Shown here in pieces: positions 1-27,398 of a stretch of DNA of 27,398 nucleotides. The notes under the pieces are model-generated. The model ran no database searches. It had not been told where the DNA came from and saw only the letters and a list, made by a program, of their open reading frames with translations. Position 1 is the first letter of the stretch, and the number at the start of each line of letters is the position of its first letter. The stretch lies in NCBI GenBank assembly GCA_049322915.1, contig JBMOPW010000006.1, positions 1 through 27,398 on the forward strand, in the 5' to 3' direction. Both the position numbers and the translations under genes were made by a program. Source of the DNA: Candidatus Zhuqueibacterota bacterium (GTDB lineage: Bacteria; Zhuqueibacterota; Zhuqueibacteria; Thermofontimicrobiales; Thermofontimicrobiaceae).

Positions 1-250
1 CCTGAATGGTGCTCTTTTTAGAATAAACGTATAAAAACTGAGTTTCAAAATAGCTTAGCCTTTAGCTAATTGAAAATCTCAATGTTGACTCAAATTCTGA
101 GCAAGTTCATGAATAATTCAGGTTAGAGATCGTTGTGCGAATCTGGAAAGAAGCGGCGCACCGTTATTTCTGTTTCGTGAGCACGGCATCGCACCTCATG
201 TTTCTGGCGCATGACATCGCACGCCGGGCGTCTTCGATGATGACATGCAG

Positions 251-1708
251 TTATTTCAAACCCAGTTCCTTGCACATGCGGTAGTAATTCGGTGGAGCCA
301 GTCCCAGCCATCGGGCGGCTTCGGCGTCGGAGGTCGAATGATTGCGGACGTACTCGAAGTACTCGAGCTTGATTTTTTTTTCCATCTCCCGCCAGGGCAT
401 CACCTCGTTGGGCGCGAACTGGAAATACTTACCCTGGGCTTTGAGCGAATGATGATCCATGGGAAGGCCTAGCGCTATCTGGACATGAGACACATTCAGC
501 AGCGATTCCCCATAAAACAGCAAGCGTTCGACGACATTCTGCAACTCGCGGACATTCCCCGGCCAGGAATAGTTGGTGAGCATCACCAGTCCTTCTGCAT
601 CGATTTTCGGAGTCTCACGATTCATATCTGCGCTGTATTTTCTCAGAAAATGATCGACCAGAAGAGGAATATCATCGCGCCGTTCTCGCAGCAGCGGGAC
701 ATGGATGGGGACGACATTGAGACGATAATACAAGTCCTCCCGGAATCGCCGATTCTGCACCTCGTCTTTCAGGTTTTTATTCGTCGCGGCAATGATTCGG
801 ACGTCCACTTTAATCTTGCCGGTCCGACCGATTTTATCAATTTCGCCCTCCTGAATCACGCGCAGCAGCGTGGATTGTGTGGCTAACGGCAGTTCGGTTA
901 TTTCATCCAGAAATACCGTGCCCTGATGCGCCACCTCGAATAATCCAGGCTTATTCATGTCAGCCCCGGTGAACGAGCCTTTTTCAAAGCCAAACAGCTC
1001 ACTCTCGATCAAATTCTCCGGCAGGCTGCCGCAATTGATCGGGACAAAATTTTCGAATTTCCGCCTTCCCCGGTAATGGATATTGGCGGCGACCAGTTCT
1101 TTGCCTGTGCCGGAAGAGCCGGTGATCAGAATATTGCTGTCCGACTCAGCGCTCCTCTCGATTTGCTGGCGCAAACTTTTAATGGCGTCGGATTCACCAA
1201 TGATCTGTTTTTTATTCAAAATATCATCAATATTTTTGGTGAGCCGTTGATTTGACTTCACCCGCTCTTCCTCTAACTTCTTCTTTTCGAACGCATTGAC
1301 GATACTCAGTATGAAATCCGTGGGCTGATAAATATATTCTTCGATATCGATCGGGTATTTTGTGCAGTACCAGCCGGCGCCGGCTTCCAGCAATTGATTG
1401 GCAAATTCATAATCGGTCATATTGATGGTCATTTTCGTGACCACGATAACCTGAATGGTGGGGTTGATCTGCTTGATTTTCTGTATCAACTTTTCCCCCA
1501 TGATGCCGCCGGCAATCTGGAAATCCATGATCACAACATCGTAGCCGTTCCTGTCATTCTCGAGCAAATCAAGTGCGACGCGACCATTGGAAACAATGTC
1601 CTTGATGGCGATTCGATTGGCAAATGGCTTGAGTGTATTTCGGATCCGATTGACATCGAATTCTTCATCTTCAATGATCAAGACCGTAATTTTGCGGCTC
1701 GTTTTCAT
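251..1708 (-). CDS. Sigma-54-dependent response regulator (NtrC family: REC, AAA+ and Fis-type HTH domains)
   Basis: REC domain (IIEDE, phosphoacceptor VIMD), Walker A GSSGTGKE, ESELFG..KGSFTGA (GAFTGA loop variant), Walker B FLDEI, FREDLYYRLNV, WPGNVREL, and C-terminal HTH AARWLGL..YYR. Confidence 0.95.
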   Translation of the reverse strand: MKTSRKITVLIIEDEEFDVNRIRNTLKPFANRIAIKDIVSNGRVALDLLENDRNGYDVVIMDFQIAGGIMGEKLIQKIKQINPTIQVIVVTKMTINMTDYEFANQLLEAGAGWYCTKYPIDIEEYIYQPTDFILSIVNAFEKKKLEEERVKSNQRLTKNIDDILNKKQIIGESDAIKSLRQQIERSAESDSNILITGSSGTGKELVAANIHYRGRRKFENFVPINCGSLPENLIESELFGFEKGSFTGADMNKPGLFEVAHQGTVFLDEITELPLATQSTLLRVIQEGEIDKIGRTGKIKVDVRIIAATNKNLKDEVQNRRFREDLYYRLNVVPIHVPLLRERRDDIPLLVDHFLRKYSADMNRETPKIDAEGLVMLTNYSWPGNVRELQNVVERLLFYGESLLNVSHVQIALGLPMDHHSLKAQGKYFQFAPNEVMPWREMEKKIKLEYFEYVRNHSTSDAEAARWLGLAPPNYYRMCKELGLK

Positions 1709-1785
1709 GGCGCTCCTGTGATTTATGAAATAAGTCCGTCGGAATGGACAACCTCTCCAGGTTTCGATTGCAGAAATGTAGCGGT

Positions 1786-1814
1786 AATGTATTGCATTTC
1801 ATTGAAAAAAGCAA
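1786..1814 (-). promoter_or_regulatory. Putative sigma-70 promoter for the response regulator gene
   Basis: TTGCTT-17 nt-TACATT on the minus strand, about 80 nt upstream of the ATG at 1708. Confidence 0.35.
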
Positions 1815-1874
1815 ACTGTTTTATTGCCTTCCACAGGATTACTTTCGTCGCGTTACCAGCCGTCACAGCCGGAA

Positions 1875-2927
1875 TCATGAAAGTAGCCCCCGGGCTTTCA
1901 GCAATTCGGCATTGAGTACCGCCGCGCCAGCAGCGCCGCGAATTGTGTTATGGCCAAGCACAACGCATTTGATATCGAAAATCGGGCAGGGACGAATTCG
2001 GCCAACGACCACAGCCATGCCATTTTCCCGGGTGCGGTCCAACCGGGGCTGCGGTCTGTTCGGCTCGCGCCGGACAATGATGGGTCGAACAGGCGCAGTC
2101 GGCAGACCGAGTTGCTGCGGCAAAGCCGTGAATTGCTCCAGCTCTCCGGCGACTTCCCCGGGAGTTGCCGGTTGATTCAATTTCAGCGCCACCGTCATCA
2201 GATGGCCGTCGCTGACAGCGACGCGGTTGACCTGTGCGCTGATGCGAATGTCCGCAAAGGAGATGCCGCTGGCTGTCGCGGCGCCCAAAATTTTTCGCGT
2301 CTCCGATTCAATTTTTTCCTCCTCCCCGGCGATGAACGGGATGACATTGTCGAGGATATCCAGCGCGGCATGACCGGGATAGCCCGCGCCGGAAATCGCC
2401 TGCATGGTCGTGACAAACATGCTCTCGACGCCCCACTTTCTGTGAATCGGCGCGGCAATCATGGCCAGTGGTATCGCCACGCAGTTGGGATTGGTCACAA
2501 TGAATCCGCCGGCTGATTGGCGTCGGGACTTTTGCATCGGGATCACCTGCGTATGGTCGGGATTCACTTCCGGGATGAGCAGCGGCACGTCCGACTCCAT
2601 GCGGTGATTGCGCGCGTTACTGACCACGATGTGCCCGTTGTTCGCGAATGCATCCTCAATTTCAAGCGCCACGGCAGAACTCAATCCGGAAAAGAGGACG
2701 CGGCAGGCCATGTCCGGCGCTGCCGGGACAACCATCATGTCGCGCACCGATTCAGGCATGTCCGAGTCCAGTCGCCAGAAACACGCATCGCGATATTTTT
2801 TGCCAGCCGATTTGGGGGAGGCTGCCAGCGTCGTCAGGCGGAACCAGGGATGATGCGCCAGCAGTTGCACCAGTCGCTGTCCGACCAGACCAGTGGCGCC
2901 AAGAATGCCAACATCAATTTTTTCCAT
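1875..2927 (-). CDS. asd: Aspartate-semialdehyde dehydrogenase (archaeal/fungal-like subtype)
   Basis: Rossmann motif ILGATGLVGQ, VPLLIPEVN, catalytic TNPNC, QAISGAGYPG, RVAVSDGH and HNTIRGAAG. Start chosen at MEKID (2927); 2933 and 2945 are alternatives. Overlaps the lysC stop. Confidence 0.95.
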   Translation of the reverse strand: MEKIDVGILGATGLVGQRLVQLLAHHPWFRLTTLAASPKSAGKKYRDACFWRLDSDMPESVRDMMVVPAAPDMACRVLFSGLSSAVALEIEDAFANNGHIVVSNARNHRMESDVPLLIPEVNPDHTQVIPMQKSRRQSAGGFIVTNPNCVAIPLAMIAAPIHRKWGVESMFVTTMQAISGAGYPGHAALDILDNVIPFIAGEEEKIESETRKILGAATASGISFADIRISAQVNRVAVSDGHLMTVALKLNQPATPGEVAGELEQFTALPQQLGLPTAPVRPIIVRREPNRPQPRLDRTRENGMAVVVGRIRPCPIFDIKCVVLGHNTIRGAAGAAVLNAELLKARGLLS

Positions 2928-3429
2928 TGCCATTTCCCAATACATTTCTCTTCAGGGTGTGCAGTTCAAACTTTTGATGCAGTTGCAGAACCGCCTCATC
3001 AATCCGGTCGGCCGGGACGATTCCGGTTATTTTTATTTCAGACGTGCTGGTCATCAGGACTTCAATGTTGCTGTTGGCCAGCGTTTCGAACATCTCGTAA
3101 GCGACGCCGTAATGAGTGGCGATGCCGGAACCGACAATCGAAACCTGGGCCAGGTGGCTGCGGATGAGATAGCCCTCGCATCTGTTCGCCGCACGAAAGT
3201 CGGTCAAGATGGCCTCAATTTTTGCAACGTCCTCCGGATGAACGACCAGCGACAAATTCGTCCGATCCACGCCGGCCTTGTTGGAGCAGAGGAGGATAAT
3301 ATTAATTCTCTGCGAGGTGAATTGTCCCAAAATATCGGCCGTGTCGTGGGAATTGATTTGGATACCCTGAATTTCGATCAGGGTCACAGGGGTGTTGGCA
3401 GCAATGCCGGTGATTGTCACATTTTCCAA
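2914..3429 (-). CDS. Putative nested in-frame aspartokinase beta (regulatory) subunit, 171 aa, TTG start
   Basis: Codon 245 of lysC is TTG, preceded by GGAG 6 nt upstream, and opens (M)ENVTITGIA. This is the position where alpha2beta2 aspartokinases (Bacillus AKII, Corynebacterium) start their beta subunit. Confidence 0.55.
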   Translation of the reverse strand: MENVTITGIAANTPVTLIEIQGIQINSHDTADILGQFTSQRINIILLCSNKAGVDRTNLSLVVHPEDVAKIEAILTDFRAANRCEGYLIRSHLAQVSIVGSGIATHYGVAYEMFETLANSNIEVLMTSTSEIKITGIVPADRIDEAVLQLHQKFELHTLKRNVLGNGNGKN

Positions 3430-4161
3430 TTCCTGCTCCGTGGTTATAATTGTTCCCGGGGTTGGATTAAAGCTGGAGCGCACCCGAATTCGAAGGTTGC
3501 TTTTCCGGGCAATTTCCACGGCGCGCCCCATCATGACCTGAGCGCCGGAGGCGGCCAGCTCTAACATTTCTTCATAGGAAATTCCTTGCAGCAGAGAGGC
3601 GTTGCGCACCAATCCAGGGTCTGCCGTGTAAATGCCGTCCACATCGGTGAAAATATCGCAGAAGCGGGCGCCCAGCGCACTTGCCAGCGCTACAGCCGAT
3701 GCATCGGAGCCGCCGCGACCCAGCACGGTAATCTCGTCCGCCATGCGACCCTGAAAACCGGCCACGACGACAATCTCGCCCTGGCGCAACAGCCGCTTGA
3801 TGCGCGTCGTGTCAATATCGGTGATTCGCGCGTTCGCATAGCTTTCATCCGTGGAAATACCGCCCTGGGCTCCGGTGAGAGCCGTCGATTTAGCGCCCAA
3901 CGACTGAATCGCCAGGGCCAGCAGCGCCGTGGAGATGATCTCCCCGGTCGATAGCAGCATGCCCAATTCCCGCTGACGCGGCTGCGCCGTCACCTGTTTC
4001 ACCAATTGCAGCAGATCATCCGTGGTCGTGCCCATGGCTGAAACAACAACCACCACGGCGTATCCCTTCTGCTGGAAAGCCACGCTTCGTTCGGCGATAG
4101 CCTGAATTCGGGCAACCGATCCGACCGATGTTCCGCCGTATTTTTGAACCAGAATTTTCAT
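2914..4161 (-). CDS. lysC: Aspartate kinase (about 415 aa, two C-terminal ACT domains)
   Basis: VQKYGGTSV, VVVSAMG.TTD, VAGFQG, LGRGGSD, IFTDVDGIYTADP and ACT motifs (VSIVGSG, STSEIKI). ATGA overlap with the metX stop. Confidence 0.96.
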   Translation of the reverse strand: MKILVQKYGGTSVGSVARIQAIAERSVAFQQKGYAVVVVVSAMGTTTDDLLQLVKQVTAQPRQRELGMLLSTGEIISTALLALAIQSLGAKSTALTGAQGGISTDESYANARITDIDTTRIKRLLRQGEIVVVAGFQGRMADEITVLGRGGSDASAVALASALGARFCDIFTDVDGIYTADPGLVRNASLLQGISYEEMLELAASGAQVMMGRAVEIARKSNLRIRVRSSFNPTPGTIITTEQELENVTITGIAANTPVTLIEIQGIQINSHDTADILGQFTSQRINIILLCSNKAGVDRTNLSLVVHPEDVAKIEAILTDFRAANRCEGYLIRSHLAQVSIVGSGIATHYGVAYEMFETLANSNIEVLMTSTSEIKITGIVPADRIDEAVLQLHQKFELHTLKRNVLGNGNGKN

Positions 4162-5288
4162 GCGTCCATTTTCTCCGGAGTTTTTGCAGACCAGACCTCG
4201 CGCAGAAACTCGCCCACCAGGGTGCTGACCTGTTCTTTCTCCACTAAAAAGGCGTCGTGCCCATACAGCGATTCCACTTCTTCATAATAAATATCCGGAT
4301 TGGCGTAACGCAAAATTCGCACTATCTCTTTCTGCTGATGAACCGGAAACAGCAAGTCGGAGTCGATGCCGATGATGAGCAGCTTGGACCGGATGCGGCG
4401 CACGCCCTCTTCGTACGATTTGAAGCCAAAACCCAAATCGTGGAAGTCCATTGCTTTGGACAGGTACAGATAGGTATTGGCGTCGAACCATCGGGCCAGT
4501 TTTTGTCCCTGATGTTCGAGATAATCCTCCACTTCGAAGCGCCCATTGATGTCATAAAACTGCTCATCGCAAACACTACGACCGAATCGAACGGCGAATT
4601 CTCTCTCCGACCGATAGGTGATGTGGCCGATCATGCGCGCCAGTTCCAGGCCGCGTTGAGGAATGGAGACGCCGTAGTAATTGCCGCTGCGCCAGTCAGG
4701 ATCCAGCATGATGGCCTTGCGCTGCGCCTTGCGAAATGCGATGGACTGCGGATAGGCGCGTCCCGGCGATGCAATGGGAATAATGGATTCAACCTGGTCC
4801 GGGAACATGGCCGCCCATTCCAGCGCCTGCATGCCGCCCATGGACCCGCCCACTATCGTCAACAGCTTGTTCACCCCCAGCATGTCGATGAGCCGCTTTT
4901 CCGCGCGAACCATGTCCCTGATGGTTACTGCCGGAAATGTCAGTCCGAATGGCCTGCCGGTGGTCTCGTCGATGGACGACGGGCCGCTGGACCCGGAGCA
5001 TCCGCCAAGCACATTGGGGCAGATGACGTAGAACTGGTTCGTGTCCACGGCCTTGCCCGGCCCGATGAGCGATTCCCACCAGCCAGGTTCGCCGCCGTCG
5101 TCGTTACTGGTGCAATGGCTGGTGCCGGTGAGCGCGTGAGCGATGAGAATCGCATTATCCCCAGCGCTGTTCAGCCGGCCCCATGCCTCGTAGCGGATGG
5201 TCGCTGCCGGCAAAACCTGTCCGTTCTCGAACGCGACGGATTCGAACCGGACATCTTTCAATTCATGGGGACTTTGTATCGATTTCAA
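4158..5288 (-). CDS. metX: Homoserine O-acyl(acetyl)transferase, MetX family
   Basis: NAILIAHALTG, GWWESLIGPGKAVDT, nucleophile elbow GGSMGGMQ, catalytic Asp (DSDLLFP) and His (GHDAFL). GGAGG RBS 4 nt before the TTG start. Confidence 0.93.
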   Translation of the reverse strand: MKSIQSPHELKDVRFESVAFENGQVLPAATIRYEAWGRLNSAGDNAILIAHALTGTSHCTSNDDGGEPGWWESLIGPGKAVDTNQFYVICPNVLGGCSGSSGPSSIDETTGRPFGLTFPAVTIRDMVRAEKRLIDMLGVNKLLTIVGGSMGGMQALEWAAMFPDQVESIIPIASPGRAYPQSIAFRKAQRKAIMLDPDWRSGNYYGVSIPQRGLELARMIGHITYRSEREFAVRFGRSVCDEQFYDINGRFEVEDYLEHQGQKLARWFDANTYLYLSKAMDFHDLGFGFKSYEEGVRRIRSKLLIIGIDSDLLFPVHQQKEIVRILRYANPDIYYEEVESLYGHDAFLVEKEQVSTLVGEFLREVWSAKTPEKMDA

Positions 5289-5305
5289 GCTTCCTCCGAT
5301 GCTTC

Positions 5306-5337
5306 AAAAAAAAACCTTCTCTTTGAAGGAGAAGGTT
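5306..5337 (-). terminator. Intrinsic terminator of the SAM riboswitch expression platform
   Basis: Stem AACCTTCTC / GAGAAGGTT with a 7-nt loop and a T9 run, lying between the aptamer and the metX RBS. Confidence 0.9.
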
Positions 5338-5351
5338 CAAATACAACGTAA

Positions 5352-5458
5352 GTTTATCTCCCAAAGATATTTCTTTGTAGGAATTAGCACCTTGCATCAC
5401 GATGACTGCAGGTTGCTAAGGCGTCAGCGGGCCCGTCCCTCAGCCTTTCTGGATAAAC
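5352..5458 (-). promoter_or_regulatory. SAM-I (S-box) riboswitch aptamer
   Basis: Minus strand reads GTTTATCCAGAAAGGCTGAGGGACGGGCCCGCTGACGCCTTAGCAACC...AAGGTGCTAATTCC...GGAGATAAAC. P1 is GTTTATC/GATAAAC, and the GAGGGA kink-turn, GCAACC and GGTGCTAA hallmarks are present. It sits upstream of a Met biosynthesis gene. Confidence 0.96.
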
Positions 5459-5489
5459 AAAAATCCCTTCTCTGCAACAACGAGAAGGG
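5455..5489 (-). terminator. Attenuator-like intrinsic terminator between the leader peptide and the riboswitch
   Basis: Stem CCCTTCTC / GAGAAGGG (8 bp, 9-nt loop) followed by ATTTTTGTTT, whose last bases are the 5' strand of riboswitch P1. Confidence 0.75.
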
Positions 5490-5541
5490 TTCATAGTCAA
5501 TTTTTATGAACTTGATTTGGCAGAGATTAGCCGCAGCGCGG

Positions 5542-5607
5542 TCATGTCATCATGCGCATGCCCATAGGCAATAACAGAAAAATTTCTCCGGCCAAACGAT
5601 ACCTCAT
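5542..5607 (-). CDS. Putative Met-rich leader peptide MRYRLAGEIFLLLPMGMRMMT (21 aa)
   Basis: Translated by hand. SD-like AAGGTGA lies just before the ATG, and 4 of the last 7 codons are ATG. It sits between a good promoter and a terminator hairpin upstream of the metX operon. Confidence 0.7.
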   Translation of the reverse strand: MRYRLAGEIFLLLPMGMRMMT

Positions 5608-5634
5608 GGATTCACCTTAAATTTTTGTTGGTTC

Positions 5635-5662
5635 AATATAGCAATTTTTTCGAAAAATGCAA
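5635..5662 (-). promoter_or_regulatory. Putative sigma-70 promoter of the met leader and the metX-lysC-asd operon
   Basis: TTGCAT-16 nt-TATATT with an extended -10 TGn, 27 nt upstream of the leader-peptide ATG. Confidence 0.6.
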
Positions 5663-5819
5663 GCGATATTTCTCAGGACAAAGTATCACTGGTGCGGAGT
5701 CGGCGAGGATTACTGTGTCCACATCGGACAGGCCAGCGATTCAGTGTTCATTTTAGATAAGCACAGCAGTTCATGCCGATGGAGCGGCGCGCCGCCGTTC
5801 CGCCGATTCTGCAACAGGA

Positions 5820-7073
5820 TCAGCTATCGCTGTCCCGGTCGGATTTTTTTACAATTATTTTCACGGCGATCACCCGTTTTTCGTCCGCGCGTTCCACGAT
5901 GATTTTGCAATTCTCCAGCTCAATGCCCTCTTTGGGTTCGGGGATGGTTCCCATAGTTTCAATGACAAAACCACCGATCGAGGTATAATCCCCTTCCGGG
6001 ATGTGCAGGTCGAACTTATCGTTGATCTCATCGATCTCCGCCCGTGCATCCAGGATGATCGTAGTTGGATTGACTTTAAAATACATGTGCTTGTGGTCGA
6101 TGTCGAATTCATCATAGATTTCTCCGAACAATTCCTCAATCACATCTTCGAGGGTTACCAGGCCGGCTGTGCCGCCGTACTCATCCAGCACAATGGCGAT
6201 GCTGGTCTTCGTCCTTCGGAATTCCTGGAGCATTTCATAAGCGGATTTTGTCTCAGGCACGAACCGGATTTCCTGCATGATCTCCTCCATATTCTGGGGA
6301 AATCGGAACAGGTCCTTTGCATAGACAACCCCGATGATCGAATCGATATTTCCATCGCACACCGGCAGTCTCGAAAAACCCGACTGACAGAACGTCTTTC
6401 GCAATTTTGCGATGGATAAGGATTTATCCACAGCCATCATTTCAGTGCGGGGCACCATGGTTTCTTTGAGCCGGGTCTGGTTCAACTCAAAAATCCTGGC
6501 GATGATCTCATGCTCCATTGTCTCGATAATCCCGTGAATCTCGCTCTCCTGCATGAAGCGTTTGACGTCTGTGCGGGTGAGAATGTCTTCGACCTTTTGC
6601 TCTTTGGACGCGTGAAAAAGTTTTAACAGGAAATTCGATAGCGAAATGAAAAAGAAACCAACAGGGTAGAACAGATAATAAAACACCCGCAGAACATAGG
6701 AGTTTCGAATGATCAGTTGGTCCGCGGATTCCCGCGCAATCACCTTGGGGATGATTTCGCCCAGAATCAGCACGGTCAGAGAGGAAATGAGAATGATCAA
6801 TGATTCTTCAAAGGAGTCGCGCAAGAACAGAACAATGAAACTCGAAAACAGGACGTTAGCTAAATTGTTACCGATCAGCGTTGTAACGAACAACTTTTCC
6901 GAGCTTTTAATGAATTCAAAAACCTGTTTTGTGCCTTTTACTTTTCTCCGATGAAGGACCTCAATGCGAATTTTGTTGGCGGATAAAAATACCGTCTCGG
7001 AGCCGGAGAAAAACGCGCTCAGAATCAGCGCGATGACCATCAGTATCAATTCCACAGTCAGACCCGAATTCAA
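5820..7073 (-). CDS. HlyC/CorC (CNNM-CBS-CorC) family membrane protein, putative Mg2+/metal transporter
   Basis: LSAFFSGSET, TTLIGNNLAN, GEIIPK, MVPRTEM, FSRLPV, AIVLDEYGGTAGLVTLEDVIEELFGEI and a C-terminal CorC domain. TTG start overlaps the yigZ stop. Confidence 0.93.
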   Translation of the reverse strand: MNSGLTVELILMVIALILSAFFSGSETVFLSANKIRIEVLHRRKVKGTKQVFEFIKSSEKLFVTTLIGNNLANVLFSSFIVLFLRDSFEESLIILISSLTVLILGEIIPKVIARESADQLIIRNSYVLRVFYYLFYPVGFFFISLSNFLLKLFHASKEQKVEDILTRTDVKRFMQESEIHGIIETMEHEIIARIFELNQTRLKETMVPRTEMMAVDKSLSIAKLRKTFCQSGFSRLPVCDGNIDSIIGVVYAKDLFRFPQNMEEIMQEIRFVPETKSAYEMLQEFRRTKTSIAIVLDEYGGTAGLVTLEDVIEELFGEIYDEFDIDHKHMYFKVNPTTIILDARAEIDEINDKFDLHIPEGDYTSIGGFVIETMGTIPEPKEGIELENCKIIVERADEKRVIAVKIIVKKSDRDSDS

Positions 7074-7690
7074 TGAGTGATGGAAATATTGCCAGCAGTC
7101 TTTTCGATGAGCTGGTTTTTGAAATCCTCGAACACACTTCGCCGAACAGCCAGCGCCAGTTCAGTGCGGTCGCCGTAGAAAGACTCTTCGACGGTTGCAT
7201 CAAAGAGGTCGACGAGATGCATCACCGCGCCGGTCAGCGCGTAATCAAATTTCACCTTCGCCTGCGAATAGATATAGTTCCTGATGACGGGACAGGCGTC
7301 GAGCGCGAGGTTGGCGCAATCGGCGTAAGCATGCACCAATCCCCCCTTGCCCAGCTTGGTGCCGCCGAAATATCGCGTCACCACAACAGCGACATTGGCC
7401 AAATTTCTTCCCAGAATTGCGCTCAAAATGGGTTGTCCGGCCGTGCCGGAGGGTTCTCCATCATCGTTGAACCTCGTCGTGACGGACGGACTCAATCCGA
7501 AACTGTATGCGTAGCAGTTGTGCGTCGCGCTGTAAAATTGTCTGGCGATTGAATGGATGAATTCCGTGGCAAGTTCTTCTGTAGCGACCGGAGCAGCGTT
7601 CCCGATGAATCGGGATCCTTTGATTTTCAGTTCAGCCGTGCGTTGCTGTAATCCAATGGTAAAGTATTCGTCCTCATTCATAACTGGCAT
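7070..7690 (-). CDS. yigZ: YigZ/IMPACT family protein
   Basis: IKGSRFIG, ATHNCYAY, DDGEPSGTAGQP and VVVTRYFGGTKLGKGGLVHAY. Confidence 0.93.
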   Translation of the reverse strand: MPVMNEDEYFTIGLQQRTAELKIKGSRFIGNAAPVATEELATEFIHSIARQFYSATHNCYAYSFGLSPSVTTRFNDDGEPSGTAGQPILSAILGRNLANVAVVVTRYFGGTKLGKGGLVHAYADCANLALDACPVIRNYIYSQAKVKFDYALTGAVMHLVDLFDATVEESFYGDRTELALAVRRSVFEDFKNQLIEKTAGNISITH

Positions 7691-7712
7691 CTTGTTGAAC
7701 TTTGTCTCCCAT

Positions 7713-7743
7713 AAATAAAAGGGCTATCATTACGATAGCCCTT
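7713..7743 (-). terminator. Intrinsic terminator after the tRNA pair
   Basis: 10-bp stem AAGGGCTATC / GATAGCCCTT followed by TTATTT on the minus strand, 12 nt downstream of tRNA-Asp. Confidence 0.8.
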
Positions 7744-7755
7744 CTATGTATGCAG

Positions 7756-7830
7756 CGGGGTCGACGGGGCTCGAACCCGCGACCTTCGGCTTGACAGGCC
7801 GATGTGCTAACCAAACTGCACCACGACCCC
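7756..7830 (-). tRNA. tRNA-Asp(GTC)
   Basis: GGGGTCGTGGTGCAGTTTGGTTAGCACATCGGCCTGTCAAGCCGAAGGTCGCGGGTTCGAGCCCCGTCGACCCCG folds as a cloverleaf with anticodon GTC and T-loop GTTCGA. CCA is not encoded. Confidence 0.97.
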
Positions 7831-7856
7831 ATTTGTATTTTCATTCATGCTTCATG

Positions 7857-7931
7857 TGGGCGATACTGGACTTGAACCAGTGACCTCCTGCTTGTAAGGC
7901 AGGCGCTCTAAACCACCTGAGCTAATCGCCC
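7857..7931 (-). tRNA. tRNA-Val(TAC)
   Basis: GGGCGATTAGCTCAGGTGGTTTAGAGCGCCTGCCTTACAAGCAGGAGGTCACTGGTTCAAGTCCAGTATCGCCCA folds as a cloverleaf with anticodon TAC. CCA is not encoded. Confidence 0.97.
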
Positions 7932-8195
7932 TCAGGCTTTTTCACTTAGCTCGTTCTGTGGCTTACGCTTTCTGTAAATGATCGAAATCGGTATAATGAA
8001 ACAATACCCGAAGACCAGCAAAATGGGGGCTAATGTCAGCGACCAGAAGCTGTTGGCTGGTCCCTGTGATAGCGAAATATAACCCAGAATCAGCACTAAC
8101 ACCCCGATGAAAAAGATAATATAATTTTCACGATCGAAGGGTAGTGGCCGAATGTTCTTTTGCCCGGCTCTCGGTTTTGACTTTGTCGTTTTCAT
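7932..8195 (-). CDS. Small two-TM membrane protein, DUF3098-like (87 aa)
   Basis: Basic N-terminus, then LPFDRENYIIFFIGVLVLILGY...SLTLAPILLVFGY..IP..I, which resembles DUF3098. Start moved to ATG 8195 because a promoter lies in the upstream part of the tracked ORF. Confidence 0.75.
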   Translation of the reverse strand: MKTTKSKPRAGQKNIRPLPFDRENYIIFFIGVLVLILGYISLSQGPANSFWSLTLAPILLVFGYCFIIPISIIYRKRKPQNELSEKA

Positions 8196-8205
8196 AGTGG
8201 CACTA

Positions 8206-8234
8206 AATATAATTAAATCGATTCTAATAGTCAA
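8206..8234 (-). promoter_or_regulatory. Sigma-70 promoter for the DUF3098-tRNA(Val)-tRNA(Asp) transcript
   Basis: TTGACT-17 nt-TATATT, near consensus. Confidence 0.65.
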
Positions 8235-8323
8235 GGAAAATATTGTCGAGCTGAAAAATTTTAATGTTACCATCGAACGTCTCGCTATTCCGCCCAACTC
8301 ATTGAAAGATTTCAAAGAAACCC

Positions 8324-8352
8324 TTGATTTTGAAGTGGAAATTCCTTATTTT
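8324..8352 (+). promoter_or_regulatory. Possible sigma-70 promoter for efp
   Basis: TTGATT-17 nt-TATTTT in the divergent intergenic region. Confidence 0.3.
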
Positions 8353-8471
8353 GGGGCGTTGCATTTTCGGATTTACACCATTCCCTAAGACAATCACGCA
8401 TGTTTCTTGACGTAAGTTCTCCCGGACTCATTCTGGAAAATCACCGAAACTATAAATACAAGGAGTAAGTT

Positions 8472-9032
8472 ATGGCTTCAATTTCAGAATTTCATCGAGG
8501 TATGATAATTAACTACAATGACGATCTGTACATCATTACGGAGTATTTGCATGTCAAACTGAGCCGCGGTCGCGCCATGATCAAGGCAAAATTAAAGAAT
8601 GTGAAAACAGGGCGAGTGATTGAGAATACATTTCGCTCCACCGATAAAATCGAAGAAGTGAGGCTGGAATCAAAAGAAATTCAATTCCTCTATGCGGACG
8701 AGGGAAATTTTCATTTCATGAGCATGGATACATTCGACCAGGTTCCCCTCTCCGGCGAACTGGTTGGGGACTATCAGAAATTTTTGAAGGAAGGCACTAT
8801 TGTGAAACTTCTCTCCTACGAGAACTCCCCCATCAACATCGAGTTACCGACAACCGTCGAATTACAGGTGATTGAAGCGGAACCGGCGGTAAAAGGCGAC
8901 ACCGCCGGCAATTTGACCAAATGGGTGACGCTCGAAACGCAGGCCCGGATCGAAGTGCCTCCCTTTGTCAAGCAGGGCGAAACCATTCGCATCGATACCC
9001 GTACCGGAGCCTATGTTTCCCGCGTGAACTGA
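8472..9032 (+). CDS. efp: Translation elongation factor P
   Basis: 186 aa with KLKNVKTG, QFLY.D...FHFM..DTFDQ, EP.VKGDTA, LETQARIEVPPFV and IRIDTRTGAYVSR. AAGGAG RBS. Confidence 0.96.
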   Translation: MASISEFHRGMIINYNDDLYIITEYLHVKLSRGRAMIKAKLKNVKTGRVIENTFRSTDKIEEVRLESKEIQFLYADEGNFHFMSMDTFDQVPLSGELVGDYQKFLKEGTIVKLLSYENSPINIELPTTVELQVIEAEPAVKGDTAGNLTKWVTLETQARIEVPPFVKQGETIRIDTRTGAYVSRVN

Positions 9033-9118
9033 TAGCTCCCACTCTGGCATCGCCGGACGGTGTGACATCCAATTCTCGCCGTCCGCGGGTATGAGCGAAA
9101 ATCTGCAGAGGATTTATC

Positions 9119-9901
9119 ATGACTCGTCACCGAATGAATGCGATTTTCATACTTGTCTTCCTGTCCATCCCGACCGGCATGTGGCTGGTTACAAATGCTT
9201 CGATCCAGGCCATGACATTTTTGCTGATCGGGATACTGGCCATCCTCTCGCGTTACGGGAAGCTTTTGTCGCCGATGCGCGACTCGCTGGAGATCGCCTT
9301 CCTGTATTTCGCACTGGTGCAAATCGCCGGTAACCTGGGACTAACCAAATTTTTCCCGGTCAATAATGTTTTTATCCTGTGCGCACTGTACGGGTTCTTG
9401 TTCCTCTTGAAAAAAGCGACGCGGAAATCGTTGTACGTAACCAGGGGCAACATCAGAGGATTCGTGGGACTCTCCATCGTCTGCGGACTGTTGTCGGCCG
9501 GGGCGCTGGCAGTCTGGTTCTACTTTCAGGATGGCAATCCTCATGCCCGATTTGTGCCGGGGCTCCCGCTTCCGGCACTGTTGCCGTTAGGATTGGGTTT
9601 TGCCGTTATCAATGCATCGTTTGAAGAAGGAATATTTCGAAGCATTTTTCAAGCCAATTTTTCCATGGTGATCGGAAGCGGCGCTGGTATATTGTTGCAG
9701 GCGTTGTGGTTCAGCTTTTTGCATTTTCAAAGCGGCTTTCCGTCCGGGATCCCCGGCCTGGCGCTCACATTCGTCTTTGGTTCGCTCATGGGCTTTCTGG
9801 TCAACCGCACCGGCGGGCTCCTGATTCCGATCCTCATTCATACGATCGCCGATTTTTCCCTGTTCATTCTCATCATCCTGAGAATGAATGGCCTTTTTTA
9901 A
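9119..9901 (+). CDS. CPBP (CAAX/Abi) family intramembrane glutamic protease
   Basis: Multi-TM protein with EEGIFR, F..LH and IH..AD motifs. Confidence 0.85.
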   Translation: MTRHRMNAIFILVFLSIPTGMWLVTNASIQAMTFLLIGILAILSRYGKLLSPMRDSLEIAFLYFALVQIAGNLGLTKFFPVNNVFILCALYGFLFLLKKATRKSLYVTRGNIRGFVGLSIVCGLLSAGALAVWFYFQDGNPHARFVPGLPLPALLPLGLGFAVINASFEEGIFRSIFQANFSMVIGSGAGILLQALWFSFLHFQSGFPSGIPGLALTFVFGSLMGFLVNRTGGLLIPILIHTIADFSLFILIILRMNGLF

Positions 9902-10035
9902 CATTGCAGCCGCACCGACTCAGTCCGAGTCGTTCGATACGTGCGAATCAGTGACGTAGAAATATCCAGCCGTATAATCTCGATGGGCAGCTATGAAGAT
10001 TAATCCAAATAAAACTGAAAAATGGAACAGCAGTA

Positions 10036-11322
10036 TTGAAAACATTTCATAAAATAGTAAATGGCGATAGCAGGGAGATGAACCTGTTGCCCGACAATTC
10101 TATCCATCTCGTCATTACTTCTCCTCCGTATTGGCAGCTCAAAGATTATGGGTCTGATGAACAAATCGGTTTTAATGAGAGTTACGAAAGCTATATAAAC
10201 AATTTAAATCTTGTCTGGAAAGAATGTTATCGAGTACTGCATTCTGGCTGCCGACTCTGTATAAATATTGGAGATCAATTTGCGCGCTCTGTCTATTACG
10301 GACGTTATAAGGTCATTCCCATCAGGACAGAAATAATTAAATTTTGCGAGACGATCGGATTTGATTACATGGGTGCAATAATCTGGCAGAAGATTACGAC
10401 AACCAATACCACTGGCGGCGCTACGATTATGGGCAGCTTTCCCTATCCACGGAATGGAATTTTAAAGCTTGATTATGAATTCATTTTAATCTTTAAAAAA
10501 CTGGGTATTCCACCTAAGCCAACAACCGTACTGAAAGAATTATCTGCAATGACCAAAGATGAATGGAATGATTATTTTTCTGGTCATTGGAATTTTGCAG
10601 GTGTTAAACAAAATGGGCATCTTGCCATGTTTCCGGAAGAATTACCCAGGAGATTAATTAAAATGTTTGCCTTTGCCGGCGACATTGTGCTAGACCCGTT
10701 TCTTGGCAGTGGAACAACGTCTCTGGCCGCACGAAATTTAGGTAGAAACTCGGTTGGTTATGAAATTAACAAAGAGTTTATTTTGAAAATAAAAGAGAAG
10801 CTAAATGTAAACCAAACAGACATTGAAGGGACTCAGTACAATTTTTTATCCGATAGCTTGAAGAAAGACCTTAAAAAAGAAATTGAAAAGTTGCCTTATA
10901 TTTTTAAAGACCCGCATAAGCTCGATAAAAAGATTGATCTAAAAAAATTGCAGTTTGGTTCCCGTATTGATCAAGACAGTTCGAAACGCCAGGAATATTA
11001 TACTGTAAAAGAAGTCCTTAGCCCGATACTGCTAAAATTAAATAACGATTTAGTCATTCGATTGCTTGGCTTAAAAGACAAGAAAATCGTAAATAGTGAA
11101 GCGATGGAATTTCTTGTTGAAAAAATAAAGGGCCAAAAAGTATTTTTAAAATTTGATGATAAAAAATACGACGAACAGAATCGTCTGCTGTGCTATTTGT
11201 ATTTAAAGAACAGAACATTTATAAATGCCCATTTACTAAAAAAAGGACTGGCAGAAGTTGATACCACAATTGATTTTAAATACAAAAACAATTTTTTGAG
11301 TGCAGAATTGCATAGCATGTAA
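10036..11322 (+). CDS. Beta-class amino DNA methyltransferase (probably N4-cytosine) fused to a C-terminal SNase/thermonuclease-like domain
   Basis: Motif IV TSPPY precedes H.AMFP and motif I LDPFLGSGTT. The C-terminus shows IRLLG, KV.LKFD..KYD..NRLLCYLY and FINA.LLKKGLAEV of the staphylococcal-nuclease fold. The gene is visibly AT-rich. Confidence 0.88.
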   Translation: MKTFHKIVNGDSREMNLLPDNSIHLVITSPPYWQLKDYGSDEQIGFNESYESYINNLNLVWKECYRVLHSGCRLCINIGDQFARSVYYGRYKVIPIRTEIIKFCETIGFDYMGAIIWQKITTTNTTGGATIMGSFPYPRNGILKLDYEFILIFKKLGIPPKPTTVLKELSAMTKDEWNDYFSGHWNFAGVKQNGHLAMFPEELPRRLIKMFAFAGDIVLDPFLGSGTTSLAARNLGRNSVGYEINKEFILKIKEKLNVNQTDIEGTQYNFLSDSLKKDLKKEIEKLPYIFKDPHKLDKKIDLKKLQFGSRIDQDSSKRQEYYTVKEVLSPILLKLNNDLVIRLLGLKDKKIVNSEAMEFLVEKIKGQKVFLKFDDKKYDEQNRLLCYLYLKNRTFINAHLLKKGLAEVDTTIDFKYKNNFLSAELHSM

Positions 11323-11363
11323 ACCAACAGCCCAGGGACAATCAATTATCACAGCTAATAATC

Positions 11364-12230
11364 ATGGACAATTCGATGATTCCAACATATCCAAATACAA
11401 CCGACATCAACCTGACGATTCGGGAACTGCTTCATCCGGCGTTCCAAACGCTGACAGAAGGGATCTCCGAGTTTTCATTCGCCAATATTTATTTATTCAG
11501 AAAAACCCACAACTACCGCATTTCGAAATTCAGCGATGACCATTACATCATTCTTGGGAATGACGCCGACACTTATTTTTTCATGCTGCCGTTCGGTCTG
11601 CCGGATAAAGACACGCTGGAATCGCTCTTCCGGAGTTTTCATTTCATGAAGGCGGTCAGTGAGAACCAGATCAGGCAGTTGGAGTCCATGGGCTACGGCG
11701 TTGTTGAGGATCGCGATAATTTCGATTATCTCTATTCTCGCGAGGAATTGGCCAATCTGGCCGGGCGGAAATTTCACAAAAAGAAGAACCTGGTCAACGC
11801 GTTCATCAATCAGTACACCTACGAAGGCAAACCGCTGCTGGATGAGTATATTGGCGATGCGCTGAACGTGCTGGAACAATGGCGAGCGCAGCGCGAGGAC
11901 CCCGGCGACTATGAGGCTACCAAAGAAGCGCTGGAGCGCGCCGAAGAATTGCAGCTCTGCGGTGGTATTTATTACGTTGAAGGCGAGCCAGCCGCTTTCA
12001 CACTGGGAGAGGAATTGGCTCTGGGGAAAAGCTTTGTCATTCACTTTGAAAAAGCGCTGGGACAATTCAAAGGGATCTACCAGTTTGTGAACCAATGCTT
12101 TGCCGCCATTCTGCCGGAAAAATATAATTACATCAATCGCGAACAAGACCTCGGCAACGACGGATTGCGACAGGCGAAATTGAGCTATCGGCCAGTGGGC
12201 TTTGTGAAAAAATATCGGGTCATCAAATGA
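11364..12230 (+). CDS. DUF2156 / phosphatidylglycerol-lysyltransferase-like GNAT-fold protein
   Basis: EFSFANIY, DRDNFDYLY, LAGRKFHKKKN, IHFEKA and YINREQDLG..GLRQAKLSYRP. Start may be 11376. Confidence 0.85.
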   Translation: MDNSMIPTYPNTTDINLTIRELLHPAFQTLTEGISEFSFANIYLFRKTHNYRISKFSDDHYIILGNDADTYFFMLPFGLPDKDTLESLFRSFHFMKAVSENQIRQLESMGYGVVEDRDNFDYLYSREELANLAGRKFHKKKNLVNAFINQYTYEGKPLLDEYIGDALNVLEQWRAQREDPGDYEATKEALERAEELQLCGGIYYVEGEPAAFTLGEELALGKSFVIHFEKALGQFKGIYQFVNQCFAAILPEKYNYINREQDLGNDGLRQAKLSYRPVGFVKKYRVIK

Positions 12231-12536
12231 GCCCAACGAAGTCCGCGAGGAGTTTCATGACAGTGATTGACGCCGTCAGCCAGACAAATCATTTGCGGCA
12301 GCGACCATCTGGCAGGTCAGGTGAACCGCCTCTTATTCGCCGTTTCACTCAATTATTTTCTCGTCGCTGAAACGGAACGCCAGCTTTCGCCTGTTCAGCT
12401 CGTCCGCGCGGGATTGGCATTATTTCGACAACCACTATCCCCTCTCATTGCACGTGAAAAGATCAGAGGACAACTCAGTTTCCATCATAACAAAAAGGGT
12501 CAACTCGATAATAAAAAAGACCATAGCGAGGTAGCA

Positions 12537-15170
12537 ATGAAAAACATTCGACTCACATGTTCGGTTATTATTCTTCTTCTTTCTTTCTCAATATTGCTGA
12601 GCGAGGAAACGAAAACAGACTCCCCCAAAATTATGATCGGGAAATGGCTGCAATTGGGACCCATTTCCTCTCCCTTGCCGGCGTTTCACAGCGCGCCCGA
12701 TGTGAAGGGAAAAAAATTTGAATTGGAAAATATGTTGACGGGTTCACTGGTCAACTCAGAAGACTGGTGGCCAGGGGCCGGCGAGACATTTCAATGGGAT
12801 AAAGCTACAGTGCTCACGTGGCGCGAGGTGGCTGCGGATACGGCAGGCTTCGTCTCCGCTGCACCGCGTGATACAGCCAATCCCGAAATTGTGTTCTGGG
12901 TCTCCTATACGGAAGTTGCCCGTTGGATGAAAGCGACGATTGAAGTGGCGTCCCCCCATTTGTTACAAGTCAGCGTCGATGGCGCTGTCCTCGCTTCCAA
13001 AACCAGCAGCGATGCTACGCCGGACTCGGCGAAGAAATCCGCGCCAGGCCAAATTTCCAAAGAGGTGAAACTTGAACAGGGCAAGCACATTGTGCTCATC
13101 AAAGCGCTGAAAAATCCCGCCTGTAAAAATCCGTGGACGATGAAAGCCTGTCTCAGCCCGGCCAAAGACTGGACCGCCGACGACGTGACACTTTCTGTTT
13201 CTCCGAAGCGCTCTGTGGACCTCGCTCTCGTGCTGGACGGCCCGAAGGTGTCCAGCGTGTCGATTTCGCCGGACGGCGAGCTTGTCGCCCTGTCCCTGAA
13301 CAGAACGCTGCCGCCGGGTGATAATTCCGAATCCTGGATCGAATTGCGGGCGGCCCGCGAGGGGAAATTGTTGCAGACCTATCGCGGCGGCATGAAGCTC
13401 GGCCGCGTCGCCTGGTCACCAGCCGGCCGAAAATTCGCCTACACCACTTCGGAAAAAGAAGGTTCAACCCTGTGGATTGTCGATCTGCTCACTGGAACCT
13501 CCTCGCCATTGCTGGAGAATGTGAAAGAGATGGGCGGATTTAGCTGGGCGCCGGATGGCTCGTTCATCATCTACGAAATCTCCGAATCGCCGGAGTCGGA
13601 CAAAACCGGCCTGAAGAAATTAAAAGGCATGGCGGATCGCTGGCCTGGCTGGCGTTCGCGCAGTTTTTTATATCTGGTCAATGTCCCGGAAGGCACGCGA
13701 AGAAAGCTGACGCACGGCCATCTTTCGACCTCGCTCCACAGCATCAGCAACACAGGCGATCGATTGCTGTTCAGTCGATCCGTCGATGATTTCACCGAGC
13801 GGCCTTATTCCAGAAACGAAATGTGGGTCCTCAATCTGAAATCCATGACTCTGGATTCACTCTGGACGACGCGCTGGGGCGCTTCTGCCCAATGGTCGCC
13901 GGATGATACAAAATTACTCGTGACCGGCGGGCCGTCCTTGTTCGGCGAAATTGGGCTGAACCTGCCCGACACCATGATTCCCAATGATTACGACACCCAG
14001 GCGTATATTTATGATTTGGCGACGAAAGCTATTGAACCAATTACAAAAAATTTCAATCCCAGCATCGGCGGCGCTTTCTGGAGTTACTCGGAGCGTTGCA
14101 TTTACTTCAACACCACGGACAAATCGTATCAACATCTGTACCGCTACGACCTCACTAAAATGAAATTCGACTACATCGACACTGGTATCGAAGTGTTGAG
14201 CGACATCGATTTTTCATTGAAAACGCCAGTGGCTGTTTATGCGGGAACCAGCGCCTCGGTTCCTCCCAAAGCCTATTTCATGGATTTGAAGAAGAAGTCA
14301 CACCGCGTCATCGCTGACCCGGGCCAGTCCCGGTTCGAGGACGTCGTCTTTGATCCGGTGGAAGACTGGACTTTTGTCAATCAACGCGGAGCAGTTATCG
14401 ACGGATGCGTCTATTACCCGCCCAATTTTGACCGGACAAAAAAATATCCCTGCATTGTCTACTATTACGGGGGCACAAGCCCGGTCACCCGGGATTTCGG
14501 CGGCCGCTATCCCAAATCTCTCTATGCAGCCAACGGCTATGTCGTGTATGTGTTACAACCGAGTGGCGCGACCGGATTCGGTCAGGAATTTTCTGCGCTA
14601 CACGTGAACGACTGGGGCATCATCGTCGCCGATGAGATCATCGATGGCGTGAAGAAATTCCTGGATGCCTCTCCGTTTGTGGATCGCGAGCGGGTGGGTT
14701 GCATCGGCGCATCCTACGGCGGATTCATGACCATGCTGTTGCAAACCCGAACCGATATTTTCGCAACGGCAATTTCCCACGCCGGCATCAGTTCGATCTC
14801 CAGCTACTGGGGCGAAGGCTACTGGGGCTACCTGTACAGCGCTGTGGCCACGGCCAATAGTTTTCCCTGGAATCGGAAGGACATCTATGTCGAGCAGAGC
14901 GCGCTTTTCAATGCCGATAAAATCAACACGCCGCTCCTGCTGCTGCATGGCGCCGAGGACACCAATGTGCCTCCCGGCGAAAGCTATCAGCTTTACGCCG
15001 CGCTCAAATTATTGGGCAAAGAAGTGGAATTGATTGAAATCGAGGGGCAGAATCATCATATCATGCAATACACCAAACGCGTTCGCTGGACAAAAACCAT
15101 CATGGCCTGGTTCGACAAATGGCTGAAAGATCAGCCGAAATGGTGGAACGACCTGTATCCGGAAGAGTGA
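12537..15170 (+). CDS. Secreted S9 (prolyl oligopeptidase / acylaminoacyl peptidase) family serine peptidase
   Basis: GAGG RBS and ATG at 12537 followed by a signal peptide, then WSP(D)G beta-propeller repeats and the triad GASYGG, HGAED and NHH. Confidence 0.92.
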   Translation: MKNIRLTCSVIILLLSFSILLSEETKTDSPKIMIGKWLQLGPISSPLPAFHSAPDVKGKKFELENMLTGSLVNSEDWWPGAGETFQWDKATVLTWREVAADTAGFVSAAPRDTANPEIVFWVSYTEVARWMKATIEVASPHLLQVSVDGAVLASKTSSDATPDSAKKSAPGQISKEVKLEQGKHIVLIKALKNPACKNPWTMKACLSPAKDWTADDVTLSVSPKRSVDLALVLDGPKVSSVSISPDGELVALSLNRTLPPGDNSESWIELRAAREGKLLQTYRGGMKLGRVAWSPAGRKFAYTTSEKEGSTLWIVDLLTGTSSPLLENVKEMGGFSWAPDGSFIIYEISESPESDKTGLKKLKGMADRWPGWRSRSFLYLVNVPEGTRRKLTHGHLSTSLHSISNTGDRLLFSRSVDDFTERPYSRNEMWVLNLKSMTLDSLWTTRWGASAQWSPDDTKLLVTGGPSLFGEIGLNLPDTMIPNDYDTQAYIYDLATKAIEPITKNFNPSIGGAFWSYSERCIYFNTTDKSYQHLYRYDLTKMKFDYIDTGIEVLSDIDFSLKTPVAVYAGTSASVPPKAYFMDLKKKSHRVIADPGQSRFEDVVFDPVEDWTFVNQRGAVIDGCVYYPPNFDRTKKYPCIVYYYGGTSPVTRDFGGRYPKSLYAANGYVVYVLQPSGATGFGQEFSALHVNDWGIIVADEIIDGVKKFLDASPFVDRERVGCIGASYGGFMTMLLQTRTDIFATAISHAGISSISSYWGEGYWGYLYSAVATANSFPWNRKDIYVEQSALFNADKINTPLLLLHGAEDTNVPPGESYQLYAALKLLGKEVELIEIEGQNHHIMQYTKRVRWTKTIMAWFDKWLKDQPKWWNDLYPEE

Positions 15171-15308
15171 AACAGACGAATGCCTTCAGCCGGATTCGCC
15201 AGTTTTGTACTCAATAATTTTTTGATCCGGAAATTTGTCTTTTCAGCGCGTCGATTTTTATGTGTGAGATTGACCAATCATTGATCATTAACGAAATTTA
15301 TAACTCCG

Positions 15309-16154
15309 TTGAAGCACAGCGTACCTGTCTATAAATATGCTCTGGGGATCGTTCTGATTTTTGTCATCGTCGTTTTCGGATTGAAGCTGAAATACCCCAA
15401 ATTTTTCGAAGCCTCGTCCAAGACAATCAGAGCGCTCGTCAAAAACCAGATGGGTCTTCGAACCCTGCCGTCGTGGCAGTCCATCGGCGATGGCGTGGAT
15501 GTACTCACTCTGACCAGCGAAACCGAGAACATCCCGTCCGGAACAAATCTGTTTTTCATCCGTTTCAACTCTGAAAAAATTCAAACGTTTGTTCTTCACG
15601 ACAAAGGGCTATCGACGGCTGAAAAGATGGCGAGGGATACAAACGCGCTGGCCGTTATCAATGCGAGCTTTTTCCGTCCGGAAGGGCAACCCATTGGACT
15701 GATAATTCAGGAGGGCAAGATCACCAACAAGCTGCCAACCCGTGGCCTGCTGGACTCCGGGATTTTCTGCATTAAAAACGGACGACCGTACATTATCCAC
15801 CGAAATTACTTCCAGCCGTCGGGCATCACCGAGGCGATTCAGAGTTTCCCGCGCCTCATACAGAACGGAACCGTGGTGGCTCAAATAGCCGAGAGCGATA
15901 AACGCAAACGTCGCTCCGGCATTGCCATCGACGCCGAGGGACGAATCATCATCTTCATTTCGGACACCAATCTCGGCGGCGTCAGGTTCAAAGAAATTCA
16001 GAAAATTCTGCTGAAGCCCAACCTGAATGTCCGTTCCGCCCTTGCTCTGGATGGCGGCGGCTCCAGCCAGCTCTGCGTGAATTGCAAACAGTTCACGAAG
16101 GTGATCCACGGAATGACCGAGGTGCCTGTATTTCTTGGCTTTTTTCCCAAATAG
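15309..16154 (+). CDS. Phosphodiester glycosidase (NAGPA/DUF2233) family protein, N-terminally anchored
   Basis: N-terminal TM segment, AVINASFF, PIGLII..G, RSGIAI and ALALDGGGSSQL. Confidence 0.85.
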   Translation: MKHSVPVYKYALGIVLIFVIVVFGLKLKYPKFFEASSKTIRALVKNQMGLRTLPSWQSIGDGVDVLTLTSETENIPSGTNLFFIRFNSEKIQTFVLHDKGLSTAEKMARDTNALAVINASFFRPEGQPIGLIIQEGKITNKLPTRGLLDSGIFCIKNGRPYIIHRNYFQPSGITEAIQSFPRLIQNGTVVAQIAESDKRKRRSGIAIDAEGRIIIFISDTNLGGVRFKEIQKILLKPNLNVRSALALDGGGSSQLCVNCKQFTKVIHGMTEVPVFLGFFPK

Positions 16155-16162
16155 GTGTGTTG

Positions 16163-17713
16163 ATGAAAAGAATGATGTTCATGGTGGTAATTTTATGGAT
16201 GGCGTTCGCTTCCCTTGCGCAGCTCTCCGCGCAAACAGAATCCGATGTCATGAAATACGCGAACGTCGATGTGCTGGTGGCATTTTACACCAATACAGCC
16301 GGCGGTCAGATTTCAGGGTCAGACGTGCAGCGATTGAAAAACGGCATTGAACTGAGCCGTGAATTTTATTGGCGAAATTCCGGCTGCCGGCTCAATCTCA
16401 ATCTCTCCTACCTGGAATTGACAGAATTCAAACCGAAGAAATTTTTCCCGGAAGACGGTTTGCTCTGGCCGAAATACGTCGAAGACGATTTCAGAAATGC
16501 CGGCGTCGCGTCCGGCCAGTACGGCATTATTCTCCTCATTTATACGCCGCTCGAAGGCGGCGGCAACTACGGCGGCATGAAAATTCTGGGCGAGACAGGC
16601 TATTCATTCTTCCGCTTCCCGGGCAAATCGACAGTGCTCTACCCGGGGGAGAAATCCGATGTGGATTACAAAGCGACCTGGTTGTTCACCCATGAATTGC
16701 AGCATTCCCTCGATCTTGTCTGCTATCAGAACAGCGGCGCTGAAGCGATGTGGCATGGCGACCGGCCTCTGGATCATTCAATTCAGGCAGGGGAGCAATT
16801 CAGCTACCAGGCGGAAATATTGCGCCAGTTCAAGGATTATCTTCGCATCCGATCGCCGTGGGGGACGGTCGAAACGAGCGGTGATTTCGACCGCGATGGC
16901 ATTCCGGACCGGGACGCGCGGGTTCCACTGGATGAGGCTCGTTTTGGCAGCGACTCGACACGCAGCGATACCGACGCCGATGGCAGCGACGATCTGGCCG
17001 AGCTGATGGCTGGCATTTATTCCGGCAGCGATCCGAATAATCCCGACACCGACCGCGATGGACTCAGGGACAGTGCCGATGAGCATCCGCTCCATCCCAT
17101 TCACACCCGCATTCCGGAAATTACACCCTATCCCGACGGCGATTGGAGCACGTGGTTTCCGGTGTGCAACGCGCTGAGCTTCGCCTCTTCAAAATTCCTG
17201 ATGGGCAATCCGCTGCGGGTCGCATTCTACATGAATTGGGATCAGGATTACATTTACATTGGCTGCGAAATGAACGCGCCGGCCGAACTGCACCTTGATC
17301 TGGATATGCTGAATAACGGCTGGTGGCGCGGGGACGACAATTACCGATTGGCGGTGGACCCGTTTTCCCGGCGATTCAGCCAAATCCGCGTGATGGATGC
17401 ATCCGATAAAACGCGCGCCTATCGGGATTCTCTGGGCAACGGGCCCTATGAAATGTGGGACGACGATCTTCAGTACATCGGACGCTTCGGGAAAATTCTG
17501 GAAGAATCTACCGTTGAATTGATCACCCACGCCTCTGAGGAGAGTTTCACCATTAAAATGAAGATACCGAAAAATGAGCGCGTCGGATTCATTCCTCAAA
17601 AAAATAACAGGATTGGCATCCGCGCCTACTTCTCGGCGCCGGAAATGGGTTCGGTCGATTCCTGGGCCACTCTCTTCGACCAGTATGAATTTTTCGACAT
17701 AAGCCTTGAATGA
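16163..17713 (+). CDS. Secreted hypothetical protein with an HExxH motif, DxDxDG Ca2+-binding repeats and a possible CBM9/DOMON-like C-terminus
   Basis: Signal peptide from ATG 16163, FTHELQH, DFDRDGIPD / DTDADGSDD / DTDRDGLRD and YMNWDQDYIYIG. Confidence 0.7.
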   Translation: MKRMMFMVVILWMAFASLAQLSAQTESDVMKYANVDVLVAFYTNTAGGQISGSDVQRLKNGIELSREFYWRNSGCRLNLNLSYLELTEFKPKKFFPEDGLLWPKYVEDDFRNAGVASGQYGIILLIYTPLEGGGNYGGMKILGETGYSFFRFPGKSTVLYPGEKSDVDYKATWLFTHELQHSLDLVCYQNSGAEAMWHGDRPLDHSIQAGEQFSYQAEILRQFKDYLRIRSPWGTVETSGDFDRDGIPDRDARVPLDEARFGSDSTRSDTDADGSDDLAELMAGIYSGSDPNNPDTDRDGLRDSADEHPLHPIHTRIPEITPYPDGDWSTWFPVCNALSFASSKFLMGNPLRVAFYMNWDQDYIYIGCEMNAPAELHLDLDMLNNGWWRGDDNYRLAVDPFSRRFSQIRVMDASDKTRAYRDSLGNGPYEMWDDDLQYIGRFGKILEESTVELITHASEESFTIKMKIPKNERVGFIPQKNNRIGIRAYFSAPEMGSVDSWATLFDQYEFFDISLE

Positions 17714-18120
17714 GCCGGGACTCCCTCAAATCCGCGCTGTCGGACATCAGCCGCCAGCTCACCCGAGGCGATAAATTGTTGATCGGGTGCATCCTGGCCA
17801 TCGGCCTGCTCAGCCTGGTCGCGCTGAGATATCTGCAGCAGCCGGGAGCATGGCTCAAAATTGAAGTTTCGGGGCAGGTCGCGCACACTCTCCCGCTGGG
17901 CACAGATCAGCGGGTCAGCGTCGCCGGCCCCAGGGGCATTACGACGATACAGATTCAGGACAGAAAAGCCTGGGTCGTCTCATCGGCCTGCCCGGATAAA
18001 ATCTGCGTTCACCGCGGGAAAATTTCCCGCGCCGGGGACATGATCGTCTGCGTCCCCAATCGAGTTGTCCTTTTCATCCAAAGCACGCAAAAAGCGAACT
18101 TCGATGTCATCACCCAATAA
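17710..18120 (+). CDS. NusG domain II-containing (DUF1312/Lin0431-like) exported protein
   Basis: TRGD followed by a TM segment, GPRG.TTIQI, SACPDKICVHRGKIS..GD.IVC.PNRV. ATGA overlap with the upstream gene. Confidence 0.9.
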   Translation: MSRDSLKSALSDISRQLTRGDKLLIGCILAIGLLSLVALRYLQQPGAWLKIEVSGQVAHTLPLGTDQRVSVAGPRGITTIQIQDRKAWVVSSACPDKICVHRGKISRAGDMIVCVPNRVVLFIQSTQKANFDVITQ

Positions 18121-18637
18121 TCATACCCGGGACGCCGGCAACCTGAGACTCACTCACATTTCGCTGCTCGTTGGACTGGGACTCATCCTGTTCTTGTTCG
18201 AATCGCTCATTCCGCGGCCTCTGCCCTGGCTGAAGCCAGGCCTGGCGCACATCGCCACACTTCTGGCGCTATTTCTCATCGGGAACTGGGCGGCAGTCTG
18301 GGTTGTTGTCTTTCGCGTGATCATCGGTTCGCTGCTGCTGGGGTCGCTGTTCAATCCGGCATTTGCGCTGGCTTTGGGCGGCGGAACTGCTGCGGCCGGC
18401 ATCATGATTTTGAGCAAGCGCTATTTCTTCAATGCGTTCAGCATTTACGGGATCAGCATTCTGGGCGCGTTCATTCACAACATCGCCCAACTGGCGTTGG
18501 CCAATGTGCTCTTTGTGCGCCGCGTTGAAATTTTCTACCTTGTCCCGTTCATGGCGCTGACGTCGATCATCACCGGATTCATCGTCGCTTTTGCAGCTAA
18601 TTTAATCCTTGCCAAAGCGCATCTTTTTTCCAACTAA
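18104..18637 (+). CDS. Gx transporter family / heptaprenyl diphosphate synthase component I-like membrane protein
   Basis: LFESLIPRPLPWLKPGLA, FRVIIGSLL.G and GISILGAFIHNIAQL. This family is the usual partner of NusG-II proteins. Confidence 0.88.
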   Translation: MSSPNNHTRDAGNLRLTHISLLVGLGLILFLFESLIPRPLPWLKPGLAHIATLLALFLIGNWAAVWVVVFRVIIGSLLLGSLFNPAFALALGGGTAAAGIMILSKRYFFNAFSIYGISILGAFIHNIAQLALANVLFVRRVEIFYLVPFMALTSIITGFIVAFAANLILAKAHLFSN

Positions 18638-18652
18638 ACCATACACCAATCC

Positions 18653-20821
18653 ATGAAACCTTTCGCTCTCAGACCAATCGCTTTCGCTATCCTATTTTCT
18701 TTATCTCAGCTACAGCCCGGCGCTGCCCAGGAAAATTTTCCCACGTTCATCCGACAGGTTCAATTATGCAGCCAGGCGGACTACGACAGCATCCATTCCG
18801 TGAATTACAAAGGCCGATCCAAAACTTACGCCTATTTCGGCTATCGCCCGTTTGATATCAAAATTGTCCCGTTCCTGCATGAATACTATTTCGATGGCTA
18901 CTGGCAGAAGCCGGATTCAATCCGGCTGATTATCACTGCGGAGCGGAAGGTGAACCCGGATACCAGCAATATTGGCCTGGACAAAATGATCCCCCTTCCG
19001 AATCCGTTTCAATACCTGTACGATCCGTCCGCCTTTAATTTCAACGCAGCCGCAAAGGATTCCAATTCAGAGGGATTCTGGCCCCTGTATCCGTTCGCCG
19101 TCGGCGCTGATTCGATTTATTCCTACAAAAAAATCAATGAGATCGGTTTCGGAGAAAATACCATTTACACCATCGCGGTGACGTCAAAATACGAACACAT
19201 TCCGGCAGTGAACGGCACGTTTCAAATCGATGCCGGGAAGCATGTCGTCACCAGTTCCAATGTGATCTTCAACGAAGCCGCATCGTTCACCAATCCGCGG
19301 CTCGAGCGGGACAAAAATCGAATGACGCTGAGCCTCAGCGGATCGGAAAACCACACCGTGAAAACGGAGAAGGCATTGGTATACGGCTCGTATTGGCTGC
19401 CCCGAATCATCGAAGAAGAATTTGAAATCCATTTTTTAGGCATGAAGGTGAACGTCTACCGCATCATTGAATTCGAGTCGTACCTCATAAATCCGGACAC
19501 TGACCGCGACGAAATTGCAGCGCTCCCCAAAATCTCCTACCGCACAGATCCGGCCCTGCAGGAAAAATTATCAGCGCAATCGCCTCTGCCCAATGCATTG
19601 TCGAAGCAGGAGAAAGACCAAATCATTCGGGCCATCGAGGATAAATTTCATTCCATCGAATTGTATGCGGATTTGCTCGAATCCGAGGTTATCGCCAGCG
19701 AGGCCGCCCGGATCGGGCTGAAACAGCGGATGGGGGTCTACTGGAACCTGGCACAACGATTGGGTCAATTGGTGGTGTTCAATCGTGTCGAGGGATTGCG
19801 ATTGAATTACGGGGTCAATGTATCGAATGTGGTCGCGCCGAATTCAGTCGTCAGTTTGCACGCCGGCTATGGTTTTGGCGATGAACGCTGGAAGCTAACG
19901 GCGGGATTCCTCTGCCATCTGGACAAAAACAGGAAAGCATTCCTGGAGACCAATGCCTACCATACCATTGGTTTTGAGGAGGATCGTTCGCTCATCACGA
20001 CCGGGAAAAACACATTCACGAGCGCGCTATACAAAGGCGATTACCGGGATTACTTTTATAAAGACGGCGGCGACATCGGTTTCGGTTATCGGTTCACCGA
20101 CAATGTCGCTATCAAGCTGATGTATCGCAGCCAGTTGGAGAAGACAGGATTCAATAATACCACTTTCAGCCTGTTCAAACATGACGAGCCATTCCGTCCT
20201 AATCCGGAGATCGTTCAGGGGATGTTCCGGGGATTCGTGGCAACGGCGCTGGTGAAGCGTTATCATTTCAATATGGAATGTCAGGTGGAGTACACGGACA
20301 ATCGCTTTTTGCACAGCGATTTCAGCTACGCCTTTTTGAAATTCAGAATGAATCGAACGTTCAATAGCTGGTACCAGGATAAGATTAACATTCATTTTTT
20401 CCGAGCCGAGGCAATAGGGAAACTCAGTCCCCAGCGCTGGTTCGATTTCGGTGGGAACACTTTTCTCAGCGACGGTGGGAATTTGCGCAGTCTGGATTAT
20501 AAAAAATTCACCGGGGATCGCGTTGCCTGCGGCGTTGCGGAGTATGTTCTGTACGGCAGTTCACTGGTCGACATGGGCTGGCATATTCGTTATCTCAAAG
20601 CGTTCAAACTCACTCCCTGGACTGGACTTGGCTGGAGCGAACTGACCAGCCGCAGCCGGGAATTTGCCGGAGCCATCGTAGCTCAGGCCAGGACAACGGA
20701 CGGCCTGTTCACAGAAGTGGGGCTTGGCATCAGCGATCGGTTCAACATGCTGCGGTTCGATGTGATGTGGAATTCGATCTCCGGCAATAAAATCCTGTTT
20801 AGCCTGAATGCGCTCAGGTAA
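18653..20821 (+). CDS. DUF5686-like outer-membrane protein
   Basis: Signal peptide, YWLP..I, FNRVEGLRL, GYGF.DERWK, DYRDYF.KDG, and alternating aromatic beta-strand pattern to the C-terminus. Confidence 0.65.
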   Translation: MKPFALRPIAFAILFSLSQLQPGAAQENFPTFIRQVQLCSQADYDSIHSVNYKGRSKTYAYFGYRPFDIKIVPFLHEYYFDGYWQKPDSIRLIITAERKVNPDTSNIGLDKMIPLPNPFQYLYDPSAFNFNAAAKDSNSEGFWPLYPFAVGADSIYSYKKINEIGFGENTIYTIAVTSKYEHIPAVNGTFQIDAGKHVVTSSNVIFNEAASFTNPRLERDKNRMTLSLSGSENHTVKTEKALVYGSYWLPRIIEEEFEIHFLGMKVNVYRIIEFESYLINPDTDRDEIAALPKISYRTDPALQEKLSAQSPLPNALSKQEKDQIIRAIEDKFHSIELYADLLESEVIASEAARIGLKQRMGVYWNLAQRLGQLVVFNRVEGLRLNYGVNVSNVVAPNSVVSLHAGYGFGDERWKLTAGFLCHLDKNRKAFLETNAYHTIGFEEDRSLITTGKNTFTSALYKGDYRDYFYKDGGDIGFGYRFTDNVAIKLMYRSQLEKTGFNNTTFSLFKHDEPFRPNPEIVQGMFRGFVATALVKRYHFNMECQVEYTDNRFLHSDFSYAFLKFRMNRTFNSWYQDKINIHFFRAEAIGKLSPQRWFDFGGNTFLSDGGNLRSLDYKKFTGDRVACGVAEYVLYGSSLVDMGWHIRYLKAFKLTPWTGLGWSELTSRSREFAGAIVAQARTTDGLFTEVGLGISDRFNMLRFDVMWNSISGNKILFSLNALR

Positions 20822-20917
20822 CGGGCTGCCCCCAATTCAGAGGCGAGGGAATTCCGGACACATCCGAATACCGTTTTGTCCCGATCCGGTCGGCGCTTGA
20901 GTCAGCGCCCCGGCGAA

Positions 20918-22423
20918 TTATTCCTCGTGAAAAATATCCGCCGAGAAAATTTTGATGCGCGTCCCTTCTTTCTGCCAGGCATTGGATGATAAACCGGCTT
21001 TCTGGCAGGTATGATCCAGAAAAGTCTCCCGATTCCAGCCATACTCCGTGGCAACCTGCGGCAAAAGCAATCCACTATGGCTGCCCCGTTCAATGATGAT
21101 CCCGTGTTTGCCGATTTCGATCTCCTGAATGTCAGTGATTTCACGAATGGGCGTGAGGACTGAAATTTCAATTTCCAATTGCGCCACTTCATTTTTTGTC
21201 ACGGACGGGAATCTCGGATCGCGAAACGCCGCTGCCTGGGCCATCTCCATGATGGTCTCGTCCAGAGGTAACACCGCGGAGACATACCCGATACATCCCC
21301 GAAGCATGCCTTTTTTCGTGAGCGTGACAAACGCTCCTCGTTTCTCTTTGAGGACAGGAAACGCATGTTTCAGCTTCGGCAGTTTCTTTCTGTCGACGGC
21401 CTTTTCGATGGTCTGCCGCGCGAGCATTAGCAGATACTGTTTCTCCGCTTCGGTCAATCCGCTCTCGACGCCGATGTGCTCCTCCTTCATATTTTCATCC
21501 GCTTTGTAAATTGCCACAGCGCCATAGCCAACGACGTAATCATTCCGATTGCCGGTCACGTCGCCGGAATTGGTTTGAAACACGAGAGTCGCTTTATCCG
21601 CGTCCAATTTCATGGCGACCATCTCCGCGACAAGGATGCCGCCGGCGCCGCAGGCCATGGCATCTTCGTGCTGAAATGCCTGGTACAGTTTTTTCGGATT
21701 CAGTTCCACGACCGTTTCCAGCGTCCGGGTGTCAGTTTGAACGCACTCGTCATAGCTGTAACCGTGATACAAATCGCTGCTGGCGACGATCAGTACGTTT
21801 TTATCCTTCACCGCATGCGCAATGGCATCGGCCAGTCGCGTGCAATTTTCCCAGGAATGATCCCAGAACACGATGGGCACAATTTTCAAATCCGGAATTG
21901 CCAATTGCAAAAATGGCAGTTGAATTTCCAGCGAGTGCTCGTCGCGATGGCCTTCCCAGCTAAACCGGATTTGATCCGATTGCGCGATGAGCGAATCAGC
22001 GATTTCTTTGGCCACCGGAACAATTCCCAGCGGTGTTTCATAGCCATTTTTATTGAAAACCGAAACGCCATGAAATGCTTCACGATGGCTGGGGGCTATC
22101 ACGATGACAGCATCGTAGTGATTGCCCATCACCTGTTTATAGGCATGACCGGCCACCGCTCCGGAATAGGCATACCCGGCGTGCGGAGAAATCAGGGCGA
22201 AAATCTGCCCATGAATATCCGCTTTTTTCGCATTCTCCAGAAAGGAAGTGATTTCCTTTCGGAGCTTTTCCGGATTGGATGAATACCACGTACCGGCCAC
22301 AACAGCTTTTCTGATTTCCTGCGGGTCCATAGCGTTCTTTTCAACCTCCTTTTTAGGTTGAGCATTACAATTTGTAAAAAGAAGAAAAAGCAAAAGGTCG
22401 AAGACTGCCAATTTGAATAACAT
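20918..22423 (-). CDS. amrB: AmmeMemoRadiSam system protein B (Memo) and protein A (AMMECR1) fusion
   Basis: Memo part: R.AVVAGTWY, ISPHAGYAYSG, EHSLEIQLPFLQ, VASSDLYH. AMMECR1 part: GAFVTL, LRGCIG, DPRFP, GLLLPQVA, KAGL. Start at 22423 (signal-like peptide) or 22330. Confidence 0.93.
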   Translation of the reverse strand: MLFKLAVFDLLLFLLFTNCNAQPKKEVEKNAMDPQEIRKAVVAGTWYSSNPEKLRKEITSFLENAKKADIHGQIFALISPHAGYAYSGAVAGHAYKQVMGNHYDAVIVIAPSHREAFHGVSVFNKNGYETPLGIVPVAKEIADSLIAQSDQIRFSWEGHRDEHSLEIQLPFLQLAIPDLKIVPIVFWDHSWENCTRLADAIAHAVKDKNVLIVASSDLYHGYSYDECVQTDTRTLETVVELNPKKLYQAFQHEDAMACGAGGILVAEMVAMKLDADKATLVFQTNSGDVTGNRNDYVVGYGAVAIYKADENMKEEHIGVESGLTEAEKQYLLMLARQTIEKAVDRKKLPKLKHAFPVLKEKRGAFVTLTKKGMLRGCIGYVSAVLPLDETIMEMAQAAAFRDPRFPSVTKNEVAQLEIEISVLTPIREITDIQEIEIGKHGIIIERGSHSGLLLPQVATEYGWNRETFLDHTCQKAGLSSNAWQKEGTRIKIFSADIFHEE

Positions 22424-22485
22424 ATTCCCGAAGCTCCTGATTTGATTCAAACATGAACTCAGGTGCGAAATAAAATCGACGTAGC

Positions 22486-23622
22486 TTATTGCCACACCCC
22501 GGCGATCGCCTCGCCGCATTTGCTGCAATGGTTCACCTGCGCCAATGAATTCTGAACAACGGTGTAGCCCATTCGCCGGATCAGCAGTGCCTGACAATGG
22601 GGGCAGTAGGTGTTTTCACCGGTATTGCCCGGCACATTGCCAATATAAGCATAATGCAGGCCAGAATCAAGCGCAATTTCCCTCGCCGTGGTCAGCGTTT
22701 CCACGGGCGTCGGCGGCAGATTCTTGAGTCGATACTGGGGATAAAAACGGGAGAAGTGAATCGGCACATCCGGCCCCAATTCCTTGTTGATCCACTGACA
22801 CATGTGCCGCAGCTCCTGGGTGCCGTCGTTCAAAGTCGGGATGATGAGATAGACAATTTCAAGCCACACGCCCGACTGCTTCACCAGGACCAGCGTATCC
22901 AGCACCGGTTGCAGATGACCGTTGACCATTTTCTGGTAAAAATCCTCGGTGAACGACTTGAGATCAATCTTAACAGCGTCGAGCACCGTGCACAGATCCT
23001 TCATGGGCTCGGGTTTGATGTAACCATTGCTGATCATCACGCTCTTTATTTTTTTCACGTGACCCGCTTTTGCGCTATCGAACATGTACTCCGAAAAAAT
23101 GACCGGCTCGGTATAGGTGTAGGCAATGGAGGCGCAGCGGTGTTTGCCGGCGGTCTCGGCGACGCGGGTCGGCGGCATGTCCATGCTCGGTACCTGATCC
23201 GGCCGCGCCTGGGAAATCTGCCAGTTCTGGCAAAATTTGCACAGCACATTGCAGCCAACAGTGGCAATGGAAAAGGCGTCGGTCCCGGGCAGAAAATGAA
23301 ACAATGGCTTTTTCTCGATGGGGTCAATATTGGCCGTGCACGGCTTCCCGTAGACCAGTGTGTAATAGACGCCCCCGTGATTTTCCCGAACGCCGCAATA
23401 GCCGGTTTCCATGTCATCGATCACGCATTCCCGGGGACAAAGCTGACAGCGAATTTTTCGATTGGGCAATTTTTCATAGTAGCGAGCTTCGTGCAGATTC
23501 GGGGGTTGTTGGCGATTCGCGTTCATCGCCAATAACGGCGCGCCGGCTAACGCGCATGCCCCACAGGCGCACGCGCTCGCGGTTAAAAAATCCCGGCGCG
23601 ATATGTCGTTACGACGTGCCAT
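22486..23622 (-). CDS. amrS: AmmeMemoRadiSam system radical SAM enzyme with a twin-arginine signal peptide
   Basis: CQLCPREC..CGVR, DPIEKKPLFHF.PG, radical SAM motif CNVLCKFC(QNW), IAYTYTEP, HFSRFYP and C-terminal CPHC/CSKC. N-terminus is SRRDFL plus a hydrophobic stretch. Confidence 0.95.
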   Translation of the reverse strand: MARRNDISRRDFLTASACACGACALAGAPLLAMNANRQQPPNLHEARYYEKLPNRKIRCQLCPRECVIDDMETGYCGVRENHGGVYYTLVYGKPCTANIDPIEKKPLFHFLPGTDAFSIATVGCNVLCKFCQNWQISQARPDQVPSMDMPPTRVAETAGKHRCASIAYTYTEPVIFSEYMFDSAKAGHVKKIKSVMISNGYIKPEPMKDLCTVLDAVKIDLKSFTEDFYQKMVNGHLQPVLDTLVLVKQSGVWLEIVYLIIPTLNDGTQELRHMCQWINKELGPDVPIHFSRFYPQYRLKNLPPTPVETLTTAREIALDSGLHYAYIGNVPGNTGENTYCPHCQALLIRRMGYTVVQNSLAQVNHCSKCGEAIAGVWQ

Positions 23623-23624
23623 GT

Positions 23625-24626
23625 TCAAACCTGTACAATTTGAATTGCGTTCAAATCATTCACGCCGAGCCGATGTCGGGCATCGGCTGCCGTGGCAATA
23701 TAGGTCGGCTCACGACCGGCCTCTTTCAGCGAAGACATGCCTTTTTCCCGCCGTTTCTTCTCGATGATGTCCCAGGCCACGCTGTCCAGCGCCACCATGT
23801 CCCGGCCAACGAGCAGGCCATTGAACGGCCAGGCCCACTGCGGCATGAAAGGCGGGCCTCCCTCGTATTGTGCGGTCAGCGCATCGGTGATGGTGATCCG
23901 CGTCTTTGATCGAATGGCTGGCAGCATGTTGACGTCGGCGATGAATGGATCGCCGCGATTGTCGTGGTACTTGTTGGGATTATGAATGGCGCCGAAAAAA
24001 TTTTTCATCGCATTGGTGACGCCAACGATGCCATGATCTTTCATCACCGGCACGTTGATGATGGCGCTGCAATAGCGCAGCACGATATTGCTGATACAAC
24101 TCCCCACTTCGCCAAATTCGAAGACCTCGTCGCTGTAGCCGGCAAGGTCGCTGCCAAAGCATCTCACCCCGTCGCCATTCGGCCGAATGGCAAATCCGGC
24201 CTTCTCCAGATCGCGATTGGAACGATCCCAGATGATGATGTTTCGCCCTGGCACACCGGCGCGTTGCAAACCTGCAATGATTGCGTCTACCAGTTCCGGC
24301 GACGACGAAATGCCGCGGCCGGCAAGACAATTCACTTTGATTCCCACCACGTCTTTCTTCGACACCACTTTCTGCCAGGCTTGTTCCGAATCCGATACCT
24401 GAAAATAGCGCTTCATGGCTACATCCAGCAGCGCGCTGACCTGAGCAGGAATCAACCAGCCGCCGGCATCCCGGACGGAATCGCGCCGTGCGATCACAAC
24501 TGTCGACACACCCGCTGTCCCGACGACTGGTCGATTCTTCGCCGATGCCGGAAAATCCCGAAGGAATCCTAAGGAAAGCGCTCCCAGAGTCTGCACGGTT
24601 CGTTGGAGAAATGTACGTCGCTTCAT
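23625..24626 (-). CDS. DUF362 domain protein with a twin-arginine signal peptide
   Basis: GGGAG RBS then MKRRTFL...ASA, VGIKVN, INVPVMKDH..GVT.AMKN.FG and D.VALD. Confidence 0.88.
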   Translation of the reverse strand: MKRRTFLQRTVQTLGALSLGFLRDFPASAKNRPVVGTAGVSTVVIARRDSVRDAGGWLIPAQVSALLDVAMKRYFQVSDSEQAWQKVVSKKDVVGIKVNCLAGRGISSSPELVDAIIAGLQRAGVPGRNIIIWDRSNRDLEKAGFAIRPNGDGVRCFGSDLAGYSDEVFEFGEVGSCISNIVLRYCSAIINVPVMKDHGIVGVTNAMKNFFGAIHNPNKYHDNRGDPFIADVNMLPAIRSKTRITITDALTAQYEGGPPFMPQWAWPFNGLLVGRDMVALDSVAWDIIEKKRREKGMSSLKEAGREPTYIATAADARHRLGVNDLNAIQIVQV

Positions 24627-24676
24627 AATCTCCCTTCGGATAGGTGAATTCATACGAGGTTCAAAGGTGCACATTA

Positions 24677-24705
24677 AGTATATCAATTTTGGAGTTTACT
24701 GTCAA
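24677..24705 (-). promoter_or_regulatory. Sigma-70 promoter of the DUF362-amrS-amrBA operon
   Basis: TTGACA-17 nt-TATACT with an extended -10 TG, 50 nt upstream of ATG 24626. Confidence 0.75.
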
Positions 24706-24849
24706 GAGAAATTTTCGACTTTTCTTGTAGCCGCGCCCTGGCCTACAGTCCATCTTTATCCGCCATTCATCCAACTCATTGACCCTGCCTTAAATTGTTA
24801 CTATAATTTAACTGAAGAAAGTCCACTTTCAGCCTGGGAGCGCATGTGT

Positions 24850-24866
24850 CTGGCTAAAAATTTGCA
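24850..24866 (+). promoter_or_regulatory. Candidate sigma-54 (-24/-12) promoter upstream of the large secreted protein
   Basis: CTGGCTAAAAATTTGCA has the correct GG-N10-GC spacing and TTGCA, but TA replaces the consensus AC. Confidence 0.35.
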
Positions 24867-25171
24867 CATTCAGCCATAATTTCAAATTGTTAGAGAGTAA
24901 AAACGGCTTAACAATAAGAATATCAATATTAATCTGCCGGGCATAGTGTATTTTTATTATACACAGTATCAAGAAAAAACAATGCAGCGACATGACCGGC
25001 CTAATTCACTTTCTATTAAAGTTTTTGTAATATTTTCCGATATTTTAAGTTGATAAAGTTTATAAAGTTGAATCGAACAAACCGAACCTGAGCAGCAAGA
25101 ATTACCTGCACACAATAATCAAGAATCGTGCGTAGGTTCAGAACCCGCTTCGAAACAGAAAGGAAAATTGC

Positions 25172-27398
25172 ATGATGAAATCACGTCATCTCATCATTTC
25201 AATGATTTTAACCATCGGTCTGATTACAGAGAGCGCTTTATCCCAGCAATGGTCGCCGGAGATTTCAGTCGAACGACCTGGCCAAGCCATGACCTCGACG
25301 CCGGATTTTGACATCGACCCTGTTACCGGGCATTTGCACATTGTGACCATGCTGGATCCCAAGGGCGTTTTATACACAGAAATGGATAATGACGGTACCA
25401 TCCTGAAGCAGTCGACGATACCATACGCCAGTGAAGATGAAGCAATAGGCGGCGGTTATTTCGGCGCGAGCGTCTCGGTCGATCCACTGGGCCGGCCGCA
25501 CGTTGTGTATCGGTATTTGGCCGTTAAATCGACGAAAGAGTTCAATTCATATTATACCTACTGGAACGGGACTTTATGGACAACGCCGGTATTGCTTTCG
25601 GAACGCATCGTGCGCGGCTATATGGTGCGCGTGGATGTAGATGGCAACGGCAAAACGCATATCGCCCGTAGTTCTGCATCTCAGGATCCCGATGACCCCA
25701 CAGGGAATTTGCTGGTAGGGCCGGTGAAGTATTTCCGGTTCACCAACGGTATCAAAGACCAGGAGAAGGATGACATCACCCGTTACAGCGCTGACGATCG
25801 TCTGGATATTGATGCATCCTACCCGAATCAGGTTCATCTCATTCTGAGTTGTTCCGACTATCAACCGCCAGGCCCAGTCTGGTACTGGCGCTCGTTCAAT
25901 AACGGTGAAAGCTGGGTCAGCACAGAAATCCGGTCACCGAATGCCACAGGGCAGAATGGTTCCTCGGATATCTTTGTCGATGCATCAGGGAAAGTGCATA
26001 TAATGTACGGCTCTGAGAAAGATTTGCAGCTTGGCGGTGCGACATCAGTTCGCTACGTTCGATTTGAAAACAATGTTCACATACGCGACGTCGTCGTTTC
26101 CGAAGCTGGTGAAATTCCTGCCCGTACGCATTCTCCACAAGGAATGGGTTCCGTGGCCGCTAGTGAGGATGGGAGTATTGTCATGGTCGCCTACGGCGAA
26201 GGTTTCGGATTACGACTCTGGGTTCGCCGCTCGGATAATGGCGGTCAAACTTTTGGAGAACCGTTTGAAATCGCGCCGCAAAGCATTGGCGCCGAGGGAA
26301 AGAACAAACACCTGATCCGCGCTTATAAAAGCAATTTTTACGTCGTTTACCCGACGCCAACCGGAGTAAAACTCCGCTATCTCAAACTGACCGTCAACCA
26401 GCCGCCGGTGGCCCATGCCGGGGGGCCGTATCAGGCCAATGAAGGCACGGCCATCACGTTCAATGGCGCAGGCTCCACGGACGGCGACGGTTCCATTGTC
26501 AAATACGAATGGGATTTCCAGAACGACGGCACCTACGACCAGACGACAACCAGCGCCACATTGAGCCACACCATCAGCGACGATTTCAACGGCACGGTCA
26601 AACTGCGCGTGACTGATAACGAAAACGCCACAGCCACGGCCACCCAGACGCTGGTCGTCGCTAATGTCGCGCCGACTGCCGAAGCCGGCGGGCCCTATTC
26701 CGGGGTGATCAATTCGCCCATCCAGTTGACCGGCAGTTCCACTGACCCCGGAACCGATACACCAACCTACAGTTGGGATTTGAATAACGACACCATTTTC
26801 GAAACCCAGGGACAATCGCCCCAGGCGACGTTCACCACGGGCGGCACCCATGTGGTCACGCTGAAAGTGACCGACGGCGATGGCGGCCAGGCCACCGACC
26901 AGGCCAATGTCGTCCTCTCCAATAATCCGCCGGTCGTCAGCCAGATTCCCAATCAGACCATCACCGAAGGCGGCAGTTTCACCACCATTTCCCTGGACAA
27001 TTATGTGACTGACTCGGACAATTCCGACAGCCAGATCACCTGGTCGGTCACCGGCGCTACCAATTTGCAGGTGACAATCACCACCCGCGTGGCCACCATC
27101 ACGCCGAAGGATGCCGAGTGGAACGGCAGCGAAACCATCACCTTTGTCGCCACCGACCCTGGCGGTTTGTCCGACGATTGCCAGACCACGTTCACCATTA
27201 CAGCGGTCAATGACGACCCGGTCGTCAGCCAGATTCCCAATCAGACCATTGCTGAAGGCAGTTCGTTCACGGCCATCAGTCTGGATAATTATGTCACGGA
27301 TCCGGACAATGCCGACAATCAGATCACCTGGACGGCAACGGGTCAGGCCCAGCTCACCGTCACCATCACCAATCGCGTGGCCACCATTCAAACGCCCA
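25172..27398 (+). CDS. Large secreted/surface protein (partial, runs off the window): Asp-box beta-propeller, two PKD domains and tandem 96-aa cadherin-like repeats
   Basis: Absent from the ORF track because it has no stop in the window. Translated by hand from AAGGA RBS and ATG: MMKSRHLIISMILTIGLITESALSQQW..., then RSFNNGESW and RSDNGGQTF, NQPPVAHAGGPY..YEWDF, NVAPTAEAGGPY..YSWDL, and NNPPVVSQIPNQTI / NDDPVVSQIPNQTI. Confidence 0.9.
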   Translation, partial: MMKSRHLIISMILTIGLITESALSQQWSPEISVERPGQAMTSTPDFDIDPVTGHLHIVTMLDPKGVLYTEMDNDGTILKQSTIPYASEDEAIGGGYFGASVSVDPLGRPHVVYRYLAVKSTKEFNSYYTYWNGTLWTTPVLLSERIVRGYMVRVDVDGNGKTHIARSSASQDPDDPTGNLLVGPVKYFRFTNGIKDQEKDDITRYSADDRLDIDASYPNQVHLILSCSDYQPPGPVWYWRSFNNGESWVSTEIRSPNATGQNGSSDIFVDASGKVHIMYGSEKDLQLGGATSVRYVRFENNVHIRDVVVSEAGEIPARTHSPQGMGSVAASEDGSIVMVAYGEGFGLRLWVRRSDNGGQTFGEPFEIAPQSIGAEGKNKHLIRAYKSNFYVVYPTPTGVKLRYLKLTVNQPPVAHAGGPYQANEGTAITFNGAGSTDGDGSIVKYEWDFQNDGTYDQTTTSATLSHTISDDFNGTVKLRVTDNENATATATQTLVVANVAPTAEAGGPYSGVINSPIQLTGSSTDPGTDTPTYSWDLNNDTIFETQGQSPQATFTTGGTHVVTLKVTDGDGGQATDQANVVLSNNPPVVSQIPNQTITEGGSFTTISLDNYVTDSDNSDSQITWSVTGATNLQVTITTRVATITPKDAEWNGSETITFVATDPGGLSDDCQTTFTITAVNDDPVVSQIPNQTIAEGSSFTAISLDNYVTDPDNADNQITWTATGQAQLTVTITNRVATIQTP
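26921..27398 (+). repeat. 288-bp intragenic tandem repeat (96-aa cadherin/Ig-like unit); second copy truncated by the window end
   Basis: Identical 32-mer CCGGTCGTCAGCCAGATTCCCAATCAGACCAT at 26930 and 27218, with continuing similarity (SLDNYVTD.DN.D.QITW). Confidence 0.9.

Follow-up and report, generated by a model that had tools for sequence, protein, structure and literature searches.

A predicted methionine-codon attenuator in series with a SAM-I riboswitch upstream of metX-lysC-asd in one order of Zhuqueibacterota

Introduction

Methionine biosynthesis in bacteria is typically controlled by SAM riboswitches, T-boxes or protein repressors. Ribosome-mediated attenuation by leader peptides is known from the Trp, His, Leu, Thr, Phe and Ile/Val pathways, with the trpL, hisL, leuL, thrL, pheL and ilv leaders of Proteobacteria as the classical examples. 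A 27,398-nucleotide stretch of DNA from a Candidatus Zhuqueibacterota bacterium, hereafter the window, carries metX, lysC and asd behind a leader in which a short open reading frame (ORF) with clustered Met codons, an intrinsic terminator, a SAM-I riboswitch and a second terminator follow one another on the minus strand. This layout raises the question of whether the operon is governed by SAM alone or also by a ribosome that reads Met codons. An original prediction proposed the latter, and the leader is here examined with respect to its elements, their conservation among relatives, the alternative RNA helices and their folding.

Architecture of the leader and its operon

All elements of the original prediction were recovered at the positions it gave, on the minus strand. 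The promoter (5662-5635, minus strand) consists of a -35 element TTGCAT (5662-5657), a 16-nt spacer, a TG dinucleotide (5643-5642) and a -10 element TATATT (5640-5635). A Shine-Dalgarno sequence, AAGGTGA (5618-5612), lies 4 nt upstream of the ATG at 5607 that opens the leader ORF of 21 codons and a stop (5607-5542; MRYRLAGEIFLLLPMGMRMMT*). The first intrinsic terminator (5489-5455) reads CCCUUCUC, a 9-nt loop and GAGAAGGG, followed by AUUUUUGUUU; its G+C-rich hairpin, CCCTTCTC/GAGAAGGG at 5489-5465, comprises 8 bp with a calculated energy of -12.9 kcal/mol and is immediately followed by the U tract ATTTTTGTTT. The SAM-I aptamer (5459-5351) matches RF00162 over the full length of the model (positions 1-108) with 88.3 bits and E = 5.5e-20, the gathering score being 44.4 bits. 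As the aptamer begins at 5459, the U tract of the first terminator extends into aptamer stem P1. The second intrinsic terminator (5338-5303), with a 10-pair stem (5338-5312) and a T run, forms the riboswitch expression platform. Downstream, metX (5288-4158; NF001209 MetX, 470 bits), lysC (4161-2914; NF005155 aspartate kinase, 439 bits) and asd (2945-1875; NF006416 Asd, 465 bits) all score above the NCBIfam cut-off, and with their overlapping reading frames they form the presumed regulated operon (5288-1875, minus strand). For the leader as a whole, the calculated folding energy is -50 kcal/mol, which corresponds to z = -2.33 relative to 200 shuffled sequences. The Met-leader element is about 180 nt long.

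A simple consensus scan called neither the leader promoter, because its -35 hexamer TTGCAT matches the consensus at only three of six positions, nor the first terminator, because the 9-nt loop exceeds the 8-nt limit of the scan. Both nevertheless recur in place in all 11 distinct sequences described below, the promoter as TTGACT or TTGCAT, 16 nt and TATATT at the matching position. In the interval that separates the first terminator from the aptamer, neither the consensus scan nor reading of the sequence revealed a promoter-like site, and there is no space for one, the distance from the U tract to the aptamer being 0-10 nt in 11/11. The leader is composed of two predicted sensor and terminator units in series on a single transcript. 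With the only promoter upstream of the ORF, the riboswitch would therefore be reached solely by read-through of the first terminator. A T-box was considered as the identity of the first unit and rejected, since the T-box covariance model gave no match in 5250-5850 at E <= 10; likewise, a search of 5460-5662 at that threshold returned neither a T-box nor any other Rfam family.

Distribution among relatives

A SAM-I match was found in six of the 21 genomes of the order, exactly one in each, and an ORF and terminator precede it in all six. Scanning metagenomes with a pattern restricted to the aptamer returned six contigs, every one carrying the leader and one being a duplicate. The 11 distinct sequences therefore comprise the six SAM-I-bearing genomes and five further metagenome contigs, and the whole layout of ORF, first terminator and SAM-I is common to them all. 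As every sequence comes from a single order, the set represents few independent lineages, about six.

In a genome collection, a scan tied to the peptide motif produced 11 matches, three of them true leaders; seven were discarded as chance co-occurrences with unrelated SAM-I leaders in which no terminator intervenes, and one (L020) as lying inside a long ORF. Across 167 genomes of the phylum, a 14-nt motif matched 18 times, compared with three times for a reversed control. Five of these matches are known leaders, all of them short ORFs preceding SAM-I. The remaining 13 fall within or next to long coding frames, and the 167 genomes thus yielded no stand-alone Met leader. The divergent MetX paralogues of G015, G017 and G019 (43-45% identity) are preceded by neither leader nor riboswitch, and in two other members of the phylum, G121 and G147, two SAM-I riboswitches stand ahead of metX, a further instance of serial terminators that is in line with the proposed arrangement.

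Mutually exclusive helices and their covariation

The leader contains three conserved helices that exclude one another, namely one between ORF codons ~3-9 and a segment downstream of the ORF, one between this segment and the loop and 3' arm of the terminator, and the terminator itself, which stands with its U tract ahead of the aptamer in 11/11 sequences. In the window, region 1 (codons 4-8, UUUGGC(C)GGAGA, 5596-5585) pairs with region 2 (UCUCUGCCAAA, 5526-5516) in a duplex of -14.9 kcal/mol. Region 2 can instead pair through UCUCUGC with region 3 (GCAGAGA, 5475-5469), which spans the end of the terminator loop and continues 4 nt into the 3' arm, at -11.5 kcal/mol. The two pairings named in the original prediction are therefore real options for this RNA. 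The inner hairpin GUUCAUA/UAUGAAC (5511-5489) that it also described is present as well, limited to the clade of G000 (the genome of the window), G001 and L045.

Both alternative stems covary across the relatives, as the original prediction would have it. For the 2:3 helix, 83.5% of the alignment cells are paired, compared with 39-50.5% in slid controls, six of nine pairs show double-sided changes, and none of 500 shuffles reached the score. Its energy ranges from -9.4 to -18.0 kcal/mol over the 11 sequences and, in seven of them, is better than that of 200 shuffles with p <= 0.01. In a plain MAFFT alignment, the 1:2 helix is paired in 64.6% of cells, with double-sided changes in 10 of 17 pairs; taken together with a small hairpin in the Met cluster and with the structure as given, its covariation score was again reached by 0/500 shuffles. 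At two positions the changes run through all three partners, A/U/A being exchanged for G/C/G at position -1 and G/C/G for C/G/C at position +1. A matrix of duplexes between sequences gave a weak contrast, with self pairs averaging -20.2 and -12.0 kcal/mol and cross pairs -17.2 and -9.6 kcal/mol. RNAalifold, applied to the MAFFT alignment, recovered no helix beyond the 4-bp Met hairpin, as this alignment does not bring the remaining helices into register.

Met codons and the leader ORF

In the window, the Met cluster P-M-G-M-R-M-M occupies 5570-5548, with Met codons at 5565, 5559, 5553 and 5550, and Met accounts for four of the 20 non-initiator codons of the ORF. Comparison of the metX upstream regions upheld the predicted conservation, as an ORF led by a Shine-Dalgarno sequence and bearing clustered Met codons in frame is present in all 11 sequences. 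These ORFs have 21-27 codons and begin with ATG or GTG; a purine-rich GGA/GAGG precedes the start codon in nine of them and is weak in L043 and G002. Pooled, the ORFs have 42 Met among 257 non-initiator residues, and of the ATG triplets within them, 42 are in frame and three are not. The Met motif keeps to the ORF frame in 11/11 although ORF lengths differ. Its form x-P-M-G-M is kept in ten, the variant of G002 being TMKMGSMM, and only two internal Met codons occur in G001, L045 and L043, a point against a codon-reading attenuator. Outside the Met block, the peptide is poorly conserved.

The first part of the cluster can form a small hairpin, UGCC-UAUG-GGCA (5570-5559), for which 85.5% of cells are paired in the MAFFT alignment. 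Its coding sequence, CCT ATG GGC ATG, is almost invariant at synonymous sites too. The conservation of the Met block is consequently in part a matter of RNA, and this part is not explained by plain codon counting. Such a pattern invites an alternative in which translation plays no role: the hairpin AUGCC-UAUG-GGCAU and the choice between the 1:2 and 2:3 helices would be set by a bound protein, tRNA or small molecule, with the ORF as a by-product of an RNA motif rich in AUG. The near-invariance of the synonymous sites speaks for it, as do the sole synonymous change, GGC to GGT in L044, which retains the pair as G-U, and the different hairpin, CCAU-GAAA-AUGG, that G002 substitutes at the equivalent position. 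Against it stand a Shine-Dalgarno sequence and start codon in frame with the motif in 11/11 at differing spacer lengths, 21-27 codons of AT-rich sequence free of in-frame stops, and the 42 to 3 bias of ATG triplets. Moreover, the stop codon lies 5-8 nt before region 2 in seven of the 11 sequences, a spacing relevant only with a ribosome, and the Rfam search of 5460-5662 returned no RNA family at E <= 10. We therefore regard a translation-free switch as improbable, although it is the alternative that fares best.

Predicted folding with and without a ribosome

In all 11 leaders, the minimum free energy (MFE) fold combines the terminator with the long-range 1:2 helix, which encloses the Met cluster, i.e., an OFF state by default. 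For the RNA downstream of a ribosome stalled at Met, the 2:3 helix is the MFE structure in 11/11 as long as only 4-5 nt of the terminator 3' arm are out. Once the entire arm has emerged, the balance shifts to the terminator in 8/11, by 6.9 kcal/mol in the window. Equilibrium folding with the ribosome masked gave a clear switch in G005, L046, L047 and G018; in the window itself and in L045, G001, L044, G002 and G020, little or no switching was seen, and in L043 the terminator was lost upon stalling and not regained with the ribosome at the stop codon. As equilibrium folding of the window's leader favours the terminator even with the ribosome masked (probability 0.93-0.95), antitermination must be kinetic if it occurs. 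Region 2 begins 23-34 nt past the last Met codon in 11/11. The spacing from stop codon to region 2 is 13-18 nt in the G000 clade and L043, outside the normal ribosome footprint, and at the 18 nt of the window, a ribosome sitting at the stop codon would leave region 2 uncovered.

The strength of the first terminator, with a probability of 0.93-1.0 by equilibrium folding in the window, could also be taken to mean that the ORF and this terminator are a separate small gene or sRNA, or an insulator against read-through from the upstream CNNM-type gene, with metX under SAM-I control alone and supplied by constant leak. Terminated attenuator RNAs and leader peptides can act in trans in other bacteria (PMC6614838, PMC7298713), which lends this arrangement some plausibility. 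It sits poorly, however, with the fact that in 11/11 sequences the only promoter-like element is upstream of the ORF, none being present between terminator and aptamer. Nor would a plain terminator need a region 2 that can pair both with region 1 and with the loop and 3' arm of the hairpin, with covarying changes in all three, and a small gene of its own would be at odds with the weak peptide conservation beyond the Met block and with the phylum scan, where all five short-leader matches precede SAM-I and the other 13 lie in or beside long frames. Overall, such a gene or insulator appears quite unlikely.

Proposed mechanism

The reading that we favour, with a probability of roughly 0.7, is that the leader attenuates transcription by a ribosome-mediated mechanism of the trp type, with Met as the codon read, and acts in series with a SAM-I riboswitch before metX-lysC-asd. 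From the sequence, we infer that the ORF is translated, that ribosomes stall within it and that stalling affects termination. A search for sequencing runs returned DNA metagenomes and no RNA data set. Transcription would start ~25-30 nt upstream of the ORF. In a leader free of ribosomes, region 1 would pair with region 2, the first terminator would form and transcription would stop before the riboswitch. When charged Met-tRNA is scarce, a ribosome would stall at P-M-G-M-x-M, codons that belong to the loop separating region 1 from region 2, and so keep the two apart. Region 2, at least 23 nt past the last Met codon, would remain free. It would pair with the terminator loop and with 3-5 nt at the start of the 3' arm while the rest of the arm is still to be transcribed, resulting in read-through. 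With ample Met, the ribosome would reach the stop codon and cover region 2 in the seven sequences with the short spacing, allowing the terminator to form; in the others, it would depart and the 1:2 helix would re-form, with the same outcome. A point against this reading is that Met starvation would also reduce charging of initiator tRNA and hence loading of the leader ORF.

A transcript that reads through would next meet the SAM-I riboswitch terminator, and as it must pass this one too, the leader would behave as a NOR gate on Met and SAM. Thus, metX-lysC-asd would probably be expressed only with both charged Met-tRNA and SAM scarce. A P-M-G-M nascent peptide acting, like TnaC or SpeFL, as a programmed arrest sequence that responds to a small molecule such as SAM or free Met, instead of a lack of Met-tRNA, might account for the retention of Pro and Gly with Met in 10/11 ORFs, which goes beyond the needs of codon-starvation sensing, but is highly unlikely, as the CC/GG pairs of the hairpin account for the Pro and Gly codons, G002 (TMKMGSMM) has no Pro, ligand-induced stalling would have the wrong sign by switching a biosynthetic operon on when its product is abundant, and we know of no arrest motif of this kind.

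Relation to known systems

The proposed Met attenuator shares with the classical leader-peptide attenuators a promoter-proximal short ORF led by a Shine-Dalgarno sequence and enriched in codons for the end product, exclusive 1:2, 2:3 and 3:4 helices ending in an intrinsic terminator, and a stop codon adjoining region 2, here in 7/11 sequences. It differs from them in that the regulatory codon, Met, is also the initiation codon, and in that the Met codons are placed outside region 1, within the loop that separates it from region 2. In this loop they alternate with other codons (M-P-M-G-M-x-M) and form part of a small hairpin. Furthermore, the antiterminator takes the terminator loop and 3' arm and not the 5' arm, and a riboswitch lies directly downstream. 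Beyond Proteobacteria, leader-peptide attenuators have been reported in Actinobacteria and Firmicutes (PMC2965389).

As in tandem riboswitches, two complete termination switches are predicted to stand in series on one leader, and both signals would have to be low for expression. An example is the metE leader of Bacillus clausii, in which SAM-I and AdoCbl riboswitches form a NOR gate. Tandems of SAM with SAM and of T-box with SAM have also been described, the latter having the same inputs as those proposed here, i.e., tRNA charging and SAM (PMC12452182). Unlike in the T-box and SAM tandem, the sensor of tRNA charging would here be a translated leader ORF, and no T-box match was obtained.

A comparable combination of a short regulatory ORF with another sensing element is found in the Salmonella mgtA leader. 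The Salmonella mgtCBR leader also contains short regulatory ORFs (PMC3641672), and in both cases ORF translation sets the RNA structure in combination with the other element, as is proposed for the Met leader. The Salmonella leaders differ in relying on Pro codons, in sensing Mg2+ or ATP, in serving a transporter or virulence operon and in having interwoven elements, in contrast to the two separate terminators and Met biosynthesis setting observed here.

Two other systems share the use of codons for sulfur amino acids. In Streptomyces lividans TK24, a leader peptide named 'metL' has been predicted before metNIQ and annotated as Met-dependent, and it resembles the present ORF as a short multi-Met frame ahead of a methionine-related operon; according to its authors, it lacks a typical Rho-independent terminator (PMC8079986). 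It belongs to another phylum, is leaderless, mixes Cys with Met (…CMCRRMCAF), precedes an importer, and has neither a riboswitch nor sequence similarity to the present leader. The polycysteine attenuators of mycobacteria are likewise amino-acid-responsive upstream ORFs rich in sulfur-amino-acid codons; they are leaderless short ORFs of another phylum that use Cys in place of Met and have no riboswitch (bioRxiv 10.1101/834739). The original prediction knew of no description of a SAM riboswitch combined with a leader of Met codons, and none was found in the literature searched, which lay largely outside subscription journals; the predicted 'metL' of S. lividans and the T-box and SAM tandem are in print.

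Implications

The SAM-I and SAM-I tandem that persists before metX in G121 and G147 leads to a tentative evolutionary view, which we hold to be possible but less than even in likelihood. It could be speculated that a working Met-sensing attenuator, a specificity hardly described, replaced the first aptamer of an ancestral SAM-I and SAM-I tandem, and that M-P-M-G-M is a dual-purpose hairpin that displays the Met codons and tunes the site and duration of the stall. The presence of the double SAM-I arrangement at metX in sister lineages suggests that sensor modules may be exchangeable on a two-terminator chassis.

If the proposed Met attenuator holds true, ribosome-based sensing would extend to Met despite the need for Met in initiation, and the leader would be a natural two-sensor device in which a sensor of tRNA charging is stacked with a metabolite riboswitch. 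These bacteria would then sense 'Met for protein synthesis' apart from 'SAM for methylation'.

Organization of the leader region

The genes metX (5288-4158), lysC (4161-2914) and asd (2945-1875) lie on the minus strand in overlapping frames, each above its curated NCBIfam cut-off. The gene upstream of the leader encodes an unrelated CNNM/GldE-like protein (7073-5820, minus strand); this CNNM-type gene and a YigZ/IMPACT-family gene (7690-7070) are found downstream of two minus-strand tRNA genes (7756-7830 and 7857-7931; Rfam tRNA, 70 and 72 bits), and a gene for a sigma-54-dependent response-regulator-type activator (251-1708, minus strand) is found downstream of asd. The source assembly, of which the window is contig C6, comprises 6.25 Mb and is 96% complete.

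As read from the minus strand, the leader begins with a -35 box TTGCAT (5662-5657), a 16-nt spacer ending in TGc and a -10 box TATATT (5640-5635), followed by the Shine-Dalgarno sequence (SD) AAGGTGA (5618-5612) and a 21-codon ORF (5607-5542) encoding the peptide MRYRLAGEIFLLLPMGMRMMT. The first terminator (hairpin 5489-5465) is composed of CCCUUCUC, a 9-nt loop and GAGAAGGG, then AUUUUUGUUU, and precedes a full-length SAM-I aptamer (5459-5351; Rfam, 88.3 bits against a gathering score of 44.4) and a second terminator (5338-5312 plus a T run). The original prediction of promoter, SD, 21-codon Met ORF, terminator, SAM-I riboswitch and second terminator before metX-lysC-asd was thus confirmed element by element. 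Given the Rfam placement of the aptamer, the U tract of the first terminator extends into helix P1, and a Rfam search of 5460-5662 returned no further family, T-box included, at E <= 10. A simple consensus scan called neither the promoter, whose -35 box matches at 3/6 positions, nor the first terminator, whose 9-nt loop exceeds the limit of 8, and on the minus strand between 5750 and 5200 it detected no further site resembling a promoter. The arms of the leader terminator (CCCUUCUC...GAGAAGGG, 5489-5465) and the riboswitch terminator (ACCUUCUC...GAGAAGGU, 5338-5312) are nearly alike, and therefore the first 3' arm could pair with the second 5' arm across the aptamer; this likeness is present in genomes G018 and G002 and absent in genome G005 and metagenome contig L044.

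Conservation of the leader ORF

SAM-I matches were found in 6 of 21 genomes sampled from the window's order, exactly one per genome, and all six are preceded by a promoter, SD, short ORF and terminator. A metX orthologue follows in five (E 8e-81 to 9e-261), and in the sixth, G002, a MetX-like frame is cut by the contig end after 91 codons; the divergent MetX paralogues of G015, G017 and G019 have neither leader nor riboswitch. Scanning the metagenome collection with a 28-specified-base pattern derived from the aptamer alone gave six contigs, one a duplicate of G005, and all six carried the leader ORF and terminator, resulting in a comparison set of 11 distinct leaders (6 genomes and 5 non-duplicate metagenome contigs). 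Contig L047, unlike the other loci, shows no metX-like frame within ~330 nt past the second terminator. A scan of the genome collection recovered the leaders of G005, G018 and G020, its remaining 8 matches being chance, and a 14-nt motif occurred 18 times in 167 phylum genomes, 5 times in known leaders and 13 times in or beside long coding frames, with no stand-alone copy among these genomes.

Besides the peptide of the window's own genome (G000), the leaders encode MRFYFARTKILLLPMGMPKVT (L045), VRYYFASAVILLLPMGMHHVT (G001), MKIYFAITSAVILRLPMGMRISSYA (L043), MNFTFAKSSLLIIRMPMGMRMDMHKVP (L047), MNFNNAGKSRIVCQMPMGMCMIIPVN (G018), MNLHSAGISKYIKRMPMGMGMHIPVS (G020), MSFARIKYIIIRMPMGMSMPHKAVP (G005), MNFARFTFNLIRMPMGMFMSTKAVP (L044), MNFVRIIFTIIRMPMGMSMPKKAVP (L046) and MMRMFLNMLYHNFLTMKMGSMMLKFT (G002), where the SD-led ATG was chosen as start codon over an upstream TTG or GTG in G018 and L043. 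Despite unequal spacers, all 11 leaders retain the start codon, an open frame of 21-27 codons and the Met block in phase with it. Excluding start codons, 42 ATG triplets are in frame against 3 out of frame, and Met accounts for 42 of 257 residues, with only two internal Met codons in G001, L045 and L043. Apart from the Met block and 'FA / AG', residues that derive from region 1 (the ORF codons that pair as described below), the peptide is poorly conserved, and from sequence it does not look like one selected for a protein fold of its own.

In the Met block, the stretch CCT ATG GGC ATG shows almost no nucleotide variation and can fold into the hairpin AUGCC-UAUG-GGCAU (5570-5559 in the window), whose loop holds a Met codon. 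This hairpin, with 85.5% of cells paired, is the sole helix called by RNAalifold on the MAFFT alignment; it has 5 bp in the 6/11 leaders that carry ATG as the codon before it, and 4 bp in the four P-M-G-M leaders with another codon there (G000, L045, G001 and L043). The sole synonymous change, GGT in L044, retains a G-U pair, and in G002 the position is taken by another hairpin, CCAU-GAAA-AUGG. The Pro and Gly conservation therefore reflects, at least partly, an RNA constraint. The hairpin could serve as a pause signal, nucleate the OFF fold or slow the ribosome.

Mutually exclusive helices

Unconstrained minimum free energy (MFE) folds of all 11 leaders, the presumed default (OFF) state, contain a long-range helix (1:2) between ORF codons ~3-9 (region 1) and a segment 3' of the leader stop codon (region 2), with the Met cluster in its loop and the first terminator also formed; the G000 leader folds at -50 kcal/mol (z = -2.33). 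Region 2 is also complementary to region 3, comprising the terminator loop and the adjoining 3-5 nt of the 3' arm, so that both pairings originally proposed for it, with the leader ORF or with the terminator, recur in 11/11. The 2:3 (antiterminator) duplexes range from -9.4 to -18.0 kcal/mol, with p <= 0.01 against 200 shuffles in 7/11 and p of 0.04-0.26 in the other four. When partners are anchored on region 2, the letters of regions 1, 2 and 3 co-vary at position -1 (A/U/A in G005, G/C/G in G018 and G020) and at position +1 (G/C/G in G000, C/G/C in most others).

For the 2:3 helix, a covariance model was used to fit the alignment, in which a 12th row (24.8 bits) is spurious. Pairing extends to 83.5% of cells, and 6/9 pairs are changed on both sides. 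The 1:2 helix was counted on a plain MAFFT alignment fitted to no structure, so that register shifts count against it, and has 64.6% of cells paired and 10/17 pairs changed on both sides. The scores of 2:3 and of 1:2 plus the small hairpin were each reached by 0/500 shuffles, counts that are not probabilities because the sequences are related and all come from one order; slid controls pair 39-50.5% and 30-54%, respectively. A cross-sequence duplex matrix was weakly in favour of the pairings. The comparison of metX upstream regions thus bore out both the Met-cluster ORF, kept in 11/11, and the covarying stems.

Folding order and ribosome geometry

With the A site of a stalled ribosome on the last Met codon, folding of the RNA 3' of the ribosome gives the antiterminator as the MFE structure in 11/11 with just 4-5 nt of the 3' arm exposed. 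Completion of the arm makes the terminator the more stable structure in 8/11 (by 6.9 kcal/mol in G000); in L043, G005 and L047 its stability is similar to or below that of the antiterminator. As the terminator is favoured at equilibrium in most leaders, the device has to work kinetically, as is generally accepted for trp attenuation. In ribosome-masked folding, equilibrium probabilities change clearly between the states in G005, L046, L047 and G018 and little or not at all in the G000 clade (G000, G001 and L045), L044, G002 and G020, while in L043 the terminator is lost upon stalling and not regained at the stop codon.

Counted from the first base of the codon, the last Met codon lies 23-34 nt ahead of region 2 in 11/11, which places region 2 beyond the footprint of the stalled ribosome. 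For the stop codon, the distance counted likewise is 5-8 nt in 7/11, within the footprint of a terminating ribosome, and 13-18 nt in G000, L045, G001 and L043. Masking of region 2 by a ribosome at the stop codon is not supported in the window, where 1:2 is instead assumed to re-form after ribosome release.

A probable pair of sensors in series

Taken together, the comparative evidence supports the predicted two-sensor reading, and a Met-codon leader-peptide attenuator in series with the SAM-I riboswitch is the most likely mechanism, with a probability of roughly 70%. A full-text search, mostly without subscription journals, found no paper on a Met-codon leader peptide joined to a SAM riboswitch. 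A polycysteine attenuator is reportedly the subject of a preprint (10.1101/834739). In Streptomyces lividans, a predicted 'metL' leader is annotated before metNIQ, with the typical Rho-independent terminator missing according to the authors (PMC8079986). SAM-SAM tandems and one T-box and SAM combination are listed in PMC12452182, the discussion in PMC2965389 of how T-box, riboswitch and leader peptide replace one another at the same gene leaves Met leaders unmentioned, and the treatment of SAM-II before metA in PMC9373788 holds nothing relevant to a Met-codon leader.

Across the phylum, SAM-I matches occur in 15 of 151 genomes sampled, G149 being left out of the reading of loci. A pair of consecutive SAM-I riboswitches, both equipped with a terminator, precedes metX in G121 (L040) and G147 (L038), which belong to another family of the same class as the window's genome. 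Such a pair also precedes a threonine-synthase-like gene that has a Cys-rich motif at its N-terminal end in G047 (L034) and G051 (L039), likewise from outside the window's family; G069, G043 and G041 have a single SAM-I riboswitch. Two terminators in series are thus a recurring design in this phylum. Where the tandems have an aptamer as their first sensor, the window's order has a leader ORF, suggesting that one of the two may have replaced the other.

What the first reader, a model, noticed from the sequence alone, without database searches (positions are those of the whole stretch)
20918..24705. AmmeMemoRadiSam operon in which all components appear to be exported, including a Tat-targeted radical SAM enzyme
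Seen: one near-consensus promoter drives DUF362 (MKRRTFL..hydrophobic..ASA), AmrS (SRRDFL..hydrophobic..A.A) and an AmrB-AmrA fusion whose upstream start gives a hydrophobic signal-like peptide ending FTNCNAQ. Established: the AmrA/B/S system is functionally uncharacterised and has been proposed to act on nucleic acids, radical SAM enzymes are generally cytoplasmic because they need SAM and a low-potential reductant, and Tat exports folded cofactor-loaded proteins. Inference: this is an extracytoplasmic radical SAM system, with DUF362 as a possible substrate or partner. That would argue against a nucleic-acid target for this subtype and raises the question of SAM and electron supply outside the cytoplasm.
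Basis: partly seen in the sequence, partly recalled or inferred. Interest (0 to 1): 0.8.

Follow-up and report, generated by a model that had tools for sequence, protein, structure and literature searches.

The report
Exported radical SAM enzyme operon
This operon encodes an export-tagged copy of the unexplained Memo/AMMECR1/radical-SAM enzyme set, and one of its genes seems to have two starts that make an outside and an inside form, which suggests that radical SAM chemistry, known only inside cells, also runs beyond the inner membrane.

Summary
Observation confirmed. One promoter drives DUF362, AmrS and an AmrB-AmrA fusion. AmrS and DUF362 have twin-arginine leaders, the fusion a Sec-type signal. 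The AmrS leader is in 103 of 111 nearest hits and marks one branch apart from a leaderless paralog kept in the same genomes. Two partners track this branch: this LarA-fold DUF362 (47 of 50 genomes, 0 of 20 without) and a 14-helix SAM-fold membrane protein (53 of 57, 0 of 21). AmrS and DUF362 are predicted to bind (0.67, best control 0.00). New here: behind its signal the fusion has a second ribosome site and start codon in 24 of 30 loci from genomes lacking a separate AmrA, 0 of 10 with one, so it probably makes a cytoplasmic form too. Best reading: a compartment-duplicated system; DUF362 most likely feeds electrons. Location is inferred, not measured; SignalP was not run; the substrate is unknown. 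The scan noted the exported system before on other DNA (19 findings); Burroughs 2019 could not be read.

The parts
24677..24705 (-). Sigma-70-type promoter with extended -10 (TG)
   Evidence: 11 of 12 consensus matches; function inferred
23625..24626 (-). DUF362 protein, 333 aa, LarA (lactate racemase) N-terminal fold
   Evidence: PF04015; model pTM 0.86; best folds are LarA enzymes, Z 13.5-15.6, rmsd 3.1-3.5 over 204-210 residues, next Z 5.2
24540..24626 (-). Twin-arginine leader of DUF362
   Evidence: RR motif in 102 of 104 homologs; recalled Tat rule passed; TIGR01409 not hit
23964..24035 (-). DUF362 His198-x9-Lys208...His221, matching LarA His174-x9-Lys184...His200; loop 215-222 is the predicted contact with AmrS
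   Evidence: All three invariant in 104 of 104; LarA numbering and PMC11770544 passages; interface
22486..23622 (-). AmrS radical SAM enzyme, 378 aa, PFL-activating-enzyme-like
   Evidence: TIGR04337 407 bits; nearest solved relative PFL-AE, E 9e-13
23527..23622 (-). Twin-arginine leader of AmrS (cleavage site uncertain)
   Evidence: TIGR01409 above cut-off; 103 of 111 hits; only 1 of 103 has an ATG with strong ribosome site behind the motif
23230..23253 (-). CxxxCxxC cluster motif of AmrS
   Evidence: Invariant in 96 of 96; position
20918..22423 (-). AmrB (Memo)-AmrA (AMMECR1) fusion, long form, 501 aa
   Evidence: TIGR04336 and TIGR04335 above cut-off; MEMO1 H49 and H81 aligned; RGCIG and DPRF motifs present
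22361..22423 (-). Sec-type signal peptide, probable cut after C-N-A, mature Gln
   Evidence: Hydrophobic leader in all 24 neighbouring fusions and in fusions of other phyla, judged by eye; SignalP not run
22328..22351 (-). Internal ribosome site (22351-22344) and in-frame ATG (22330): probable second start giving a 470-aa signal-less form
   Evidence: 24 of 30 loci without a separate AmrA, 0 of 10 with one; background 33 of 890 windows; use in the cell not shown

Best explanation
These bacteria run the AmmeMemoRadiSam system twice, once in the cytoplasm and once outside the inner membrane; this operon is the outside copy. AmrS is loaded with its iron-sulfur cluster in the cytoplasm and carried out folded by Tat, bound to or beside DUF362. 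The Memo-AMMECR1 fusion goes out by Sec. A second start behind its signal makes a cytoplasmic form for the leaderless AmrS encoded elsewhere, in lineages that lack separate cytoplasmic amrA/amrB genes. Outside, AmrS cleaves SAM and passes the radical to or through the conserved Cys of AmrA (Balaji and Aravind's proposal), acting on an envelope or imported target rather than the cell's own RNA. Two accessories replace cytoplasmic services: DUF362, a LarA-fold redox protein that docks on the cluster-loop side of AmrS, most likely supplies electrons (about 0.4; substrate about 0.3; next enzyme in a pathway about 0.3), and a 14-helix membrane protein with an outward SAM-fold domain handles SAM or its products (about 0.4). 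Shown: sequence features, conservation, co-occurrence. Modelled: fold and complex. Inferred: location, use of both starts, roles, target.
For: Leader in 103 of 111 AmrS hits (98 leader-bearing and 26 leaderless after removing duplicates and adding paralogs); one branch, SH-aLRT 94, 46 against 26 rows; hits labelled KSB1, Calditrichota, Aminicenantes, Brocadiales, Latescibacterota, Zixibacteria and others. TatC present. Genome has two AmrS but one AmrA. Long AmrB(-A) genes carry hydrophobic leaders and short standalone AmrB do not. Second start: 24 of 30 against 0 of 10; the ribosome site survives amino-acid changes; G014 has TTG at the same place; G043 and G055, which have a separate AmrB but no separate AmrA, have a site plus ATG in the B-A linker. 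AAG-GAG encodes Lys-Glu before Val/Gly in only 49 of 538 cases genome-wide. DUF362 subfamily 47 of 50 against 0 of 20; membrane protein 28 of 30 plus 25 of 27 against 0 of 21; its SAM-fold domain falls on the outside by loop charge. Complex score 0.67, best control 0.00, mark reached by 116 of 157 solved and 2 of 215 mismatched pairs, runs agree in at least 95% of contacts, partner pLDDT at least 93; 7 of 22 AmrS contact residues are conserved only in the leader-bearing branch, against 23 of 314 elsewhere. Strong heme-copper oxidase match (E below 1e-140) in 21 of 21 genomes without the branch, 7 of 39 with it.
Against: No localisation data; SignalP and TatP not available. Relic twin-arginine motifs exist (Kuenenia NarG called a probable false positive, PMC2881027 passages). 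20 of 103 leaders fail the stricter rule; the window DUF362 misses TIGR01409. The internal site lies 14 bases from the ATG here, whereas most sites in this genome lie 4-9 bases away. Six of 30 loci lack the post-signal start, and outside this class only 5 of 13 single-AmrA genomes show a strong internal start in either place (1 of 23 two-AmrA genomes). Kin are not independent: the negatives are 3-4 families of one class. Seven carriers have an oxygen-type oxidase. The contact also includes AmrS 255-256, and which face takes the reductant is recalled, not checked (paper not held). The contact enrichment is partly circular because the same alignment fed the model. The tree is a quick one, rooted at the midpoint, and the 80 loci were the best of 575 by likeness to the query.
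Confidence: 0.65

Rival explanations
1. The system is exported, but DUF362 is the substrate: AmrS with AmrB/AmrA builds or installs a pincer-like cofactor, or modifies a residue, in the His-Lys-His site of DUF362, standing in for LarB/LarE/LarC.
For: DUF362 keeps the LarA His-x9-Lys...His pattern and turns that loop to AmrS. The genome has 7 DUF362 matches and a LarA homolog but no LarB, LarE or LarC above cut-off. In the class Lar_N is in 60 of 61 genomes, LarC in 19 of 61, and in only 5 of 39 carriers of the leader-bearing AmrS. AmrS belongs with protein-activating radical SAM enzymes.
Against: In the control genomes T. thermophilus, M. jannaschii and S. acidocaldarius have AmrS and AmrB but neither DUF362 nor Lar_N, and B. 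thetaiotaomicron has DUF362 without LarC, AmrA or AmrB (controls). A cofactor could be loaded before Tat export with no need to export the maturase. The invariant DPIEKK stretch of AmrS (core 58-63) is not among the named contacts, though an unnamed residue may still touch.
Confidence: 0.2
2. The leaders are relics or membrane tethers and the chemistry stays on the cytoplasmic side; the downstream ATG is the only real start of the fusion.
For: Radical SAM enzymes need SAM and a low-potential reductant (established knowledge). The internal start is strong and conserved. Relic motifs are known. The cleavage site of the AmrS leader is unclear.
Against: Fusions in genomes with a separate AmrA have no second start, so their signal must be translated (0 of 10; 0 of 23 post-signal). 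AmrS has no conserved start behind its leader (1 of 103). Leaders keep the motif and hydrophobic stretch while otherwise diverging. A leaderless paralog is kept alongside.
Confidence: 0.12
3. The outside set breaks down or salvages imported modified nucleosides or SAM-derived compounds, so the nucleic-acid-base link is kept but catabolic.
For: RNA-base chemistry was proposed for AMMECR1 (PMC2034487 passages); the leaderless AmrS neighbours queH in 13 of 27 loci; Memo descends from a nucleoside phosphorylase-type fold (PMC7694686 passages).
Against: No nucleoside transporter or nuclease family recurs among the neighbour clusters inspected in 80 loci (only some clusters were named by Pfam). The queH link comes from one class.
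Confidence: 0.1

Closest known systems
AmmeMemoRadiSam system (NCBIfam TIGR04335 AmrA/AMMECR1, TIGR04336 AmrB/Memo, TIGR04337 AmrS)
   Same: All three families above cut-off, in one operon, catalytic motifs intact. B-A fusion was already noted by Balaji and Aravind 2007 (passages).
   Different: Export leaders on every part, an added DUF362, a co-occurring membrane SAM-fold protein, a second start in the fusion, and a leaderless AmrS paralog in the same genome.
LarA lactate racemase superfamily, nickel-pincer nucleotide (Pfam clan CL0471 with DUF362; PMC11770544 passages)
   Same: Fold (Z 13.5-15.6) and His174/Lys184/His200 pattern.
   Different: No evident His108 or Arg75 match (the strand reads WDR; profile alignment unreliable), 333 aa with no LarA_C match, Tat leader, and no LarB/E/C found in the genome.
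Pyruvate formate-lyase activating enzyme (PFL-AE)
   Same: Nearest solved relative of AmrS, E 9e-13.
   Different: Far below the PFLA cut-off (49 against 232 bits); extra Cys motifs at both ends; PFL-AE is cytoplasmic and uses flavodoxin (recalled).
Membrane polyamine aminopropyltransferase PRK03612 / fused MFS-spermidine synthase NF037959
   Same: The co-occurring membrane protein (G000 C2:27649-29895) matches both (190 and 69.5 bits).
   Different: Below the PRK03612 cut-off (472); 7+7 helices around the SAM-fold domain; transport or enzyme role untested.

Membership tests
AmmeMemoRadiSam system | AmrS, AmrA and AmrB above NCBIfam cut-offs and clustered | tested here: met
   407/220, 194/99, 266/26 bits
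AmmeMemoRadiSam system | CxxxCxxC in AmrS; RGChG and DxRa in AmrA; Memo metal histidines | tested here: met
   MEMO1 H49 and H81 aligned; the C244 match rests on an ACG motif only, outside that alignment
Tat substrates | RR-x-F-L motif near the start plus a hydrophobic stretch | tested here: met
   AmrS: TIGR01409. Both proteins: recalled rule. DUF362 misses TIGR01409
Tat substrates | Tat translocase in the genome | tested here: met
   TatC, E 7e-73
Tat substrates | Tat-dependent export and cleavage in cells | not testable with these tools
   Needs reporter fusion or proteomics
Sec/SPase I substrates (AmrB-A long form) | Hydrophobic signal with small residues at -3 and -1 | tested here: inconclusive
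   Pattern seen by eye in orthologs; no predictor run; a lipoprotein reading at the Cys is not excluded
LarA nickel-pincer enzymes (DUF362) | LarA N-terminal fold | tested here: met
LarA nickel-pincer enzymes (DUF362) | His174, Lys184, His200 equivalents | tested here: met
   Motif spacing, invariant in 104 of 104; not from a residue-level structural alignment
LarA nickel-pincer enzymes (DUF362) | His108 and Arg75 equivalents | tested here: inconclusive
   Profile alignment probability 2.6%
LarA nickel-pincer enzymes (DUF362) | LarB, LarE, LarC in the genome | tested here: not met
   None above cut-off in a 96% complete genome; LarC in 5 of 39 carriers
Glycyl-radical activating enzymes | Family score above cut-off | tested here: not met
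   TIGR02493 49 of 232 bits, TIGR02494 34 of 174

The most novel reading that the evidence does not exclude
A radical SAM enzyme that works outside the cytoplasm, served by its own LarA-fold electron donor with a cofactor not made by LarB/E/C and by a membrane protein that brings SAM to the outer face, while one dual-start gene supplies Memo-AMMECR1 to both sides of the membrane.
Probability: 0.35. Interest if true: 0.93.

Novelty: new variant of a known kind. Interest (0 to 1): 0.8.

Why it matters
No extracytoplasmic radical SAM enzyme turned up in the searches run. One would mean that cells supply SAM and low-potential electrons outside the inner membrane. It also narrows an old question: AMMECR1 and MEMO1 are conserved up to humans and their reaction is unknown. 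If matched sets are kept in both compartments, the target class must exist on both sides, which favours proteins, cofactors, lipids or small molecules over the cell's own RNA, at least for this branch. The work gives concrete handles: a predicted AmrS-DUF362 interface, a His-Lys-His site in DUF362, a candidate SAM-handling membrane protein and a two-start gene whose forms can be mutated apart. Anammox bacteria carry the set, where Tat targets were predicted to go to the anammoxosome (PMC2881027 passages).

Tried and rejected
General idea that the Amr system makes a cofactor for the whole LarA/DUF362 clan: weakened by the control genomes (see rival 1). Profile alignment of DUF362 with 21 LarA sequences: probability 2.6%, motif misaligned, not used. 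Sequence searches of solved structures with DUF362: nothing significant. Atlas search: only DUF362 clusters and one unnamed cluster. Single-sequence fold of the membrane protein: pLDDT 43, not used. RNA runs: no RNA holder was listed. Kuenenia supplement (2 files searched): one PFL-activating-like entry without a signal call, which I could not tie to either AmrS copy. Careful tree did not finish; the quick tree on 46 of 98 leader-bearing rows plus all 26 leaderless rows is reported. Papers not held: Burroughs 2019 JBC, a PFL-AE/flavodoxin docking paper (search found nothing useful), Haft and Basu 2011. PMC10924467, PMC6411480, PMC13524815 (passages) and PMC12611868 (abstract) did not bear on location or DUF362. 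AmrS with AmrA was not modelled (one complex job). Left out of counts: G003 (56% complete) from oxidase and LarC counts; four Calditrichota-labelled genomes with unfused AmrB (G069, G073-G075) from the count; 30 of the 80 loci were not taken to whole-genome searches.
Full report
Observation. The three genes lie on the minus strand behind a near-consensus promoter at 24705-24677: DUF362 (24626-23625), AmrS (23622-22486) and an AmrB-AmrA fusion (22423-20918). AmrS scores above the cut-off of the Tat-signal model; DUF362 does not, but passes a twin-arginine rule recalled from TatFind that 36 of 3074 long frames of the genome pass. The fusion begins with a hydrophobic stretch ending C-N-A-Q. The window is contig C6 of a 96% complete genome; close homologs are labelled candidate division KSB1. 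The genome encodes TatC, a second AmrS without leader on C44, and only one AmrA, the one in this fusion.

The leaders are conserved. Of 111 AmrS hits (30 best loci of 61 relatives, the best 80 of 575 loci from the genome collection, and the C44 copy), 103 have an RR-x-F-L-type motif with a hydrophobic stretch, 7 have none and 1 is cut off (some loci are duplicates, 98 distinct leader-bearing cores). A start with ATG and strong ribosome site behind the motif occurs in 1 of 103 (11 of 103 for any start codon), so the leader is part of the protein. In a quick tree 46 leader-bearing and 26 leaderless rows fall on two sides of one branch (SH-aLRT 94, midpoint root). Record titles include KSB1, Calditrichota, Aminicenantes, anammox Brocadiales, Latescibacterota and Zixibacteria. 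Many genomes keep both types. In 50 further genomes most hold a short AmrB and a long one; in those fetched, long forms have hydrophobic leaders and short standalone forms do not, with one leaderless fusion in G096.

A second start. Behind the signal of the fusion lies a perfect ribosome site (22351-22344) and an in-frame ATG (22330) six codons before the Memo core. Across 40 loci of the class, a start with pairing energy of -7 or better in that window is present in 24 of 30 loci from genomes with no separate amrA and in 0 of 10 with one; 33 of 890 control windows in the same genes pass (G052 read; gene counts). The site survives changes of the encoded residues, G014 has TTG at the same place, and two genomes that lack only a separate AmrA have a site and ATG in the B-A linker. 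Against: spacing here is 14 bases, outside the usual 4-9; G015, G017, G034 and G058 show only weak sites; outside the class 5 of 13 single-AmrA genomes pass in either place against 1 of 23 two-AmrA genomes, in assemblies of unstated completeness. I read this as one gene serving both compartments. A word search of the scan's notes found no such reading.

DUF362. The model (104-row alignment, pTM 0.86) matches LarA nickel-pincer enzymes best (Foldseek E 1.7e-5; Z 13.5-15.6, rmsd 3.1-3.5, 204-210 aligned, next 5.2), as expected from the shared Pfam clan (PMC11770544 passages). His198, Lys208 and His221 are invariant and spaced like LarA His174, Lys184 and His200. LarB, LarE and LarC were not found above cut-off in the genome, so a standard nickel pincer is unlikely. 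This DUF362 subfamily matches at E below 1e-59 in 47 of 50 genomes with leader-bearing AmrS, including anammox genomes where it is unlinked, and in 0 of 20 genomes of the class without it (leaders checked). It is adjacent in 22 of 24 class loci and in about 45 of 80 wider loci. In Aminicenantes it lacks a leader, which fits export as a passenger. The complex model scored 0.67 against a best control of 0.00; the mark was reached by 116 of 157 solved and 2 of 215 mismatched pairs; runs agreed in at least 95% of contacts, partner pLDDT at least 93 (my alignments, so the counts hold roughly; no solved DUF362 relative was found by sequence). DUF362 residues 199-200, 215-222 and 256-261 touch AmrS core residues 25-35, 85, 92, 96-101, 192 and 255-256, that is the N-terminal Cys region and the cluster loop (PFL-AE equivalents R32, R39, D43-K48). 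Seven of 22 contact residues are conserved only in the leader-bearing branch. That the cluster-loop side takes the reductant is recalled. Other DUF362 proteins of this genome are fused to Cys-rich ferredoxin-like ends or lie before a polyferredoxin, which points to redox work. Since cytoplasmic sets do without this DUF362, it looks like a stand-in for a cytoplasmic service, most simply the reductant; the substrate reading stays open.

Membrane partner. A spermidine-synthase-fold membrane protein recurs in 30 of 80 loci and is encoded on C2 of this genome. Matches at E below 1e-55 occur in 28 of 30 class genomes and 25 of 27 other genomes with leader-bearing AmrS, and in 0 of 21 without. Hydropathy over 29 sequences gives 7+7 helices, and loop charge puts the SAM-fold domain outside, with one loop out of pattern. 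Its role in SAM supply is a guess. Genomes without the branch all have a strong heme-copper oxidase match (21 of 21), carriers seldom (7 of 39), in line with an oxygen-sensitive enzyme outside; these groups are a few families and not independent.

What is known. Balaji and Aravind 2007 (PMC2034487, passages) describe the AMMECR1, dioxygenase-like and radical SAM neighbourhood and fusions, and propose radical transfer on the AMMECR1 Cys and an RNA base modification. MEMO1 binds iron through H49, H81 and C244, and no dioxygenase activity was found (PMC11081632, passages). Six papers hold the word AmmeMemoRadiSam, once each (listing only). Searches for exported radical SAM enzymes (listings, with passages of PMC10924467, PMC6411480, PMC7159879, PMC7694686) found no description of this variant. 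Burroughs 2019, the main comparative study, and Haft and Basu 2011 could not be read, nor their supplements; either may already note the signals. The scan itself recorded the exported system in at least 19 other genomes; I had the LarA lead, the membrane partner and the second start before that look-up.

Verdict. A real, widespread branch of a known but unexplained system, most likely extracytoplasmic (about 0.75 for location alone, 0.65 for the fuller model). New variant of a known kind; interest 0.8.

Noticed in passing
G000 C27:222-1502 (L111); relatives G001-G060: LarA homologs with the catalytic motifs are in 60 of 61 genomes of the class, LarC in only 19 of 61; the cofactor source for most is unexplained.
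   Followed up: partly
G000 C44:92136-93740; L156-L170: The leaderless AmrS lies next to queH (epoxyqueuosine reductase) in 13 of 27 loci, a hint at tRNA-linked work for the cytoplasmic copy.
   Followed up: partly
L266:2304-5102, L267:2269-5067: AmrS-like domain fused to about 590 further residues (933 aa) among glycosyltransferase- and epimerase-like genes; Pfam names only the radical SAM part.
   Followed up: partly
G000 C2, C7 (two), C13, C14, C32: Six further DUF362 matches: four with twin-arginine leaders, two leaderless with Cys-rich C-termini; one precedes a polyferredoxin, two neighbour DUF6599-like genes; the C2 copy has Thr for the motif His.
   Followed up: partly
L062:9175-10778: Unfused amrB and amrA each carry a signal peptide and each a second start with a ribosome site behind it.
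   Followed up: partly
L233 (G095): Two signal-bearing Memo genes in tandem, one alone and one fused to AmrA, in an anammox-labelled genome.
   Followed up: no
G000 C28:822-1922: Distant Memo-like protein with a lipoprotein-like N-terminus; similar weak matches recur across the class.
   Followed up: no
L076, L079, L081, L086 and other Scalindua-labelled loci: The leader-bearing AmrS is followed by two DUF1538 genes, a PII-like and a CBS-like gene, then the membrane SAM-fold gene on the other strand (PII and CBS labels recalled).
   Followed up: no
window 24779-27398: A divergent near-consensus promoter (11 of 12) precedes a secreted-looking protein with PKD and Ig repeats that runs off the contig.
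   Followed up: no
window 10036-11322: DNA methylase (N6/N4) domain fused to a staphylococcal-nuclease-like domain.
   Followed up: no
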